Origin: Escherichia coli | GTDB taxonomy: Bacteria; Pseudomonadota; Gammaproteobacteria; Enterobacterales; Enterobacteriaceae | DNA: 64,000 bases | Assembly (NCBI RefSeq): GCF_044324875.1 | Contig: NZ_CP172185.1 | Reading direction: 5' to 3' (one strand) | Shown here: positions 1 through 64,000 of the stretch, piece by piece | Position numbering within the stretch: the first letter of the stretch is position 1 | How the letters are laid out: each line of letters opens with the position of its first letter | The notes under the pieces: model-generated | The model's database searches: none | Told to the model about the DNA's origin: nothing | Seen by the model: only the letters and a program-made list of their open reading frames with translations | Position numbers and translations under genes: made by a program

Positions 1-711
1 CATGATCGGGAAGAAGCCGGACATGAACATCCCCGCGGTGCCGTCACCGGCATAGAAGCGGTTAATGTCGCCGTGGAAAACCGTACCCGCCGCGTTGGTG
101 AATTCACCAATCTGGAACCAGGCGATGGTGTTCAGTACCTGATGCAGACCGGTTGGGATCAGCAGACGGTTGATGAAACCAAAGATACCGGAACCCAGCG
201 CGCCCGCAGAAACGATCCACTCGCCGCCTGCATGGATAGCGTGCTGTACCGGCGGCCAGACGTAACCAAAAATGGCCGCCAGCACCAGGCAGAAGAAGCC
301 GGTGGCAATCGGCACAAAGCGTTTGCCGCCGAAGAAGCTCAGGAAGTCAGGCAGTTTAATATCGGACCAACGGTTATAGGCTGCGCCACCAACCAGACCG
401 GTAATGATACCCGCCAGTACACCCATGTTAATTTCTGGGTTGATGGTCACCATCGCTTTGGTTAACACAAAGTAACCTACCGCACCCGCCAGCGCCGCCG
501 CACCCGCGCTGTCTTTCGACCAGCTGGATGCCACACCGATGGCGAAGATTAATGCGAGGTTATCAAAAATCGCACCGCCCGCCTGGGCAATAAACGCAAC
601 GTTAAGTAAATCTGGCTGACCGAATCGCAGCAACAGCGCCGCCACCGGCAGCACCGCGATAGGGAGCTGTAACGCCCTACCGAGTCGCTGGAAAAAACCT
701 AAAATATTCAT
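1..711 (-). CDS. nagE: PTS N-acetylglucosamine transporter EIICBA, N-terminal 237 codons (gene continues beyond window start)
   Basis: Minus-strand frame open from base 1; ATG at 709-711 (reverse complement) preceded by GGGAATAAG; translation MNILGFFQRLGRALQLPIAVLPVAALLLRFGQPDLL... matches NagE; divergent from nagB. Confidence 0.9.
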   Translation of the reverse strand, partial: MNILGFFQRLGRALQLPIAVLPVAALLLRFGQPDLLNVAFIAQAGGAIFDNLALIFAIGVASSWSKDSAGAAALAGAVGYFVLTKAMVTINPEINMGVLAGIITGLVGGAAYNRWSDIKLPDFLSFFGGKRFVPIATGFFCLVLAAIFGYVWPPVQHAIHAGGEWIVSAGALGSGIFGFINRLLIPTGLHQVLNTIAWFQIGEFTNAAGTVFHGDINRFYAGDGTAGMFMSGFFPIM

Positions 712-834
712 CTTATTCCCCCTACGAGAACCCTATTTGGCTCGTTTAAAGCCGTATTTTTATTTTGCTGCAAATTGTACTGCCGATGTTCTGTAATCAG
801 ATTGTTAGATCATCTGCTACAGAGTGTGTGAAAA

Positions 835-857
835 TTTAATTCGTATCGCAAATTAAA
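835..857. promoter_or_regulatory. Putative NagC operator (palindrome TTTAATTCGTATCGCAAATTAAA) in nagE-nagB divergent control region
   Basis: Near-perfect AT-rich palindrome with TTTAATT/AATTAAA arms, as expected for NagC/Mlc-type operators; position between divergent nag genes. Confidence 0.4.
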
Positions 858-868
858 AGCGTGTCTTT

Positions 869-884
869 TGTGAGTTTTGTCACC
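869..884. promoter_or_regulatory. Putative CRP binding site TGTGAgttttgTCACC
   Basis: Matches TGTGA-N6-TCACA consensus at 9/10 half-site positions; located in nagE-nagB intergenic region. Confidence 0.5.
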
Positions 885-1043
885 AAATATCGTTATCATC
901 ACTCCCTTTTACTGGCTAAACCAGAAAACTTATTTTATCATTCAAAAAATCAGGTCGGATTGACGCCTGTCTGCGCAAATCCAGGTTACGCTTAAAGATG
1001 CCTAATCCGCCAACGGCTTACATTTTACTTATTGAGGTGAATA

Positions 1044-3052
<2,009 letters not shown>

Positions 3053-3060
3053 GAGAAAGT

Positions 3061-4281
3061 ATGACACCAGGCGGACAAGCTCAGATAGGTAATGTTGATC
3101 TCGTAAAACAGCTTAACAGCGCGGCGGTTTATCGCCTGATTGACCAGTATGGGCCAATCTCGCGGATTCAGATTGCCGAGCAAAGCCAGCTTGCCCCCGC
3201 CAGCGTAACCAAAATTACGCGTCAGCTTATCGAACGCGGGCTGATCAAAGAAGTTGATCAGCAGGCCTCCACCGGGGGCCGCCGCGCTATCTCTATCGTC
3301 ACCGAAACCCGCAATTTCCACGCAATCGGTGTACGGCTTGGTCGTCACGACGCCACCATTACTCTGTTCGATCTCAGTAGCAAAGTGCTGGCAGAAGAAC
3401 ATTACCCGCTGCCGGAACGTACCCAGCAGACGCTGGAACATGCCCTGCTGAATGCCATTGCTCAGTTTATTGATAGCTACCAGCGCAAGCTGCGCGAGCT
3501 GATTGCTATTTCCGTGATCCTGCCAGGGCTTGTTGACCCGGACAGCGGCAAAATTCATTACATGCCGCATATTCAGGTAGAAAACTGGGGGCTGGTAGAA
3601 GCACTGGAAGAGCGTTTTAAAGTGACCTGTTTTGTCGGCCACGATATCCGTAGTCTGGCGCTGGCAGAGCACTACTTCGGTGCAAGTCAGGATTGCGAAG
3701 ACTCCATTTTAGTGCGTGTCCATCGCGGGACCGGGGCAGGGATTATCTCTAACGGGCGCATTTTTATTGGCCGCAACGGTAACGTCGGTGAAATTGGCCA
3801 TATTCAGGTCGAACCGCTGGGTGAACGCTGCCACTGCGGCAACTTTGGCTGCCTGGAAACTATTGCTGCCAACGCTGCTATTGAACAACGGGTGTTGAAT
3901 CTGTTAAAGCAGGGCTACCAGAGCCGCGTGCCGCTGGACGACTGCACCATAAAAACTATCTGCAAAGCTGCGAACAAAGGCGATAGCCTGGCGTCGGAAG
4001 TGATTGAGTATGTGGGTCGTCATCTGGGCAAAACCATCGCCATTGCGATCAACTTATTTAATCCGCAAAAAATTGTTATTGCCGGTGAAATCACCGAAGC
4101 CGATAAAGTGCTGCTCCCTGCTATTGAAAGCTGCATTAATACCCAGGCGCTGAAGGCGTTTCGTACTAATCTGCCGGTGGTACGTTCTGAGCTGGATCAC
4201 CGCTCGGCAATCGGCGCTTTTGCGCTGGTAAAACGCGCCATGCTCAACGGTATTTTGCTCCAGCATTTGCTGGAAAATTAA
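3061..4281 (+). CDS. nagC: ROK-family transcriptional repressor of nag regulon
   Basis: 406-aa ORF with N-terminal HTH and ROK glucokinase-like domain (CHCGNFGCLE zinc motif); matches NagC. Confidence 0.97.
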   Translation: MTPGGQAQIGNVDLVKQLNSAAVYRLIDQYGPISRIQIAEQSQLAPASVTKITRQLIERGLIKEVDQQASTGGRRAISIVTETRNFHAIGVRLGRHDATITLFDLSSKVLAEEHYPLPERTQQTLEHALLNAIAQFIDSYQRKLRELIAISVILPGLVDPDSGKIHYMPHIQVENWGLVEALEERFKVTCFVGHDIRSLALAEHYFGASQDCEDSILVRVHRGTGAGIISNGRIFIGRNGNVGEIGHIQVEPLGERCHCGNFGCLETIAANAAIEQRVLNLLKQGYQSRVPLDDCTIKTICKAANKGDSLASEVIEYVGRHLGKTIAIAINLFNPQKIVIAGEITEADKVLLPAIESCINTQALKAFRTNLPVVRSELDHRSAIGAFALVKRAMLNGILLQHLLEN

Positions 4282-4328
4282 TGTGCTTTTATAGTGGCGC
4301 TTATTGTTGTCAATATTCTGGGTAGTCC

Positions 4329-5082
4329 ATGACCATTAAAAATGTAATTTGCGATATCGACGGCGTGCTGATGCACGATAACGTCGCCGTACCGGGTGCA
4401 GCGGAATTTTTGCACGGGATTATGGATAAAGGCCTGCCGCTGGTGTTGCTGACCAACTATCCTTCGCAGACCGGGCAAGATCTGGCGAACCGCTTTGCCA
4501 CTGCCGGTGTCGATGTACCTGACAGCGTGTTTTATACCTCTGCGATGGCGACCGCCGATTTCCTGCGTCGCCAGGAAGGCAAGAAAGCGTATGTGGTGGG
4601 CGAAGGCGCACTGATTCATGAACTGTACAAAGCCGGTTTCACTATTACCGATGTGAACCCTGATTTTGTGATTGTTGGCGAAACGCGTTCCTACAAACTG
4701 GGACATGATGCATAAAGCAGCCTATTTCGTCGCTAACGGTGCACGTTTTATCGCCACCAACCCGGACACCCACGGGCGCGGTTTTTATCCGGCGTGTGGT
4801 GCGCTGTGTGCGGGGATCGAAAAAATCTCCGGACGTAAACCGTTCTATGTTGGTAAGCCGAGTCCGTGGATCATCCGCGCAGCATTAAACAAAATGCAGG
4901 CGCATTCGGAAGAAACGGTGATTGTCGGCGATAACCTGCGTACCGATATTCTGGCGGGCTTCCAGGCCGGTCTGGAGACGATTCTGGTACTCTCCGGCGT
5001 TTCGTCGCTCGACGATATCGACAGTATGCCATTCCGCCCCAGCTGGATTTACCCATCGGTCGCCGAAATTGACGTTATCTGA
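4329..5082 (+). pseudogene. nagD: UMP phosphatase NagD/UmpH, interrupted by +1 frameshift (extra A in AAA run at 4696-4698)
   Basis: ORF track splits the gene into 4329..4715 and 4672..5082; total span 754 nt = 753+1; upstream frame reads ...VIVGETRSYKLGHDA* whereas intact NagD as I recall it reads ...VIVGETRSYNWDMMHKAAYF..., and the downstream frame continues NWDMMHKAAYFVANGARF... Confidence 0.85.
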
Positions 5083-5133
5083 ATACCACCCACGTCTGCG
5101 GACGTGGTTGGCTCTGATGACAAGCGCCAAACT

Positions 5134-6442
<1,309 letters not shown>

Positions 6443-6477
6443 GCAGCTCCTGCAATATATTGAATTTTCATGCTTTT

Positions 6478-6512
6478 GTAGGCCGGATAAGGCGTTCACG
6501 CCGCATCCGGCA
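6478..6512. repeat. REP palindromic element (second REP of a BIME-like pair)
   Basis: GTAGGCCGGATAAGGCGTTCACGCCGCATCCGGCA matches REP consensus. Confidence 0.6.
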
Positions 6513-6758
6513 TGAACAAATCGCACTTTGTCAGCAATTTGGCCCCCGTAAAATATAACCATTCAATAAAACCCGCTAAAAATTATCGATTCATCAATAA
6601 ATACATCCTTACACCAGACCTTTTTTCACCAATCGACAATCACCATTACGTTTTTTATTTTTTCACCGCCAAATCGCTTGCGCACAGTGCTGCTTTGCGG
6701 CATTTTTTTAAACAAGCAAACACAACAAGCAACAAATACCAGGTTAACGGAGAAGGTT

Positions 6759-8423
6759 ATGTGTTCAATTTTTGGCGTATTCGATATCAAAACAGACGCA
6801 GTTGAGCTGCGTAAGAAAGCACTCGAGCTGTCACGCCTGATGCGTCATCGTGGCCCGGACTGGTCCGGTATTTATGCCAGCGATAACGCCATTCTCGCCC
6901 ACGAACGTCTGTCCATTGTTGACGTTAACGCGGGGGCGCAACCTCTCTACAACCAACAAAAAACTCATGTGCTGGCAGTAAACGGTGAAATCTACAACCA
7001 CCAGGCATTGCGCGCTGAATATGGCGATCGTTACCAGTTCCAGACCGGGTCTGACTGTGAAGTGATCCTCGCGCTGTATCAGGAAAAAGGGCCGGAATTT
7101 CTCGACGACTTACAGGGCATGTTTGCCTTTGCCCTGTACGACAGCGAAAAAGATGCCTACCTGATTGGTCGCGACCATCTGGGGATCATCCCACTGTATA
7201 TGGGCTATGACGAACATGGTCAGCTGTATGTGGCCTCAGAAATGAAAGCCCTGGTGCCGGTATGCCGCACGATTAAAGAGTTCCCGGCGGGGAGCTATTT
7301 GTGGAGTCAGGACGGCGAAATCCGTTCTTATTATCATCGCGACTGGTTCGACTACGATGCGGTGAAAGATAACGTGACCGACAAAAACGAGCTGCGTCAG
7401 GCACTGGAAGATTCCGTTAAAAGCCATCTGATGTCTGATGTGCCTTACGGTGTGCTGCTATCTGGTGGCCTGGATTCCTCAATCATTTCCGCTATCACCA
7501 AGAAATACGCAGCCCGTCGCGTGGAAGATCAGGAACGCTCTGAAGCCTGGTGGCCGCAGCTGCACTCCTTTGCTGTAGGTCTGCCGGGTTCACCGGATCT
7601 GAAGGCAGCCCAGGAAGTGGCAAACCATCTGGGCACTGTGCATCATGAAATTCACTTCACTGTACAGGAAGGTCTGGACGCCATCCGCGACGTGATTTAC
7701 CACATCGAAACCTATGATGTGACCACTATTCGCGCTTCAACACCGATGTATTTAATGTCGCGTAAGATCAAGGCGATGGGCATTAAAATGGTGCTGTCCG
7801 GTGAAGGATCTGATGAAGTGTTTGGCGGTTATCTTTACTTCCACAAAGCGCCGAATGCCAAAGAACTGCATGAAGAGACGGTGCGTAAACTGCTGGCCCT
7901 GCATATGTATGACTGCGCCCGTGCCAACAAAGCGATGTCAGCCTGGGGCGTGGAAGCACGCGTTCCGTTCCTCGACAAAAAATTCCTCGACGTGGCGATG
8001 CGCATTAACCCACAGGATAAAATGTGCGGTAACGGCAAAATGGAAAAACACATCCTGCGTGAATGTTTTGAAGCGTATCTGCCTGCAAGCGTGGCCTGGC
8101 GGCAGAAAGAGCAGTTCTCCGATGGCGTCGGTTACAGTTGGATCGATACCCTGAAAGAAGTGGCGGCGCAGCAGGTTTCTGATCAACAGCTGGAAACTGC
8201 CCGCTTCCGCTTCCCGTACAACACACCGACCTCAAAAGAAGCGTATCTGTACCGGGAGATCTTTGAAGAACTCTTCCCGCTTCCGAGCGCCGCTGAGTGC
8301 GTGCCGGGCGGCCCGTCCGTCGCGTGTTCTTCCGCTAAAGCGATTGAGTGGGATGAGGCGTTCAAGAAAATGGACGATCCGTCTGGTCGTGCGGTTGGCG
8401 TTCACCAGTCGGCGTATAAGTAA
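6759..8423 (+). CDS. asnB: Asparagine synthetase B (glutamine-hydrolysing)
   Basis: ATG at 6759 after GGAGAAGG RBS; 554 aa MCSIFGVFDIKTDAVELRKKALELSRLMRHRGPDWSG...; the ORF-track start at 6678 is an in-frame upstream extension. Confidence 0.95.
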   Translation: MCSIFGVFDIKTDAVELRKKALELSRLMRHRGPDWSGIYASDNAILAHERLSIVDVNAGAQPLYNQQKTHVLAVNGEIYNHQALRAEYGDRYQFQTGSDCEVILALYQEKGPEFLDDLQGMFAFALYDSEKDAYLIGRDHLGIIPLYMGYDEHGQLYVASEMKALVPVCRTIKEFPAGSYLWSQDGEIRSYYHRDWFDYDAVKDNVTDKNELRQALEDSVKSHLMSDVPYGVLLSGGLDSSIISAITKKYAARRVEDQERSEAWWPQLHSFAVGLPGSPDLKAAQEVANHLGTVHHEIHFTVQEGLDAIRDVIYHIETYDVTTIRASTPMYLMSRKIKAMGIKMVLSGEGSDEVFGGYLYFHKAPNAKELHEETVRKLLALHMYDCARANKAMSAWGVEARVPFLDKKFLDVAMRINPQDKMCGNGKMEKHILRECFEAYLPASVAWRQKEQFSDGVGYSWIDTLKEVAAQQVSDQQLETARFRFPYNTPTSKEAYLYREIFEELFPLPSAAECVPGGPSVACSSAKAIEWDEAFKKMDDPSGRAVGVHQSAYK

Positions 8424-8435
8424 GAAATGCGGTAC

Positions 8436-8463
8436 TGCCCCGGAGAAATCCGGGGCTGTTTTA
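8436..8463. terminator. Bidirectional rho-independent terminator between asnB and convergent 145-aa ORF
   Basis: GCCCCGG-agaaat-CCGGGGC hairpin followed by TGTTTT. Confidence 0.6.
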
Positions 8464-8464
8464 G

Positions 8465-8902
8465 TTATTGAGCTGCTTGTTGATTCTGATATGCAGTAAG
8501 GAAATGTTCCGGGTTTGCCACATCACTGTTTGACAACTCATCACTGTAGGCCACCGACCAGGTCGCCTGCTCATCCGGAATATGCAGGCTGCCATTCCCC
8601 TCTTTCAGGCGTAATAACTCAAAAGATTTGCCCTTAATTACGGCGGTATAGGATTTTTCACCTTCCTGTAATGCTTTCACTTTACAGCGAAAAATATGGC
8701 CATCGATGTCATTATCAACATGCGATACCTGAATGAGGGCTTCATTAGAGGCTTTCGGCCCTATCCGCATCATCCACACCACAGCGCCTTCCTGCCCACG
8801 ATAGCCAAAAACATATTTACCGATTTCCGGTTTGACCGTATCGGCAAACGCAGATTGCATAAGTAATAACGCACCCATCAGCGCCGTCATAAAACGCAGC
8901 AT
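8465..8902 (-). CDS. Hypothetical secreted protein (145 aa, signal peptide, no family recognised)
   Basis: ORF with GAGGGA RBS 5 nt upstream of ATG; N-terminus MLRFMTALMGALLLMQSAFA-DTVK looks like a Sec signal peptide with AFA-D cleavage site; E. coli-like codon usage. Confidence 0.6.
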   Translation of the reverse strand: MLRFMTALMGALLLMQSAFADTVKPEIGKYVFGYRGQEGAVVWMMRIGPKASNEALIQVSHVDNDIDGHIFRCKVKALQEGEKSYTAVIKGKSFELLRLKEGNGSLHIPDEQATWSVAYSDELSNSDVANPEHFLTAYQNQQAAQ

Positions 8903-9165
8903 AGTATTCCCTCAATAAATCGCCTGAAGTGGTAGCAGAGATGCAGGCGTAGCGATCCCTGCCCTGTCCTGTTGCAACGGGCCAGTATTTCATAGATTAA
9001 TTTCCCACCACTATTGTTGAATTCCGAATTTCATCCTGTATGACAAAAGAATGGCTGTAGGGTGGGAAAAAAACACAAAGTAAACAATAATTGACGAATA
9101 TAGCGCCACGCTGTTCGCAACCTAACCAAACAGTCACTTTCGAGCAATTTTCCTTGAAAAAGAGG

Positions 9166-9200
9166 TTGACGCTGCAAGGCTCTATACGCATAATGCGCCC
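9166..9200 (+). promoter_or_regulatory. Sigma70 promoter of tRNA operon (TTGACG -35, 17-bp spacer, CATAAT -10, GC-rich discriminator)
   Basis: TTGACG at 9166-9171, CATAAT at 9189-9194, then GCGCCCCGC discriminator typical of stringently controlled stable-RNA promoters; about 40 bp upstream of first tRNA. Confidence 0.6.
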
Positions 9201-9235
9201 CGCAACGCCGATAAGGTATCGCGAAAAAAAAAGAT

Positions 9236-9312
9236 GGCTACGTAGCTCAGTTGGTTAGAGCACATCACTCATAATGATGGGGTCACAGGTTCGAATCCCG
9301 TCGTAGCCACCA
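9236..9312 (+). tRNA. metT: tRNA-Met (CAU, elongator)
   Basis: GGCTACGTAGCTCAGTTGGTTAGAGC...CTCATAA anticodon loop...GGTTCGAATCC...GCCACCA; cloverleaf with encoded CCA. Confidence 0.95.
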
Positions 9313-9321
9313 TCTTTTTTT

Positions 9322-9406
9322 GCGGGAGTGGCGAAATTGGTAGACGCACCAGATTTAGGTTCTGGCACCGCAAGGTGTGCGAGTTCAAGTCTCGCCTCCC
9401 GCACCA
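9322..9406 (+). tRNA. leuW: tRNA-Leu (UAG)
   Basis: GCGGGAGTGGCGAAATTGGTAGACGC...anticodon loop TTTAGGT...long variable arm...GCACCA. Confidence 0.93.
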
Positions 9407-9429
9407 TTCACCAGAAAGCGTTGTACGGA

Positions 9430-9504
9430 TGGGGTATCGCCAAGCGGTAAGGCACCGGTTTTTGATACCGGCATTCCCTGGTTCGAATCCAGGTACCCCA
9501 GCCA
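9430..9504 (+). tRNA. glnU: tRNA-Gln (UUG)
   Basis: TGGGGTATCGCCAAGCGGTAAGGCACCGGTTTTTGATACCGG...GGTTCGAATCC...CCCAGCCA; anticodon TTG. Confidence 0.93.
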
Positions 9505-9519
9505 TCGAAGAAACAATCT

Positions 9520-9596
9520 GGCTACGTAGCTCAGTTGGTTAGAGCACATCACTCATAATGATGGGGTCACAGGTTCGAATCCCGTCGTAGCCACCA
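9520..9596 (+). tRNA. metU: tRNA-Met (CAU, elongator), second copy
   Basis: Identical to 9236-9312. Confidence 0.95.
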
Positions 9597-9644
9597 AATT
9601 CTGAATGTGTCGAATGCGTTCGGCAAATTCACAAACCAATTTGT

Positions 9645-9719
9645 TGGGGTATCGCCAAGCGGTAAGGCACCGGATTCTGATTCCGGCATTCCGAGGTTCG
9701 AATCCTCGTACCCCAGCCA
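9645..9719 (+). tRNA. glnV: tRNA-Gln (CUG)
   Basis: TGGGGTATCGCCAAGCGGTAAGGCACCGGATTCTGATTCCGG...GGTTCGAATCC; anticodon CTG. Confidence 0.93.
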
Positions 9720-9723
9720 CATT

Positions 9724-9750
9724 AAAAAAGCTCGCTTCGGCGAGCTTTTT
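9724..9750 (+). terminator. Rho-independent terminator of tRNA operon
   Basis: AAAAAGCTCGC-ttcg-GCGAGCTTTTT hairpin with U tract. Confidence 0.8.
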
Positions 9751-9765
9751 GCTTTTCTGCGTATA

Positions 9766-9842
9766 TTCAATGTCGAATGCGATGTTGACTCGTCTTATCC
9801 TTCAAAGTCGGATGCGACGCTGACGCGTCTTATCCGACCTAC
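9766..9842. repeat. Two tandem degenerate REP-like units (BIME-like) between tRNA terminator and ubiF 3' end
   Basis: Unit A TGTCGAATGCGATGTTGACTCGTCTTATCC and unit B GTCGGATGCGACGCTGACGCGTCTTATCCGACCTAC share the REP core GATGCGACGCTG..CGTCTTATC. Confidence 0.5.
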
Positions 9843-9872
9843 GGTTGGCATGCATCCGGCAATGTTGTAAGG

Positions 9873-11048
9873 CTACAACCCTAACGCATATTTCAGCGCC
9901 TGACGTTTCAACATGCCAGCACGCTCCGCCGCCATCAAACCAAGATTACGCACAAAACGCAGTGGTGGCAGATTATTGCTGAATCCGGCATAAAACAGAT
10001 CCATACCGCTCTGCATAATGAAGTTATCCGCCATGCGCCGCATCTGGTAACGCTTGAGGATCGGATAACTGGCCCACGCTTCGCCATGGCTGCGAGCGTT
10101 GACCAGAACGTCAATCAGGGCATCGACATCACGATAACCAAGATTCACCCCCTGCCCCGCCAGCGGATGGATGGTATGCGCGGCATCGCCCACCAGTGCC
10201 AGTCCCGGCTGCACATACTGCAACGCATGGCGGCGCGTCAGCGGAAAAGCGCCAGCGGCAAGCGGTGTTACATACCCAAGACGTGACGGGAAATGCTTCG
10301 CGATTTCCGCCTGTAGCTGCGCCATATTCATATTCTGCAACTGGCGAATGCGTGCCGGAGAGTCATACCACACCAGCGATGCCCAGTTATCAAACAACGG
10401 CAGAAACGCACGAGGTCCATCCGGGGTAAATTGCTGCCAGGTGCTGTCGCCGGGATCGTTCTCACACTGTACGCTAATCAACATACACGACTGTGCATAC
10501 TGCCAGGCATGAACGCCAATTCCCGCCATCTGCCGCACCTGCGAATTTGCGCCGTCGGCACCAATCACCAGCTTCGCGCGGATCGTTTCACCGCCCTTCA
10601 GTTCCAGCTCCTGAAGATCATTATGGCGATGCAGCGCAATCAGCGAGCCTGGCACACGTAACGTTACTTTCGGATGCGCTTCCAGCGCCTGCCACAGCGC
10701 CTGTTGCAGGACAGTGTTTTCCACCATGTAGCCAAGCAGCGGTAGCTTAAGTTCAGCGGCGTCAAACACCACATGCGCCGTTTCCCACTCCCACGTTTCC
10801 AGTCTGCGGTAAGGATGGCAACGCATAGCCTGTACCGCGTCCCAGACGCCTAAACCTTTAAGCAATGATACCGAAGCCGCACTGATCGCCGAGATCCGCA
10901 CGTCCGGCTGGCTGTCAGCGACAAACGGTGCAGGTTGGGCATGTTCGATAACCATTACCGAAAATCCGTGCTGAGCCAGTCCCAGCGCCAGTGCGCCGCC
11001 GACCATTCCTCCGCCGACAATGGCAATTTCCGTTGGTTGATTTGTCAT
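9873..11048 (-). CDS. ubiF: Ubiquinone biosynthesis FAD-dependent monooxygenase (3-demethoxyubiquinol 3-hydroxylase)
   Basis: 391 aa MTNQPTEIAIVGGGMVGGALALGLAQHGF... with GxGxxG FAD motif; ORF-track start MTMTNQ at 11054 is 2 codons longer. Confidence 0.93.
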   Translation of the reverse strand: MTNQPTEIAIVGGGMVGGALALGLAQHGFSVMVIEHAQPAPFVADSQPDVRISAISAASVSLLKGLGVWDAVQAMRCHPYRRLETWEWETAHVVFDAAELKLPLLGYMVENTVLQQALWQALEAHPKVTLRVPGSLIALHRHNDLQELELKGGETIRAKLVIGADGANSQVRQMAGIGVHAWQYAQSCMLISVQCENDPGDSTWQQFTPDGPRAFLPLFDNWASLVWYDSPARIRQLQNMNMAQLQAEIAKHFPSRLGYVTPLAAGAFPLTRRHALQYVQPGLALVGDAAHTIHPLAGQGVNLGYRDVDALIDVLVNARSHGEAWASYPILKRYQMRRMADNFIMQSGMDLFYAGFSNNLPPLRFVRNLGLMAAERAGMLKRQALKYALGL

Positions 11049-11193
11049 GGTCAATCATCCTGTTAGCAATATGCTTTAAGTTTACAGGATTTTTACCCCC
11101 AAGGGCTGATAACGCTCATACTGGTCACAACGGCAGCAAAGCATTACACTATGCGCCCTGCATTCCTGGCTACTATTTCGCAAGAGCAAGTCG

Positions 11194-12618
11194 ATGACCA
11201 AAAAACTCCATATTAAAACCTGGGGCTGTCAGATGAACGAGTACGATTCATCGAAGATGGCCGATCTGCTGGATGCCACCCACGGCTATCAACTGACCGA
11301 CGTGGCGGAAGAAGCGGATGTGCTGCTGCTGAACACCTGCTCAATCCGCGAGAAGGCTCAGGAAAAAGTCTTCCATCAGTTGGGTCGCTGGAAACTGTTA
11401 AAAGAGAAGAATCCAGACCTGATTATCGGCGTCGGCGGCTGCGTGGCATCGCAAGAAGGCGAGCACATTCGCCAGCGCGCCCACTATGTCGATATTATTT
11501 TTGGGCCGCAAACGCTGCACCGCCTGCCGGAGATGATCAACTCCGTGCGCGGCGACCGCAGCCCGGTTGTAGATATCAGCTTCCCGGAAATCGAGAAGTT
11601 TGACCGTCTGCCGGAACCGCGTGCCGAAGGGCCGACCGCGTTTGTCTCCATCATGGAAGGCTGCAATAAATATTGCACCTACTGCGTAGTGCCTTACACC
11701 CGTGGTGAAGAGGTAAGCCGTCCGTCCGACGATATTCTGTTTGAGATTGCCCAACTTGCTGCTCAGGGCGTGCGTGAAGTTAACCTGCTCGGCCAGAACG
11801 TGAACGCCTGGCGCGGTGAGAACTACGACGGCACCACCGGATCGTTTGCCGATCTACTGCGTCTGGTTGCTGCGATCGACGGGATCGATCGTATTCGCTT
11901 TACCACCAGCCATCCGATCGAATTCACCGACGATATCATCGAAGTGTACCGCGACACGCCGGAGCTGGTGAGCTTCCTGCATCTGCCGGTACAGAGCGGT
12001 TCCGATCGCATTCTGAACCTGATGGGACGTACCCATACAGCGCTGGAGTACAAAGCGATCATCCGTAAACTGCGTGCGGCGCGTCCGGATATTCAGATCA
12101 GTTCTGACTTCATCGTTGGCTTCCCTGGTGAAACCACCGAAGACTTCGAGAAAACGATGAAGCTGATTGCCGACGTCAATTTCGACATGAGCTACAGCTT
12201 TATCTTCTCTGCACGTCCGGGTACGCCAGCCGCCGATATGGTTGATGATGTTCCGGAAGAAGAGAAGAAGCAGCGTCTGTATATTCTACAAGAACGTATT
12301 AATCAGCAAGCGATGGCATGGAGCCGCCGGATGCTCGGCACCACCCAGCGTATTCTGGTAGAAGGTACATCGCGTAAGAGCATCATGGAGCTTTCCGGTC
12401 GCACTGAAAATAACCGCGTGGTCAACTTCGAGGGCACACCGGATATGATCGGTAAATTCGTCGATGTAGAAATTACCGACGTCTACCCGAACTCTCTGCG
12501 CGGTAAAGTGGTGCGAACTGAAGATGAAATGGGTCTGCGCGTGGCAGAAACACCGGAATCGGTGATTGCCCGTACCCGCAAAGAAAACGACCTTGGCGTG
12601 GGTTATTATCAGCCGTAA
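11194..12618 (+). CDS. miaB: tRNA-i6A37 methylthiotransferase (radical SAM)
   Basis: 474 aa [26 protein letters not shown]...; CNKYCTYC radical-SAM cysteine motif. Confidence 0.96.
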
Positions 12619-12624
12619 TTCTCA

Positions 12625-12655
12625 GGCCCGCCGTTCCGGTGGGCCTTGTTTTTTC
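12625..12655 (+). terminator. Rho-independent terminator after miaB
   Basis: AGGCCCGCCG-ttcc-GGTGGGCCT hairpin followed by TGTTTTTT. Confidence 0.7.
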
Positions 12656-12770
12656 TCTCTTTATCCCCATCTTTATCGCAATGCTTGCGCCTTTTTCCTG
12701 TGGCGTGAATAATTTCCTTATAGGCCGGTGAATGTTCAGCTTCCGGCGGCATACAGATAAGAGGAACGGT

Positions 12771-13811
12771 TTGAACATAGACACTCGCGAAATCACCCTG
12801 GAGCCAGCAGACAACGCGCGTCTGTTGAGCCTGTGCGGCCCGTTTGATGACAACATCAAACAACTCGAACGCCGTCTCGGCATCGAGATCAATCGCCGCG
12901 ATAACCACTTTAAACTGACCGGCCGTCCGATTTGCGTCACCGCTGCGGCAGACATTCTGCGTAGCCTGTATGTCGATACCGCCCCGATGCGCGGTCAGAT
13001 TCAGGATATTGAACCGGAACAGATCCACCTTGCGATTAAAGAAGCGCGGGTACTGGAGCAAAGCGCGGAGAGCGTGCCGGAGTACGGCAAAGCGGTCAAT
13101 ATCAAGACCAAACGCGGCGTAATCAAACCGCGCACGCCAAACCAGGCGCAGTACATTGCCAATATTCTCGACCATGACATCACCTTCGGCGTTGGCCCGG
13201 CGGGTACGGGTAAAACCTACCTGGCAGTGGCTGCGGCAGTTGATGCCCTGGAGCGTCAGGAAATTCGCCGTATTCTGCTGACTCGTCCGGCGGTAGAAGC
13301 CGGTGAGAAACTGGGCTTCCTGCCTGGCGATTTAAGCCAGAAAGTAGACCCGTATTTGCGCCCGCTGTACGACGCGCTGTTTGAAATGCTGGGCTTTGAG
13401 AAAGTCGAGAAACTGATTGAGCGCAACGTTATTGAAGTCGCGCCGCTGGCCTATATGCGTGGCCGTACGCTGAACGACGCGTTTATCATTCTCGATGAGA
13501 GCCAGAACACTACCATCGAACAGATGAAGATGTTCCTGACCCGTATCGGTTTTAACTCAAAAGCGGTTATCACCGGCGACGTCACGCAGATCGACCTGCC
13601 GCGTAATACCAAGTCAGGCTTACGTCATGCCATCGAAGTGCTGGCTGACGTCGAAGAGATCAGCTTTAACTTCTTCCACAGCGAAGACGTGGTTCGTCAC
13701 CCGGTGGTGGCGCGTATCGTTAACGCTTATGAAGCCTGGGAAGAAGCAGAACAAAAACGTAAAGCGGCGCTGGCAGCAGAACGCAAGCGCGAAGAACAGG
13801 AACAAAAATGA
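12771..13811 (+). CDS. ybeZ: PhoH-like ATPase
   Basis: 346 aa from TTG start at 12771 ([19 protein letters not shown]...), Walker A GPAGTGKT; ORF-track start 12732 is an upstream extension. Confidence 0.9.
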
Positions 13812-14275
13812 GTCAGGTGATCCTCGATTTACAACTGGCATGTGAAGATAATTCCGGGTTACCGGAAGAGAGCCAGTTTCAGACATGGCTGAATGCGGTG
13901 ATCCCGCAGTTTCAGGAAGAATCGGAAGTGACGATTCGCGTGGTCGATACCGCCGAAAGCCACAGTCTGAATCTGACCTATCGTGGTAAGGATAAGCCGA
14001 CCAACGTGCTCTCCTTCCCGTTTGAAGTACCGCCTGGCATGGAAATGTCGCTACTGGGCGATCTGGTTATCTGCCGTCAGGTGGTTGAGAAGGAAGCACA
14101 GGAGCAAGGCAAACCACTGGAGGCGCACTGGGCGCATATGGTGGTGCACGGCAGTCTGCATTTGTTAGGTTACGATCACATCGAAGATGACGAAGCAGAA
14201 GAAATGGAAGCCCTCGAAACAGAGATTATGCTTGCTCTGGGCTATGAGGATCCGTACATTGCCGAGAAAGAATAA
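13808..14275 (+). CDS. ybeY: Endoribonuclease YbeY (16S rRNA maturation)
   Basis: 155 aa [14 protein letters not shown]...; [11 protein letters not shown] zinc-binding motif; ATGA overlap with ybeZ stop. Confidence 0.96.
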
Positions 14276-14364
14276 TTTGCCAGGCATTTGACTGGCAGAC
14301 GTCCCCGCCGTTGGTGATTAACGACGGCGTTTTGATTAACTAACATGAGAACCCATACGACGCC

Positions 14365-15243
14365 ATGAGCGACGACAATTCACACAGTAGTGACACGATA
14401 AGCAACAAGAAGGGATTTTTCTCCCTGTTACTCAGCCAACTTTTCCACGGTGAACCGAAAAACCGTGACGAACTGCTGGCGCTGATCCGTGATTCCGGGC
14501 AGAACGACCTTATCGACGAAGATACGCGCGATATGCTCGAAGGGGTGATGGACATCGCAGACCAACGCGTCCGCGACATCATGATCCCCCGCTCCCAGAT
14601 GATTACCCTGAAACGCAACCAGACGCTGGACGAATGCCTTGATGTCATCATCGAGTCCGCCCACTCACGTTTCCCGGTGATTAGCGAAGACAAAGATCAC
14701 ATTGAAGGGATTCTGATGGCGAAAGACTTGCTGCCGTTTATGCGCAGCGATGCTGAAGCCTTCAGCATGGACAAAGTGTTACGTCAGGCGGTTGTCGTTC
14801 CTGAAAGTAAGCGCGTAGACCGGATGCTGAAAGAGTTTCGCTCTCAGCGTTACCACATGGCGATCGTCATTGACGAATTCGGTGGGGTTTCCGGTCTGGT
14901 GACCATTGAAGACATCCTGGAACTGATTGTTGGTGAGATTGAAGACGAGTATGACGAAGAAGATGATATCGACTTCCGTCAACTTAGCCGCCACACCTGG
15001 ACCGTGCGCGCACTGGCTTCCATCGAAGATTTCAACGAAGCGTTCGGCACCCACTTTAGCGATGAAGAGGTTGACACTATCGGTGGTCTGGTGATGCAGG
15101 CATTTGGGCATCTTCCGGCGCGTGGCGAAACCATCGACATCGACGGTTACCAGTTCAAAGTGGCGATGGCCGACAGTCGGCGTATTATTCAGGTTCATGT
15201 CAAAATCCCGGATGACTCACCCCAGCCGAAGCTGGATGAATAA
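14365..15243 (+). CDS. corC: Mg/Co efflux-associated CBS-domain protein CorC
   Basis: 292 aa [38 protein letters not shown]...; matches CorC/YbeX. Confidence 0.95.
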
Positions 15244-15267
15244 AACCGAAACTGGATAGATAACTAC

Positions 15268-16806
15268 ATGGCTTTTGCCTCATTAATTGAACGCCAGCGC
15301 ATTCGCCTGCTGCTGGCGTTATTATTCGGTGCCTGCGGAACGCTGGCCTTCTCTCCTTGCGACGTCTGGCCTGCGGCGATTATTTCGCTGATGGGGCTTC
15401 AGGCGCTGACCTTTAACCGCCGTCCACTCCAGTCTGCCGCTATTGGCTTTTGCTGGGGATTTGGTCTCTTTGGCAGCGGTATTAACTGGGTCTATGTCAG
15501 CATCGCGACTTTTGGCGGAATGCCTGGCCCGGTTAACATCTTCCTGGTGGTGCTGCTGGCGGCGTATTTGTCGCTGTATACCGGACTGTTTGCTGGCGTG
15601 CTGTCGCGTCTGTGGCCGAAAACCACCTGGCTGCGCGTGGCGATTGCCGCCCCTGCTCTCTGGCAAGTGACCGAGTTTCTGCGCGGTTGGGTGCTGACCG
15701 GCTTCCCGTGGTTACAGTTCGGCTATAGCCAGATTGATGGCCCGTTAAAAGGGCTGGCACCGTTAATGGGCGTGGAAGCCATTAACTTCCTGCTGATGAT
15801 GGTTAGTGGCCTGCTGGCACTGGCGTTGGTCAAACGCAACTGGCGTCCGCTGGTGGTGGCCGTCGTGCTGTTCGCTCTTCCCTTCCCGCTGCGTTACATC
15901 CAGTGGTTCACCCCGCAACCGGAGAAAACCATTCAGGTTTCGATGGTTCAGGGCGATATTCCGCAATCACTGAAATGGGACGAAGGCCAGCTTCTTAATA
16001 CGCTGAAGATTTACTACAACGCAACGGCACCGCTGATGGGCAAATCATCGTTGATTATCTGGCCGGAGTCGGCGATAACCGATCTGGAAATTAATCAGCA
16101 ACCGTTCCTCAAAGCACTGGACGGTGAGTTGCGCGATAAAGGTAGCTCGCTGGTCACCGGGATTGTCGACGCGCGTCTCAATAAGCAGAACCGCTACGAT
16201 ACCTACAACACCATCATCACGCTGGGGAAAGGTGCGCCGTACAGCTACGAATCAGCCGATCGCTATAACAAAAACCATCTGGTGCCGTTTGGCGAGTTTG
16301 TCCCGCTGGAGTCGATTCTGCGTCCGTTAGCGCCGTTCTTTGATCTGCCGATGTCGTCGTTCAGCCGTGGGCCATATATCCAGCCACCGCTGTCGGTAAA
16401 CGGTATTGAGCTTACTGCGGCTATTTGCTACGAGATCATTCTCGGCGAGCAAGTGCGTGATAACTTCCGCCCGGATACCGACTACCTGCTGACCATCTCC
16501 AACGATGCGTGGTTTGGTAAATCTATTGGTCCATGGCAACACTTCCAGATGGCGCGAATGCGTGCGCTGGAGCTGGCGCGCCCGCTGTTGCGTAGCACCA
16601 ATAACGGTATTACGGCGGTGATTGGCCCGCAGGGGGAGATTCAGTCGATGATCCCGCAATTCACCCGCGAAGTGTTAACCACTAACGTGACACCGACCAC
16701 CGGACTCACACCATACGCACGTACCGGCAACTGGCCGCTGTGGGTACTGACGGCACTGTTTGGTTTTGCCGCTGTGTTGATGAGTCTGCGAGCACGTAAA
16801 CGTTAA
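15268..16806 (+). CDS. lnt: Apolipoprotein N-acyltransferase
   Basis: 512 aa [30 protein letters not shown]...; multi-TM N-terminus plus C-N hydrolase domain. Confidence 0.96.
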
Positions 16807-16883
16807 TGTGCCTGATGTATCCGGCATAAACAAAACATACTTTCTCTTTGAGCTGTGGGGCGTGATTATCATGCCCCTTTTTC

Positions 16884-18761
16884 TTACGGTTCAGGGATAC
16901 AAGCCACATCGCCATATTGGGGATGCCGAATAATTGCCTGCGGATCAAGCGAGCGCGTCCTGTCCATTTGGATTAACCCGTTCTTCGCCATAACAAATAT
17001 CTTTCTACCATCCGCTGAAAAACGAAGATGATTAACGTAGCTGGCAGGATAAACGCCAATAATCTGCCCGGCATTAATATTGAGCAGAATGACATAACCT
17101 TGCAGGCCATATGACACCAACGCTAAATACTGACCGTCCGGGCTAATACCCTCAACGGAATAAACGCTCCTGCTACACCATTGCGTCATAATGCTGGCTT
17201 GCTGATCCCCAACTCTTATACGTGAAATCCCCTGGCTGTCGGCAAAAATTACATCCCCGTTTTCAGGTCGAAAACGCATCGCCGATATCGTTCCACGCGC
17301 ATCACTAGCCGGATAGCTTTCTTTTTGATGCGTGATGGTATTGATGCGTACAATGTCACCTCTGACCATACCGGGTATCAACAATGTTTTTTCATCCGGG
17401 GAAAGTGCCATAACCCAGGCGCCTGGTTTACCGCTCGTCCCCGTCCCGTCGTATTTCTCCAGCGGGATATCCGCCACATGCTGATAAGCCACCAGATCAA
17501 TGGCTGACACACTATTACTGGTGCGATTCATCACCCAGGCTTTTGTGCCATCGCGCGAGAGGATAAGGCTGTCAGGATGTGCGCCGGTGGTAATCGACTG
17601 AATAATCTCCCCCGTCGCCACGTTAATGACCGATAACGCATTCGCTTCAAATGAAGTTGCATAAAGCAACGTTTCATCCGGGCTTAACGCCAGCGATCTG
17701 ACGGCCTGATCTTTACAGCCACCACAATGTTTGAGTGACTTTTCTTTCGCTATGGGCGCTGTAAAGGTATGCAGGATTTTCTTTTGTCCGAGGTCGAAAA
17801 CAACAATGCTGTTGGTGTTTTCAATTGCGGCATACAACGTATTACCATCCCGACTGATCGCCATATCATGGATATCGGCAATCTCAGCGAGCAAATCACC
17901 ACTGGCCTGCTCACGACTTACCGGAGCGGATAATGTTTCCCTGAGGGCGTTGCGCTCCTCCACTAACTGCTGCTTTTTTTGTCGTCGCTCTTGTTCAATC
18001 TCCTGCGGATAAAACTCTTCACGCAGGCTGTGCCTGACCAGTAAAACTGATTCATCAATCTGCTGCTGCACAAGCCAGATAGCCCCGGTAAGAAGAAGAC
18101 TGCCCGCAACAATAATCCCGCCTTCCGTAACAAGCCGGTTTTGCCCAGATAAACGCGCACTCAGCCACCCCAACGCACCACCCGCAATCAGGCCGCCAAT
18201 ATGACAAGCATTATCTATTCCTGTTTGCCGGGCACCATACAACAGTGTCAGCGCCACCATACCCAACAGAGAAAATACTCGCCGCTGGTTTTTATGGTAT
18301 GTGCCCGCACCTGAAGCAAGCTGTGTTGCTATCGCAGCGCCAGCAATTCCCATAATTGCCCCGGATGCCCCAACGCTGATGACTATCTGCTCACTTTCGC
18401 GTAACGCATAACAGGCGCTGATTAGCCCACCAAAGACGCCAGAGAATAGCCAGACAATCAGGAGTCGCCATTTCCCCAGTATCCGTTCCGCCACTGCCCC
18501 CACCACCAGGAGTGCAAACATATTCATCAGCAAATGGGGAAAACTACTGTGCAGAAAGACACTGCTCAATAAGCGCCAGGGTTCACCCGACAACGTGAGA
18601 GAAGCAACGTTAGCACCAAGATGGATGAGTGCGGATTGATCGACGTCTTCATAACTCATCCATTGTGCGAGATAACAAAATATCCCAACACAGAGCGCAA
18701 AAAGGATAAGAGTTATTGCGGGTAATTGAACATTTAACGGCTTAACCGAAGATGCAGACAT
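16884..18761 (-). CDS. Rhomboid-family intramembrane serine protease fused to C-terminal YVTN-type beta-propeller domain (625 aa)
   Basis: AAGGA-like RBS before ATG (reverse complement at 18759-18761); N-terminal 6-TM rhomboid core with WR loop motif, GASG (Ser133) and CHIGGLIAG (His187); 7th TM; coiled-coil-like EEFYPQEIEQERRQKKQQLVEERNALRE; then six repeats of the S-x-DG-x-x-LY/V...N-S-V-S-V/I-D type. Confidence 0.8.
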   Translation of the reverse strand: MSASSVKPLNVQLPAITLILFALCVGIFCYLAQWMSYEDVDQSALIHLGANVASLTLSGEPWRLLSSVFLHSSFPHLLMNMFALLVVGAVAERILGKWRLLIVWLFSGVFGGLISACYALRESEQIVISVGASGAIMGIAGAAIATQLASGAGTYHKNQRRVFSLLGMVALTLLYGARQTGIDNACHIGGLIAGGALGWLSARLSGQNRLVTEGGIIVAGSLLLTGAIWLVQQQIDESVLLVRHSLREEFYPQEIEQERRQKKQQLVEERNALRETLSAPVSREQASGDLLAEIADIHDMAISRDGNTLYAAIENTNSIVVFDLGQKKILHTFTAPIAKEKSLKHCGGCKDQAVRSLALSPDETLLYATSFEANALSVINVATGEIIQSITTGAHPDSLILSRDGTKAWVMNRTSNSVSAIDLVAYQHVADIPLEKYDGTGTSGKPGAWVMALSPDEKTLLIPGMVRGDIVRINTITHQKESYPASDARGTISAMRFRPENGDVIFADSQGISRIRVGDQQASIMTQWCSRSVYSVEGISPDGQYLALVSYGLQGYVILLNINAGQIIGVYPASYVNHLRFSADGRKIFVMAKNGLIQMDRTRSLDPQAIIRHPQYGDVACIPEP

Positions 18762-19215
18762 GAGGTAATTCTTCCTTGAAAAGACAGGTAAAAAGCATTT
18801 TTCTCGTGTGCAGTTACCATCCCGGCAAACGTCCCATACCGAAAAGTTAACCCTGTCCGAAATATGACTTTTTCAGCCTGAAATTACAATCGTAATTAAT
18901 TCACCCCTAACTATTTTTTGGCATGTAAGTTGCTTTAATTACTGTGTAAGCAATGAAATCAGCCGCAACGAAACCGGGTTGCACCACCACAAATCAACGG
19001 TAGCGCCAAAAAGGTGCGGTTTAAGAATTTTGCTTCGGAATGGTGCGGCGCATCTCGCAAAAACAAACAATAAAACAGCAATATCTTTACATTTAGCCAA
19101 ACTAAATGTTACCTAACAAGCACAACACTGCACAATAAAGTTGCAGATGATAACAACACAAACACTCACAACGGGTATCCATGCGTTCTTAACGCAGAAG
19201 ATAAAGGAGTTGGAT

Positions 19216-20124
19216 ATGCAATTACGTAAACCTGCCACAGCAATCCTGGCCCTGGCGCTTTCCGCAGGACTGGCACAGGCAGATGACGCCGCCCCGGCAG
19301 CGGGCAGTACGCTGGACAAAATCGCCAAAAACGGTGTGATTGTCGTCGGTCACCGTGAATCTTCAGTACCTTTCTCTTATTACGACAATCAGCAAAAAGT
19401 GGTGGGTTACTCGCAGGATTACTCCAACGCCATTGTTGAAGCAGTGAAAAAGAAACTCAACAAACCGGACTTGCAGGTGAAACTGATTCCGATCACCTCA
19501 CAAAACCGTATTCCTCTGCTGCAAAACGGCACTTTCGATTTTGAATGTGGTTCTACCACCAATAACGTCGAACGCCAGAAACAGGCGGCTTTCTCTGACA
19601 CTATTTTCGTGGTCGGTACGCGCCTGCTGACCAAAAAGGGCGGCGATATCAAAGATTTTGCCGACCTGAAAGGCAAAGCCGTAGTCGTCACTTCCGGCAC
19701 TACCTCTGAAGTTTTGCTCAACAAATTGAATGAAGAGCAAAAAATGAATATGCGCATCATCAGCGCCAAAGATCACGGTGACTCTTTCCGCACCCTGGAA
19801 AGCGGTCGTGCTGTTGCCTTTATGATGGATGACGCTCTGCTGGCAGGTGAACGTGCGAAAGCGAAGAAACCGGACAACTGGGAAATCGTCGGCAAGCCGC
19901 AGTCTCAGGAAGCCTACGGTTGTATGTTGCGTAAAGATGATCCGCAGTTCAAAAAGCTGATGGATGACACCATCGCGCAGGTGCAGACCTCCGGTGAAGC
20001 GGAAAAATGGTTTGATAAGTGGTTCAAAAATCCCATTCCGCCGAAAAACCTGAACATGAATTTCGAGCTGTCAGACGAAATGAAAGCACTGTTCAAAGAA
20101 CCGAATGATAAGGCACTGAACTAA
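19216..20124 (+). CDS. gltI: Glutamate/aspartate ABC transporter periplasmic binding protein
   Basis: 302 aa MQLRKPATAILALALSAGLAQA...; ATG at 19216 after AAGGAG RBS; ORF-track start 19141 is an upstream extension. Confidence 0.95.
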   Translation: MQLRKPATAILALALSAGLAQADDAAPAAGSTLDKIAKNGVIVVGHRESSVPFSYYDNQQKVVGYSQDYSNAIVEAVKKKLNKPDLQVKLIPITSQNRIPLLQNGTFDFECGSTTNNVERQKQAAFSDTIFVVGTRLLTKKGGDIKDFADLKGKAVVVTSGTTSEVLLNKLNEEQKMNMRIISAKDHGDSFRTLESGRAVAFMMDDALLAGERAKAKKPDNWEIVGKPQSQEAYGCMLRKDDPQFKKLMDDTIAQVQTSGEAEKWFDKWFKNPIPPKNLNMNFELSDEMKALFKEPNDKALN

Positions 20125-20281
20125 TTACAAGAACCAGGGGCGGAAATTCCAGCCCTCTCGATTGTTACGTAGCACGGACAGACTATACGCCTGATGGTCG
20201 TTCCCCATCGGGCCTGAAAACCGCAATACGCTGGGTAACAATCTTCGAGGGTAGCAGTTAACGCTGCTACCCTCTTTTTTC
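20125..20281 (+). ncRNA. sroC: Candidate SroC sRNA (gltI 3'UTR / gltI-gltJ spacer-derived), ends at intrinsic terminator
   Basis: About 160-nt non-coding spacer between gltI stop and gltJ start ending in GGGTAGCAG-ttaacg-CTGCTACCC-TCTTTTTT hairpin; position corresponds to the known SroC locus. Confidence 0.5.
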
Positions 20282-20293
20282 TGGAGTAGATTT

Positions 20294-21034
20294 ATGTCTA
20301 TAGACTGGAACTGGGGTATTTTTTTACAACAAGCCCCGTTCGGCAACACCACCTATCTTGGTTGGATCTGGAGTGGTTTTCAGGTGACGATCGCTTTGTC
20401 GATCTGCGCCTGGATTATCGCTTTCCTCGTCGGTTCATTTTTCGGCATTTTACGTACCGTTCCAAACCGTTTTCTCTCCGGTCTGGGTACGTTGTATGTC
20501 GAACTGTTCCGCAACGTGCCGTTGATTGTGCAATTCTTTACCTGGTATCTGGTGATCCCGGAGCTGCTGCCGGAGAAAATCGGCATGTGGTTTAAGGCCG
20601 AGCTGGATCCCAATATTCAGTTTTTCCTTTCATCCATGCTCTGCCTGGGGCTGTTTACCGCCGCCCGTGTTTGCGAACAGGTACGCGCCGCGATCCAGTC
20701 GCTGCCGCGAGGGCAAAAAAATGCCGCGCTGGCGATGGGCCTGACGCTACCGCAGGCTTATCGATACGTACTGTTGCCTAACGCTTATCGCGTTATCGTC
20801 CCGCCGATGACCTCCGAGATGATGAACCTGGTGAAAAACTCTGCCATCGCCTCGACTATTGGTCTGGTGGATATGGCGGCGCAGGCGGGTAAATTGCTTG
20901 ATTACTCAGCCCACGCCTGGGAGTCGTTTACCGCCATCACGCTGGCGTATGTATTGATTAACGCTTTTATCATGCTGGTGATGACGCTGGTTGAACGTAA
21001 AGTTCGCCTGCCTGGCAACATGGGGGGCAAATAA
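20294..21034 (+). CDS. gltJ: Glutamate/aspartate ABC transporter permease
   Basis: 246 aa multi-TM permease [24 protein letters not shown]...; operon order. Confidence 0.95.
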
Positions 21035-21708
21035 TGTACGAGTTTGACTGGAGTTCCATTGTCCCTTCCCTGCCATATCTGCTCGACGGGCTGGTGATCA
21101 CGCTGAAAATCACCGTCACAGCAGTCGTGATTGGTATTTTGTGGGGCACCATGCTGGCGGTGATGCGCTTGTCCAGCTTTGCGCCCGTAGCGTGGTTTGC
21201 CAAAGCCTACGTTAACGTATTCCGCTCGATTCCTTTAGTTATGGTTTTGCTGTGGTTTTACCTGATCGTGCCGGGTTTTCTGCAAAACGTACTGGGATTA
21301 TCACCAAAAAATGACATCCGTTTAATTTCGGCGATGGTGGCGTTTTCGATGTTTGAAGCAGCCTACTATTCAGAGATTATCCGTGCCGGTATTCAAAGTA
21401 TTTCCCGTGGTCAGTCGAGCGCCGCGCTGGCGTTGGGGATGACTCACTGGCAGTCGATGAAACTGATTATTCTGCCGCAGGCTTTCCGCGCAATGGTGCC
21501 GCTGCTGCTCACTCAGGGCATCGTACTGTTCCAGGATACCTCGCTGGTGTATGTGTTATCTCTGGCCGATTTCTTCCGTACCGCTTCAACCATTGGTGAA
21601 CGTGATGGTACGCAGGTCGAGATGATCCTGTTTGCCGGATTTGTTTATTTCGTTATTAGCCTTAGCGCGTCGTTGTTGGTCAGCTACTTGAAAAGAAGGA
21701 CAGCATAA
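21034..21708 (+). CDS. gltK: Glutamate/aspartate ABC transporter permease
   Basis: 224 aa [24 protein letters not shown]...; 1-bp overlap with gltJ. Confidence 0.95.
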
Positions 21709-22433
21709 TGATTACCCTGAAAAATGTTTCAAAATGGTATGGTCACTTTCAGGTGCTGACCGACTGCTCAACCGAAGTGAAAAAAGGCGAAGTGGTGGTG
21801 GTTTGCGGCCCGTCTGGTTCCGGCAAATCAACGCTGATTAAAACCGTCAACGGCCTCGAACCGGTGCAGCAAGGTGAAATTACCGTCGATGGCATCGTGG
21901 TTAACGATAAGAAAACCGATCTGGCAAAGCTGCGTTCCCGCGTCGGGATGGTGTTCCAGCATTTCGAGTTGTTCCCCCATTTGTCGATTATTGAAAACCT
22001 GACCCTGGCGCAGGTGAAAGTGCTTAAACGCGATAAAGCACCCGCTCGTGAAAAAGCATTGAAATTGCTGGAGCGCGTCGGGCTTTCCGCTCATGCCAAT
22101 AAGTTTCCGGCGCAGCTTTCCGGCGGTCAGCAGCAGCGTGTGGCGATCGCTCGCGCATTGTGCATGGATCCTATTGCCATGCTGTTCGACGAACCGACAT
22201 CGGCGCTGGATCCGGAGATGATCAACGAAGTGCTGGACGTAATGGTCGAACTGGCGAACGAAGGAATGACCATGATGGTGGTGACCCACGAAATGGGCTT
22301 TGCCCGTAAAGTGGCGAATCGGGTGATCTTTATGGACGAGGGTAAAATTGTCGAAGACTCGCCGAAAGACGCTTTCTTCGATGATCCGAAATCGGACCGC
22401 GCAAAAGACTTCCTCGCGAAAATCCTGCATTAA
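21708..22433 (+). CDS. gltL: Glutamate/aspartate ABC transporter ATP-binding protein
   Basis: 241 aa with Walker [13 protein letters not shown] signature LSGGQQQR, Walker [12 protein letters not shown]. Confidence 0.96.
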
Positions 22434-22440
22434 TCACTCT

Positions 22441-22464
22441 GGCGCGCATACCCAAGTGCGCGCC
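22441..22464 (+). terminator. Hairpin after gltL (putative terminator)
   Basis: GGCGCGCA-tacccaag-TGCGCGCC perfect 8-bp GC-rich stem immediately after stop; weak U tract. Confidence 0.4.
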
Positions 22465-22550
22465 ATCTCACGCTTTATCGTTTCGCCCCTCGTATCTGTT
22501 ACATCCTGGCGTTACCCTTGTCGCAAAGAAGCACACAACAAGGAGCAACA

Positions 22551-23486
22551 ATGGCACTGCCAATTCTGTTAGATTGCGACCCAGGTCATGATGACGCTAT
22601 CGCAATAGTTCTCGCCCTCGCCTCACCAGAGCTTGATGTCAAAGCAATTACGTCTTCCGCCGGAAACCAGACACCAGAAAAAACCTTACGCAATGTTCTG
22701 CGTATGCTGACCTTGCTTAATCGCACCGATATTCCGGTGGCAGGCGGCGCGGTAAAACCGTTAATGCGTGAGTTGATTATCGCGGACAATGTGCACGGCG
22801 AAAGCGGTCTCGACGGCCCGGCATTACCGGAACCGACGTTCGCACCGCAAAACTGTACGGCGGTGGAGCTGATGGCGAAAACGCTGCGTGAAAGTGCGAA
22901 ACCTGTCACGATTGTTTCTACCGGGCCGCAAACTAACGTTGCCTTGCTGCTCAATAGCCATCCGGAACTGCATAGCAAAATTGCTCGTATCGTGATTATG
23001 GGCGGCGCAATGGGGCTTGGTAACTGGACGCCTGCGGCTGAATTTAATATTTACGTTGACCCGGAAGCGGCAGAAATTGTTTTCCAGTCAGGGATCCCGG
23101 TGGTGATGGCCGGTCTGGATGTTACTCATAAAGCGCAAATCCACGTTGAAGACACCGAGCGTTTCCGCGCGATTGGCAACCCTGTTTCAACCATTGTTGC
23201 CGAACTGCTGGATTTCTTCCTCGAATATCATAAAGACGAAAAATGGGGCTTTGTCGGCGCACCGCTGCATGACCCATGCACCATCGCCTGGCTGTTAAAA
23301 CCGGAGTTGTTTACCACTGTTGAGCGCTGGGTTGGCGTGGAAACACAAGGGAAATATACCCAGGGTATGACGGTTGTTGATTATTATTATCTGACCGGCA
23401 ATAAACCGAATGCCACTGTAATGGTCGATGTTGATCGTCAGGGCGTTGTTGATTTACTGGCTGATTGTCTGAAATTTTACGCTTAA
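22551..23486 (+). CDS. rihA: Pyrimidine-specific ribonucleoside hydrolase
   Basis: 311 aa [34 protein letters not shown]...; DxDxxxDD nucleoside hydrolase motif. Confidence 0.95.
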
Positions 23487-23569
23487 CACACGTCATTGAT
23501 TAAGATCACCACGCGTTACCCGGGTGGTCTTAATCTGTTTATCTCTTTTTCTTTCAAGATATAAATGCA

Positions 23570-25240
23570 ATGGATAATGCAGAACTCGCCATTGGTATCG
23601 ATCTCGGTACTACCAATAGTTTAATTGCCGTCTGGAAAGACGGTGCCGCGCAATTAATTCCAAATAAGTTCGGTGAATATTTAACACCATCCATAATTAG
23701 CATGGATGAAAATAATCATATTTTAGTCGGAAAACCCGCTGTATCACGGCGCACTTCGCATCCGGATAAAACGGCAGCGTTATTTAAACGTGCAATGGGC
23801 AGTAATACCAACTGGCGGTTAGGCAGCGACACATTTAACGCGCCAGAACTGTCCTCTTTGGTATTACGCTCATTAAAAGAAGATGCCGAAGAATTTCTGC
23901 AACGTCCGATTAAAGATGTGGTGATCTCCGTTCCGGCTTATTTCAGCGATGAACAACGCAAGCATACCCGTTTAGCAGCGGAGTTAGCCGGGTTAAATGC
24001 GGTACGCTTAATTAATGAACCCACAGCAGCTGCGATGGCATATGGCCTGCATACGCAACAAAATACCCGCTCGCTGGTTTTTGATCTCGGTGGCGGCACG
24101 TTTGACGTCACGGTGCTCGAATACGCCACGCCGGTGATTGAAGTTCACGCCTCCGCTGGCGACAACTTTCTTGGCGGCGAAGATTTTACTCATATGCTGG
24201 TGGATGAAGTTTTAAAACGCGCCGCAGTGGCTAAAAACATGCTCAACGAAAGTGAGCTGGCAGCCCTGTACACCAGCGTGGAAGCGGCAAAATGCGGCAA
24301 TCAATTACCGCTGCAAATTAGCTGGCAGTATCAGGAAGAAACGCGTGAGTGCGAATTTTACGAGAACGAACTGGAAGATTTGTGGTTGCCGCTGCTCAAT
24401 CGCTTGCGAGTGCCGATTGAACAGGCGTTGCGCGATGCACGTCTGAAGCCCAGTCAAATCGACAGTCTGGTGCTGGTTGGCGGCGCATCACAAATGCCGC
24501 TGGTGCAGCGAATCGCCGTACGTCTGTTTGGCAAATTACCATATCAAAGTTACGACCCGAGCACCATTGTCGCGCTGGGCGCAGCAATCCAGGCCGCCTG
24601 CCGCTTACGCAGTGAAGATATTGAAGAGGTGATCCTCACTGATATTTGCCCTTACTCGTTGGGTGTTGAAGTTAACCGCCAGGGCGTTTCCGGCATTTTC
24701 TCGCCGATAATTGAACGAAACACCACTGTACCGGTGTCGCGTGTAGAAACTTACTCGACCATGCACCCGGAACAGGATTCAATTACGGTTAACGTCTATC
24801 AAGGAGAAAATCACAAAGTTAAAAATAACATTCTGGTGGAATCCTTTGATGTGCCGTTGAAGAAAACCGGGGCTTATCAGTCGATTGATATTCGCTTTAG
24901 TTATGATATCAACGGGTTGCTTGAAGTTGACGTGCTTCTGGAAGACGGCAGCGTTAAGTCCAGAGTCATTAATCACAGTCCTGTAACATTGAGCGCACAG
25001 CAGATTGAAGAGAGTCGGACGCGGTTATCCGCATTGAAAATTTATCCGCGCGATATGCTCATCAACCGTACCTTTAAAGCCAAACTGGAAGAGTTGTGGG
25101 CGCGGGCGCTGGGTGACGAGCGAGAAGAGATCGGCCGGGTGATCACCGATTTTGATGCGGCGTTGCAGTCAAACGATATGGCCCGCGTCGATGAAGTTCG
25201 GCGACGGGCGAGCGATTATTTGGCTATTGAGATCCCTTAA
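23570..25240 (+). CDS. hscC: Hsp70-family chaperone HscC
   Basis: 556 aa MDNAELAIGIDLGTTNSLIAVW...; Hsp70 ATPase motifs IDLGTTNS, DLGGGTFD. Confidence 0.95.
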   Translation: MDNAELAIGIDLGTTNSLIAVWKDGAAQLIPNKFGEYLTPSIISMDENNHILVGKPAVSRRTSHPDKTAALFKRAMGSNTNWRLGSDTFNAPELSSLVLRSLKEDAEEFLQRPIKDVVISVPAYFSDEQRKHTRLAAELAGLNAVRLINEPTAAAMAYGLHTQQNTRSLVFDLGGGTFDVTVLEYATPVIEVHASAGDNFLGGEDFTHMLVDEVLKRAAVAKNMLNESELAALYTSVEAAKCGNQLPLQISWQYQEETRECEFYENELEDLWLPLLNRLRVPIEQALRDARLKPSQIDSLVLVGGASQMPLVQRIAVRLFGKLPYQSYDPSTIVALGAAIQAACRLRSEDIEEVILTDICPYSLGVEVNRQGVSGIFSPIIERNTTVPVSRVETYSTMHPEQDSITVNVYQGENHKVKNNILVESFDVPLKKTGAYQSIDIRFSYDINGLLEVDVLLEDGSVKSRVINHSPVTLSAQQIEESRTRLSALKIYPRDMLINRTFKAKLEELWARALGDEREEIGRVITDFDAALQSNDMARVDEVRRRASDYLAIEIP

Positions 25241-25247
25241 ACACGGC

Positions 25248-25279
25248 TGCCGGATGCGGCATAAACGCTGCATCCGGCA
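25248..25279. repeat. REP palindromic element between convergent hscC and djlC
   Basis: GCCGGATGCGGCATAAACGCTGCATCCGGC palindrome of REP type. Confidence 0.6.
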
Positions 25280-25299
25280 TCGGCGCAAAAAACACTTCC

Positions 25300-26751
25300 T
25301 CAGCTAAACAACATCGCGATTTTTCCGAGAGCATAACCTATCACCAGCACCGTTAAGCTGATTTTGATAATGCTGGTAATGCTCTGTGGTTTTTCATCCT
25401 CATCATTTTTTTCTTCGTGGTTTTCAGGTGTTGGCTCATCGACATCTTCATCCTCCGGCTCGAGTTTCACTTTCGTCAACAGCATCCGGGTGATAATGGC
25501 CTCTAATGGATGAGCATCTCCACCTTCCAGCCTTGTATTAAGACGGGCCAGCATCTCTTGTTTCGGGAACGCTTCCAGCACAACCTGTTCCGCTACCCGA
25601 TACAAATCCAGTAACGGTGAATCTTGTTCTGTCTCGCTACCGACTCTCGATTTCCACCACGCCCATGCTTTGCGCTTGAAGAATAACGACTCAATAAACG
25701 ATTGACCTAACGGCGATAATTTTCCGCTATGTAAAATTTCCGCCCATAACAGCCGCGTCCGGGCGCTCTCACCAGGAACATATTTCAACGGTTGACCTTG
25801 CGCATCAACCATGCTCTGCGCTTCGATAACCATCACTAACAGCGCGAAATAATCCGGGCAATGACGCTTGCTCCACTGCAACAACAAATTATCGGCTTGT
25901 GTAGATGGGTAACTCTCCCGGTATGCGCAGAGATCGGCAAGCAGGCTTTCCCCCTCGCCACAGTACAACCGTTGCGCACACTGGTAATAACGGGCATCTT
26001 CGCTTTCTGGTTCTTCTGCTTGCCACTGTTGGGCAACAGGAATGAGTTCCGCCATACCTCTTTTCACCGAGCTGTACCAGCGCAACAGTTTGCGATGTAA
26101 CTTGACATCATCAGGAATGAACCACGGACCTTCCATTGCCATAAACGCAGTGACATAGTCGGGATGGTAACGGCAACAGCGTTCCAGCGCGAAGTAATAC
26201 TCAACAGTCTGGTTCTGCAACGCGACGGGATATTCCAGAAGGCTAAGGAAATCGAAACAATCACCAGCCTGAATGGCCTCAAGAAAAGCCTCCCTTTCTT
26301 CCTCATCCATTCCTTCGCTGTCATTAAACGAATGCCAGTTCAAACGCTCTGCCAGCAAAGAAGCACAATTTAATGAAAGATATCGCGCTTCTATAGCGAT
26401 TGCACACAGCGGCCAGCGTAATTGATCGACATCCTCCATGTTCCAGGTATTTAATTGCTGAATAAATTTCTGCCAGGCGGAGGGCTGAAAACGATCACTT
26501 TCTGAATCCAGTAATGTCCTGAATGCACGTAGTATTTCATGTTCAGCGGCGGCATCTTTTTCTTCATCATCTGCTTCCTCGACAGGATTTACCGCCAGTC
26601 GCAGCGCCTCTTCATAGGCCTGGCGTAATGCTTTAAACCCCTGCGGATCGGTTTCGGGATGACACAACGGTAAGCGAGCAAGATAAGCCTGGCGGATAAT
26701 GTCTATTTGCGTCGTGCTTTCAATTTCGAGGATTTGCCAACATGTTTTCAT
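25300..26751 (-). CDS. djlC: J-domain-like membrane-anchored co-chaperone (HscC partner)
   Basis: 483 aa [39 protein letters not shown]...; C-terminal hydrophobic anchor [19 protein letters not shown]; paralogous to djlB. Confidence 0.9.
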
Positions 26752-27455
26752 AGGTCGCTCACATCCTTAAGCGTTACCGGGCATTCAGGCTGGGCAGTCA
26801 ATGGCTGCCAGGGAAGCGTGGCATAGAAACGATCGCTTCCCGCTGCCAGCTCTTCGAACATCCGACTCCCGGCGCTATCGTATTTGTACAGGGTTAGCGC
26901 CTCGCGTAACGAAGCGTTGTCTTCGCATTGAGAAGATTGCCAGTAGAGACGCCCTAGTGAATAGGCAGAAAAATAGTGCATCCAGCTGTGATAGTAATGG
27001 TGTGCTCGGACATAGATGCGCGATTGCAGCCATAAACTCTCTTCTTCCGTCAGCCACTTGTTGAGCACACCGACCCGTGACAGAAACCCCATTCGAACAT
27101 AATCCCAGGCTTTGATTCCCCCTTCTCCACAGCACATAGCGGTTTGGGCAACGAATTGGGTATAAATCAACCCTCTCTCCGAGCCACCAGCAATTAATGC
27201 TTTCCACTCTTCAGGGGAAGAGCGATGCCATGTCAGATATAAGCCAGCTAAATCATTGGCATGACCATCATCGGTCATCTGATAAATAGTCTGAATTAAA
27301 TCATCACGATTATTTATTCCCCAGGATGATGAGAGATCGAATTCTTTTATCCCGGTATACATTTTTGGCGAGTCATGCGCGGGCTTGCAACCCTGATTAA
27401 GTATTTCCATGGGCGTAGAAAGCGCAAAAAGAAGATATTGTTCTTCCTTATTCAT
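26748..27455 (-). CDS. ybeU: Conserved hypothetical protein YbeU (paralog of YbeR)
   Basis: 235 aa [33 protein letters not shown]...; 4-bp overlap with downstream djlC start. Confidence 0.9.
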
Positions 27456-27556
27456 TTGTTAATAATCCCTTAAGTGCATTAACTGACTACTTTTTTATTA
27501 TTGATGAGTATAAACTTGACGCTTTCAAAATAAAAAGAAAATCGAAGTATTCACAC

Positions 27557-28111
27557 ATGAATAAAAAATTAATGTATATATTCGCAATATTTATAGTTGC
27601 AGCAATAACCTGTATTAGTCAACCCAAGAAAACGACGTTGCGTGATAAAGCCATGGTGAATTATGCCTTTGATTATTTAAGCTCACCGGGCAGTCTTCCA
27701 TTCACCACGGCAGCCACGGAGCTTTCCGCGATTCATGGTCACTCAACGTCGCAATATCGCCTTGGAGAATTTTATCTTCATGGTAGCGACGGTAAACCAC
27801 TGGATTATACACAGGCGAGATACTGGTATGAGCAATCAGCGGAACAGGAAAATCCACGCGCGCAAAGTAAACTGGGGTGGATCTACCTCAAAGGTCTGGG
27901 GGTCAAACCCGATACCCGTAAAGCAATTCTCTGGTATAAGGAAGCAGCTGAACAAGGGTATGCTCATGCTCAATATACTTTAGGTTTGATCTACAGAAAC
28001 GGCTCAGGTATTAATGTTAACCATTATGAATCTCAAAAATGGTTAAAACTGGCCGCCAAACAACATTACAAAAATGCGGAAAGATTACTTGCCGGGCTTC
28101 CCGCACATTAA
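27557..28111 (+). CDS. ybeT: Sel1-repeat (TPR-like) protein with N-terminal signal/anchor
   Basis: 184 aa; repeats of the AQ..LG..Y..G.GV..D...A..WY..AA.QG type. Confidence 0.9.
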
Positions 28112-28120
28112 CGTCGACTG

Positions 28121-29548
28121 TCACCCGAACAGATGGAGTATTTTCCCTATCAAACCAGCAAAGATAAAAATATAGAAAATAATTTTGATGACGCCCAGAC
28201 AGCCCGGCCCACCATCGTCAACGGGCATTGGCTGCGGTTGCGGCTCCGGTTCAACAGTTTGCTTCTCGGTAAAATTCGCCGCCTGAATTAATAATCGACG
28301 AATAATTAATGCTTCCAGTGGACAACGATCTTCTGCATCAAGGCGGCTCACAATCGGCATTAATGATTCTTCTGTCGGTTGGCTGGCCTGCACTAATTGT
28401 TTGGCAACTAGATATAATGGCCATAAGGGATGTTCTGTATCACGCGTGAGTGAGATCCGCGGCTTACGTCCTTTGTGCAAAACCATCTCGACCAGAGAAC
28501 GCCCCAGCGCAGAGAGTTTTTCATCACTGAGTATTTCGTATAAATGAAAACGCGTACGAGCGCTGTCACCAGGGACATAAAGTAGCGGTTTTCCCTGATC
28601 GTTAACCAGATCACGCGCTTCAATCATCATCACCACTAATGGGTAATAATCGACCCGATGCTGACGGCACCATTGCAACATTAAAGCATCCGCCTGGGTG
28701 GAGGGATACTCGCGCCAGTAGTCACAAAGTTCTGCCAGCAGGCTTTCGCCTTCTCCACAATAGACGCGTTGCGCGTATTCATAATAACGCGCATCTTCAT
28801 TATCAGGTTCAGCTTCCCGCCACGACCGGGCGTAATCCAGAAGTTCGGGGATTCCCAGGCGGCTTGCGCTATACCAGCGGAGTAAATTTCTGTGCAGTTT
28901 TGCATCATCGGGGATAATCACTGCGCGATGTTGCGCTAAATACAATGTCAGCCATTCTGGATGCGATGACCAAATCCGAGCGAACATTTGGTAAAAATCG
29001 ATGGTGTCATTTTGCACGGCAACGGGCAGATGCAGAATGGTCTGGAAGTTAAAAACATTCCCCTTCGCAATGGCATATAAAAAGGATTCCAGTTCTTCTT
29101 CGTCTATTTCCCCGGTGTTTTCCTCCTGCAACCACCGCAGTCTTTCTGCTAATAACACCACGCACTCGAAGGATAAATGGGCAGTGTTCATGGCGATTGT
29201 GCACAGCGACCAGCGTAATTCATCAATCTCTTCCATCGAGCAATAATTTAATTGCTGAATGAATCGCTGCCAGGCGGAAGGCAGAAAACGTTCGCTATCA
29301 GAGGCGAGTAACGCACGAAAGGCGAGCAGAATTTCATGTTCTGCAACTTCATGTTCTTCTGGTTGCCAAACAGATTTAGCAGGGGACTGCGCAATCCGTA
29401 GCGCATCCTCATACGCCTGACGAAGTTGTTTAAAACCCTGCGGATCTGTTTCTGGATGAAAGGACGGTAACAAGGCCAGATAAGCGCGACGGATAATATC
29501 GACGTCAGTCGTTTGAGGTATATCGAGGATCTGCCAGCAAGTTTTCAT
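28121..29548 (-). CDS. djlB: J-domain-like membrane-anchored co-chaperone (paralog of DjlC)
   Basis: 475 aa [39 protein letters not shown]...; C-terminal hydrophobic anchor. Confidence 0.9.
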
Positions 29549-30252
29549 AGGTCGCTCATATCCTTAAGCGTTTCCGGGCATGTGGGGTAGTCAACCAGTG
29601 GTTGCCAGGGTAAGGTCGCGTAATATGCATCGTCACTGGCAAATAATTGATAAAACATATCATTGCCGGAATCGTCGTATTCTTTACGCGCTAAGAATTC
29701 ACGTAATAACTGAAGATTATCATCTTCGGGAGACTGCCAATATTGCCGACCAAAGGTATAACCGGCAAAGTATTGCTGCCAGTTACTATAATAACGTAGC
29801 GCCCGTAGATGAATGCGCGACTGGATCCATAGACTTTCTTCTTCGCTTAACCAGTTATTAAGTACGCCCATTCGGCTTAAAAAACCCATCCGGACATAAT
29901 CCCAGGCTTTAATTCCTCCCTCACCACAGCATTCGGCGGTGCTGGCGACAAATTGCGCATAAGCCTGACCTTGCTCATTTAATTCAGCAAGATAGTCACG
30001 CCATTCACATGGCGAATAACGAAACCAGCAGTGATAAAACCCTGCCAACCGCGCGGCATGACCGTTATCAATCATTCGGTGAATTGTGCGCAGCAGGTCA
30101 TCACGGTCATCAATTCCCCAGGAGGAAGAAAGGTCAAAAAAGCGTGTACCTAAATACATTTTGGGAGATGAATGCGAAGGTAAACAGCATTCATTGCGTA
30201 TTTCCATCGGAGTGGAAAGTGCAAACAATATTTTTTGCGACTCCATGTCCAT
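29545..30252 (-). CDS. ybeR: Conserved hypothetical protein YbeR (paralog of YbeU)
   Basis: 235 aa from ATG (reverse complement at 30250-30252) after AAGGA RBS: [23 protein letters not shown]...; ORF-track start 30279 is 9 codons longer. Confidence 0.88.
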
Positions 30253-30409
30253 ATAATTTATCCTTAAATATTCATTCAATGAATATTAACCACGTTGCGA
30301 GGCTCATTTATTTATACTTTTCTGACGCAACATAATACGCATAAAATAAGGCTTACGCAAAAATGGAACACATAAAAATATAATATGTTTTATATGCAAC
30401 CATAAGGAA

Positions 30410-31393
30410 ATGATAATGATTTTTACGTCAAGTTGCTGCGATAATTTATCAATAGATGAGATTATCGAACGTGCTGAAAAAGGCGATTGCGAGGCTCAAT
30501 ATATTATTGGGTTTTATTATAATCGCGATAGCGCAATTGACTCTCCGGACGACGAAAAAGCCTTCTACTGGCTGAAGCTGGCCGCTGAGCAAGGCCATTG
30601 TGAAGCACAATATTCCTTAGGGCGGAAATACTCCGAGGATAAAAGCCGTCATAAAGATAATGAGCAAGCCATCTTTTGGCTGAAAAAAGCTGCCCTACAA
30701 GGCCATACTTTCGCTTCCAACGCCCTTGGCTGGATACTGGATCGTGGAGAAGACCCCAACTATAAAGAAGCGGTTGCCTGGTATCAGATAGCCGCGGAGA
30801 GCGGAATGTCTTATGCGCAAAATAATCTTGGATGGATGTACAGAAATGGCAACGGAGTCGCTCAAGACTATGCGCTGGCATTTTTCTGGTACAAACAAGC
30901 TGCATTACAAGGCCATAGTTACGCACAAGACAATCTGGCCGATCTTTATGAAGACGGAAAAGGCGTTGCTCAAAACAAGACACTCGCCGCATTCTGGTAT
31001 TTGAAAAGCGCACAGCAGGGTAATCGGCATGCCCAGTTTCAAATTGCATGGGATTATAACGCTGGCGAAGGGGTGGACCAGGACTATAAGCAAGCCATGT
31101 ACTGGTATCTGAAGGCTGCCGCTCAGGAAAGCGTCGGCGCTTACGTCAACATCGGTTATATGTATAAACATGGACAAGGCGTTGAGAAAGATTATCAGGC
31201 CGCCTTTGAATGGTTTATGAAAGCCGCTGAATGCAATGACGCCACTGCCTGGTATAACCTGGCCATTATGTATCACTACGGAGAAGGAAGACCTGTCGAT
31301 CTCCGACAGGCTCTCGACCTGTATCGTAAAGTTCAGGCATCCGGTACCAGGGATGTCAGTCAAGAAATCCGTGAGATTGAAGATTTACTGTAA
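30410..31393 (+). CDS. ybeQ: Sel1-repeat protein
   Basis: 327 aa with at least 7 Sel1-like repeats (A.YNLGWMYRNGNGVAQDY..AFFWYKQAA.QG). Confidence 0.9.
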   Translation: MIMIFTSSCCDNLSIDEIIERAEKGDCEAQYIIGFYYNRDSAIDSPDDEKAFYWLKLAAEQGHCEAQYSLGRKYSEDKSRHKDNEQAIFWLKKAALQGHTFASNALGWILDRGEDPNYKEAVAWYQIAAESGMSYAQNNLGWMYRNGNGVAQDYALAFFWYKQAALQGHSYAQDNLADLYEDGKGVAQNKTLAAFWYLKSAQQGNRHAQFQIAWDYNAGEGVDQDYKQAMYWYLKAAAQESVGAYVNIGYMYKHGQGVEKDYQAAFEWFMKAAECNDATAWYNLAIMYHYGEGRPVDLRQALDLYRKVQASGTRDVSQEIREIEDLL

Positions 31394-31406
31394 GAGATAA
31401 AAACAA

Positions 31407-31430
31407 GGGCCGGGGAATTTTATTCGGCCC
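31407..31430. terminator. Bidirectional hairpin between convergent ybeQ and ybeL
   Basis: GGGCCG-gggaattttatt-CGGCCC hairpin in the short convergent spacer. Confidence 0.45.
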
Positions 31431-31463
31431 ATATTCTCTTTATTGCTGTGCGAAATCAGACCA

Positions 31464-31946
31464 TTAAGGCTCGAACGGGCGTCTCTGGAACTGGTCATGA
31501 CCACATTTCGGGCATAGCGTCAGCACTTCCGGTGTATAGATCGGGAGATGGAAATGACATTTCTCGCAGACCAGATTACCCAGCCCTACCACTTCTCCGC
31601 TGTGATAAACCCCGTGATGATTGAGGTCCTGGAAAACTTCGCGCCATTCAAGCTGCGTTTTATCGGTGATGTCTGCCAGCTCCTGCCACAAGCTTTCTTT
31701 AATCACCCGCATAAAGACGCTGTCAGACTCTTCTTTCAGGCTCTCTTCATAGCTCATGGCGAACTCTTCCAGGTCACGTCTGACAGCTCGCGTCAGCTCA
31801 TCGACCTCGGTTCGCGTTAACTCCCCTGTTTTTATTACGCGCTCGCGCGCCTGCTCCACCAGTGCGTCGATATCACGTTCGCCATTACGCAGGCGTTCGC
31901 TCAGTGACGCGACCAGTTCACGGTAATATTGAGCAACCTTGTTCAT
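31464..31946 (-). CDS. ybeL: DUF1451-family protein with C-terminal CxxC zinc ribbon
   Basis: 160 aa MNKVAQYYRELVASLSERLRNGERDIDALVEQ...; CEKCHFHL...CPKCGHDQF. Confidence 0.92.
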   Translation of the reverse strand: MNKVAQYYRELVASLSERLRNGERDIDALVEQARERVIKTGELTRTEVDELTRAVRRDLEEFAMSYEESLKEESDSVFMRVIKESLWQELADITDKTQLEWREVFQDLNHHGVYHSGEVVGLGNLVCEKCHFHLPIYTPEVLTLCPKCGHDQFQRRPFEP

Positions 31947-32180
31947 CGTTTCATCTCCCGGGTCGTTAACTGACTATAATAATAGACGTTCTTTGTTCCT
32001 TGCTTTGCTAATACGCCCACAAACTCTGTAAATTAATGTATGAATAATCCGGGCATCATTTCAACGTCGAGTGCGCGAAAGGCTGTTTTGACGCGGACGT
32101 TTGGGCTATGCTATGCGGATCTGAAAAACCACCTCAACGCTACATTTGTAGCCGTATTGAAAACAGGACCACTGGCTGCC

Positions 32181-34763
32181 ATGCAAGAGCAATACCGCCC
32201 GGAAGAGATAGAATCCAAAGTACAGCTTCATTGGGATGAGAAGCGCACATTTGAAGTAACCGAAGACGAGAGCAAAGAGAAGTATTACTGCCTGTCTATG
32301 CTTCCCTATCCTTCTGGTCGACTACACATGGGCCACGTACGTAACTACACCATCGGTGACGTGATCGCCCGCTACCAGCGTATGCTGGGCAAAAACGTCC
32401 TGCAGCCGATCGGCTGGGACGCGTTTGGTCTGCCTGCGGAAGGCGCGGCGGTGAAAAACAACACCGCACCGGCACCGTGGACGTACGACAACATCGCGTA
32501 CATGAAAAACCAGCTCAAAATGCTGGGCTTTGGTTATGACTGGAGCCGCGAGCTGGCAACCTGTACGCCGGAATACTACCGTTGGGAACAGAAATTCTTC
32601 ACCGAGCTGTATAAAAAAGGCCTGGTATATAAGAAGACTTCTGCGGTCAACTGGTGCCCGAACGACCAGACCGTACTGGCGAACGAACAAGTTATCGACG
32701 GCTGCTGCTGGCGCTGCGATACCAAAGTTGAGCGTAAAGAGATCCCGCAGTGGTTTATCAAAATCACTGCTTACGCTGACGAGCTGCTCAACGATCTGGA
32801 TAAACTGGATCACTGGCCAGACACCGTTAAAACCATGCAGCGTAACTGGATCGGTCGTTCCGAAGGCGTAGAAATCACTTTCAACGTTAACGACTATGAC
32901 AACACGCTGACCGTTTACACTACCCGCCCGGACACCTTTATGGGTTGTACCTACCTGGCGGTAGCGGCAGGTCATCCGCTGGCGCAGAAAGCGGCGGAAA
33001 ATAATCCTGAACTGGCCGCCTTTATTGACGAATGCCGTAACACCAAAGTTGCCGAAGCTGAAATGGCGACGATGGAGAAAAAAGGCGTCGATACTGGCTT
33101 TAAAGCGGTTCACCCATTAACGGGCGAAGAAATTCCCGTTTGGGCAGCAAACTTCGTATTGATGGAGTACGGCACGGGCGCAGTTATGGCGGTTCCGGGT
33201 CACGACCAGCGCGACTACGAGTTTGCCTCTAAATACGGCCTGAACATCAAACCAGTTATTCTGGCGGCTGACGGTTCTGAACCCGATCTTTCTCAGCAAG
33301 CCCTGACCGAAAAAGGCGTGCTGTTCAACTCTGGCGAGTTCAACGGTCTTGACCATGAAGCGGCCTTCAACGCTATCGCCGATAAACTGACTGCGATGGG
33401 CGTTGGCGAGCGTAAAGTGAACTACCGCCTGCGCGACTGGGGTGTTTCCCGTCAGCGTTACTGGGGCGCGCCGATTCCGATGGTGACGCTGGAAGACGGT
33501 ACCGTAATGCCGACCCCGGACGACCAGCTGCCGGTGATCCTGCCGGAAGATGTGGTGATGGACGGCATTACCAGCCCGATTAAAGCAGATCCGGAGTGGG
33601 CAAAAACTACCGTTAACGGTATGCCAGCGCTGCGTGAAACCGACACTTTCGACACCTTTATGGAGTCCTCCTGGTACTATGCGCGCTACACTTGCCCGGA
33701 GTACAAAGAAGGTATGCTGGATTCCAAAGCGGCTAACTACTGGCTGCCGGTGGATATCTACATTGGTGGTATCGAACACGCCATTATGCACCTGCTCTAC
33801 TTCCGCTTCTTCCACAAACTGATGCGTGATGCAGGCATGGTGAACTCTGACGAACCAGCGAAACAGTTGCTGTGTCAGGGTATGGTGCTGGCAGATGCCT
33901 TCTACTATGTTGGCGAAAACGGCGAACGTAACTGGGTTTCCCCGGTTGATGCTATCGTTGAACGTGACGAGAAAGGCCGTATCGTGAAAGCGAAAGACGC
34001 GGCAGGTCATGAACTGGTTTATACCGGCATGAGCAAAATGTCCAAGTCGAAGAACAACGGTATCGACCCGCAGGTGATGGTTGAACGTTACGGCGCGGAC
34101 ACCGTTCGTCTGTTTATGATGTTTGCTTCTCCGGCGGATATGACTCTCGAATGGCAGGAATCCGGCGTGGAAGGGGCTAACCGCTTCCTGAAACGTGTCT
34201 GGAAACTGGTTTACGAGCACACAGCGAAAGGTGATGTTGCGGCACTGAACGTTGATGCGCTGACTGAAGATCAGAAAGCGCTGCGTCGCGATGTGCATAA
34301 AACGATCGCTAAAGTGACCGATGATATCGGCCGTCGTCAGACCTTCAACACCGCAATTGCGGCGATTATGGAGCTGATGAACAAACTGGCGAAAGCACCG
34401 ACCGATGGCGAGCAGGATCGCGCTCTGATGCAGGAAGCACTGCTGGCCGTTGTTCGTATGCTTAACCCGTTCACCCCGCACATCTGCTTCACGCTGTGGC
34501 AGGAACTGAAAGGCGAAGGCGATATCGACAACGCACCGTGGCCGGTTGCTGACGAAAAAGCGATGGTGGAAGACTCCACGCTGGTCGTGGTGCAGGTTAA
34601 CGGTAAAGTCCGTGCAAAAATCACCGTTCCGGTGGACGCAACGGAAGAACAGGTTCGCGAACGTGCTGGCCAGGAACATCTGGTAGCAAAATATCTTGAT
34701 GGCGTTACCGTGCGTAAAGTGATTTACGTACCCGGTAAACTCCTCAATCTGGTCGTTGGCTAA
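32181..34763 (+). CDS. leuS: Leucyl-tRNA synthetase
   Basis: 860 aa from ATG 32181 ([24 protein letters not shown]...); HMGH and KMSKS class I motifs ([26 protein letters not shown]); ORF-track start 32040 is an in-frame extension. Confidence 0.96.
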
Positions 34764-34777
34764 GCGCGGGAGGAAGC

Positions 34778-35341
34778 GTGCGATATCTGGCAACATTGTT
34801 GTTATCTCTGGCGGTGTTAATCACCGCCGGGTGTGGCTGGCATCTGCGTGATACCACGCAGGTTCCTTCCACTATGAAGGTCATGATCCTGGACTCAGGC
34901 GATCCGAACGGGCCATTAAGCCGTGCGGTGCGTAACCAGTTACGTCTGAATGGTGTCGAGTTGCTTGATAAAGAAACCACGCGTAAGGACGTTCCATCCC
35001 TGCGTTTGGGTTCTGTATCAATCTCGCAGGATACCGCTTCAGTTTTCCGTAATGGTCAAACAGCGGAATATCAGATGGTGATGACTGTCAGTGCGAGCGT
35101 ATTGATTCCGGGTCAAGATATTTACCCAATTAGCGCCAAAGTCTTCCGTTCGTTCTTTGATAACCCACAAATGGCGTTAGCGAAAGATAACGAACAGGAG
35201 ATGATTGTAAAAGAGATGTACGACCGTGCTGCCGAACAGTTGATCCGTAAACTGCCAAGCATCCGTGCTGCTGAAATTCGTTCTAACGAAGATGATGTAG
35301 CAGCAACGCCTGCACGCGTCTCTACCACGCTGGGTAACTGA
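34778..35341 (+). CDS. lptE: LPS assembly lipoprotein LptE
   Basis: 187 aa from GTG; [21 protein letters not shown] lipoprotein signal with lipobox LITAGC. Confidence 0.9.
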
Positions 35342-36372
35342 TGATTCGGTTGTACCCGGAACAACTCCGCGCGCAGCTCAATGAAGGGCTGCGCGCGGCG
35401 TATCTTTTACTTGGTAACGATCCTCTGTTATTGCAGGAAAGCCAGGACGCTATTCGTCAGGTAGCTGCGGTACAAGGATTCGAAGAACACCACACTTTTT
35501 CCATTGATCCCAACACTGACTGGAATGCGATCTTTTCGTTATGCCAGGCCATGAGTCTGTTTGCCAGTCGACAAACGCTATTGCTGTTGTTACCAGAAAA
35601 CGGACCGAATGCGGCGATTAATGAACAACTTCTCACACTCACCGGACTTCTGCATGACGACCTGCTGTTGATCGTCCGCGGTAATAAATTAAGCAAAGCG
35701 CAAGAAAATGCCGCCTGGTTTACTGCTCTTGCGAATCGCAGCGTGCAGGTGACCTGTCAGACACCGGAGCAGGCTCAGCTTCCCCGCTGGGTTGCTGCGC
35801 GCGCAAAACAGCTCAACTTAGAACTGGATGACGCGGCGAATCAGGTGCTCTGCTACTGTTATGAAGGTAACCTGCTGGCGCTGGCTCAGGCACTGGAGCG
35901 TTTATCGCTACTCTGGCCAGACGGCAAACTGACATTACCTCGCGTTGAACAGGCGGTGAATGATGCCGCGCATTTCACCCCTTTTCATTGGGTTGATGCT
36001 TTGTTGATGGGAAAAAGTAAGCGCGCGTTGCATATTCTTCAGCAACTGCGTCTGGAAGGCAGCGAACCGGTTATTTTGTTGCGCACATTACAACGTGAAC
36101 TGTTGTTACTGGTTAACCTGAAACGCCAGTCTGCCCATACGCCACTGCGTGCGTTGTTTGATAAGCATCGGGTATGGCAGAACCGCCGGGGCATGATGGG
36201 CGAGGCGTTAAATCGCTTAAGCCAGCCGCAGTTACGTCAGGCCGTGCAACTCCTGACACGAACGGAACTCACCCTCAAACAAGATTACGGTCAGTCAGTG
36301 TGGGCAGAGCTGGAAGGGTTATCTCTTCTGTTGTGCCATAAACCCCTGGCGGACGTATTTATCGACGGTTGA
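35341..36372 (+). CDS. holA: DNA polymerase III delta subunit
   Basis: 343 aa [36 protein letters not shown]...; start overlaps lptE stop. Confidence 0.95.
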
Positions 36373-36373
36373 T

Positions 36374-37015
36374 ATGAAATCTTTACAGGCTCTGTTTGGT
36401 GGCACCTTTGATCCGGTGCACTATGGACATCTTAAACCCGTGGAAACGCTGGCGAATTTGATTGGTCTAACGCGGGTCACAATCATCCCTAATAATGTTC
36501 CTCCGCATCGTCCCCAGCCGGAAGCGAACAGCGTGCAGCGTAAACACATGCTTGAACTGGCGATTGCCGACAAGCCATTATTTACTCTTGATGAACGCGA
36601 GCTAAAGCGCAATGCCCCCTCTTACACTGCGCAAACACTGAAAGAGTGGCGGCAGGAACAAGGGCCAGACGTGCCGCTGGCGTTTATTATTGGTCAGGAT
36701 TCATTGCTGACCTTTCCGACCTGGTACGAATACGAAACGATACTCGACAATGCACATTTGATCGTCTGTCGGCGTCCAGGTTACCCACTTGAAATGGCGC
36801 AACCGCAATACCAGCAATGGCTGGAAGATCATTTGACACATAACCCGGAAGATCTTCACCTTCAGCCTGCCGGTAAAATTTATCTGGCTGAAACGCCGTG
36901 GTTTAACATCTCCGCGACCATCATCCGCGAACGTTTGCAAAACGGTGAATCGTGTGAAGATTTATTGCCGGAACCGGTACTGACTTACATTAACCAACAA
37001 GGCTTGTATCGCTGA
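36374..37015 (+). CDS. nadD: Nicotinate-nucleotide adenylyltransferase
   Basis: 213 aa [20 protein letters not shown]... nucleotidyltransferase motif. Confidence 0.95.
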
Positions 37016-37038
37016 TACCTGTCGTTACGGAGGGCATG

Positions 37039-37650
37039 ATGCGACTGTGGTTAATTCGTCATGGCGAAACGCAAGCGAATATCGATGGTCTGTACAGCGG
37101 TCATGCTCCCACCCCCCTGACTGCGCGCGGTATTGAGCAAGCGCAAAATCTGCATACGCTGCTACATGGTGTTTCCTTTGACCTGGTTTTATGCAGTGAA
37201 CTGGAACGGGCACAGCATACCGCGCGACGGGTTCTCAGTGATCGCCAGCTCCCCGTGCAAATCATCCCTGAACTCAACGAAATATTTTTTGGCGACTGGG
37301 AGATGCGACATCATCGCGACCTCATGCAAGAAGATGCCGAAAACTATAGCGCGTGGTGCAATGACTGGCAGCATGCTATCCCCACGAACGGTGAAGGATT
37401 TCAGGCATTTTCACAACGTGTGGAACGGTTTATCGCAAGGCTTAGTGAATTTCAGCACTATCAGAATATTTTAGTCGTCAGCCATCAGGGTGTACTGAGT
37501 CTGTTAATCGCCCGTTTAATTGGTATGCCTGCCGAAGCTATGTGGCATTTTCGCGTTGACCAGGGGTGTTGGAGCGCCATTGATATCAACCAAAAATTCG
37601 CGACGCTACGCGTCCTCAATAGCCGTGCCATCGGGGTCGAGAATGCATGA
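37039..37650 (+). CDS. cobC: Alpha-ribazole phosphatase / phosphoglycerate-mutase-family phosphatase
   Basis: 203 aa MRLWLIRHGETQANIDGLYSG... with RHGE histidine phosphatase motif. Confidence 0.92.
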   Translation: MRLWLIRHGETQANIDGLYSGHAPTPLTARGIEQAQNLHTLLHGVSFDLVLCSELERAQHTARRVLSDRQLPVQIIPELNEIFFGDWEMRHHRDLMQEDAENYSAWCNDWQHAIPTNGEGFQAFSQRVERFIARLSEFQHYQNILVVSHQGVLSLLIARLIGMPAEAMWHFRVDQGCWSAIDINQKFATLRVLNSRAIGVENA

Positions 37651-37891
37651 CTTTTCTGTTTTTTTACGGGTAAGCCGCAACGACCATTGACAGCCCCGGG
37701 CAGGCTGATATTCTCCGCAGCCAGACTTTTTTCGCCAGACACGACTTTGTAGAAATTGTTTTACAAAAATGGCGATGCAATCTGCGGCGCGGGGTGGGAT
37801 GATAGCCCACTTTCGAAAGCCGATTCGGCGACAATTGTCCCGAAATCGCCTCTGGTTCAGGTATACTGACAGACCATTTTTATCTATTTGA

Positions 37892-38227
<336 letters not shown>

Positions 38228-38230
38228 TGC

Positions 38231-38698
38231 GTGAAGCTGCAACTTGTCGCCGTGGGAACGAAAATGCCGGACTGGGTACAAACCGGTTTTACCGAGTACC
38301 TGCGTCGTTTTCCGAAAGATATGCCCTTCGAGCTGATTGAAATTCCGGCCGGAAAACGCGGCAAGAATGCGGACATCAAGCGCATACTCGACAAAGAGGG
38401 TGAGCAGATGTTGGCGGCCGCAGGCAAAAACCGCATTGTCACCCTCGATATTCCAGGCAAGCCCTGGGATACGCCGCAGTTAGCCGCTGAGCTGGAACGC
38501 TGGAAGCTGGATGGTCGCGACGTCAGTCTACTGATTGGCGGGCCTGAAGGGTTGTCGCCTGCCTGTAAAGCGGCGGCGGAGCAGAGCTGGTCGCTGTCGG
38601 CGCTTACCCTCCCCCATCCGTTGGTTCGCGTGCTGGTCGCAGAGAGTCTGTACCGGGCGTGGAGCATCACCACCAACCATCCTTATCACCGTGAGTGA
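38231..38698 (+). CDS. rlmH: 23S rRNA (pseudouridine1915-N3)-methyltransferase RlmH
   Basis: 155 aa from GTG; [20 protein letters not shown]... Confidence 0.95.
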
Positions 38699-38728
38699 TA
38701 AGGGAGCTTTGAGTAGAAAACGCAGCGG

Positions 38729-40630
38729 ATGAAACTACAGAACTCTTTTCGCGACTATACGGCAGAGTCCGCGCTGTTTGTGCGCCGGGCGCTGGTCGCC
38801 TTTTTGGGGATTTTGCTGCTGACCGGCGTGCTTATCGCCAACCTGTATAATCTGCAAATTGTTCGCTTTACCGATTACCAGACCCGCTCTAATGAAAACC
38901 GCATTAAGCTGGTGCCTATCGCGCCCAGCCGCGGCATTATCTACGACCGTAACGGTATCCCTCTGGCACTTAACCGCACTATCTACCAGATAGAGATGAT
39001 GCCGGAGAAAGTCGATAACGTGCAGCAAACGCTGGACGCTTTGCGCAGCGTGGTTGATCTGACCGATGACGATATTGCTGCATTCCGAAAAGAGCGCGCA
39101 CGTTCACACCGTTTCACCTCCATTCCGGTGAAAACTAACCTGACCGAAGTACAAGTAGCTCGCTTTGCCGTCAATCAGTACCGTTTTCCGGGTGTTGAAG
39201 TTAAAGGCTATAAACGTCGTTACTATCCTTACGGTTCGGCGTTGACCCACGTCATCGGCTATGTGTCGAAAATCAACGATAAAGACGTCGAACGCCTGAA
39301 TAATGACGGCAAACTGGCCAACTATGCGGCAACGCATGATATCGGTAAGCTGGGCATTGAGCGTTACTATGAAGATGTGCTGCACGGTCAGACTGGTTAT
39401 GAAGAGGTTGAAGTTAACAACCGTGGGCGTGTTATCCGCCAGTTAAAAGAAGTGCCACCGCAAGCCGGACACGATATTTACCTGACGCTGGATCTCAAAC
39501 TCCAGCAATATATTGAAACGCTGCTGGCGGGTAGCCGCGCAGCGGTGGTAGTCACCGACCCGCGTACAGGTGGGGTGCTGGCGCTGGTTTCCACGCCTAG
39601 TTATGACCCAAACCTATTTGTTGACGGTATCTCCAGCAAAGATTATTCCGCCTTGCTGAACGACCCGAATACACCGCTGGTGAACCGCGCCACACAGGGG
39701 GTTTATCCTCCCGCGTCTACAGTTAAACCCTATGTGGCGGTTTCGGCATTGAGCGCCGGAGTGATCACGCGCAATACGACGCTGTTTGACCCAGGCTGGT
39801 GGCAACTGCCAGGTTCGGAAAAACGTTATCGTGACTGGAAAAAATGGGGCCACGGGCGTCTGAATGTCACAAGATCGCTGGAAGAATCTGCGGATACCTT
39901 CTTCTATCAGGTGGCCTACGATATGGGAATCGATCGCCTCTCCGAATGGATGGGTAAATTCGGTTATGGTCATTACACCGGTATCGACCTGGCGGAAGAA
40001 CGTTCCGGCAACATGCCTACCCGCGAATGGAAACAGAAACGCTTTAAAAAACCGTGGTATCAGGGTGACACCATTCCGGTTGGTATCGGTCAGGGTTACT
40101 GGACAGCGACCCCAATCCAGATGAGTAAGGCACTGATGATCCTGATTAATGACGGTATCGTGAAGGTTCCGCATTTGCTGATGAGCACCGCCGAAGACGG
40201 CAAACAGGTGCCATGGGTACAACCGCATGAACCGCCCGTCGGCGATATTCATTCCGGTTACTGGGAGCTGGCAAAAGACGGTATGTACGGTGTTGCTAAC
40301 CGCCCTAACGGTACGGCGCATAAATACTTTGCCAGCGCACCGTACAAAATTGCGGCGAAATCTGGTACCGCTCAGGTCTTCGGTCTGAAAGCGAACGAAA
40401 CCTATAATGCGCACAAAATTGCCGAGCGTTTACGTGACCACAAACTGATGACCGCCTTTGCGCCATACAACAATCCGCAAGTCGCTGTCGCCATGATTCT
40501 GGAGAACGGCGGTGCGGGTCCGGCGGTTGGTACGCTGATGCGCCAGATCCTCGACCACATTATGCTGGGTGATAACAACACCGATCTGCCTGCGGAAAAT
40601 CCAGCGGTTGCCGCAGCGGAGGACCATTAA
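38729..40630 (+). CDS. mrdA: Penicillin-binding protein 2 (elongasome transpeptidase)
   Basis: 633 aa [25 protein letters not shown]...; STVK active-site motif (PPASTVKP), KSGT motif. Confidence 0.96.
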
Positions 40631-40632
40631 TC

Positions 40633-41745
40633 ATGACGGATAATCCGAATAAAAAAACATTCTGGGATAAAGTCCATCTCGATCCCACAATGCTGCTGAT
40701 CTTACTGGCATTGCTGGTTTACAGCGCCCTGGTTATCTGGAGCGCCAGCGGTCAGGATATTGGCATGATGGAGCGTAAAATCGGCCAAATCGCGATGGGT
40801 CTGGTCATCATGGTGGTGATGGCGCAAATTCCTCCACGCGTTTATGAAGGCTGGGCCCCCTATCTCTATATCATCTGTATTATTTTGCTGGTGGCGGTAG
40901 ATGCTTTCGGTGCCATCTCTAAAGGCGCTCAACGCTGGCTGGACCTCGGTATTGTTCGTTTTCAGCCGTCGGAAATTGCCAAAATAGCCGTACCACTGAT
41001 GGTTGCGCGCTTTATCAACCGCGACGTTTGCCCGCCATCGTTGAAGAACACTGGCATCGCGCTGGTGCTGATATTTATGCCTACGCTGCTGGTGGCTGCA
41101 CAGCCTGACCTGGGAACATCAATCCTCGTTGCGCTTTCCGGTCTGTTTGTACTGTTCCTCTCTGGCCTTAGCTGGCGTCTGATTGGCGTCGCAGTAGTGC
41201 TGGTAGCGGCGTTCATTCCGATTCTGTGGTTCTTCCTGATGCATGATTACCAGCGCCAGCGCGTAATGATGCTCCTGGACCCGGAATCAGACCCACTCGG
41301 CGCGGGCTATCACATTATTCAGTCTAAAATTGCTATTGGCTCCGGCGGATTACGCGGCAAAGGCTGGCTGCATGGCACTCAGTCACAACTTGAATTTCTC
41401 CCCGAACGCCATACCGACTTTATCTTCGCGGTACTGGCGGAAGAGCTGGGATTAGTGGGCATTTTGATTCTGCTCGCTCTCTACATTCTGCTGATCATGC
41501 GCGGGCTGTGGATAGCCGCCAGAGCGCAAACCACCTTTGGTCGCGTCATGGCTGGCGGCTTAATGCTGATATTATTCGTTTATGTCTTCGTAAATATTGG
41601 TATGGTAAGCGGTATTCTGCCGGTTGTAGGGGTTCCGCTCCCACTGGTCAGTTATGGAGGATCGGCGCTAATTGTGCTGATGGCTGGGTTCGGGATTGTA
41701 ATGTCAATCCACACCCACAGGAAAATGTTGTCGAAAAGCGTGTAA
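40633..41745 (+). CDS. mrdB: Peptidoglycan glycosyltransferase RodA (SEDS family)
   Basis: 370 aa multi-[38 protein letters not shown]... Confidence 0.96.
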
Positions 41746-41755
41746 GAGGTGCGCA

Positions 41756-42844
41756 ATGCGTAAGCAGTGGCTCGGGATCTGCATCGCGGCAGGAATGCTC
41801 GCGGCATGTACAAGCGATGATGGTCAGCAACAGACGGTAAGTGTACCGCAGCCTGCGGTATGTAACGGCCCCATAGTTGAAATTAGCGGGGCGGACCCGC
41901 GTTTCGAACCACTGAACGCGACGGCAAATCAGGATTACCAGCGCGACGGTAAAAGCTACAAAATCGTGCAGGATCCGTCTCGATTTAGCCAGGCGGGACT
42001 GGCGGCAATCTATGATGCCGAACCCGGCAGTAACCTGACGGCCTCTGGCGAAGCTTTCGATCCGACACAGTTGACGGCGGCCCATCCAACGCTTCCGATC
42101 CCCAGCTACGCCAGAATCACTAACCTGGCTAACGGGCGAATGATCGTGGTGCGCATTAATGATCGCGGTCCTTACGGCAACGACCGCGTTATTTCGCTTT
42201 CTCGCGCGGCAGCTGACCGTCTTAACACGTCAAACAACACCAAAGTTCGTATCGATCCGATTATTGTCGCCCAGGATGGTTCGCTTTCTGGTCCTGGTAT
42301 GGCCTGTACCACAGTTGCTAAACAGACTTACGCCCTGCCTGCACCTCCCGATTTAAGCGGCGGCGCGGGAACAAGTTCAGTGTCTGGCCCGCAGGGTGAC
42401 ATTCTTCCGGTCAGTAATTCGACGCTAAAAAGCGAAGATCCGACCGGCGCGCCGGTAACCAGCAGCGGTTTCCTCGGTGCACCAACGACCTTAGCGCCTG
42501 GTGTTCTGGAAGGCAGCGAACCAACGCCTGCACCACAGCCCGTTGTTACAGCTCCGTCGACAACACCTGCAACCTCGCCTGCAATGGTGACACCGCAAGC
42601 CGCCTCGCAAAGCGCCAGCGGCAACTTTATGGTGCAAGTCGGGGCCGTTAGCGATCAGGCTCGTGCGCAACAGTACCAACAGCAACTGGGACAGAAGTTC
42701 GGCGTCCCCGGTCGCGTAACTCAAAATGGCGCGGTCTGGCGGATCCAGCTTGGCCCATTCGCCAGCAAAGCCGAAGCCAGTACCTTGCAGCAACGTTTAC
42801 AAACCGAAGCCCAATTACAGTCATTTATTACCACCGCGCAGTAG
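41756..42844 (+). CDS. rlpA: Septal ring lytic transglycosylase RlpA (lipoprotein, SPOR domain)
   Basis: 362 aa MRKQWLGICIAAGMLAACTSDDGQQ... lipobox LAAC; Pro/Thr-rich linker; C-terminal SPOR-like. Confidence 0.95.
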   Translation: MRKQWLGICIAAGMLAACTSDDGQQQTVSVPQPAVCNGPIVEISGADPRFEPLNATANQDYQRDGKSYKIVQDPSRFSQAGLAAIYDAEPGSNLTASGEAFDPTQLTAAHPTLPIPSYARITNLANGRMIVVRINDRGPYGNDRVISLSRAAADRLNTSNNTKVRIDPIIVAQDGSLSGPGMACTTVAKQTYALPAPPDLSGGAGTSSVSGPQGDILPVSNSTLKSEDPTGAPVTSSGFLGAPTTLAPGVLEGSEPTPAPQPVVTAPSTTPATSPAMVTPQAASQSASGNFMVQVGAVSDQARAQQYQQQLGQKFGVPGRVTQNGAVWRIQLGPFASKAEASTLQQRLQTEAQLQSFITTAQ

Positions 42845-42983
42845 CGTAAAGCAGGCATCTGATGTGTCAATTTCTGTAAATGACGTTAACAAAGTCACGC
42901 GGAAAGTCAGATGCCTGCCGGTAGTGCATTTGCTATAGTAGGGCACTTTTTTTAATTCCATCACGGATGTCGTAGTTCAGACC

Positions 42984-44195
42984 ATGAATACCATTTTTTC
43001 CGCTCGTATCATGAAGCGCCTGGCGCTCACCACGGCTCTTTGCACAGCCTTTATCTCTGCTGCACATGCCGATGACCTGAATATCAAAACTATGATCCCG
43101 GGTGTACCGCAGATCGATGCGGAGTCCTACATCCTGATTGACTATAACTCCGGCAAAGTGCTCGCCGAACAGAACGCAGATGTCCGCCGCGATCCTGCCA
43201 GCCTGACCAAAATGATGACCAGTTACGTTATCGGCCAGGCAATGAAAGCCGGTAAATTTAAAGAAACTGATTTAGTCACCATCGGTAACGACGCATGGGC
43301 TACCGGTAACCCGGTGTTTAAAGGCTCTTCGCTGATGTTCCTCAAACCGGGCATGCAGGTTCCGGTTTCTCAGCTGATCCGCGGTATTAACCTGCAATCG
43401 GGTAACGATGCTTGCGTCGCCATGGCCGATTTTGCCGCTGGTAGCCAGGACGCTTTTGTTGGCTTGATGAACAGCTACGTTAACGCCCTGGGCCTGAAAA
43501 ATACCCACTTCCAGACGGTACATGGTCTGGATGCTGATGGTCAGTACAGCTCCGCGCGAGATATGGCGCTGATCGGCCAGGCGTTGATCCGTGACGTACC
43601 GAATGAATACTCGATCTATAAAGAAAAAGAATTTACGTTTAACGGTATTCGCCAGCTGAACCGTAACGGCCTGTTATGGGATAACAGCCTGAATGTCGAC
43701 GGCATCAAAACCGGACACACTGACAAAGCAGGTTACAACCTTGTTGCTTCTGCGACTGAAGGCCAGATGCGCTTGATCTCTGCGGTGATGGGCGGACGTA
43801 CTTTTAAAGGCCGTGAAGCCGAAAGTAAAAAACTGCTAACCTGGGGCTTCCGTTTCTTCGAAACCGTTAACCCACTGAAAGTAGGTAAAGAGTTCGCCTC
43901 TGAACCGGTTTGGTTTGGTGATTCTGATCGCGCTTCGTTAGGTGTTGATAAAGACGTGTACCTGACCATTCCGCGTGGCCGCATGAAAGATCTGAAAGCC
44001 AGCTATGTGCTGAACAGCAGTGAATTGCATGCGCCGCTGCAAAAGAATCAGGTCGTCGGTACTATCAACTTCCAGCTTGATGGCAAAACGATCGAACAAC
44101 GCCCGCTGGTCGTGCTGCAAGAAATCCCGGAAGGCAACTTCTTCGGCAAAATCATTGATTACATTAAATTAATGTTCCATCACTGGTTTGGTTAA
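42984..44195 (+). CDS. dacA: D-alanyl-D-alanine carboxypeptidase PBP5
   Basis: 403 aa with signal peptide, SLTK active site ([11 protein letters not shown]), SGN and KTG motifs. Confidence 0.96.
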
Positions 44196-44248
44196 AAATC
44201 GAACACTTGAAAGTGTAATTTCCGTCCCCATATACTAAGCATCAGTAA

Positions 44249-44276
44249 AAAACTCCCGCCTTCTGGCGGGAGTTGC
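44249..44276 (+). terminator. Hairpin after dacA (putative terminator)
   Basis: AAAAAACTCCCGCC-ttct-GGCGGGAGTT hairpin. Confidence 0.5.
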
Positions 44277-44304
44277 TATTTAATTACGTTACGCCGGAGC
44301 TGAC

Positions 44305-44568
44305 ATGAAAACCAAACTTAACGAACTGCTTGAATTCCCTACTCCTTTTACTTACAAAGTTATGGGGCAGGCGTTACCTGAGCTGGTTGATCAGGTGGTT
44401 GAAGTGGTACAGCGCCATGCGCCAGGTGACTACACCCCAACGGTAAAACCAAGCAGCAAAGGCAACTACCACTCGGTATCTATCACTATCAACGCGACTC
44501 ATATCGAGCAGGTTGAAACACTGTATGAAGAACTGGGCAAAATCGATATTGTCCGCATGGTTCTGTAA
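44305..44568 (+). CDS. ybeD: UPF0250 family protein YbeD
   Basis: 87 aa [38 protein letters not shown]... Confidence 0.95.
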
Positions 44569-44668
44569 CTCGCTTCTCCGTTACCCGGCTCCTGGTCGGG
44601 TAACTCCCCTCTCCTCGCTGTGATATACTTTTCCCCCACTTTTACTCATTCTCCACGGAGATGCCGTT

Positions 44669-45310
44669 TTGTATCAGGATAAAATTCTTGTCCGCCAGCT
44701 CGGTCTTCAGCCTTACGAGCCAATCTCCCAGGCTATGCATGAATTCACCGATACCCGCGATGAAAGTACCCTTGATGAAATCTGGCTGGTCGAGCACTAT
44801 CCGGTATTTACCCAAGGGCAGGCAGGAAAAGCGGAGCACATTTTAATGCCGGGTGATATTCCGGTGATTCAGAGCGATCGCGGTGGGCAGGTGACTTATC
44901 ACGGGCCGGGGCAACAGGTGATGTATGTGTTGCTTAACCTGAAACGCCGTAAACTCGGTGTGCGTGAACTGGTGACCTTGCTTGAGCAAACAGTGGTGAA
45001 TACCCTGGCTGAACTGGGTATAGAAGCACATCCTCGGGCTGACGCGCCTGGTGTCTATGTCGGGGAAAAGAAAATTTGCTCACTGGGTTTACGTATTCGA
45101 CGCGGTTGTTCATTCCACGGTCTGGCATTAAACGTCAATATGGATCTTTCACCATTTTTACGTATTAATCCTTGTGGGTATGCCGGAATGGAAATGGCTA
45201 AAATATCACAATGGAAACCCGAAGCGACGACTAATAATATTGCACCACGTTTACTGGAAAATATTTTAGCGCTACTAAACAATCCTGACTTCGAATATAT
45301 TACCGCTTAA
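44669..45310 (+). CDS. lipB: Octanoyltransferase (lipoyl(octanoyl) transferase)
   Basis: 213 aa from TTG start [28 protein letters not shown]... Confidence 0.95.
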
Positions 45311-45569
45311 TTGCATACATCAATGGCCCAATTTACGCTGGGTCATTACTCATAATACCTGCTAATGCTTTACATCTCCTTCGCGTTTGTATATTTTCTT
45401 TATCACTTGCAGAAATGCGATGCTACGCCTTGCTCCGTAACTCACCCCATTGATTAACTTATTGAAATAGTTGATTATGGTGAGCAAAAGCGTTCCGTTC
45501 CAATTAGACATAAGATTATTGTAATTTTTTTTAATATTATTTTTCCATGAATAAAATTGGAGTAAGTGC

Positions 45570-46523
45570 GTGGATAGTAATAATCAAATTGAAACCTGTT
45601 TAAGCAGAAAGTCGTCAGAAGGTAAACCACAAATATTTACAACCTTACGAAATATTGATCTTAACCTTCTGACTATTTTTGAAGCTGTATATGTACATAA
45701 AGGGATCGTTAATGCAGCGAAAGTGCTTAATCTGACACCCTCGGCAATCAGTCAGTCTATTCAGAAACTGCGCGTTATATTCCCTGACCCATTGTTTATT
45801 CGCAAAGGCCAGGGCGTCACTCCTACCGCATTTGCGATGCATCTACATGAGTATATCAGTCAGGGCCTTGAGTCCATTCTTGGCGCGCTGGATATCGAAG
45901 GAAGCTATGATAAGCAACGAACGATAACTATTGCGACCACCCCCTCGGTCGGAGCCCTGGTCCTTCCTGTCATCTATCGGGCGATTAAATCTCACTATCC
46001 GCAGCTTTTACTGCGCAACCCGCCCATCAGCGACGCGGAAAACCAACTCAGTCAGTTTCAAACCGATCTCATCATCGATAACATGTTTTGCACCAATCGT
46101 ACGGTGCAACATCATGTTCTGTTCACCGACAATATGGTGTTAATTTGCCGTGAGGGAAATCCACTACTCTCTTTAGAAGATGACAGGGAGACTATCGACA
46201 ACGCTGCGCATATACTCCTGTTACCGGAAGGGCAAAATTTCAGCGGTCTGCGGCAGAGAGTTCAAGAGATGTTTCCGGACCGGCAAATCAGTTTCACCAG
46301 CTACAACATTTTGACAATCGCTGCACTGGTTGCCAACAGTGACATGTTAGCGATTATTCCCAGCCGTTTTTATAACCTGTTTAGCCGTTGCTGGCCGCTG
46401 GAAAAACTGCCTTTTCCGTCCTTAAATGAGGAGCAAATAGATTTCTCTATCCACTACAACAAATTCAGCCTGCGTGATCCCATCCTGCACGGGGTAATAG
46501 ATGTTATCCGTAATGCATTTTGA
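45570..46523 (+). CDS. ybeF: LysR-family transcriptional regulator
   Basis: 317 aa; N-terminal HTH (LNLTPSAISQSIQKLR) and LysR substrate-binding domain. Confidence 0.9.
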   Translation: MDSNNQIETCLSRKSSEGKPQIFTTLRNIDLNLLTIFEAVYVHKGIVNAAKVLNLTPSAISQSIQKLRVIFPDPLFIRKGQGVTPTAFAMHLHEYISQGLESILGALDIEGSYDKQRTITIATTPSVGALVLPVIYRAIKSHYPQLLLRNPPISDAENQLSQFQTDLIIDNMFCTNRTVQHHVLFTDNMVLICREGNPLLSLEDDRETIDNAAHILLLPEGQNFSGLRQRVQEMFPDRQISFTSYNILTIAALVANSDMLAIIPSRFYNLFSRCWPLEKLPFPSLNEEQIDFSIHYNKFSLRDPILHGVIDVIRNAF

Positions 46524-46731
46524 AAAAGTATTGTTACAGCCAGATCACAGCGAAGAACGAAAAAATGGCACAATCCAACAACAATTTTACATTTTCGCGA
46601 CCGCTTTGGCTGCTTTCAGGTCCGTTTCAATGATATACTGCCAGTCGTTAATTCAAAAATAGTTGATAATTACAACAATCTATTGAATTGAAACGCTTTC
46701 CTTCGTAATTCGCAACTGGAACACGCACGCT

Positions 46732-47697
46732 ATGAGTAAACCCATTGTGATGGAACGCGGTGTTAAATACCGCGATGCCGATAAGATGGCCCTTATCCCG
46801 GTTAAAAACGTGGCAACAGAGCGCGAAGCCCTGCTGCGCAAGCCGGAATGGATGAAAATCAAGCTTCCAGCGGACTCTACACGTATCCAGGGCATCAAAG
46901 CCGCAATGCGCAAAAATGGCCTGCATTCTGTCTGCGAGGAAGCCTCCTGCCCTAACCTGGCGGAATGCTTCAACCACGGCACAGCAACGTTTATGATCCT
47001 CGGCGCTATTTGTACCCGCCGTTGTCCGTTCTGTGACGTTGCCCACGGTCGCCCGGTAGCTCCGGATGCCAATGAACCAGTGAAACTGGCGCAGACCATT
47101 GCCGATATGGCGCTGCGTTATGTGGTTATCACCTCCGTTGACCGTGATGACCTGCGCGATGGCGGTGCCCAGCACTTTGCGGATTGCATTACTGCCATTC
47201 GGGAAAAAAGCCCGCAAATCAAAATTGAAACTCTGGTGCCGGATTTCCGCGGTCGTATGGATCGTGCTCTGGATATTCTGACCGCCACACCACCAGATGT
47301 GTTCAACCATAACCTGGAAAACGTACCGCGTATTTACCGTCAGGTACGGCCTGGTGCAGATTACAACTGGTCGCTGAAGCTGCTGGAACGCTTTAAAGAA
47401 GCGCATCCGGAAATCCCGACCAAGTCTGGTCTGATGGTGGGTCTGGGTGAAACCAATGAAGAAATTATTGAGGTAATGCGCGACCTGCGCCGTCATGGTG
47501 TGACGATGTTAACGCTGGGGCAATATTTGCAGCCAAGCCGCCATCACCTGCCGGTTCAACGTTACGTTAGCCCGGATGAGTTCGACGAAATGAAAGCCGA
47601 AGCGCTGGCGATGGGCTTTACCCATGCTGCATGCGGTCCGTTTGTCCGCTCGTCTTACCACGCCGATTTGCAGGCGAAAGGGATGGAAGTTAAGTAA
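46732..47697 (+). CDS. lipA: Lipoyl synthase (radical SAM)
   Basis: 321 aa [26 protein letters not shown]...; cysteine motifs CEEASCPN and CTRRCPFC. Confidence 0.96.
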
Positions 47698-47725
47698 TCC
47701 TGTAATAATTACTTACATCTGTCTG

Positions 47726-47758
47726 ATAAAAAACCCGCTTTTTGAAGCGGGTTTTTTG
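47726..47758. terminator. Bidirectional rho-independent terminator between lipA and tatE
   Basis: AAAAAACCCGC-tttttgaa-GCGGGTTTTTT; A/T tracts on both sides. Confidence 0.8.
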
Positions 47759-47797
47759 TATCGAACAAGATATTGAGGGAGCGTCCTGCTCGCCACG

Positions 47798-48001
47798 TCA
47801 CTCTTTATGAGAGAGCTTTTCAGCCTGAAGATCAACGTCTGCGCCTTTTTTCGCCGCAGCATCGTCATCATTCATCGCCTTCTTGAACCCTTTAATGGCC
47901 GCTCCAAGGTCTCCGCCCAGCGTACGTAACTTCTTAGTCCCAAACAGCAGAACGACCAGCGCCGCAACTACCAGCAGTTTGGTAATACTAATCTCACCCA
48001 T
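47798..48001 (-). CDS. tatE: Twin-arginine translocase subunit TatE
   Basis: 67 aa [43 protein letters not shown]... Confidence 0.95.
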
Positions 48002-48129
48002 AGATACCTTCTTGACATATAACCGGCAACAGAACGCGCCTTAAAAACCAGAGAATATTAACGGTCATTCGACGCGCGCACACAATAGCAATCTGTAACA
48101 AGGTGAATCAAGCGCCGAGTAAAAAAACA

Positions 48130-48924
48130 TCATAATAATTGCGGCGGCGCAAAGCGACGGTTGTTTAAAACGGGAAGTTGCGCGCGCACCTGACGCACAC
48201 GTTCGGGCGTCACTTCCGCCATAATGAGTGCAGGCATTTCTGACGCTGCCGCAATGGTGACGCCAAAGGGATCTATAATCCGGCTTTGCCCGATATTTTT
48301 GTTCCCGCACTCCCCCGCCGCCACCATATAACAGGTGGTATCCAGCGCACGAGCGGCAAGCAACGTTGACCAGTGATGCTCCTTGAGCGGCCCACGAACC
48401 CAGGCGGCAGGAAGTACCAGGATTTCAGCTCCCTGTAATGCCTGTGCCAGCGCCAGCTCTGGAAAGCGTAAGTCATAACAGGTCATCAGACCGACCTTCA
48501 TCCCTTCCACCTCCAGTAACGGAGCTATTTCATTACCAGCATCAACATGGCGTGATTCCTGAATGGCAAATGCATCATAGAGATGCAGTTTGGCATAACG
48601 GGCGACGATGTTTCCTGCCTGTAGCGCCACCAGCATATTCCATGCGCGCCCCGGTGTTGAAGGAACATGAATCGTCAGAATTGTCGTCATCATGTTACGT
48701 TTACTTTCTCGACGTAAACGTCCGAGGAATTCGCCTTCCAGCAGCTGTGCTGATTTAACCGATAGATCTGCATCATGATCATCACGCGCCAACAATGCTT
48801 CCGGCAGGACAAACAGCGAAACGTCGTTTTCCGCCGCCTGCGCCATCAACGAGGCACAAATCTCAGCGTTCTTTTCCCACACAGATGTAACAGCAAACTG
48901 TCCTGCGGCAACCAGCATTGCCAC
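48130..48924 (-). CDS. ybeM: C-N hydrolase (nitrilase superfamily) YbeM, apparently intact here
   Basis: Uninterrupted 264-aa [35 protein letters not shown]...; C-N hydrolase E-K-C signature context [12 protein letters not shown]. Confidence 0.85.
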
Positions 48925-49013
48925 CTCCTCCTGTCAGAGTCGTAAAATTCGCCAACGGCGATTATTCGGCGTTACACTTATCACTCATACAAATCAAATA
49001 GCAGGATTTTGCA

Positions 49014-49397
49014 GTGTTACAACTTCTTTTAGCAGTTTTTATTGGCGGTGGTACGGGAAGCGTGGCGAGATGGCTGTTAAGTATGCGATTTAACCCGCTG
49101 CATCAGGCGATTCCGTTGGGGACGCTGGCAGCAAACCTGATTGGGGCATTCATCATAGGAATGGGATTCGCCTGGTTTAGCAGGATGACGAACATTGATC
49201 CAGTGTGGAAAGTATTAATCACCACCGGATTTTGTGGCGGTCTAACAACCTTCTCAACATTTTCGGCAGAAGTGGTGTTTTTGTTACAAGAGGGCCGCTT
49301 TGGCTGGGCGTTACTGAACGTTTTCGTCAACCTTCTGGGGTCTTTTGCCATGACCGCACTGGCTTTCGGGCTGTTTTCCGCCTCAACCGCACACTAA
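49014..49397 (+). CDS. crcB: Fluoride ion channel CrcB/FluC
   Basis: 127 aa [24 protein letters not shown]...[13 protein letters not shown]. Confidence 0.95.
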
Positions 49398-49402
49398 AGA
49401 CC

Positions 49403-49432
49403 AAAAAAAACCCGCTGATTAAGCGGGTTTTG
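49403..49432. terminator. Bidirectional rho-independent terminator between crcB and cspE
   Basis: AAAAAAAACCCGC-tgattaa-GCGGGTTTT. Confidence 0.8.
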
Positions 49433-49450
49433 AATTCTTGCTGACGTATC

Positions 49451-49660
49451 TTACAGAGCGATTACGTTTGCAGCAGAAGGGCCTTTGGCACCGTTAGTGA
49501 TTTCGAACTCTACGCGCTGACCTTCAGCAAGAGTTTTAAAACCATTAGTCTGGATTGCAGAGAAGTGTACGAACACGTCTTTGCTGCCGTCTTCCGGAGT
49601 AATGAAACCGAATCCTTTGGACTCATTAAACCACTTAACGTTACCTTTAATCTTAGACAT
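49451..49660 (-). CDS. cspE: Cold-shock-domain protein CspE
   Basis: 69 aa [37 protein letters not shown]...; ORF-track 97-aa version is an upstream extension. Confidence 0.95.
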
Positions 49661-49834
49661 CAAAATTACCTTTACATGAAAAATAGACACAAATGCTGTG
49701 TCGGTTACCAGTACACCAATTGTGGTACGCTTTGTCCAGTGCAACTTTACTAAAAAGTGATAAAAGTCGCGTTATTTTTGATGTTAATTATTTTACCCAT
49801 TGATTTTAAAGAGTTTACTAAAATTTCATTTGTC

Positions 49835-50395
49835 TCAAAACTGAAAGCGCATCCAGGCAAAGTACACATTGCCATTGTTATAGGTACCCGGAATGTAGGT
49901 CATCTGAAAAGTCACTGGACCATAACCCACAGAGGCCAATGGCAGTAGAACCGGGAGAGGGATGTAATTCCAGTTATCGCGTGCCGTTACGCCAGCGGTG
50001 AATCCCAGTCCTAAATGAAAATTTTCATCTGCCAGCGGTCGCCAGGTACTTTCCCATCCGTATCCGGCAATCGGTTCCCATTTGTTCCACGAGTCCTTAA
50101 ATGCCATGGCATACAGGCCATGCCAGTTTCCTTTTTCATCCCAACGCGACTGACCAAAACCGCCACCCCACGGTCGCTCGTTATAGCGATCGGTTTTTTC
50201 TTTGTCGTAAGCGAAACGTGCATGCCAGGTGATGGCAGGAATATATAAATCATAATGTTCAGGCTGTTGCCAGGTTTGTGCAATATTTTCTCTAAACGTT
50301 GTCATCCACTCATCTGCGTTAGCAAAAACTTTACCAACGCTGATTAACTGAATAAAAACAAAGGAAAAGATAGCGACATATTTACTCACGTTCAT
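49835..50395 (-). CDS. pagP: Lipid A palmitoyltransferase PagP (outer membrane)
   Basis: 186 aa [34 protein letters not shown]...; ORF-track start is 8 codons longer. Confidence 0.93.
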
Positions 50396-50981
50396 TTGTG
50401 ACCATAAAACATTTATCAAAAATCTACTACTAGCATAGCAAAGCTACAATTAACATAACCTTAATAGCCCCAACATAAAGAACAATCTGAATAGCTGCTC
50501 TATTTATTTCCGCTTGTTTAAGTTAAATATTTCCGCGCATCGATTAAAGATGATGTATCGTTTTCTGCTATGGGAATAGTCATAAAAAAACCAAGTCTTT
50601 TTTGATGACAAAATACAACCAAGAAAAAATTACTTTATTTTTTAATAGGATACAAAAAAATCTCTTAACGAAGAATATATTATATATCGTCAACCTATGC
50701 TCATGTTAGATTATTTTTTGAGCGCACAGCCGCAGCTAACACCATTGCAATTAACAAATTTGCATCAATCCACCATCAATTTACACACATTATTATGTGA
50801 TAATTGCCAACCGCTAAATATGCGTTTTGTTATCTATGTATAAAAACAGCAAATTCAATGTCTTAATGGCAGTTTTTCTTGATTTTAATCAGCATTCATC
50901 GCCAATTTATTGGGCATATTTTTTCCTTAAGCTTTAGGAATTTTTTATTATTTACTTTGGGGCCTGGAGACAGGAAAAATT

Positions 50982-52367
50982 ATGCTGACATTCATTGAAC
51001 TCCTTATTGGAGTTGTGGTTATTGTGGGTGTAGCTCGCTACATCATTAAAGGGTATTCCGCCACTGGCGTGTTATTTGTCGGTGGCCTGTTATTGCTGAT
51101 TATCAGTGCCATTATGGGGCACAAAGTGTTACCGTCCAGCCAGGCTTCAACAGGCTACAGCGCCACGGATATCGTTGAATACGTTAAAATATTGCTAATG
51201 AGCCGCGGCGGCGACCTCGGCATGATGATTATGATGCTGTGTGGCTTTGCCGCTTACATGACCCATATCGGCGCGAATGATATGGTGGTCAAGCTGGCGT
51301 CAAAACCATTGCAGTATATTAACTCCCCTTACCTGCTGATGATTGCCGCCTATTTTGTCGCCTGTCTGATGTCTCTGGCCGTCTCTTCCGCGACCGGTCT
51401 GGGTGTTTTGCTGATGGCAACCCTGTTTCCGGTGATGGTAAACGTTGGTATCAGCCGTGGTGCAGCTGCTGCTATTTGTGCCTCCCCGGCGGCGATTATT
51501 CTCGCACCGACTTCAGGGGATGTGGTGCTGGCGGCGCAGGCTTCCGAAATGTCGCTGATTGACTTCGCCTTCAAAACAACGCTGCCTATCTCAATTGCTG
51601 CAATTATCGGCATGGCAATCGCCCACTTCTTCTGGCAACGTTATCTGGATAAAAAAGAACACATCTCTCATGAAATGTTAGATGTCAGTGAAATCACCAC
51701 CACTGCCCCTGCGTTTTATGCCATTTTGCCGTTCACGCCGATCATCGGAGTGCTGATTTTTGACGGCAAATGGGGCCCGCAATTACACATCATCACTATT
51801 CTGGTGATTTGTATGCTGATTGCCTCCATTCTGGAGTTCATCCGCAGCTTTAATACCCAGAAAGTTTTCTCTGGTCTGGAAGTGGCTTATCGCGGGATGG
51901 CAGATGCATTTGCAAACGTGGTGATGCTGCTGGTTGCCGCTGGGGTATTCGCTCAGGGGCTTAGCACCATCGGCTTTATTCAAAGTCTGATTTCTATCGC
52001 TACCTCGTTTGGTTCGGCGAGCATCATCCTGATGCTGGTATTGGTGATCCTGACAATGCTGGCGGCAGTCACGACCGGTTCAGGCAATGCGCCGTTTTAT
52101 GCGTTTGTTGAGATGATCCCGAAACTGGCGCACTCTTCCGGCATTAACCCGGCGTATTTGACTATCCCAATGCTGCAGGCGTCAAACCTCGGCCGTACCC
52201 TGTCACCCGTTTCTGGCGTAGTCGTTGCGGTTGCCGGGATGGCGAAAATCTCACCATTTGAAGTCGTAAAACGCACCTCGGTGCCGGTGCTTGTTGGGCT
52301 GGTGATTGTTATCGTTGCTACAGAGCTGATGGTGCCAGGAACGGCAGCCGCGGTCACAGGCAAGTAA
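50982..52367 (+). CDS. dcuC: Anaerobic C4-dicarboxylate transporter DcuC
   Basis: 461 aa multi-TM MLTFIELLIGVVVIVGVARYIIKGYSATGVL... Confidence 0.95.
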   Translation: MLTFIELLIGVVVIVGVARYIIKGYSATGVLFVGGLLLLIISAIMGHKVLPSSQASTGYSATDIVEYVKILLMSRGGDLGMMIMMLCGFAAYMTHIGANDMVVKLASKPLQYINSPYLLMIAAYFVACLMSLAVSSATGLGVLLMATLFPVMVNVGISRGAAAAICASPAAIILAPTSGDVVLAAQASEMSLIDFAFKTTLPISIAAIIGMAIAHFFWQRYLDKKEHISHEMLDVSEITTTAPAFYAILPFTPIIGVLIFDGKWGPQLHIITILVICMLIASILEFIRSFNTQKVFSGLEVAYRGMADAFANVVMLLVAAGVFAQGLSTIGFIQSLISIATSFGSASIILMLVLVILTMLAAVTTGSGNAPFYAFVEMIPKLAHSSGINPAYLTIPMLQASNLGRTLSPVSGVVVAVAGMAKISPFEVVKRTSVPVLVGLVIVIVATELMVPGTAAAVTGK

Positions 52368-52407
52368 ATAGTCATGCCGGAGGCAAGTTTCCTCCGGCTT
52401 TATCATG

Positions 52408-53088
52408 TCACCCACTGTGGTATATGCGTTGCGGTCTGCCAACTTTGCCGTGAACAATTTCAGCAATAATCAGATGGCGGCTGGCGCAATATTCAAGATA
52501 ACGTCTGGCAGTGGTGCGGCTGATAGTCAGTGCCTGCGCCACCGTTTCTGCCGTATGTTGCACACCAGGCTCTTTAAACAGTTTTCGCACCGCGTTTAGC
52601 GTCAAGGGGTCAATGCCGGTCGGCAGTTCGTCTTTGGGTTCACCGCGAGCATAGGCATTAAACATCTCATCAATTTGCTTCTGGCTGGCGCTATCAATAC
52701 TTTCCAGCATATGTTTACGCTGGCGGAATCGGGTTAGCGTTTGCCCCAGCCGTTCATAGGCAATTGGCTTAATGAGATAATCAAATACACCACAACGTAC
52801 GGCTTCAGACACCGTTTCCATATCACTGGCTGCAGTGGTAAACACCACGTCGCCGGGATAATGCGCCTGCACCAGTTCATGCAGTAAATTAATCCCTCTA
52901 CCGTCAGGAAGATAGTTATCAAGCAAGATTAGCCCCGGCTTAAAACGCTCGATCATCATTCGGGCCTGCGCCAGGTTTCCCGCCAGTAATATCTGACTGA
53001 ATCCGGGAATGTGACGAATATATTCCGCATGCATCTCTGCCAGCGGCGTTTCGTCCTCAACGATCAATAGGGTTAATGGAGCTGTCAT
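52408..53088 (-). CDS. dpiA: Two-component response regulator DpiA (CitB)
   Basis: 226 aa MTAPLTLLIVEDETPLAEMHAEYIRH... receiver domain plus HTH. Confidence 0.95.
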   Translation of the reverse strand: MTAPLTLLIVEDETPLAEMHAEYIRHIPGFSQILLAGNLAQARMMIERFKPGLILLDNYLPDGRGINLLHELVQAHYPGDVVFTTAASDMETVSEAVRCGVFDYLIKPIAYERLGQTLTRFRQRKHMLESIDSASQKQIDEMFNAYARGEPKDELPTGIDPLTLNAVRKLFKEPGVQHTAETVAQALTISRTTARRYLEYCASRHLIIAEIVHGKVGRPQRIYHSG

Positions 53089-54715
53089 TAGGTTTCACTT
53101 TCGGAATATAGATTGAAAATAAGGTACCGCAGGGATCATTATCTTCGAGAGTGATAACACCACCGCAGCGCGTTACGTAGCTGGCAATCAAGTACAACCC
53201 AATGCCATGTTCGCCGGGCTCGTCAGCACGCGTACTGACACCCTGCTCAAATATTTTGTCTCGTAGAGACTCTGGAACGCCGCAGCCCTGATCGGCGACT
53301 TCAATCACCACATCATCGCCTTCATCGCTGAGGAATAATTCAACGATCTTGTTTCCTTCATCGCTACGCAGGCTGGCTTCGAAGGCGTTATCAAGTAAAT
53401 TGCCAACAATGGCTGCAAACTCGGTGCTGTCCAGTCCTGGCGGCAGTTGCGAAAGCTGACTTCCGGGGACGATGACCATTTTTAGCCCCAGTTCGCGGGC
53501 GCGCTGCACTTTACCAAAAAGCAGCCCCGCCACCTGGCGATCGGCAAACGCCTCGCGCAGGCTATCAATAAGCTGTTGCTGGGCCTGAGACTCCCCCTGC
53601 ACCATCGCCAACACGCGATCATACTCTTTCATCTGCAACAGACCATTGAGCGTCGACATCCAATTGAGATGCTCGTGTCGCAATGTGCGCAGGCTCTCGA
53701 CGTATTGTTTAATTTGCGTCAGTTGCGCATTGAGGGTGGATATTTCGTCTTTACTACGAAAGCTGATAATGGCCCCCAGCAAATCATCACCAGAACGAAT
53801 AGCTTCCCGGTTGGCAATAACGCTCAGACCGTTAAAGTTCGCCACCACATCCTGACGTTTTTCATCAATCTGTTCGGTAAAGAAATCGGCGGGCCTGACC
53901 ACTTCAGCAATGGGTTTACCCAACCATTGCCGTCCGGGGGAACTCAGACCCAGCATCTTTCTTGCGTTACGATTGATGGCGGTAATGTAACCATGCGGAT
54001 CCACCGCAATGAGCCCTTCATAAACCGAACTAAACAGCGCCTCTTGCTGACGGACCACGCGTGCGATTTGCTTTGGCTCCATGCCCATCATCTGCCGACG
54101 GATATGCGCGGCCAGGAACCACGACAGCAACATCAGAATCCCTAACAGCACGACAAACACGCCAGCCATCGGTAATAAAAACTCAGCCCGCCAGCTATCG
54201 ATTTTACTCACCAGGTAGCCAATCGACACCACGCCGATGACTTTTCCATCGTCATCAAAGATTGGCGTTTTGGCACGCATCGCCATGCCAATTGACCCTT
54301 TCCCGGTGATGAAGTAGCTCTCCCCTTTCTCCAGCGCGCCCGGTTTGGTGAACTGCATAGGATAACCAATTTTCTCCGGATTAGGATGGTAAAGACGAAT
54401 CGAGTGCCGATCGCCAATCACCACATAATCGAAATCAGTATCTCTTTGTAATTTGTTAGCGATGGTCGCCAGCCTCTTGTAGTCACGCGTTTTCACTGCG
54501 CTGATGATACTGTCATTAGAAGCAATAATTTTTGCCTGATTCATTGCCATGTCGCGCACATGAAGCGTTAAATAGTCCTCAAAACTGGCCGTAAAATATT
54601 GCGCCAGGGCTGCAATGACAAATATTGAGAACACCAGAATCAGCAAAAAGATACGCAGCGGAAATGCCAGTCTTTGGAAAAATGCAAACTGTTTATTCTC
54701 GTTAAGCTGCAACAT
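53057..54715 (-). CDS. dpiB: Sensor histidine kinase DpiB (CitA)
   Basis: 552 aa from ATG (reverse complement at 54713-54715) MLQLNENKQFAFFQRLAFPLRIFLL...; two TMs, periplasmic sensor, HATPase; overlaps dpiA by 32 bp. Confidence 0.93.
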   Translation of the reverse strand: MLQLNENKQFAFFQRLAFPLRIFLLILVFSIFVIAALAQYFTASFEDYLTLHVRDMAMNQAKIIASNDSIISAVKTRDYKRLATIANKLQRDTDFDYVVIGDRHSIRLYHPNPEKIGYPMQFTKPGALEKGESYFITGKGSIGMAMRAKTPIFDDDGKVIGVVSIGYLVSKIDSWRAEFLLPMAGVFVVLLGILMLLSWFLAAHIRRQMMGMEPKQIARVVRQQEALFSSVYEGLIAVDPHGYITAINRNARKMLGLSSPGRQWLGKPIAEVVRPADFFTEQIDEKRQDVVANFNGLSVIANREAIRSGDDLLGAIISFRSKDEISTLNAQLTQIKQYVESLRTLRHEHLNWMSTLNGLLQMKEYDRVLAMVQGESQAQQQLIDSLREAFADRQVAGLLFGKVQRARELGLKMVIVPGSQLSQLPPGLDSTEFAAIVGNLLDNAFEASLRSDEGNKIVELFLSDEGDDVVIEVADQGCGVPESLRDKIFEQGVSTRADEPGEHGIGLYLIASYVTRCGGVITLEDNDPCGTLFSIYIPKVKPNDSSINPIDR

Positions 54716-54775
54716 TGTTTTCCTTGCGGGTTGTCCCGAGCCTCTTTGACGGATGTAATTAAAATGTTGAATCAA

Positions 54776-55094
54776 AATACATAGATATTAAATATAATCG
54801 TGGCAAATTTTATTCATTAAATCAATTAAATCACTTAAACCTGCGGGTCATTTCGTAATTACATTAATTAAAAAACTTAAAACCATTAAATAAATAAAAA
54901 ACCACTAACTCTATGTGAAATAAATCAAAATTTCACGCTGCAATACTCCTTAGGATGTATAGCGAAAGGAGAAAAAGATATACCTCGATCGCCCCCCTTT
55001 CTCCCAAGTGAAAATAAAAGGTTATCAGTTTGCAACATCGAACAACATTCGTTGCAAATCGATAACAACATGCACCTTCAGGATACTATTTATT
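54776..55094. promoter_or_regulatory. AT-rich divergent dpiB/citC control region with reiterated TTAAAT/ATTAA motifs
   Basis: Multiple copies of AAATCAATTAAATCACTTAAA / ATTAATTAAAAAACTTAAAACCATTAAATAAATAAAAAACC between divergent operons; plausible DpiA/CRP/Fnr binding area. Confidence 0.35.
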
Positions 55095-56153
55095 ATGTTC
55101 GGCAATGATATTTTCACCCGTGTAAAACGTTCAGAAAATAAAAAAATGGCGGAAATCGCCCAATTCCTGCATGAAAATGATTTGAGCGTTGACACCACAG
55201 TCGAAGTATTTATTACCGTAACCCGCGATGAAAAGCTTATCGCGTGCGGTGGAATTGCCGGAAATATTATTAAATGCGTTGCTATCAGTGAATCCGTTCG
55301 CGGTGAAGGACTGGCGCTGACATTAGCCACCGAGCTAATTAACCTCGCCTATGAGCGGCACAGCACGCATCTGTTTATTTATACCAAAACCGAATACGAG
55401 GCGCTGTTCCGCCAGTGCGGTTTTTCCACGCTGACCAGTGTACCCGGCGTGATGGTGCTGATGGAAAACAGCGCCACGCGACTGAAACGCTATGCCGAAT
55501 CGCTGAAAAAATTTCGTCATCCAGGGAACAAGATTGGCTGCATTGTGATGAACGCCAATCCCTTTACGAATGGTCACCGTTATCTGATTCAACAGGCTGC
55601 AGCACAGTGCGACTGGTTGCATCTGTTTTTAGTTAAAGAAGATTCTTCACGCTTTCCCTATGAAGACCGGCTGGATCTGGTGTTAACAGGCACCGCCGAT
55701 ATTCCACGCCTGACTGTGCATCGCGGCTCCGAATACATCATCTCCCGCGCTACGTTCCCTTGCTACTTCATTAAAGAACAGAGCGTCATTAACCATTGTT
55801 ACACCGAAATTGATCTGAAGATTTTCCGTCAGTACCTCGCTCCCGCGCTGGGTGTAACTCACCGCTTTGTCGGTACTGAACCCTTTTGTCGCGTTACCGC
55901 CCAGTACAACCAGGATATGCGCTACTGGCTGGAAACGCCGACTATCTCCGCACCGCCCATCGAACTGGTTGAAATTGAGCGGCTGCGTTACCAGGAGATG
56001 CCGATATCCGCTTCCCGGGTACGTCAACTGCTGGCGAAAAACGATCTCACGGCTATCGCGCCGCTGGTCCCTGCAGTCACGCTGCATTATTTGCAGAACC
56101 TGCTTGAGCACTCCCGCCAGGACGCGGCAGCTCGTCAAAAGACCCCCGCATGA
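55095..56153 (+). CDS. citC: [Citrate (pro-3S)-lyase] ligase
   Basis: 352 aa from ATG 55095 MFGNDIFTRVKRSENKKMAEIAQFL...; first gene of citCDEFXG. Confidence 0.93.
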   Translation: MFGNDIFTRVKRSENKKMAEIAQFLHENDLSVDTTVEVFITVTRDEKLIACGGIAGNIIKCVAISESVRGEGLALTLATELINLAYERHSTHLFIYTKTEYEALFRQCGFSTLTSVPGVMVLMENSATRLKRYAESLKKFRHPGNKIGCIVMNANPFTNGHRYLIQQAAAQCDWLHLFLVKEDSSRFPYEDRLDLVLTGTADIPRLTVHRGSEYIISRATFPCYFIKEQSVINHCYTEIDLKIFRQYLAPALGVTHRFVGTEPFCRVTAQYNQDMRYWLETPTISAPPIELVEIERLRYQEMPISASRVRQLLAKNDLTAIAPLVPAVTLHYLQNLLEHSRQDAAARQKTPA

Positions 56154-56167
56154 GAAACAGGTGAAAA

Positions 56168-56464
56168 ATGAAAATAAACCAGCCCGCCGTTGCAGGCACC
56201 CTTGAGTCTGGGGATGTGATGATACGCATCGCCCCACTCGATACGCAGGATATCGACCTGCAAATCAACAGCAGCGTTGAGAAACAGTTTGGCGATGCAA
56301 TTCGCACCACCATTCTGGACGTTCTCGCCCGCTACAACGTGCGCGGCGTACAGCTGAATGTCGATGACAAAGGCGCACTGGACTGCATTTTACGTGCACG
56401 ACTGGAAGCCCTGCTGGCACGCGCCAGCGGTATCCCGGCTCTGCCATGGGAGGATTGCCAATGA
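56168..56464 (+). CDS. citD: Citrate lyase acyl carrier protein (gamma subunit)
   Basis: 98 aa [24 protein letters not shown]... Confidence 0.95.
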
Positions 56465-57369
56465 TTTCCGCTTCGCTGCAACAACGTAAAACTCGCACCC
56501 GCCGCAGCATGTTGTTTGTGCCTGGTGCCAATGCCGCGATGGTCAGCAACTCCTTCATCTACCCGGCTGATGCCCTGATGTTTGACCTCGAAGACTCCGT
56601 GGCATTACGTGAAAAAGACACCGCCCGCCGCATGGTTTACCACGCGCTGCAACATCCGCTGTATCGCGATATTGAAACCATTGTGCGTGTAAACGCGCTG
56701 GATTCCGAATGGGGTGTTAACGACCTGGAAGCCGTCGTTCGCGGTGGTGCGGACGTTGTGCGTCTGCCGAAAACCGATACCGCTCAGGATGTTCTGGATA
56801 TCGAAAAAGAGATCCTGCGCATCGAAAAAGCCTGTGGTCGTGAACCCGGCAGCACCGGCCTGCTGGCAGCGATTGAATCTCCGCTGGGCATTACCCGCGC
56901 GGTGGAAATCGCTCACGCTTCCGAGCGTTTGATCGGTATCGCCCTCGGAGCAGAAGACTATGTGCGCAACCTGCGTACAGAACGCTCCCCGGAAGGAACA
57001 GAACTGCTGTTCGCACGCTGCTCCATTTTGCAGGCCGCGCGCTCTGCGGGTATTCAGGCGTTCGATACCGTCTATTCCGACGCTAACAACGAAGCCGGAT
57101 TCCTGCAAGAAGCCGCCCACATCAAACAGCTGGGCTTTGACGGCAAATCGCTGATCAACCCGCGTCAGATTGATCTGCTGCACAACCTCTACGCACCGAC
57201 CCAGAAAGAAGTGGATCACGCCCGCCGCGTCGTAGAAGCCGCTGAGGCCGCCGCTCGCGAAGGCCTCGGCGTGGTTTCCCTGAACGGCAAGATGGTGGAC
57301 GGTCCGGTTATCGATCGCGCCCGTCTGGTGCTCTCCCGCGCAGAACTTTCCGGCATCCGCGAAGAATAA
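56461..57369 (+). CDS. citE: Citrate lyase beta subunit (citryl-ACP lyase)
   Basis: 302 aa [28 protein letters not shown]...; ATGA overlap with citD. Confidence 0.95.
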
Positions 57370-57379
57370 GGCAATCAAA

Positions 57380-58912
57380 ATGACGCAGAAAATTGAACAA
57401 TCTCAACGACAAGAACGGGTAGCGGCCTGGAATCGTCGCGCTGAATGCGATCTTGCCACTTTCCAGAACTCACCAAAGCAAACCTACCAGGCTGAAAAAG
57501 CGCGCGATCGCAAACTGTGCGCCAACCTGGAAGAAGCGATTCGTCGCTCTGGTTTACAGGACGGCATGACGGTTTCCTTCCATCACGCTTTCCGTGGCGG
57601 TGACCTGACCGTCAATATGGTGATGGACGTCATCGCGAAGATGGGCTTTAAAAACCTGACTCTGGCCTCCAGCTCCCTGAGTGATTGCCATGCGCCGCTG
57701 GTAGAACACATTCGCCAGGGCGTGGTTACCCGCATTTATACCTCTGGCCTGCGCGGTCCACTGGCGGAAGAAATCTCCCGCGGTCTGCTGGCGGAACCGG
57801 TGCAAATCCACTCTCACGGCGGACGTGTGCATCTGGTACAGAGCGGCGAACTGAATATTGATGTGGCTTTCCTCGGCGTCCCATCCTGTGATGAATTCGG
57901 TAATGCCAACGGCTACACCGGTAAAGCCTGCTGCGGCTCCCTCGGCTATGCAATGGTTGATGCCGACAACGCGAAACAGGTTGTGATGCTCACTGAAGAA
58001 CTGCTGCCTTATCCGCATAATCCGGCAAGCATTGAGCAAGATCAGGTTGATCTGATCGTCAAAGTTGATCGCGTTGGCGATGCCGCGAAAATCGGCGCTG
58101 GCGCGACCCGTATGACCACTAACCCGCGCGAACTGCTTATTGCCCGTAGCGCTGCGGATGTGATTGTCAACTCAGGCTACTTTAAAGAAGGTTTCTCCAT
58201 GCAGACCGGCACCGGCGGCGCATCGCTGGCGGTAACCCGTTTCCTGGAAGACAAAATGCGTAGCCGCGATATTCGCGCCGACTTCGCCCTTGGCGGTATT
58301 ACCGCAACGATGGTTGATCTGCACGAAAAAGGGCTGATCCGCAAACTGCTGGATGTACAGAGCTTTGACAGCCACGCTGCACAATCGCTGGCCCGTAACC
58401 CCAATCACATCGAAATCAGCGCCAACCAGTACGCTAACTGGGGTTCAAAAGGCGCATCGGTTGATCGTCTCGACGTGGTGGTACTGAGCGCGCTGGAAAT
58501 TGACACCCAGTTCAACGTTAACGTGCTGACCGGCTCTGACGGCGTACTGCGTGGTGCTTCCGGTGGTCACTGCGATACCGCGATTGCCTCTGCGCTTTCC
58601 ATCATCGTCGCGCCGCTGGTACGCGGTCGTATTCCGACTCTGGTGGATAACGTGCTGACCTGCATCACCCCGGGCTCCAGTGTCGATATTCTGGTCACTG
58701 ACCACGGTATCGCAGTTAACCCGGCACGTCCGGAGCTGGCAGAACGTCTGCAGGAAGCGGGCATTAAAGTGGTTTCCATTGAGTGGCTGCGTGAACGTGC
58801 GCGTCTGCTGACCGGTGAACCACAGCCGATTGAATTCACCGACCGCGTCGTTGCCGTTGTGCGTTACCGCGATGGCTCGGTGATCGATGTTGTGCATCAG
58901 GTGAAGGAATAA
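57380..58912 (+). CDS. citF: Citrate lyase alpha subunit (citrate CoA-transferase)
   Basis: 510 aa MTQKIEQSQRQERVAAWNRRAECDL... Confidence 0.95.
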   Translation: MTQKIEQSQRQERVAAWNRRAECDLATFQNSPKQTYQAEKARDRKLCANLEEAIRRSGLQDGMTVSFHHAFRGGDLTVNMVMDVIAKMGFKNLTLASSSLSDCHAPLVEHIRQGVVTRIYTSGLRGPLAEEISRGLLAEPVQIHSHGGRVHLVQSGELNIDVAFLGVPSCDEFGNANGYTGKACCGSLGYAMVDADNAKQVVMLTEELLPYPHNPASIEQDQVDLIVKVDRVGDAAKIGAGATRMTTNPRELLIARSAADVIVNSGYFKEGFSMQTGTGGASLAVTRFLEDKMRSRDIRADFALGGITATMVDLHEKGLIRKLLDVQSFDSHAAQSLARNPNHIEISANQYANWGSKGASVDRLDVVVLSALEIDTQFNVNVLTGSDGVLRGASGGHCDTAIASALSIIVAPLVRGRIPTLVDNVLTCITPGSSVDILVTDHGIAVNPARPELAERLQEAGIKVVSIEWLRERARLLTGEPQPIEFTDRVVAVVRYRDGSVIDVVHQVKE

Positions 58913-58915
58913 GCC

Positions 58916-60320
<1,405 letters not shown>

Positions 60321-60369
60321 TAATTTAAGCACTTGATAAAATTGGAATATTAATTGTCGGAGAACCCGT

Positions 60370-61833
60370 ATGTCTTTAGCAAAAGATAATATATGGAAAT
60401 TATTGGCGCCCCTGGTGGTGATGGGTGTCATGTTTCTTATCCCTGTACCTGACGGTATGCCGCCGCAGGCGTGGCATTACTTTGCAGTGTTTGTGGCAAT
60501 GATTGTCGGCATGATCCTCGAGCCAATTCCGGCAACGGCGATCAGTTTTATTGCGGTTACTATTTGCGTTATTGGCAGTAATTACCTGCTCTTTGATGCC
60601 AAAGAATTAGCTGACCCAGCGTTTAATGCGCAAAAACAGGCGCTGAAATGGGGTCTGGCTGGTTTTTCCAGCACCACGGTATGGCTGGTATTTGGCGCAT
60701 TTATTTTTGCATTAGGGTATGAAGTTTCCGGGTTAGGTCGTCGCATTGCCCTTTTCCTGGTGAAATTCATGGGCAAACGCACGCTGACGTTGGGTTATGC
60801 GATTGTCATTATCGACATTCTGCTGGCACCGTTTACACCGTCCAACACCGCGCGTACCGGGGGTACGGTTTTTCCGGTCATTAAAAACCTGCCGCCGCTG
60901 TTTAAATCATTCCCGAACGATCCGTCCGCGCGTCGTATTGGCGGCTATTTGATGTGGATGATGGTCATTAGTACCAGTCTGAGTTCGTCCATGTTTGTCA
61001 CCGGTGCGGCACCAAACGTACTGGGTCTGGAGTTCGTCAGCAAAATTGCCGGTATCCAGATTAGCTGGTTGCAGTGGTTCCTCTGCTTCCTGCCGGTTGG
61101 GGTTATCTTGCTTATCATTGCGCCGTGGCTTTCCTACGTGCTGTACAAACCGGAAATCACACACAGTGAAGAAGTGGCAACCTGGGCGGGTGATGAACTA
61201 AAAACCATGGGTGCGCTGACACGCAGAGAGTGGACGCTGATTGGTCTTGTATTGCTCAGCTTAGGTTTGTGGGTATTTGGCAGTGAAGTCATTAATGCTA
61301 CTGCGGTAGGTCTGCTGGCAGTTTCGCTGATGCTGGCGCTGCACGTTGTGCCGTGGAAAGACATTACTCGCTATAACAGCGCATGGAACACGCTGGTCAA
61401 CCTGGCAACGCTGGTTGTTATGGCGAATGGCCTGACCCGTTCTGGCTTTATCGACTGGTTCGCCAACACGATGAGTACACACCTGGAAGGCTTCTCACCA
61501 AACGCAACGGTGATTGTACTGGTTCTGGTGTTCTACTTTGCGCACTACCTGTTTGCCAGCCTGTCTGCGCACACCGCAACCATGCTGCCGGTTATTCTGG
61601 CCGTCGGTAAAGGTATTCCGGGCGTACCAATGGAACAACTGTGTATCCTGCTGGTGCTGTCTATCGGTATCATGGGCTGTCTGACGCCGTATGCAACCGG
61701 TCCTGGGGTGATTATTTACGGCTGTGGCTATGTGAAATCAAAAGATTACTGGCGACTTGGTGCAATCTTCGGGGTGATTTACATCTCTATGCTGCTGTTG
61801 GTTGGCTGGCCGATTCTCGCCATGTGGAACTAA
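60370..61833 (+). CDS. citT: Citrate:succinate antiporter (DASS family)
   Basis: 487 aa multi-TM MSLAKDNIWKLLAPLVVMGVMFLIPVPDGMPPQAWHYF... Confidence 0.95.
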   Translation: MSLAKDNIWKLLAPLVVMGVMFLIPVPDGMPPQAWHYFAVFVAMIVGMILEPIPATAISFIAVTICVIGSNYLLFDAKELADPAFNAQKQALKWGLAGFSSTTVWLVFGAFIFALGYEVSGLGRRIALFLVKFMGKRTLTLGYAIVIIDILLAPFTPSNTARTGGTVFPVIKNLPPLFKSFPNDPSARRIGGYLMWMMVISTSLSSSMFVTGAAPNVLGLEFVSKIAGIQISWLQWFLCFLPVGVILLIIAPWLSYVLYKPEITHSEEVATWAGDELKTMGALTRREWTLIGLVLLSLGLWVFGSEVINATAVGLLAVSLMLALHVVPWKDITRYNSAWNTLVNLATLVVMANGLTRSGFIDWFANTMSTHLEGFSPNATVIVLVLVFYFAHYLFASLSAHTATMLPVILAVGKGIPGVPMEQLCILLVLSIGIMGCLTPYATGPGVIIYGCGYVKSKDYWRLGAIFGVIYISMLLLVGWPILAMWN

Positions 61834-61864
61834 TACGTTCGCCAAACGCTGAATAAATCATCAC

Positions 61865-61898
61865 GCCCGCCAGGTAAGCCCACCTGGCGGGCTTTTTT
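61865..61898 (+). terminator. Rho-independent terminator after citT
   Basis: GCCCGCCAGGT-aagccc-ACCTGGCGGGC followed by TTTTTT. Confidence 0.8.
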
Positions 61899-61946
61899 AT
61901 GATTTAATAGATAGTATTCAGTGTATGTATGAGTTCCACACCCATT

Positions 61947-62753
61947 ATGAAAGCATTCTGGCGTAACGCCGCGTTGCTCGCGGTTTCTCTGCTTCCCTTC
62001 TCTTCTGCCAACGCCGTGGCGTTGCAGGCAAAACAGTATGGCGATTTTGATCGCTATGTCCTGGCCCTCTCCTGGCAAACCGGATTTTGCCAGAGTCAAC
62101 ACGATCGAAATCGTAACGAACGAGATGAATGTCGCCTGCAAACCGAAACGACCAACAAAGCTGATTTTCTGACCGTACATGGTCTGTGGCCAGGATTGCC
62201 TAAATCGGTTGCTGCCCGTGGTGTTGATGAACGCCGCTGGATGCGCTTCGGTTGCGCTACCCGCCCAATCCCGAATCTACCAGAAGCGCGCGCCAGCCGA
62301 ATGTGTTCATCGCCGGAAACTGGGTTATCGCTGGAAACGGCAGCTAAACTAAGTGAAGTCATGCCAGGAGCTGGCGGACGTTCCTGCCTGGAACGCTACG
62401 AATATGCCAAACACGGTGCCTGCTTTGGTTTTGATCCAGACGCATACTTCGGCACGATGGTACGCCTGAATCAAGAAATTAAAGAGAGCGAAGCCGGAAA
62501 ATTCCTTGCGGATAATTACGGTAAAACAGTGAGCCGCCGTGACTTTGACGCCGCCTTTGCCAAAAGCTGGGGAAAAGAGAACGTGAAAGCAGTTAAGCTA
62601 ACGTGCCAGGGTAACCCTGCGTATTTGACTGAAATTCAGATCTCGATCAAAGCTGACGCCATCAACGCTCCGCTTTCTGCCAACTCATTCTTGCCACAAC
62701 CACACCCAGGCAACTGTGGCAAAACCTTTGTGATTGATAAAGCAGGTTATTAA
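61947..62753 (+). CDS. rna: Ribonuclease I (periplasmic, T2 family)
   Basis: 268 aa MKAFWRNAALLAVSLLPFSSANA signal peptide; T2 RNase motif HGLWP. Confidence 0.95.
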   Translation: MKAFWRNAALLAVSLLPFSSANAVALQAKQYGDFDRYVLALSWQTGFCQSQHDRNRNERDECRLQTETTNKADFLTVHGLWPGLPKSVAARGVDERRWMRFGCATRPIPNLPEARASRMCSSPETGLSLETAAKLSEVMPGAGGRSCLERYEYAKHGACFGFDPDAYFGTMVRLNQEIKESEAGKFLADNYGKTVSRRDFDAAFAKSWGKENVKAVKLTCQGNPAYLTEIQISIKADAINAPLSANSFLPQPHPGNCGKTFVIDKAGY

Positions 62754-62982
62754 TCCTCTGATTTACAAAACACGCTAATTCGTCTTCCATAAACCATGAC
62801 GATTAAGATTTATACATAATGCACTGCATTGAGGAATTCCCTGAATGTGACGCAAATCACTTCAAAGAGTGAGCAACAGTCAGTATCATCATGTGAGTTA
62901 AACCCTCGCCGCCTGACGGTGAGGGTTTTCTTTTGGGTATGTTTATCTGCGACACTCGCAGTACCGACGACATGGAGTAAAA

Positions 62983-63393
62983 ATGTCCAGACCAACTATC
63001 ATCATTAACGACCTGGATGCCGAACGCATCGATATTCTGCTGGAGCAACCCGCCTATGCTGGTTTGCCAATCGCCGACGCGTTAAACGCAGAGTTGGATC
63101 GCGCCCAAATGTGTTCGCCAGAAGAGATGCCACACGACGTGGTGACAATGAACAGCCGGGTTAAATTCCGCAATCTTAGCGATGGCGAAGTGCGTGTGCG
63201 CACGCTGGTGTATCCGGCAAAAATGACCGACAGCAATACTCAGCTTTCCGTTATGGCTCCGGTAGGTGCCGCACTGCTGGGGCTGCGCGTTGGCGATTCC
63301 ATTCACTGGGAACTTCCGGGCGGCGTTGCAACCCACCTTGAAGTGCTGGAACTCGAATACCAGCCAGAAGCTGCTGGCGACTACCTGCTTTAA
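62983..63393 (+). CDS. rnk: Regulator of nucleoside diphosphate kinase (GreA/B-like)
   Basis: 136 aa [42 protein letters not shown]... Confidence 0.95.
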
Positions 63394-63426
63394 TCCCATC
63401 TGCACAAGCGATAACTCGCTTTGCCC

Positions 63427-63451
63427 AGAGGATGCACTCGCATCCTCTTTC
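63427..63451 (+). terminator. Hairpin after rnk (putative terminator)
   Basis: AGAGGATGC-actcg-CATCCTCT followed by TT. Confidence 0.45.
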
Positions 63452-63535
63452 CGCTCAAATATCAACCAGATTTATCATTTTGCTCTTAAGCGCAGCATTC
63501 TAATCTGAACTGGTTATTCATCTGCGGAACCTCAT

Positions 63536-63625
63536 ATGAGCGAAGCTCTCGGTATCACTGCATTTTATATATTCATAGCCGCAATTATTGTTGCTGCAGT
63601 GCTATACCTTGAACAACGCTGGTAG
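63536..63625 (+). CDS. Candidate small hydrophobic protein (29 aa, single predicted TM helix)
   Basis: ATG...TAG ORF MSEALGITAFYIFIAAIIVAAVLYLEQRW in otherwise non-coding rnk-uspG spacer; weak RBS; speculative. Confidence 0.25.
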   Translation: MSEALGITAFYIFIAAIIVAAVLYLEQRW

Positions 63626-63748
63626 CGCCTGGTTTTATTTATTTTCCAGCTCAATAGCAAATTCAGATCAAATCAGCCTCGCAAATCATAGATTCATAAC
63701 CAATAATGTGCTGTTATGTATACATGCAAAAACAAGGAGAGAATGCTT

Positions 63749-64000
63749 ATGTACAAAACAATCATCATGCCAGTGGATGTTTTCGAAATGGAATTGAGCG
63801 ACAAAGCGGTTCGCCACGCTGAATTCCTCGCCCAGGATGACGGAGTTATTCATCTACTTCACGTACTACCGGGGTCAGCCAGCCTGAGCCTGCACCGTTT
63901 TGCCGCTGATGTACGTCGTTTTGAAGAGCATCTGCAACATGAAGCAGAAGAACGTTTGCAAACGATGGTCAGCCACTTCACCATCGATCCTTCCCGCATT
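63749..64000 (+). CDS. uspG: Universal stress protein G, N-terminal 84 codons (continues beyond window end)
   Basis: ATG at 63749 after AAGGAGAG RBS; [42 protein letters not shown]...; frame open to window end. Confidence 0.9.

Follow-up and report, generated by a model that had tools for sequence, protein, structure and literature searches.

The region of Escherichia coli DNA described here is best explained as the co-chaperone part of the HscC system (probability about 0.8), with two DUF1266-Djl gene pairs as its core, two Sel1-repeat genes at its periphery and the DUF1266 protein as the probable partner of the J protein Djl. Most of this is already known: publications cover the partnership of HscC with DjlC as well as the HPE motif and the tail anchor, and the membrane-tethered Hsp70 (HscC) system that a preliminary description of this DNA had proposed is well supported but already in the literature. 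What is new is the suggestion that DUF1266 is a third component, so far unstudied, which makes for a concrete and cheaply tested hypothesis. Of the three Hsp70s of E. coli, HscC is the one about which least is understood. What its clients are and what it does in the cell have been questions since 2002, and the phenotypes reported so far, sensitivity to Cd2+ and to UV, have no explanation. If the DUF1266 protein is indeed a subunit, it would offer the first experimental handle on HscC function.

The window, i.e. the whole 64,000-nucleotide stretch of the E. coli chromosome that was analyzed (NZ_CP172185.1), carries the gene order rihA-hscC-djlC-ybeU-ybeT-djlB-ybeR-ybeQ-ybeL. RefSeq annotates the identical sequence as hscC, djlC, ybeU, ybeT, djlB, ybeR and ybeQ, in agreement with the coordinates and gene identities given in the preliminary description. 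The features are as follows, counted from the first nucleotide of the window.

23487 to 31461, no strand: whole accessory block, hscC through ybeQ, bounded by the stop codons of rihA and ybeL
23570 to 25240, plus strand: hscC, specialized Hsp70 of 556 aa, taken from the RefSeq annotation of the identical sequence
25247 to 25281, no strand: GC-rich REP-like hairpin between the convergent hscC and djlC, sequence CTGCCGGATGCGGCATAAACGCTGCATCCGGCATC
25300 to 26751, minus strand: djlC, 483 aa, with J domain, TPR-like solenoid, acidic linker and C-terminal transmembrane (TM) helix
25306 to 25380, minus strand: C-terminal TM tail anchor of DjlC, from hydrophobicity and the AF2 model
26587 to 26751, minus strand: J domain of DjlC, aa 1-55; the family profile matches solved J domains (E 1e-4)
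26653 to 26661, minus strand: HPE codons of DjlC, CATCCCGAA; HPE aligns with the HPD of DNAJB2
26748 to 27455, minus strand: ybeU, 235 aa, DUF1266 (Pfam PF06889, E 5.2e-45 over residues 41-216)
27456 to 27556, no strand: AT-rich divergent promoter region, ybeU-djlC versus ybeT; GC falls to 0.42-0.44
27557 to 28111, plus strand: ybeT, 184 aa, N-terminal hydrophobic segment and three Sel1 repeats (Pfam Sel1, three matches)
28121 to 29548, minus strand: djlB, 475 aa, paralogue of djlC; HPE codons at 29450-29458, TM helix at 28133-28201
29545 to 30252, minus strand: ybeR, 235 aa from the RefSeq start, DUF1266 paralogue of ybeU
30253 to 30409, no strand: AT-rich divergent promoter region, ybeR-djlB versus ybeQ; GC is 0.38 over 30000-30499
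30410 to 31393, plus strand: ybeQ, Sel1-repeat protein of 327 aa (325 aa from the RefSeq start at 30416) with no signal sequence

HscC scores 377-385 bits against the NCBIfam models for DnaK and HscA, well below their cut-offs (620-822), which fits HscC as a third Hsp70 subfamily; it is neither DnaK nor HscA and its own J protein is encoded next to it. The partnership with DjlC is specific and comes with a Cd2+ phenotype (PMC8215388). Stimulation of the HscC ATPase by DjlC was reported by Kluck 2002, as summarized in PMC8215388, and stimulation by DjlB is only assumed in that review. As cited in the same review, Peschke 2018 showed experimentally that DjlC inserts into the inner membrane. Because the DjlC J domain stimulates the HscC ATPase and DjlC sits in the inner membrane, HscC would be recruited to the cytoplasmic face of that membrane.

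The two Djl proteins are 52% identical over 437 aa (E 6e-158). Both carry a class C J-domain fold in which helices II and III are joined by the catalytic loop, and at residues 31-33 of both, HPE stands in place of the otherwise invariant HPD. The same tripeptide was found in 79/80 family members from genome loci. HPE in DjlB and DjlC has been published (PMC10410713; PMC13254874) and is described as the one tolerated substitution of HPD (PMC13254874). The only HPD, at DjlC residue 196, was considered as a canonical motif elsewhere in the protein and rejected, as its position is within the solenoid and the alignment shows no conservation of it. At the other end of the proteins, 19-residue stretches with a mean Kyte-Doolittle hydrophobicity above 1.6 occur only at residues 464-482 of DjlC and 450-468 of DjlB (maxima 1.99 and 2.37, respectively). 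The AF2 model of DjlC runs from J domain through TPR-like solenoid and acidic linker to a TM helix, with helix 458-482 following a disordered linker. Both proteins thus have a single C-terminal TM helix with the remainder cytoplasmic, as tail-anchored proteins do, and the earlier reading of HPE for HPD and of a hydrophobic membrane anchor at the end of each J-like protein holds for both.

Directly upstream of each djl gene lies a gene for a DUF1266 protein. YbeU matches the Pfam family itself and YbeR joins it through 61% identity to YbeU over 235 aa (E 9e-110), taking the RefSeq ATG at 30252 as the ybeR start (the longest open reading frame begins with a TTG at 30279). None of DjlB, DjlC, YbeU and YbeR has a model in NCBIfam. 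The AF2 model of YbeU is all-alpha with a pLDDT of 92.7; no solved structural relative of the fold was found and no catalytic fold could be recognized in the model. Invariant or near-invariant polar residues in the family are R121, R127, H65, D118 and E139, together with several invariant Trp. More distant DUF1266 proteins are secreted or multidomain and show no link to Hsp70, so a co-chaperone role is not intrinsic to the domain. At both DUF1266/J junctions the stop and start codons overlap in ATGA (26748-26751 for ybeU/djlC and 29545-29548 for ybeR/djlB), and the 4-bp overlap noted in the preliminary description is therefore exact.

We then looked at how widely these genes travel together. 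Word-indexed homologue searches reached Enterobacteriaceae only, and more distant relatives came from an exhaustive search of representatives; the genome scan used an alignment of 11 sequences. DUF1266, then Djl with HPE, then HscC was the arrangement in 73/74 informative loci, a count that refers to YbeU-like DUF1266 genes accompanied by Djl and HscC, the loci having been found with DUF1266, and not to how often HscC has a DUF1266 neighbor. The triad occurs in Escherichia, Klebsiella, Pragia, Rahnella, Erwinia, Pectobacterium, Brenneria, Limnobaculum, about 55 Pseudomonas species and Marinobacter, as well as in metagenomic or Vibrio-like loci (L006-L008, L089 and L091). Overlap between the DUF1266 stop and the Djl start was 4 nt in 65 of 77 cases and 1-13 nt in all others. 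One metagenomic protein (P0382) fuses J(HPE), TPR and DUF1266 in a single soluble chain. Departures were few: no HscC lies within 7 kb of DUF1266 and Djl in a Leminorella locus (L014), and one Vibrio-like Djl paralogue is without a J domain. Judged from these sequences, the constant companion of the J protein is the DUF1266 gene and not the Sel1 gene. In the literature that we searched, none of the mentions of DUF1266 was functional and YbeU and YbeR were not treated as components of the HscC system.

Gene order, translational coupling and the one fusion protein point to DUF1266 as the Djl partner. The mechanism that we favor starts from a tandem pair of paralogous operons of old origin, ybeU-djlC and ybeR-djlB, which have two genes each and adjoin the convergent hscC. 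Through the ATGA overlap, each couples translation of a cytoplasmic all-alpha DUF1266 protein to that of a tail-anchored inner-membrane J protein, in which an HPE J domain is followed by a TPR-like helical solenoid, a disordered acidic linker and a single membrane helix at the C terminus. The DUF1266 protein would be a stoichiometric partner of Djl, most likely bound to the TPR-like solenoid and serving there as a subunit for specificity or regulation, and the two pairs would act as alternative targeting modules for one shared Hsp70. A stronger version, for which we put the chances slightly above even, is that YbeU-type DUF1266 proteins are an obligate, bound third subunit of HscC-Djl across Gammaproteobacteria, that each DUF1266 protein, on the solenoid of its translationally coupled Djl, sets the targets of HscC at the inner membrane, and that the pairs have multiplied to diversify these targets. 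Were that so, multiplication of the pair in Escherichia and Salmonella, and separately in a Vibrio-like genome, would have diversified the targets of a single Hsp70.

The published E. coli HscC-DjlB/DjlC system (formerly YbeW-YbeS/YbeV) is the same system, its genes being identical to RefSeq hscC, djlC and djlB, and the HPE motif, tail anchor and paralogy all agree with the present locus. YbeU and YbeR are not counted as components there, whereas here they are the most constant neighbors of Djl. Among the closest other systems are eukaryotic TPR J proteins and membrane Hsp70 recruiters (DNAJC7, DNAJC3/p58IPK, Sec63/Sec72 and TOM70) and two systems of bacterial origin that suggest other roles for DUF1266. 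[quoted passage not shown] The protein could then be a negative regulator, binding to the J domain of the cognate Djl and keeping HscC off it until a signal arrives, much as co-encoded CbpM blocks the J domain of CbpA (PMC8215388). Strict 1:1 translational coupling suits an inhibitor as well as a subunit, and the system is otherwise held silent by H-NS. However, the gene order is reversed, with DUF1266 upstream of the J gene and not downstream, CbpA works with DnaK, and the J-TPR-DUF1266 fusion is better suited to a working subunit than to a releasable inhibitor. We consider such a regulator unlikely.

The other comparison is with HscA-HscB-IscU, likewise composed of a non-DnaK Hsp70, a class C J protein that serves it alone and a third protein encoded with them, with no nucleotide exchange factor (PMC8215388). 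It differs in that HscB is soluble with a canonical HPD and IscU is an Fe-S scaffold, whereas Djl is membrane-anchored, has HPE and a TPR-like solenoid, and is accompanied by DUF1266 instead of IscU. By analogy, DUF1266 might be a dedicated client, as IscU is for HscA/HscB, or an enzyme that the HscC system controls in its activity or assembly. Specialized bacterial Hsp70s with a single client have this precedent (PMC8215388), and the conserved polar residues and invariant Trp could form an active or binding site. We regard this role as quite unlikely, given a compact, confidently folded helical model with no recognizable catalytic fold and no identified exposed segment for Hsp70 binding. A bound partner of Djl is thus still the role that we prefer for DUF1266.

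The preliminary description went further and proposed that a three-gene module of J protein, DUF1266 protein and divergent Sel1-repeat protein had been duplicated in tandem, with the Sel1 proteins as adaptors for membrane-tethered HscC. A divergent Sel1 gene does stand at the same relative position in both units, and both products carry tandem Sel1-type repeats of about 36 residues. YbeT has three (E 1e-11 to 3e-5, Pfam); YbeQ shows repeat similarity in multiple registers, with matches to the Sel1-type MerG, MotX, ExoR and AlgK below cut-offs. Common regulation also speaks for a module, as ybeT and ybeU-djlC are both SlyA-induced genes of the H-NS regulon (PMC5797941), and so does retention of a ybeQ orthologue with 49% identity beside the Salmonella cluster. 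However, at the DNA level the two units are homologous only in djl and ybeU/R (26393-27428 versus 29190-30225 and 25754-26026 versus 28551-28823), and in the same inter-unit alignment nothing aligned in the Sel1 genes or intergenic regions. YbeT and YbeQ match at the level of Sel1 repeats only, at about 35% identity in many registers, and they differ in length (184 and 327 aa) and in topology signals, with an N-terminal hydrophobic segment in YbeT only. That segment may be an export signal or an anchor; if the Sel1 part of YbeT is exported, it would sit across the membrane from the cytoplasmic domains of Djl.

The distribution of the Sel1 genes argues against a module as well. We found ybeT only in the Escherichia loci (L009-L011); it is absent from Salmonella, where the two DUF1266-Djl pairs abut directly with nothing between them. 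In Klebsiella spallanzanii there is a single pair and no Sel1 gene. Nor did Sel1 genes occur within 10 kb on either side of about 70 further loci in which DUF1266, Djl and HscC are retained, and none was detected in any of the genome loci searched outside Escherichia, even at E <0.01, Salmonella with its ybeQ being a separate exception. Thus, paralogy of djl and of ybeU/ybeR goes far beyond chance and that part of the proposal stands, but only the two-gene DUF1266-Djl pair is demonstrably duplicated, and the duplication is old. Only Escherichia, with ybeT and ybeQ, and Salmonella, with ybeQ alone, have Sel1 genes next to the cluster; their proposed role as HscC adaptors found no support and the three-gene module is very doubtful. 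We conclude that ybeT and ybeQ are lineage-specific neighbors and not core parts of the HscC system. In the Vibrio-like locus L091 the pair has been duplicated in tandem a second time, again next to just one Hsp70 gene.

In E. coli the block is an H-NS-silenced, dispensable accessory region. Among 5426 complete genomes, hscC was present in 4409 and the djl region in 4447, so that the block is missing from about 19%. In block-less strains, homology to the window ends at 23486 and restarts at 31462, leaving a rihA-ybeL gap of 44 bp with a REP-like hairpin, and one strain carries alternative cargo at the same chromosomal site. Control of the block by H-NS and SlyA has been reported (PMC5797941; PMC7582179). 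In a scan for consensus promoters and terminators, promoter-like sites were fewer than in shuffled sequence. Studies in K-12 see little of the system because the block is silenced by H-NS, lies below proteomic detection and is dispensable in about one-fifth of E. coli. Presence/absence polymorphism at a fixed site, the alternative cargo, H-NS silencing and a hit for ybeT in one phage TraDIS screen (preprint) might suggest an anti-phage defense or other conflict island instead of a housekeeping chaperone system, but we rejected this highly improbable reading as the main explanation: in a PADLOC scan of all eight proteins there were no matches for HscC, DjlB, DjlC, YbeU or YbeR and only trivial ones (E >1e-4) for the Sel1 proteins, no link of HscC with phage defense appeared in the literature searched, and in the same preprint a strain with ybeT knocked out did not differ from wild type when challenged with phage. 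Finally, the triad occupies varied chromosomal sites overall, and the leuS-ybeL site that it shares in Escherichia, Salmonella and Klebsiella is consistent with vertical inheritance there.

Several E. coli chromosomes match the 6.1-kb region at 25300-31393 with 100% identity, and the open reading frames found there match the coordinates of the preliminary description. In the RefSeq annotation the genes are ordered as follows:

rihA
hscC, plus strand, minor Hsp70
djlC, minus strand, J protein
ybeU, minus strand, DUF1266 protein
ybeT, plus strand, Sel1-repeat protein
djlB, minus strand, J protein
ybeR, minus strand, DUF1266 protein
ybeQ, plus strand, Sel1-repeat protein
ybeL

The locus had been described as a tandem duplication of a three-gene module. 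Paralogy was readily confirmed for two of the three genes, with DjlC and DjlB sharing 52% identity over 437 residues (E 6e-158) and YbeU and YbeR 61% over their full length (E 9e-110). Stop and start codons share ATGA at both DUF1266/J-gene junctions (...CCTATGAAAAC...), and DjlC and DjlB each carry one hydrophobic helix at the extreme C-terminus. The paralogy, ATGA overlaps, HPE tripeptides and C-terminal helices are real and far above chance. For the Sel1 genes, on the other hand, membership of the duplicated unit could not be confirmed. DNA similarity is found only in djl and ybeU/R (26393-27428 versus 29190-30225, 66%; 25754-26026 versus 28551-28823, 69%), the Sel1 genes and promoter regions of the two units give no alignment, and YbeT (184 aa) and YbeQ (327 aa) share only Sel1-repeat-level likeness (~35% identity, many shifted registers). 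The duplication is old, since third-codon identity between the units at conserved residues is only about 46-51%. The convergent stop codons of ybeT and djlB lie 9 bp apart (28112-28120), which leaves no space for a terminator. Hairpins are present between convergent hscC and djlC (REP-like, 25247-25281) and between convergent ybeQ and ybeL (GC-rich, 31407-31430).

HPE occupies residues 31-33 in both J proteins (CATCCCGAA and CATCCAGAA). An alignment artefact hiding a canonical HPD elsewhere was ruled out, as HPE is family-wide and no other HPD is conserved: it stands in 99 of 100 full-length enterobacterial homologues, and among 80 Djl proteins encoded in 78 genome loci 79 have it and one, an Escherichia sp. 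DjlC, has YPE. The family signature reads HPExDP[QE]GF. An HPD at DjlC residue 196 was rejected as the canonical motif; it sits in the helical solenoid, reads HPE in DjlB and is unconserved in the family alignment. HPE in DjlB and DjlC has been explicitly noted as the sole tolerated HPD variant (PMC10410713; PMC13254874).

YbeU belongs to the DUF1266 family (PF06889, E 5e-45), and its AF2 model, built from a 25-sequence alignment, is compact, confident and all-alpha with 13 helices (pLDDT 92.7, pTM 0.90). The DjlC model (pLDDT 84.7) is predicted to comprise:

helices 4-8, 16-29 and 36-54, J domain
58-68, disordered segment
72-427, all-alpha domain
432-455, disordered acidic linker
458-482, TM helix

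YbeT has a hydrophobic N-terminus followed by three Sel1 repeats; no such N-terminal segment was seen in YbeQ. The C-termini of HscC-type proteins (L006-L086 of the compared loci) share a conserved acidic/hydrophobic tail that reads ...ALDELR[LYF] in Pseudomonas and ...DYLAIEIP in Escherichia; speculatively, the TPR-like solenoid of Djl might dock onto it. Residues 1-233 of one AFDB entry, A0A2X3M2D5 (E. coli, 627 aa, "Hsc56 co-chaperone of HscC"), match YbeU at 97% identity, and this chain looks like YbeU-DjlC read-through at the ATGA overlap or a gene call that joined the two there.

The gene cluster and the reading of a membrane-tethered Hsp70 were already known, since both are published. 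In both Salmonella LT2 and K-12, YbeQ-YbeR-DjlB-YbeU-DjlC has been described as one gene cassette (PMC6935094). DjlC is reported to be inserted in the plasma membrane through its C-terminal helix, both DjlB and DjlC being tail-anchored, and to be the one tested J protein that stimulates the HscC ATPase, via its J domain (PMC8215388). DjlB, about 50% identical to DjlC, is assumed to function alike; hscC and djlB djlC mutants show Cd2+ sensitivity, and DjlB, DjlC and HscC fall under proteomic detection during exponential growth (PMC8215388). The divergent promoter regions are AT-rich (GC 0.38-0.44). In K-12, ybeT and ybeU-djlC belong to the H-NS regulon and are SlyA-induced (PMC5797941), and loss of hns in EAEC 042 raises expression of one DUF1266 gene about 300-fold at 25 C (PMC7582179). 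Within the searchable literature "DUF1266" turns up in just three papers, and none of these deals with function.

An exhaustive profile search with YbeU returned 1016 representative relatives, of which the closest full-length ones are small and cytoplasmic and distant ones often secreted or multidomain. Scanning genomes with an 11-sequence YbeU-family alignment yielded 78 loci, from Enterobacterales (Escherichia, Klebsiella spallanzanii, Leminorella, Pragia, Rahnella, Erwinia, Pectobacterium, Brenneria, Limnobaculum), about 55 Pseudomonas species, Marinobacter and Bowmanella, and every ORF was compared with the window proteins. DUF1266 is followed by Djl with HscC convergent in 72 of 78 loci, and L064 carries the same three genes all co-directional, so that HscC accompanies the pair in 73 of the 74 informative loci. 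Four loci are interrupted by contig ends, and Leminorella is the only one without HscC within 7 kb. The stop codon of DUF1266 overlaps the start of Djl in all 77 cases, most often by 4 nt (65 cases) and otherwise by 1, 10 or 13 nt. Outside Enterobacteriaceae, Djl proteins are 880-915 aa long with 2-4 C-terminal TM segments; DjlC, from residue 1 to about 420, aligns with the N-terminal half of these longer proteins. The triad also occurs in metagenomic loci L006-L008 and, with HPEEDP or HPEDDP, around distant DUF1266 genes (22-28% identity) in L089 and L091, which AFDB matches suggest are Vibrionaceae. In L091 (3409-12215) a separate tandem duplication of the DUF1266-Djl pair lies beside one convergent Hsp70 gene, and the first Djl paralogue there (873 aa), as called, has no J domain at its start. 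Convergent djl and hscC share 4 nt at their 3' ends in many Pseudomonas loci (median gap -4). A contig-end ybeU fragment in a record titled Paenibacillus sp. USDA918EY (L013), 98% identical to E. coli, likely reflects assembly contamination.

We show here that a J(HPE)-solenoid-anchor architecture with a near-invariant, translationally coupled DUF1266 partner beside HscC extends over several Gammaproteobacteria orders, and the lasting gain is the view of DUF1266 as a likely core part of the HscC machine that had been overlooked. DUF1266 and Djl would be produced in about equal amounts and would form a complex, probably via the TPR-like solenoid, that selects or gates HscC loading targets at the membrane. 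Duplicated pairs could then serve as alternative targeting modules for one Hsp70. DUF1266 might act as adaptor, inhibitor or client. A working subunit is favored because a fusion exists: P0382 (L005 233-1726), a soluble 497-aa metagenomic chain, joins a J domain (HHPEDDPEGF), TPR repeats and a C-terminal DUF1266. Its 6.8-kb contig shows no Hsp70 gene.

The preliminary description was correct for an annotated, partly characterized system, but its three-gene duplication and its Sel1-repeat adaptors are not supported. Beside the cluster, Sel1 genes were seen only in Escherichia and Salmonella, and among the 78 scanned loci they occur in only three, all Escherichia, even at E below 0.01. Salmonella has the order ybeL-ybeQ-ybeR-djlB-ybeU-djlC-hscC-(412-aa unknown)-rihA, with YbeQ 49% identical to that of E. 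coli and ybeT absent from the locus. The 412-aa gene (L087 15082-16320) has no E. coli counterpart there, and its product had no match in Pfam/NCBIfam. K. spallanzanii has a single pair at the same ybeL site, without a Sel1 gene. From these arrangements we infer an ancestral DUF1266-Djl-HscC triad, in which Djl would have been shortened in Enterobacteriaceae; the two-gene pair was then probably duplicated, and ybeQ acquired, before the Escherichia/Salmonella split, with ybeT presumably inserted later in Escherichia. Escherichia sp. MOD1-EC7003 (L009 3648-5986) has a third Djl-like gene between ybeL and ybeQ, split into a 93-aa ORF that contains FHPENDPDGF and a 344-aa ORF that ends in a TM helix; no DUF1266 gene lies upstream, and the next gene encodes a protein of 321 aa whose N-terminus is signal-like.

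Presence of the locus in 5426 complete E. coli genomes
rihA/ybeL flanks: 5424/5426
hscC: 4409/5426
djl region, any match: 4447/5426
full two-unit region: 3689/5426
unit-1-specific DNA (26900-28100, at least 80% covered): 4249/5426
unit-2-specific DNA (28300-31000, at least 80% covered): 3711/5426

Within E. coli, the whole hscC-ybeQ block (23487-31461) is a presence/absence polymorphism, absent in about 19% of complete genomes. In block-less strains window homology stops at 23486 and restarts at 31462, with a rihA-ybeL spacing of 44 bp that contains a REP-like hairpin. In a common haplotype 2.8 kb (28249-31055) are deleted: ybeR is lost entirely, and djlB, largely removed, and ybeQ, without its 5' part, survive as stubs. 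In strain INSC1002 an unequal crossover close to the conserved ATGA junction, within 26389-26816 / 29187-29614, has produced a djlC/djlB-ybeR hybrid in the order djlC-ybeR-ybeQ, with pseudogenes (djlC frameshifted, ybeQ with an internal stop), and another strain has an IS5-family insertion in djlB. Strain AHM8C160RI has three small hypothetical genes at the rihA-ybeL slot in place of the block. Across the full 9 kb, identity to most strains, a laboratory-developed one among them, is about 96.7%, and hscC (23570-25240) is unusually diverse, the best match to the window allele reaching just 90-95% identity in 1432 genomes.

Follow-up and report, generated by a model that had tools for sequence, protein, structure and literature searches.

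An intact and common allele of ybeM, annotated as a deaminated glutathione amidase gene, in Escherichia coli

The stretch of E. coli DNA analysed here—64,000 nucleotides, hereafter the window—carries on its minus strand a ybeM gene free of frameshift, premature stop and insertion, which is very probably the intact ancestral E. coli allele, coding for a nitrilase-superfamily amidase (Nit1 branch) of 262 amino acids that is annotated as deaminated glutathione amidase. The gene is known, and this allele of it is common and has been annotated before, so that the reading is correct but ordinary. Its meaning concerns rather the reference strain: K-12 is unrepresentative at ybeM, as it carries a minority broken allele whereas most E. 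coli have an intact copy. For studies on the disposal of deaminated glutathione in E. coli, K-12 is thus unfit as a wild type; besides, the frameshift itself could serve as a lineage marker.

Reading frame, leader and surroundings of ybeM

The listing of open reading frames of the window gives an uninterrupted minus-strand ORF at 48130..48924, of 264 amino acids when read from a GTG. An ATG lies two codons downstream, at 48918, and a GGAGG core (48928..48924, read from the sequence) stands 5 nt upstream of this ATG, within the run AGGAGGAGG, a run that the GTG itself (48924..48922) overlaps. In the closest complete genome the orthologous coding sequence is annotated by RefSeq with 789 bp, that is 262 amino acids and a stop. 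Because of the Shine-Dalgarno spacing and of this annotation we dropped the GTG start in favour of the ATG, and the product is most likely of 262 amino acids, encoded by 48130..48918. The sequence-only reading had described a continuous ORF of 264 amino acids: the continuity and the exact coordinates hold, the length has to be shortened by two residues since the ATG is the likelier start. The features of the gene and of its immediate neighbours are as follows.

48130..48918, minus strand: coding sequence of ybeM, ATG start, 262 amino acids and stop (RefSeq 789-bp coding sequence in the closest genome, Pfam, NCBIfam)
48919..48924, minus strand: codons GTG GCA, an in-frame extra pair giving the 264-amino-acid ORF; probably untranslated leader
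48924..48932, minus strand: Shine-Dalgarno run AGGAGGAGG, with an extra AGG at 48930-48932 compared with AGGAGG in K-12 (alignment with K-12)
48799..48801, minus strand: codon GAA of Glu40, opposite Glu54 of NitFhit; kept in all full-length orthologs aligned
48719..48719, minus strand: G of codon 67 (Arg67), deleted in MG1655; GGACGTTTACG in the window against GGACTTTACG in K-12
48589..48591, minus strand: codon AAA of Lys110, opposite Lys127 of NitFhit; invariant in the orthologs aligned
48478..48480, minus strand: codon TGT of Cys147, the catalytic nucleophile, opposite Cys169 of NitFhit; invariant in the orthologs aligned
46732..47697, plus strand: lipA (ORF listing)
47798..48001, minus strand: tatE (ORF listing)
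49014..49397, plus strand: crcB (ORF listing), with cspE and pagP next

The exact 56-mer that holds the Shine-Dalgarno run of the window is found in 846 of 5,421 complete E. coli genomes (~16%), while 4,570 of them match it at 90–95% identity, with three bases fewer in every match listed in that band. This AGG expansion might tune the expression of the intact allele. A simple consensus scan, which is insensitive, detected no sigma-70-like promoter in the 95-bp spacer between crcB and ybeM. A fluoride riboswitch overlapping the 5' end of ybeM was considered and dropped, as Rfam—fluoride riboswitch included—has no match at E<=0.01 in this spacer (window 48925-49013). At the other end of the gene, a terminator-like hairpin overlaps the stop codon; it is weak and within chance expectation according to the scan.

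The position of ybeM between crcB and tatE is the orthologous one in Enterobacteriaceae, and the gene order lipA, tatE, ybeM, crcB, cspE, pagP is that of K-12 MG1655, of an O169:H41 strain and of BL21(DE3). Over a 22-kb stretch around ybeM the identity to E. coli chromosomes reaches 99.5%, which makes the window a piece of ordinary core chromosome of this species. By ChIP, binding of NsrR was detected near ybeM in CFT073 and K-12 (PMC5320621).

Some observations concern the neighbours only. Rfam reports a cspA thermoregulator at window 49403-49600 (minus strand), over cspE and its terminator, with 99.2 bits for a gathering score of 78; the match is truncated by the edge of the range searched and is expected for an mRNA of the cspA family. 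Between the convergent lipA and tatE, the hairpin AAAAAACCCGCTTTTTGAAGCGGGTTTTTT (window 47690-47763) is probably a bidirectional terminator; in Rfam it stays below threshold, with 31 bits for STnc50 (gathering score 55) and 27 for Leu_leader (gathering score 50). In BL21(DE3) (NC_012971.2), about 17–25 kb from ybeM, three pseudogenes stand at locus positions 5934-6911, 7779-9229 and 12096-14267: ybeQ is interrupted by an internal stop codon, djlC is frameshifted, and IS150 splits gltL. None of the three is related to the ybeM finding.

The K-12 frameshift and its distribution in E. coli

The ybeM of MG1655 (b4581) is an annotated pseudogene of 788 bp, compared with 789 bp in intact strains. 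Aligning the window with K-12 and with the closest genome places the missing base at the G of codon 67. In the original frame, K-12 meets stop codons about 10 codons past the deletion, and the rest of the domain, ~195 residues, can still be read without interruption in another frame. With the missing base put back, K-12 and the window differ in their proteins by three residues only (A33V, A37V and R124H); the lesion is therefore recent. The statement, in the sequence-only reading, that ybeM is interrupted in K-12 is thus borne out, down to the one-base deletion that makes K-12 different from the window in both length and frame.

On the side of the outgroups, orthologs of 262 amino acids exist in E. 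fergusonii (83% identity), in several Citrobacter species (78–84%), in Leclercia, Kosakonia and Enterobacter (73–76%) and in Salmonella enterica (71–74%). The window protein aligns with the 262-amino-acid orthologs of Enterobacteriaceae without a single gap, and the catalytic triad is kept in all those aligned. These full-length outgroup orthologs indicate that the intact form of ybeM is ancestral, in agreement with what had been proposed from the sequence; that this ancestral allele is also functional is a prediction. The one-base deletion of K-12 is conversely derived, and inactivating.

How frequent the lesion is was surveyed with a probe of 61 K-12 bases, the deletion at its centre, compared with the complete E. 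coli genomes, a collection to which the strain of the window itself does not belong. The gene is found in 5,424 of 5,426 genomes. The K-12 61-mer is matched at >=99% in 860 of these 5,424, and the ten matches listed in that band are all 100% identical to the probe. Another 4,562 genomes match it at 95–99%; all those listed have one base more, apart from H100, whose alignment is trimmed at the start of the query. The K-12 frameshift thus affects about 16% of the complete E. coli genomes, and about 84% show no lesion at this position. As most E. coli are intact there, the presence of the intact gene is not noteworthy in itself.

Of the ten exact matches listed, eight come from human, pig or environmental sources. 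Most carriers of the frameshift are not laboratory derivatives of K-12, whose lesion is a polymorphism of natural lineages. We rejected the idea of an artefact of the laboratory or of sequencing, given the identical 61-mer in 860 genomes, wild isolates included. We checked the annotation of one carrier, strain 300709 from a human stool in Mozambique: at NZ_CP025903.1, locus 833-1620, RefSeq marks ybeM as ‘frameshifted’.

The gene was also broken in another way. In E. coli O166:H15 JNE21-003 (NZ_AP041809.1, locus 3096-6013) it is interrupted by the IS21-like element ISEc62 (istA/istB), which leaves a truncated coding sequence of 241 amino acids and a C-terminal remnant; the window has no such element. 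Since the K-12-type frameshift reaches ~16% of the genomes and since an independent IS insertion exists, one may think of a lineage-specific selection on the loss of ybeM in place of a neutral loss, with the Shine-Dalgarno AGG adjusting the expression of the intact allele; we regard this scenario as improbable. Public protein sets moreover contain truncated forms of E. coli YbeM in large clusters: P0058 (215 aa, 537 sequences), P0060 (214 aa, 945) and P0073 (205 aa, 343). P0058 is a C-terminal YbeM fragment headed by four unrelated residues, the kind of product that gene calling would yield from a frameshifted allele, and P0073, which bears the name ‘hydrolase, partial’, corresponds to an N-terminal part.

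Family, catalytic residues and predicted function

The product matches the Pfam CN_hydrolase domain (PF00795) at 141.4 bits for a cutoff of 23.2 (E=4.3e-41), from residue 5 to 247 and over profile positions 2-255 of 256; as the match spans the whole domain at such an E-value, ybeM is not a chance ORF. The NCBIfam model for deaminated glutathione amidase, NF033621, gives 451.5 bits for a curated cutoff of 355, over profile positions 2-260 of 260. With the remaining nitrilase-family models of NCBIfam the protein stays far under each cutoff, e.g. 61.5 bits for 249 with the YafV-type amidohydrolase (NF007757) and 82.7 for 500 with the Yersinia-type deaminated glutathione (dGSH) amidase (NF043013). 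Both the Pfam and the NF033621 scores agree with the assignment made earlier from the letters alone, a nitrilase-superfamily protein resembling deaminated-glutathione amidase. Among solved structures, the best HMMER relatives are NitFhit (1.7e-29) and yeast Nit2 (1.1e-26), and mouse Nit2 (4.4e-22) and yeast Nit3 (6.4e-20) come behind these Nit1-type structures. The homology to solved members over the whole domain implies an alpha-beta-beta-alpha sandwich fold.

The catalytic residues were located on the printed HMMER alignment to the NitFhit of C. elegans (1EMS), by counting positions in the 262-amino-acid protein. The catalytic triad of NitFhit is reported to be Glu54, Lys127 and Cys169 (Pace et al. 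2000). Opposite to them stand Glu40, Lys110 and Cys147, so that the Glu-Lys-Cys triad, whose absence would have contradicted the initial assignment, is present. The three residues are kept in 10 of 10 full-length orthologs from other Enterobacteriaceae. Cys147 falls opposite the very site where the yeast Nit2 chains differ, with a Cys in 4H5U but a Ser in 4HGD.

As to the allele itself, its product has the very sequence of WP_001305561.1. It belongs to a protein cluster of 3,131 members, and exactly this protein is recorded from no fewer than 1,000 public contigs, where it is called deaminated glutathione amidase. Compared with the closest complete genome, ybeM shows two nucleotide differences, both synonymous. 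Residue 124 is His in the window and Arg in BL21 and K-12, in a column that is variable among orthologs.

Nit1 is an amidase acting on deaminated glutathione, with a role in metabolite repair, and is present in many bacteria; deaminated glutathione is a product of side reactions of transaminases, and its hydrolysis lets 2-oxoglutarate, cysteine and glycine be recovered (PMC7041631). According to the chemistry of the superfamily, Cys147 would attack the amide that joins the 2-oxoglutaryl group to Cys-Gly, Glu40 acting as general base and Lys110 stabilising the tetrahedral intermediate, or oxyanion. Cys-Gly would be released, and the thioester acyl-enzyme then hydrolysed to 2-oxoglutarate. YbeM would in this way be an enzyme of metabolite repair or salvage. 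Its expression, catalytic activity and substrate are here predicted. An incidental mention in the literature reports that over-expressed sub-fragments of ybeM lead to filamentation.

The name of the enzyme might nevertheless be over-propagated, YbeM being an active amidase of the superfamily whose true substrate is some other amide of a 2-oxoacid, or else an N-acyl compound. We find this quite unlikely. Specificity is certainly unreadable from sequence in the nitrilase superfamily, and the E-values for Nit1-type structures (1e-29 to 1e-25) are near those for Nit2/Nit3-type ones (4e-22, 6e-20); on the other hand the cutoff of NF033621 is exceeded by almost 100 bits. The poor score with the Yersinia-type model, which may be put forward as well, implies that bacterial dGSH amidases do not form one tight family. 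Besides, the YbeM of E. coli B/BL21, identical to that of the window at 261 of 262 positions, was reportedly assayed on deaminated glutathione. A separate omega-amidase, YafV, is moreover the 2-oxoglutaramate amidase of E. coli (PMC8711792), and the YafV-type model remains far under its cutoff on the protein of the window.

It is still harder to believe that ybeM is intact in frame yet functionally dead, silent or decaying through missense or regulatory changes. Its loss is tolerated, as testified by the ~16% of genomes with the exact K-12 frameshift and by the IS21-family insertion in another strain; but the window protein is that of a very common RefSeq entry, its conserved and catalytic residues are all intact, and the two nucleotides that set the gene apart from that of the closest complete genome leave every residue unchanged. 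A regulatory defect could be sought in the extra AGG, which could alter translation, or in the spacer with crcB, where the scan gave no consensus promoter; however the same Shine-Dalgarno allele is shared by 846 genomes, and the scan was too simple to be sensitive. The dispensability of Nit1, whose loss does no harm in mice, yeast, cell lines or Arabidopsis (PMC7041631), also speaks for such a decay. Against these two alternatives, we retain an intact allele encoding a Nit1-type amidase.

Comparison with known systems

The closest known system is E. coli YbeM as already annotated (WP_001305561.1; in BL21(DE3), WP_000959109.1; family NF033621): the sequence is the same, or the same at 261 of 262 positions, within the same neighbourhood crcB / ybeM / tatE / lipA. 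The BL21(DE3) gene is intact and codes for 262 amino acids; its product, UniProt A0A140NCB4, differs in nothing of substance from that of the window, which has His124 in place of Arg124. The window further shows the two synonymous changes, and the extra AGG of its Shine-Dalgarno run is common to ~16% of the genomes. The ybeM of K-12 MG1655 (b4581) occupies the same locus with 97.8% nucleotide identity; the G that it lacks in codon 67 shifts its frame, whereas the window reads through.

Further away, the eukaryotic Nit1 proteins—mammalian Nit1, yeast Nit2 (4H5U/4HGD) and NitFhit (1EMS)—share with the YbeM of the window the CN_hydrolase domain and the Glu-Lys-Cys triad. The sequences are nevertheless distant, the likeness being seen at the level of HMMER alignments, and the bacterial protein is shorter, devoid of the yeast Nit2 insertions (which appear as alignment gaps) and of the Fhit fusion. 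YafV, the Nit2-type omega-amidase, belongs to the same superfamily with the same catalytic chemistry as YbeM, but is a different paralog acting on a different substrate, as reflected by the 61.5 bits, for 249 needed, that the window protein obtains with NF007757.

Follow-up and report, generated by a model that had tools for sequence, protein, structure and literature searches.

The AT-rich spacer between pagP and dcuC in Escherichia coli: a probable shared control region with constrained promoter ends and a fast-evolving centre

The pagP and dcuC genes of Escherichia coli are transcribed away from each other across a long and very AT-rich spacer, and the question raised by this locus is how such a spacer serves the two genes. 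The spacer was examined on one strand of a 64,000-nucleotide stretch of E. coli DNA (contig NZ_CP172185.1; the window), in which the gene order is crcB, cspE, pagP, dcuC, dpiA, dpiB, inverted relative to that of the E. coli chromosome of MG1655. The region picked out in the first-pass annotation proved to be the exact pagP-dcuC intergenic spacer, with both gene starts divergent (Table 1). RefSeq likewise places an empty spacer between pagP and dcuC in both MG1655 and strain NY1601; the NY1601 spacer has 99.8% identity to that of the window, and the MG1655 counterpart is a 588-bp interval between b0621 and b0622 (NC_000913.3 655969-656556). A longer pagP ORF with a TTG start, reaching 50419, was rejected as a mechanical call only. 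The spacer is the pagP/dcuC control region already characterised by K-12 genetics and ChIP, and it is real, statistically extreme and ordinary. The reading developed here, to which we assign a probability of roughly 85%, is that it forms a shared control region with two compact promoter modules at its ends and a fast-evolving AT-rich centre.

The GC content of the spacer was 0.305, compared with 0.506 window-wide, and a value as low was found in just 0.1% of 586-bp segments. The minimum for segments of this length was 0.300, at 50370-50955, which substantiated the earlier statement that the region was far more AT-rich than its surroundings. Twelve runs of A or T of at least 5 bases were present. 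The spacer was also the longest gap among annotated genes in the 50 kb compared, the runners-up being 396, 380 and 378 bp. The view that it holds no credible ORF was upheld: frameshifts or stops disrupted all seven mechanical ORFs in the spacer (25-48 aa) in other Escherichia, and for five of them this was so even within E. coli. The two that were intact across all E. coli strains examined both lie inside the near-invariant dcuC promoter segment, and their intactness is uninformative because that segment hardly varies. A small-ORF hypothesis was ruled out, every spacer ORF being broken in relatives. No tandem or dispersed repeats were found in the spacer, and an Rfam search of 49300-51300 at a permissive threshold returned no match in it. 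No intrinsic terminator was found inside the spacer, terminator-like sites falling only within dcuC, and a relaxed terminator scan of the spacer detected weak hairpins only.

Table 1. Features of the pagP-dcuC locus, in window coordinates
Feature	Position	Strand	Details
pagP, lipid A palmitoyltransferase, 186 aa	49835-50395	-	ATG at 50395; product begins MNVSKY
H-NS ChIP-chip region, U00096.2 655584-656283	~49892-50591		published K-12 data, mapped
pagP-dcuC divergent intergenic control region	50396-50981		586 bp, GC 0.305
Second PhoP-like match TTTTTGATAAATGTTTTAT	50404-50422	-	overlaps predicted pagP start site and leader
Alternative candidate pagP -10 TAGATT	50421-50426	-	22 nt downstream of PhoP box; Salmonella-like layout
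Candidate pagP -10 TATGCT	50432-50437	-	11 nt downstream of PhoP box; read from sequence
Anaerobic sigma-70 ChIP-seq peak, U00096.2 655742	~50433		published K-12; 38 bp before pagP ATG
Imperfect palindrome TAGCAAAGCTA	50436-50446		by eye; putative SlyA-like, one extra base
Candidate PhoP box CTATTAAGGTTATGTTAAT	50449-50467	-	direct orientation relative to pagP
Hypervariable AT-rich centre	50556-50745		~190 bp; unalignable across Escherichia species; Citrobacter lacks ~120 bp
H-NS ChIP-chip region, U00096.2 654590-655558	50615-51583		published K-12 data, mapped
ArcA box TTGATGCAAATTTGTTAA	50751-50768	-	~167 bp upstream of predicted dcuC start
Second ArcA-like box TTGTTATCTATGTATAAA	50827-50844	+	13.3 bits; 20% of shuffles reach score
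FNR ChIP peak centre, U00096.2 655340	~50833		published K-12
FNR ChIP peak centre, U00096.2 655298	~50875		published K-12
FNR box TTGATTTTAATCAG	50879-50892		9/10 consensus positions; centre 50885.5
Candidate dcuC -10 hexamer CATATT	50915-50920	+	read from sequence
Predicted dcuC 5' leader, ~55 nt	50927-50981	+	FNR box/-10 geometry; Shine-Dalgarno AGGA 50972-50975
Anaerobic sigma-70 ChIP-seq peak, U00096.2 655235	~50938		published K-12; 44 bp before dcuC ATG
dcuC, anaerobic C4-dicarboxylate transporter, 461 aa	50982-52367	+	ATG at 50982

The first-pass annotation had expected PhoP, FNR and ArcA to act here and had proposed scans with matrices for these regulators; such scans were performed, and candidate sites were placed for each. 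With an FNR matrix derived from 15 other published sites, the box at the dcuC end scored 13.1 bits, the second best score in the entire window, which was reached by 1.5% of dinucleotide shuffles of the spacer. This box is the published site at U00096.2 655281, given as CTGATTAAAATCAA on the other strand and bound in K-12 by ChIP (Myers et al. 2013). The coordinates of Myers et al. are those of U00096.2; an offset of +777 to NC_000913.3 was derived from the FNR site itself (655281 to 656058), and window positions were then obtained by subtracting the NC_000913.3 coordinate from 706950 on the dcuC side or from 706952 on the pagP side. The FNR peak was equal in the wild type and an hns/stpA mutant. 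Expression of dcuC is FNR activated by RNA-seq, and the anaerobic level was 20-fold higher for dcuC and 3.4-fold higher for crcA (pagP). FNR action at this spacer was supported by a published box under a ChIP-seq peak, and ChIP-chip peaks have been published as well. Neither the FNR box nor the -10 block varied among 7 E. coli strains, and both were conserved in 3 Citrobacter and 2 other Escherichia species; the block around the candidate dcuC -10, TTATT(G/C)GGCA(T/C)ATTTT, retained its conservation as far as Citrobacter.

The spacing between the FNR box and the candidate -10 hexamer would place the dcuC start near 50927 and would centre the box at -41.5, the class II position. Activators in a class II layout occupy DNA that overlaps the -35 position and make direct contact with RNA polymerase. 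The dcuC end resembles class II FNR-activated promoters in its near-consensus TTGAT-N4-ATCAA box and in the spacing of that box from a -10-like hexamer, which would give the -41.5 centre relative to the predicted start; FNR occupancy in vivo and anaerobic induction, likewise features of such promoters, are documented for dcuC in published work. Myers et al. label dcuC 'TSS not in peak region'. Folding of the predicted dcuC leader was not significant (z = +1.57). The dcuC ribosome-binding site could be masked by an inverted repeat (50914-50927 / 50972-50985), which was not clearly conserved in other species and would be relevant only to transcripts starting upstream of the predicted start.

An ArcA matrix was built from 115 published ArcA boxes, the 18-bp box consisting of two direct repeats 11 bp apart. 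The box upstream of the FNR site scored 16.0 bits, slightly above the 15.8 averaged by the training sites, and 2.3% of shuffles reached this score. It agrees with a remark by Park et al. on a dcuC/crcA spacer site of more than 15 bits, although no ArcA ChIP peak was present there in that study. The box was conserved across Escherichia species and absent from Citrobacter, and the block holding the second, weaker ArcA-like box was also conserved in Escherichia species. In an arcA mutant, expression fell 4.1-fold for dcuC and 2.8-fold for pagP. With the 16.0-bit box and the mutant effects speaking for it and the missing ChIP peak in the published study against it, ArcA plausibly acts in the spacer, as the first-pass annotation expected, and may bind it directly.

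At the pagP end, a PhoP matrix built from 20 published boxes gave a candidate box of 13.5 bits, a score that is weak alone (11.5% of shuffles reached it). Its sequence, TATTAA-N5-TGTTAA, is degenerate, with 9 of 12 positions of (T/G)GTTTA-N5-(T/G)GTTTA. It is probably the counterpart of the footprinted Salmonella pagP box, CTGTTTATAGTTTGTTAAG. The upstream half-site was conserved in Escherichia species and Citrobacter, and an O157 strain and E. albertii (CTGTTAAGGTTATGTTTAT) have better PhoP boxes at this position. Phosphorylated PhoP gel-shifts a Shigella pagP upstream fragment, and a phoPQ mutant has reduced pagP expression. These published binding and expression data, together with the Salmonella-like box, bore out the earlier expectation that PhoP acts on pagP. 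A second PhoP-like match had a slightly higher score (14.0 bits, reached by 8.5% of shuffles) and is possibly due to chance.

Two candidate -10 elements lie downstream of the PhoP box. In Salmonella pagP, the DNase-footprinted PhoP box is 23 nt from the -10 and the start is 16 nt from the ATG, and the published E. coli crcA PhoP site is 32 bp from the start site, compared to 44 bp in Salmonella. With the TATGCT element, transcription would start near 50425 and the leader would be ~31 nt long, which fits the 32-bp crcA spacing; with the TAGATT element, the start would fall near 50414 and the leader would be ~18-19 nt. The sigma-70 peak near pagP was ten-fold stronger anaerobically (366 versus 37). 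The Salmonella pagP promoter (PhoP architecture IV; Zwir et al. 2012) is similar in its direct-orientation box of closely similar sequence, its weak -10 and its short leader. It differs in that the E. coli box is more degenerate and that no counterpart was found of a second footprinted Salmonella box.

Further regulators were examined by consensus scans for SlyA, H-NS, RcsAB/RcsB, CRP, IHF, NarL, GadE and a DcuR-like word. An ungapped SlyA consensus with up to 3 mismatches had no match in the spacer. The imperfect palindrome next to the PhoP box resembles the SlyA consensus TTAGCAAGCTAA with one extra base. Three putative SlyA sites upstream of pagP are reported in one paper. The H-NS high-affinity motif, RcsAB/RcsB, CRP, IHF, NarL, the GadE box and the DcuR-like word gave nothing above shuffles in the spacer. 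A loose Fis pattern matched 4 sites, compared to ~0.4 expected, and was distrusted, as the pattern is too degenerate.

The long 5' leaders suggested in the first-pass annotation did not survive. The predicted leaders are short at both ends (~18-31 nt for pagP and ~55 nt for dcuC), and the published sigma-70 peaks adjoin the gene starts, each within ~10 bp of a predicted core promoter. Because these peaks coincide with the predicted core promoters, both promoters appear to hug their genes, and the long-leader claim is therefore unsupported, although the exact -10 elements and start sites are positions that we infer. No entry near the predicted dcuC or pagP starts was found in a Cappable-seq supplement. 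A strict sigma-70 consensus scan detected 0 promoters in the spacer, compared to 3.4 expected from shuffles, and the named -10 elements are therefore to be regarded as weak, activator-dependent candidates.

The first-pass annotation had considered the spacer typical of a nucleoid-protein-bound regulatory region. Published H-NS ChIP-chip data for K-12 include two regions at this locus, which once mapped together span the whole spacer and extend into pagP and dcuC. Expression of pagP is up 18-fold in an hns mutant of K-12. Occupancy by H-NS and this derepression corroborate the nucleoid-protein claim, and the outcome is the opposite of an absence of regulator occupancy, such occupancy being documented in published K-12 data. 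The site table of the FNR paper gives 'None' for nucleoid-protein enrichment at the dcuC FNR site, yet its H-NS table spans the position. All cited occupancy and mutant experiments were performed in K-12, to which the centre of the window spacer is only ~90% identical, and H-NS occupancy of the window allele would follow by homology with K-12.

Several inputs to pagP besides H-NS have been reported, namely, SlyA, RcsB/GadE, PhoP and EvgA. Expression requires SlyA; RcsB/GadE are needed in biofilm and at high ionic strength, and PhoP and EvgA are needed at low magnesium. In its AT-richness, published extended H-NS occupancy and strong hns derepression, the spacer resembles H-NS-silenced and counter-silenced promoters (pagP, gadA/gadB), and it resembles them also in relief by SlyA, RcsB/GadE and PhoP, as published for pagP. 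Unlike recently acquired silenced DNA, pagP belongs to the core genes of both Escherichia and Citrobacter. A further difference from a typical silenced region is that the H-NS-coated spacer also holds the dcuC promoter, whose activator binds equally with or without H-NS.

The spacer was then compared between genomes. A pattern scan across genomes recovered 13 pagP loci, none of them from Salmonella, Klebsiella or E. coli, and the cross-genus footprint was drawn from 3 Citrobacter, 2 further Escherichia species and a partial sequence of E. albertii. The divergent layout and a low GC content (0.29-0.35) were kept in all species recovered with both genes. Spacer lengths were 558 bp in E. whittamii, 574 bp in Escherichia sp. 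E1V33 and 461-465 bp in the three Citrobacter. Across genera, the alignment retained the FNR box and its flanks, the dcuC -10 block, the ribosome-binding region and the upstream PhoP half-site. Within Escherichia alone, conservation extended to the ArcA boxes and to the block 50750-50870. Between species, ~50500-50745 was unalignable, and ~120 bp of that stretch was missing in Citrobacter.

A similar partition was detected within E. coli. Among 7 strains, the mean pairwise divergence was 0.073 at the fourfold-degenerate sites of pagP and dcuC; the 236 bp next to dcuC (0.024) and the 160 bp next to pagP (0.047) fell below this value, and the central 190 bp (0.109) exceeded it. Among 5426 complete genomes, the dcuC-proximal part had at least 95% identity in all 5378 genomes with a match. 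The centre was at least 95% identical to that of the window in 141 genomes and 80-95% identical in 3069, and in ~2170 it was too diverged for megablast detection. The window thus carries a rare centre allele, given that just 141 of the 5426 complete genomes reach 95% identity. The K-12 dcuC-pagP (crcA) region has the same genes in the same divergent layout and nearly the same length (588 versus 586 bp), and its FNR, ArcA and PhoP boxes, like its two promoter-proximal segments, recur unchanged or almost unchanged in the window; only 5 of the 27 differences between the two alleles fall outside 50556-50705. Between K-12 and an O157 strain, 1.2% of fourfold sites differ in the flanking genes, compared to 15% of positions in the centre, and this disparity points to centre alleles that are apparently mosaic. 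The sharp contrast between constrained promoter ends and a hypervariable, apparently mosaic centre is a mildly new observation.

These data suggested the following arrangement for the shared control region. The dcuC end would be a sigma-70 promoter with its -10 at CATATT, switched on anaerobically by FNR from the class II position, and the upstream ArcA box, perhaps together with the second ArcA-like box, would add ArcA-dependent stimulation. At the pagP end, the PhoP box would stand just upstream of a weak -10 (TATGCT or TAGATT), and the promoter would be held low by H-NS coating the entire AT-rich spacer and spreading into both genes. Relief from this silencing would come from PhoP when magnesium is low, and from SlyA and RcsB/GadE in biofilm or under high osmolarity. 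The centre would keep its base composition, not its sequence, and may act as an H-NS substrate and as spacing between the two promoters. Of the components of this arrangement, published K-12 experiments have demonstrated occupancy by H-NS and FNR, the sigma-70 peaks and the consequences of regulator mutations; the exact -10 elements and start sites are predictions, and ArcA binding and the role of the centre are putative.

A part of this arrangement that could be read otherwise is the centre, which may be inert filler that drifts at a neutral or faster rate, is AT-rich by mutational bias and binds H-NS incidentally, with regulation confined to the promoter-proximal modules. The centre diverged 1.5 times as much as the fourfold-degenerate sites of the flanking genes, and it held no motif above chance. 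It cannot be aligned between species, Citrobacter copes with ~120 bp less, and published FNR occupancy is indifferent to loss of hns/stpA. Set against these points, every spacer examined in Escherichia and Citrobacter had a low GC content although its sequence had turned over completely, and in K-12 H-NS enrichment is continuous across the centre and pagP is strongly H-NS silenced. The spacer also exhibited an AA/TT dinucleotide periodicity of 11.4 bp that was reached by 0 of 300 mononucleotide shuffles, which is a weak test. We regard the filler explanation as a tentative possibility, with a probability below even.

A more elaborate role for the centre is that of a recombining cassette whose alleles tune pagP silencing and lipid A palmitoylation by lineage, or which yields a lineage-specific, Ssr31-like transcript; this idea is speculative and, in our estimation, improbable, the hint in its favour being the mosaic divergence between K-12 and O157 together with the rare allele in the window. 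Still less credence is given to the proposal that the centre encodes a small RNA on the pagP strand, the Shigella candidate Ssr31, or a distal pagP promoter with a long leader. A study of Shigella flexneri 301 listed Ssr31 as a predicted RNA of ~295 nt (694274 to 693980) that lies between pagP and dcuC on the strand of pagP and is positive by RT-PCR. On the basis of length, a span of 295 nt may fit 50878-50584 on the minus strand, from a -10-like TAAAAT in the FNR box to a seven-T run (50590-50584), and a perfect TATAAT is present on the minus strand at 50679-50684. The Ssr31 prediction, however, was made from computed promoter and terminator matches with RT-PCR, the northern blot and 5'-end mapping in that paper being for Ssr1 only. 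The span had no Rfam family match and no real terminator, as the best hairpin before the T run was -3.8 kcal/mol, and the seven-T run itself was interrupted in the K-12, O157 and B2 alleles. Folding of the span was no better than that of shuffled sequences (z = +0.53 and -0.68). The span also takes in the hypervariable centre with its many indels, for which other Escherichia species give no alignment and part of which Citrobacter lacks, and the sigma-70 peaks lie near the two gene starts rather than mid-spacer. Overall, an Ssr31 small RNA in this spacer is unlikely.

A sigma-54 (RpoN) promoter served by NtrC is scarcely credible: RpoN holoenzyme and NtrC bind the dcuC/pagP spacer in genomic SELEX in vitro, with peak intensities of 35-50%, but the obligatory GG-N10-GC core of -24/-12 promoters was absent from both strands of the spacer. 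AT-rich DNA often scores in SELEX-type screens in vitro, which counts against this reading.

For the shared control region, the analysis placed the FNR and ArcA boxes, and a candidate PhoP box, to the base on the sequence of the window strain, and it corrected the idea of long leaders. Palmitoylation of lipid A by PagP is linked to antimicrobial-peptide resistance, less inflammatory signalling and biofilm survival. Within E. coli, the centre ranks among the more polymorphic stretches of the locus, with the ends alone constrained, and its polymorphism would matter only if its alleles alter pagP silencing. The sole real Rfam match in 49300-51300 was a cspA-type element, located in the cspE leader.

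The centre of the spacer between the divergent pagP and dcuC genes (50396-50981) was compared with its counterparts in complete E. coli genomes, and the window was found to carry a rare allele. Only 2 of 5,426 complete genomes had a centre with at least 99% identity to this allele, and at least 95% identity was detected in 141. A comparison of K-12 with an O157 strain indicated differences at 15% of centre positions, whereas the genes on either side differed at 1.2% of their fourfold sites, and this disparity suggests that the centre has been subject to recombination or allele switching.

Location of the rare allele in the window and the loci of other genomes (L handles) listed with it
Feature	Window position	Loci
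Rare centre allele	50556-50745	L001, L004-L008

Interruption of the spacer was rare in natural populations, with an intact spacer being present in 5,375 of 5,381 genomes. In the urine isolate E. coli MINF_8D (locus L003, 4001-5250), an IS1 element was located ∼150 bp into the spacer, corresponding to a window position of about 50545; dcuC, dpiA and dpiB were deleted from this isolate and hence pagP now faces citC. Recurrent IS5 insertions in the pagP-dcuC spacer have been reported for laboratory evolution under kanamycin selection (PMC6307192).

A strict sigma-70 consensus scan of 50250-51100 detected no promoter-like sites, compared to 3.4 ± 2.0 in dinucleotide shuffles, which may hint that strong constitutive promoters are avoided in this AT-rich DNA. 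Within the same interval, AA/TT dinucleotides exhibited an 11.4-bp periodicity exceeding that of mononucleotide shuffles. At the dcuC end of the spacer, a 14-nt inverted repeat (arms at 50914-50927 and 50972-50985; 93% complementary) pairs the −10/start region of dcuC with its Shine-Dalgarno sequence and AUG. Masking of the ribosome-binding site by this repeat could occur only on transcripts starting upstream of the predicted dcuC start, and the repeat lacked clear conservation in Citrobacter.

The dpiB-citC divergent spacer (54630-55215) had a GC content of 0.343, the joint second lowest in the window. The ArcA matrix reached its window-wide maximum in this spacer (18.9 bits; plus strand, 54753), and a PhoP-matrix match there scored 15.4 bits at 54886. 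It appears to represent a second AT-rich control region comparable to pagP-dcuC. The tied stretch (45128-45713; 0.343) comprised the lipB-ybeF spacer together with the beginning of ybeF, whose product is a LysR-type regulator.

The cspE 5' leader (49403-49761, minus strand) matched the Rfam cspA thermoregulator (RF01766) with 123 bits versus a gathering score of 78, and the match spanned the full model length. The FNR-matrix maximum of the window, TTGATTAAGATCAC (15.0 bits, 23496-23509), was located within ybeZ, towards the end of the coding sequence.

Follow-up and report, generated by a model that had tools for sequence, protein, structure and literature searches.

What lies between rnk and uspG in this strain of Escherichia coli, and is the 29-codon open reading frame (ORF) in that interval a genuine gene or a remnant left behind by the deletion of ybdR? 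The window, i.e., the whole stretch of 64,000 nucleotides analysed here, ends on its 3' side in the E. coli citT-rna-rnk-uspG region. The rnk gene for the nucleoside diphosphate kinase regulator (62983-63393, plus strand), found in both the ORF list and the RefSeq annotation, forms the left flank of a 355-bp spacer (63394-63748). The 5' part of uspG, encoding universal stress protein G, follows on the same strand with its ATG at 63749 and continues past the end of the window (63749-64000). An earlier reading of the letters alone (the sequence-only reading) had given the spacer, the ORF at 63536-63625, and its 29-codon translation exactly, and it had raised both possibilities after naming a ybdR gene of roughly 1.2 kb at this place in K-12. 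Our best overall explanation, to which we assign a probability of about 0.85, is that the locus is dimorphic in E. coli, that the window carries the short allele, and that the ORF is the gene yldA, whose product may function like the small protein YoaI. According to this explanation, the spacer consists of the rnk terminator hairpins, yldA, and the upstream region of uspG, and ybdR is not part of the haplotype.

The 29-codon ORF is the annotated gene yldA

The ORF (63536-63625, plus strand) runs from an ATG to a TAG stop codon and codes for the 29-residue peptide MSEALGITAFYIFIAAIIVAAVLYLEQRW, a predicted single-pass small membrane protein. Because an in-frame stop codon is located upstream at 63506-63508, the ATG at 63536 is the first possible start. 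We used window positions 62983-64000 as a megablast query against 5,426 complete E. coli genomes and found 100%-identical as well as near-identical strains over this region. In the 100%-identical and related strains, RefSeq names the identical protein "small membrane protein YldA" (WP_001287361.1), and CFT073 and IAI39 encode the same protein. The 29-codon ORF is, then, the already annotated gene yldA. Both this gene and the presence or absence of ybdR are already in the public annotation, which makes them known and ordinary.

Against the YldA equivalog model NF041476 of NCBIfam, the peptide obtains 59 bits (E = 3.2e-16, residues 1-29 of 29 aligned), above the cut-off of 45, and the K-12 allele obtains 57.9 bits. 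With the Pfam model PF23689 (YldA-like), the window allele reaches 22.9 bits (E = 9e-5), below the gathering cut-off of 27, versus 73.6 bits for K-12 YldA. PF23689 evidently favours K-12-type sequences, and the missed cut-off reflects the model more than the gene. We therefore claim YldA membership on the NCBIfam score, synteny, RefSeq naming, length, and invariant residues, and not on Pfam. Annotation based on the Pfam model, which misses the window allele, can drop yldA in about one-third of E. coli genomes.

As in K-12, CFT073, IAI39, and 34-35 loci of other species, yldA is the first gene past the rnk terminator and lies on the rnk strand. It has the 29 codons, the ATG start, and the residues E3, A21, V22, L25, and E26, which are invariant in a 34-sequence alignment of YldA. 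Residues 5-23 form the best 19-residue hydropathy window, with a mean Kyte-Doolittle value of 2.67, which predicts a membrane-spanning stretch; polar residues are found only at the two ends of the peptide.

The K-12 orthologue

In K-12 MG1655, yldA (b4734, YP_009518757.1) resides at the same place after rnk and encodes MAEAFYILIGFLIMAAIIVMAVLYLENHS. The two proteins have in common the length of 29 residues, the position directly past the rnk terminator on the rnk strand, the core AAIIV.AVLYLE, and a passing score with NF041476. They differ at nearly half of their residues: 15 of 28 residues aligned by BLASTP are identical (54%), the C-terminus reads QRW in K-12 and NHS in the window, and the DNA is unalignable. 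The neighbourhood is also different. K-12 yldA is convergent with ybdR at a distance of 3 nt, whereas yldA of the window is followed by 123 bp (63626-63748, plus strand) containing the uspG upstream region and then by the co-directional uspG.

VanOrsdel et al. (2018, PMC6001520) attached an SPA tag to K-12 YldA on the chromosome and detected it on immunoblots, as one of 36 small proteins, in rich-medium cultures. K-12 yldA has also been listed among the genes induced by fluoride stress (PMC10100675), and PMC12288877 lists it together with ybdR as a convergent "excludon" whose transcripts overlap. The text of the Ribo-RET preprint does not mention yldA. It is for the K-12 orthologue that production of YldA in cells has been demonstrated.

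Tail-to-tail arrangements occur at two loci. The K-12 yoaI gene (L084:8079-8183) abuts yeaK with a gap of 0 nt, and K-12 yldA (L003:5331-5420) lies 3 nt from ybdR, so that each faces a larger convergent gene; this may be coincidence or may reflect shared antisense control.

Conservation of yldA among Enterobacteriaceae

Short ORFs of similar size are common nearby, with dozens in the same 2.5 kb of the ORF list, and a 29-codon ORF in 355 bp is therefore uninformative alone. What raises it above chance is its conservation. With Rnk as the query against one genome per species, we obtained 80 loci and looked for YldA-like ORFs in the DNA that follows rnk. Such an ORF was present in 34 of the 80 species loci, distributed over several enterobacterial genera. 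Together with the window and K-12, these loci make up 36 sequences, all distinct in nucleotides and all with 29 codons and an ATG start. The mean pairwise differences at codon positions 1, 2, and 3 are 7.8, 5.9, and 14.1, which means roughly double the variation at third positions.

The same pattern is found among closer relatives. Compared with E. albertii, yldA of the window shows seven differences, all of them synonymous at third positions, leaving the protein unchanged, while the 276-bp segment around the gene has diverged by 14%. Across three other Escherichia lineages, we counted ten variable sites; every one is a third position, and together they alter a single amino acid. The concentration of substitutions at third positions and the constant length and start mark yldA as a translated gene under purifying selection. 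The nearest relatives of the window-type gene are found in Escherichia (92-97% DNA identity), followed by Citrobacter (75%). A profile search of 1.84 billion representative proteins, using as query a YldA alignment headed by a 33-residue, upstream-extended ORF, returned only 43 matches, indicating that the YldA family is small and narrow.

Two haplotypes of the rnk-uspG interval in E. coli

As the sequence-only reading had stated, K-12 MG1655 carries ybdR (b0608, 1,239 bp) between uspG and rnk. That reading had also suggested aligning the spacer to K-12 and other E. coli, and such a comparison reveals a dimorphic locus. By blastn of a 100%-identical strain against K-12, the haplotype-specific segment of the window spans 276 bp (63455-63730). 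This short haplotype, which has no ybdR, is carried by 1,816 of the 5,426 complete E. coli genomes, including CFT073, IAI39, and ST131. The K-12-like long haplotype, with a segment of 1,611 bp, is carried by 3,600 and includes K-12 and O157:H7 Sakai. We take CFT073 to belong to phylogroup B2, IAI39 to F, K-12 to A, and Sakai to E. Our literature search found no paper linking ybdR to phylogroups.

The 1,611-bp segment of K-12 carries the other yldA allele, ybdR, and another uspG upstream region, and it is unalignable to the 276-bp segment. The left breakpoint is at 63454, immediately past the rnk terminator hairpin, and on the right homology resumes 18 bp before the uspG ATG. Beyond it, uspG itself is a mosaic relative to K-12, with identities of 88%, 98%, 98%, 84%, and 82% per 100 bp. 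With unalignable segments, YldA alleles of only 54% identity, and different sequences upstream of uspG, the two haplotypes differ by whole-segment replacement rather than by a simple indel.

We found no remnant of ybdR in the spacer, where tblastn of YbdR gave a best E-value of 1.9 and permissive blastn of the 1,611-bp segment one of 0.61, and neither search detected one in the rest of the window. In genomes of the short haplotype, the query from K-12 matches over its first 61 bp only, so that, at the sensitivity of megablast, ybdR is not located elsewhere in these genomes either. We also considered the ORF of the window as a fragment of ybdR and ruled this out, as K-12 has both yldA and ybdR. 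The absence of ybdR, which the sequence-only reading had correctly reported, is a common natural variant found in about one-third of E. coli genomes and not a local deletion scar. That reading had allowed that rnk and uspG might be adjacent in K-12 as well and the ORF not conserved, neither of which is the case. From the letters alone, it had recognised a real small gene and a real difference in gene content.

Two further observations concern variation at and near this locus. A metagenome scaffold (L085:2703-2906; ENA ERZ28624427) contains a 67-residue ORF in which codons 1-19 of window-type yldA are fused to K-12-type sequence with the full K-12-type yldA, and ybdR comes after it. This arrangement, present on a single contig, could have arisen by natural recombination of the two haplotypes or as a chimera of the metagenome assembly. 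The intergenic region of ahpC and ahpF, which lies outside the window, measures 128 bp in a strain matching 62983-64000 (L001:5883-6010) and 244 bp in K-12 (L003:1510-1753), an indel of about 115 bp that is possibly a repeat element.

The interval as a hotspot of two cassettes

Four states of the interval are found across Enterobacteriaceae. Neither gene is present in most Kosakonia species, Kluyvera, and the C. freundii complex, with spacers of 146-205 bp. The Escherichia short form, C. koseri, Lelliottia, and Phytobacter have yldA only (about 350-510 bp), K-12, C. sedlakii, and several Enterobacter have both yldA and ybdR (about 1,650-1,790 bp), and Salmonella, E. hormaechei, and Silvania have ybdR only (about 1,510-1,630 bp). 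In Kosakonia, yldA forms a clean indel of about 210 bp between the conserved terminator hairpin and the conserved uspG upstream region. The four states together with the Kosakonia indel indicate that yldA and ybdR behave independently. The interval is a hotspot in Enterobacteriaceae at which two cassettes, one of about 210 bp with yldA and one of about 1.3-1.5 kb with ybdR, are gained and lost separately.

Regulatory signals in the spacer

Two hairpins follow rnk at 63402-63451 on the plus strand (63402-63424 and 63427-63448), with a predicted RNA folding energy of -24.2 kcal/mol (z = -5.5). The second, AGAGGAUGC-ACUC-GCAUCCUCU followed by U's, is likely the rnk terminator, and homology to K-12 stops just past it, at 63454. 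Its stem is found in 65 of the 80 enterobacterial loci, with occasional compensatory changes from C-G to U-A (four loci). A consensus scan for promoters and terminators over 63300-63800 called nothing; it did not call the rnk terminator hairpin because the U run is short. Searching the spacer against Rfam identified no RNA family, and a match to snoZ223 (E = 0.011), far below the gathering score, was dismissed as chance. Just upstream of rnk, Rfam places the "Enterobacteria rnk leader" (RF01771) at 62829-62937 (plus strand), with 124.9 bits versus a gathering score of 50. The rnk leader is a known cis-regulatory leader.

At the level of primary sequence, the hairpin GAGGATGC...GCATCCTC (63427-63451) is kept nearly letter for letter in 65 of the 80 species (L004-L083), with a loop that is free to vary and a right arm, GCATCCTCTTT, that hardly changes. 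A plain terminator would not require its sequence to be conserved to this extent.

Upstream of yldA, the sole Shine-Dalgarno-like element that we could read from the sequence is a weak GGAA (63526-63529, plus strand) 6 nt before the ATG, in agreement with the weak ribosome-binding site reported earlier. Other genera and K-12 have GGGA or GGAA at the corresponding position of the alignment; its role in ribosome binding is putative.

A TGnTGTTAT motif (63709-63717, plus strand) is located 31 nt before the uspG ATG and is conserved in a 17-sequence alignment of yldA-only loci, where columns T316, G317, T319, A323, and T324 are invariant. We regard it as a candidate extended -10 element of the uspG promoter. 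The Shine-Dalgarno sequence of uspG, AAGGAG, is at 63734-63739 (plus strand). Kosakonia species without yldA retain this region upstream of uspG, and it is fully different between the two E. coli haplotypes, up to the last 18 bp before the ATG. The regulation of uspG may therefore differ between the short and the K-12 haplotype. In K-12, the divergent region between ybdR and uspG (L003:3869-4088, minus strand) contains a TATAAT-like box.

YldA is a distant paralogue of YoaI

When compared with the YoaI equivalog model of NCBIfam (NF041475), YldA scores 30 bits (E = 4e-7), below the cut-off of 45. The hhalign comparison of YldA with YoaI gave a probability of 91% (E = 1.1e-6) and placed E26 of YldA on E31 of YoaI. 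In the reverse direction, YoaI scores 18.9 bits against the YldA profile, versus 9.2 bits for the best of 2,000 shuffled YoaI sequences; the best other ORF of the window reaches 6.9 bits. The two proteins share about 34% identity over one hydrophobic helix. Another protein, encoded at the yoaI locus between homologues of yeaL and yeaK, combines a YoaI-like N-terminus (MND...) with a YldA-like C-terminus (VLYLERRW) and bridges the two families.

The position between yeaK and yeaL that is typical of yoaI is not that of yldA, which lies between rnk and uspG. The conserved C-terminal glutamate is present, as E26 aligned to YoaI E31 is invariant among the 34 aligned sequences. Because YldA falls below the NF041475 cut-off, we consider it to be a distant paralogue of YoaI and not its orthologue. 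Our literature search found no paper mentioning YldA together with YoaI.

YoaI needs E31 both to bind the sensor kinase EnvZ and to activate it (PMC11429745). By analogy, YldA would form a transmembrane helix in the inner membrane with a cytoplasmic C-terminus, an orientation assumed from that predicted for YoaI and from the basic residues at the YldA C-terminus. Its partner would be a larger protein, most plausibly a sensor kinase, whose membrane part YldA would contact via the invariant juxtamembrane Glu26, and this binding would tune the activity of the partner. We consider such a YoaI-like action via E26 to be the most likely mechanism for YldA, even though we would more readily doubt it than rely on it.

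A further reading, less likely than not, is that YldA and YoaI constitute one small enterobacterial family of membrane "connectors" in which YldA modulates a sensor kinase or another membrane protein via Glu26, as YoaI does EnvZ via Glu31, and that two ancient YldA alleles, 54% identical, are maintained in E. coli and tied to the presence or absence of ybdR and to the uspG promoter region. If true, the B2 and F strains examined would wire the rnk-uspG stress locus differently from K-12-like strains. The paralogy with YoaI and the shared functional glutamate offer a testable handle on YldA function. In the whole analysis, only the relationship to YoaI and the deep divergence of the two alleles might be worth an experiment.

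Alternative explanations

It could be argued that ORF 63536-63625 is open merely by chance, within DNA that does not code, and that its RefSeq annotation is dubious, given its very short length, a weak Shine-Dalgarno sequence, no promoter consensus found, many ORFs of similar size nearby, and a score below the PF23689 cut-off. The conservation data contradict this idea: 36 distinct sequences keep the same length and start codon and show substitutions patterned as in coding DNA, the Escherichia genes vary at third positions only, the protein is unchanged across a segment 14% diverged from E. albertii, and the K-12 orthologue has been detected as a protein (PMC6001520). We therefore regard a chance frame as scarcely credible. 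If the ORF is a gene, the size and hydrophobicity of its product would also suit a type I toxin-like, membrane-damaging peptide under antisense control, and the convergent yldA and ybdR of K-12 are 3 nt apart and listed as an "excludon" with overlapping transcripts (PMC12288877). Yet the short haplotype has no convergent gene, neither an antisense promoter consensus (63300-63800) nor an Rfam RNA family was found in the spacer, and yldA is a single-copy gene at a fixed core position. The detection of tagged K-12 YldA in rich-medium cultures (PMC6001520) and the homology to YoaI, a regulator and not a toxin, also speak against toxicity, so that a toxin appears quite improbable.

More weight, though still little, should be given to a short spacer derived by deletion: Escherichia would originally have had ybdR, like Salmonella, and the line leading to this strain would have lost it. 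The gene is found at the same place in Salmonella, C. sedlakii, and many Enterobacter, Leclercia, and Silvania species. K-12 ybdR has about 77-81% DNA identity to theirs (about 80% for Salmonella and Citrobacter) and is thus as diverged as rnk, uspG, and ahpF, as vertical descent predicts; the identity typical of flanking core genes would fit ancestral presence followed by loss. A plain deletion, however, would keep the flanks alignable; what is found instead is replacement of the entire segment to within 18 bp of the uspG ATG, two yldA alleles of only 54% identity, and no ybdR remnant in the spacer. The reference strains of phylogroups B2 and F are also short, and the same colinear short form occurs in E. 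albertii and in two more lineages of the genus, the latter two being about 4-5% diverged from the window and all three showing segment divergence in line with that of the flanks. K-12-type yldA, on the other hand, has no relative closer than 69% DNA identity among the 80 species, in which we identified no donor of the K-12 haplotype (closest yldA 69%, closest ybdR about 80%). Since these three non-coli Escherichia lineages are colinear and short and K-12-type yldA has no close relative, the short form is most likely the vertically inherited state of Escherichia, as judged from these lineages and from reference strains of phylogroups A, B2, E, and F. The K-12-type haplotype would then be an old alternative segment that was swapped in by recombination. 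The suggestion that the ORF is a deletion remnant thus finds no support, as K-12 has yldA in addition to ybdR, no trace of ybdR was detected in the spacer, and E. albertii and other Escherichia share the form without it. The other suggestion, a small membrane protein gene, is borne out by the RefSeq entry, the 59 bits with NF041476, the 29 codons kept across genera, and SPA tagging in K-12.

Comparison with known small membrane proteins

The pairs MgrB-PhoQ, SafA-PhoQ, and MzrA-EnvZ, which are general knowledge and are discussed in PMC11429745, illustrate how small membrane proteins modulate kinases by contact; we draw from them a functional analogy to YldA only and claim no sequence relationship. 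Besides K-12 YldA, the closest known system is YoaI (b1788), a 34-residue protein that binds and activates EnvZ (PMC11429745). It differs from YldA in its locus at yeaK-yeaL and in five additional residues at the N-terminus, and E. coli YoaI has no match to PF23689. Both proteins have one hydrophobic helix, an acidic residue close to the N-terminus (E3 in YldA, E8 in YoaI), and a glutamate at the C-terminal membrane boundary (E26 and E31, respectively).
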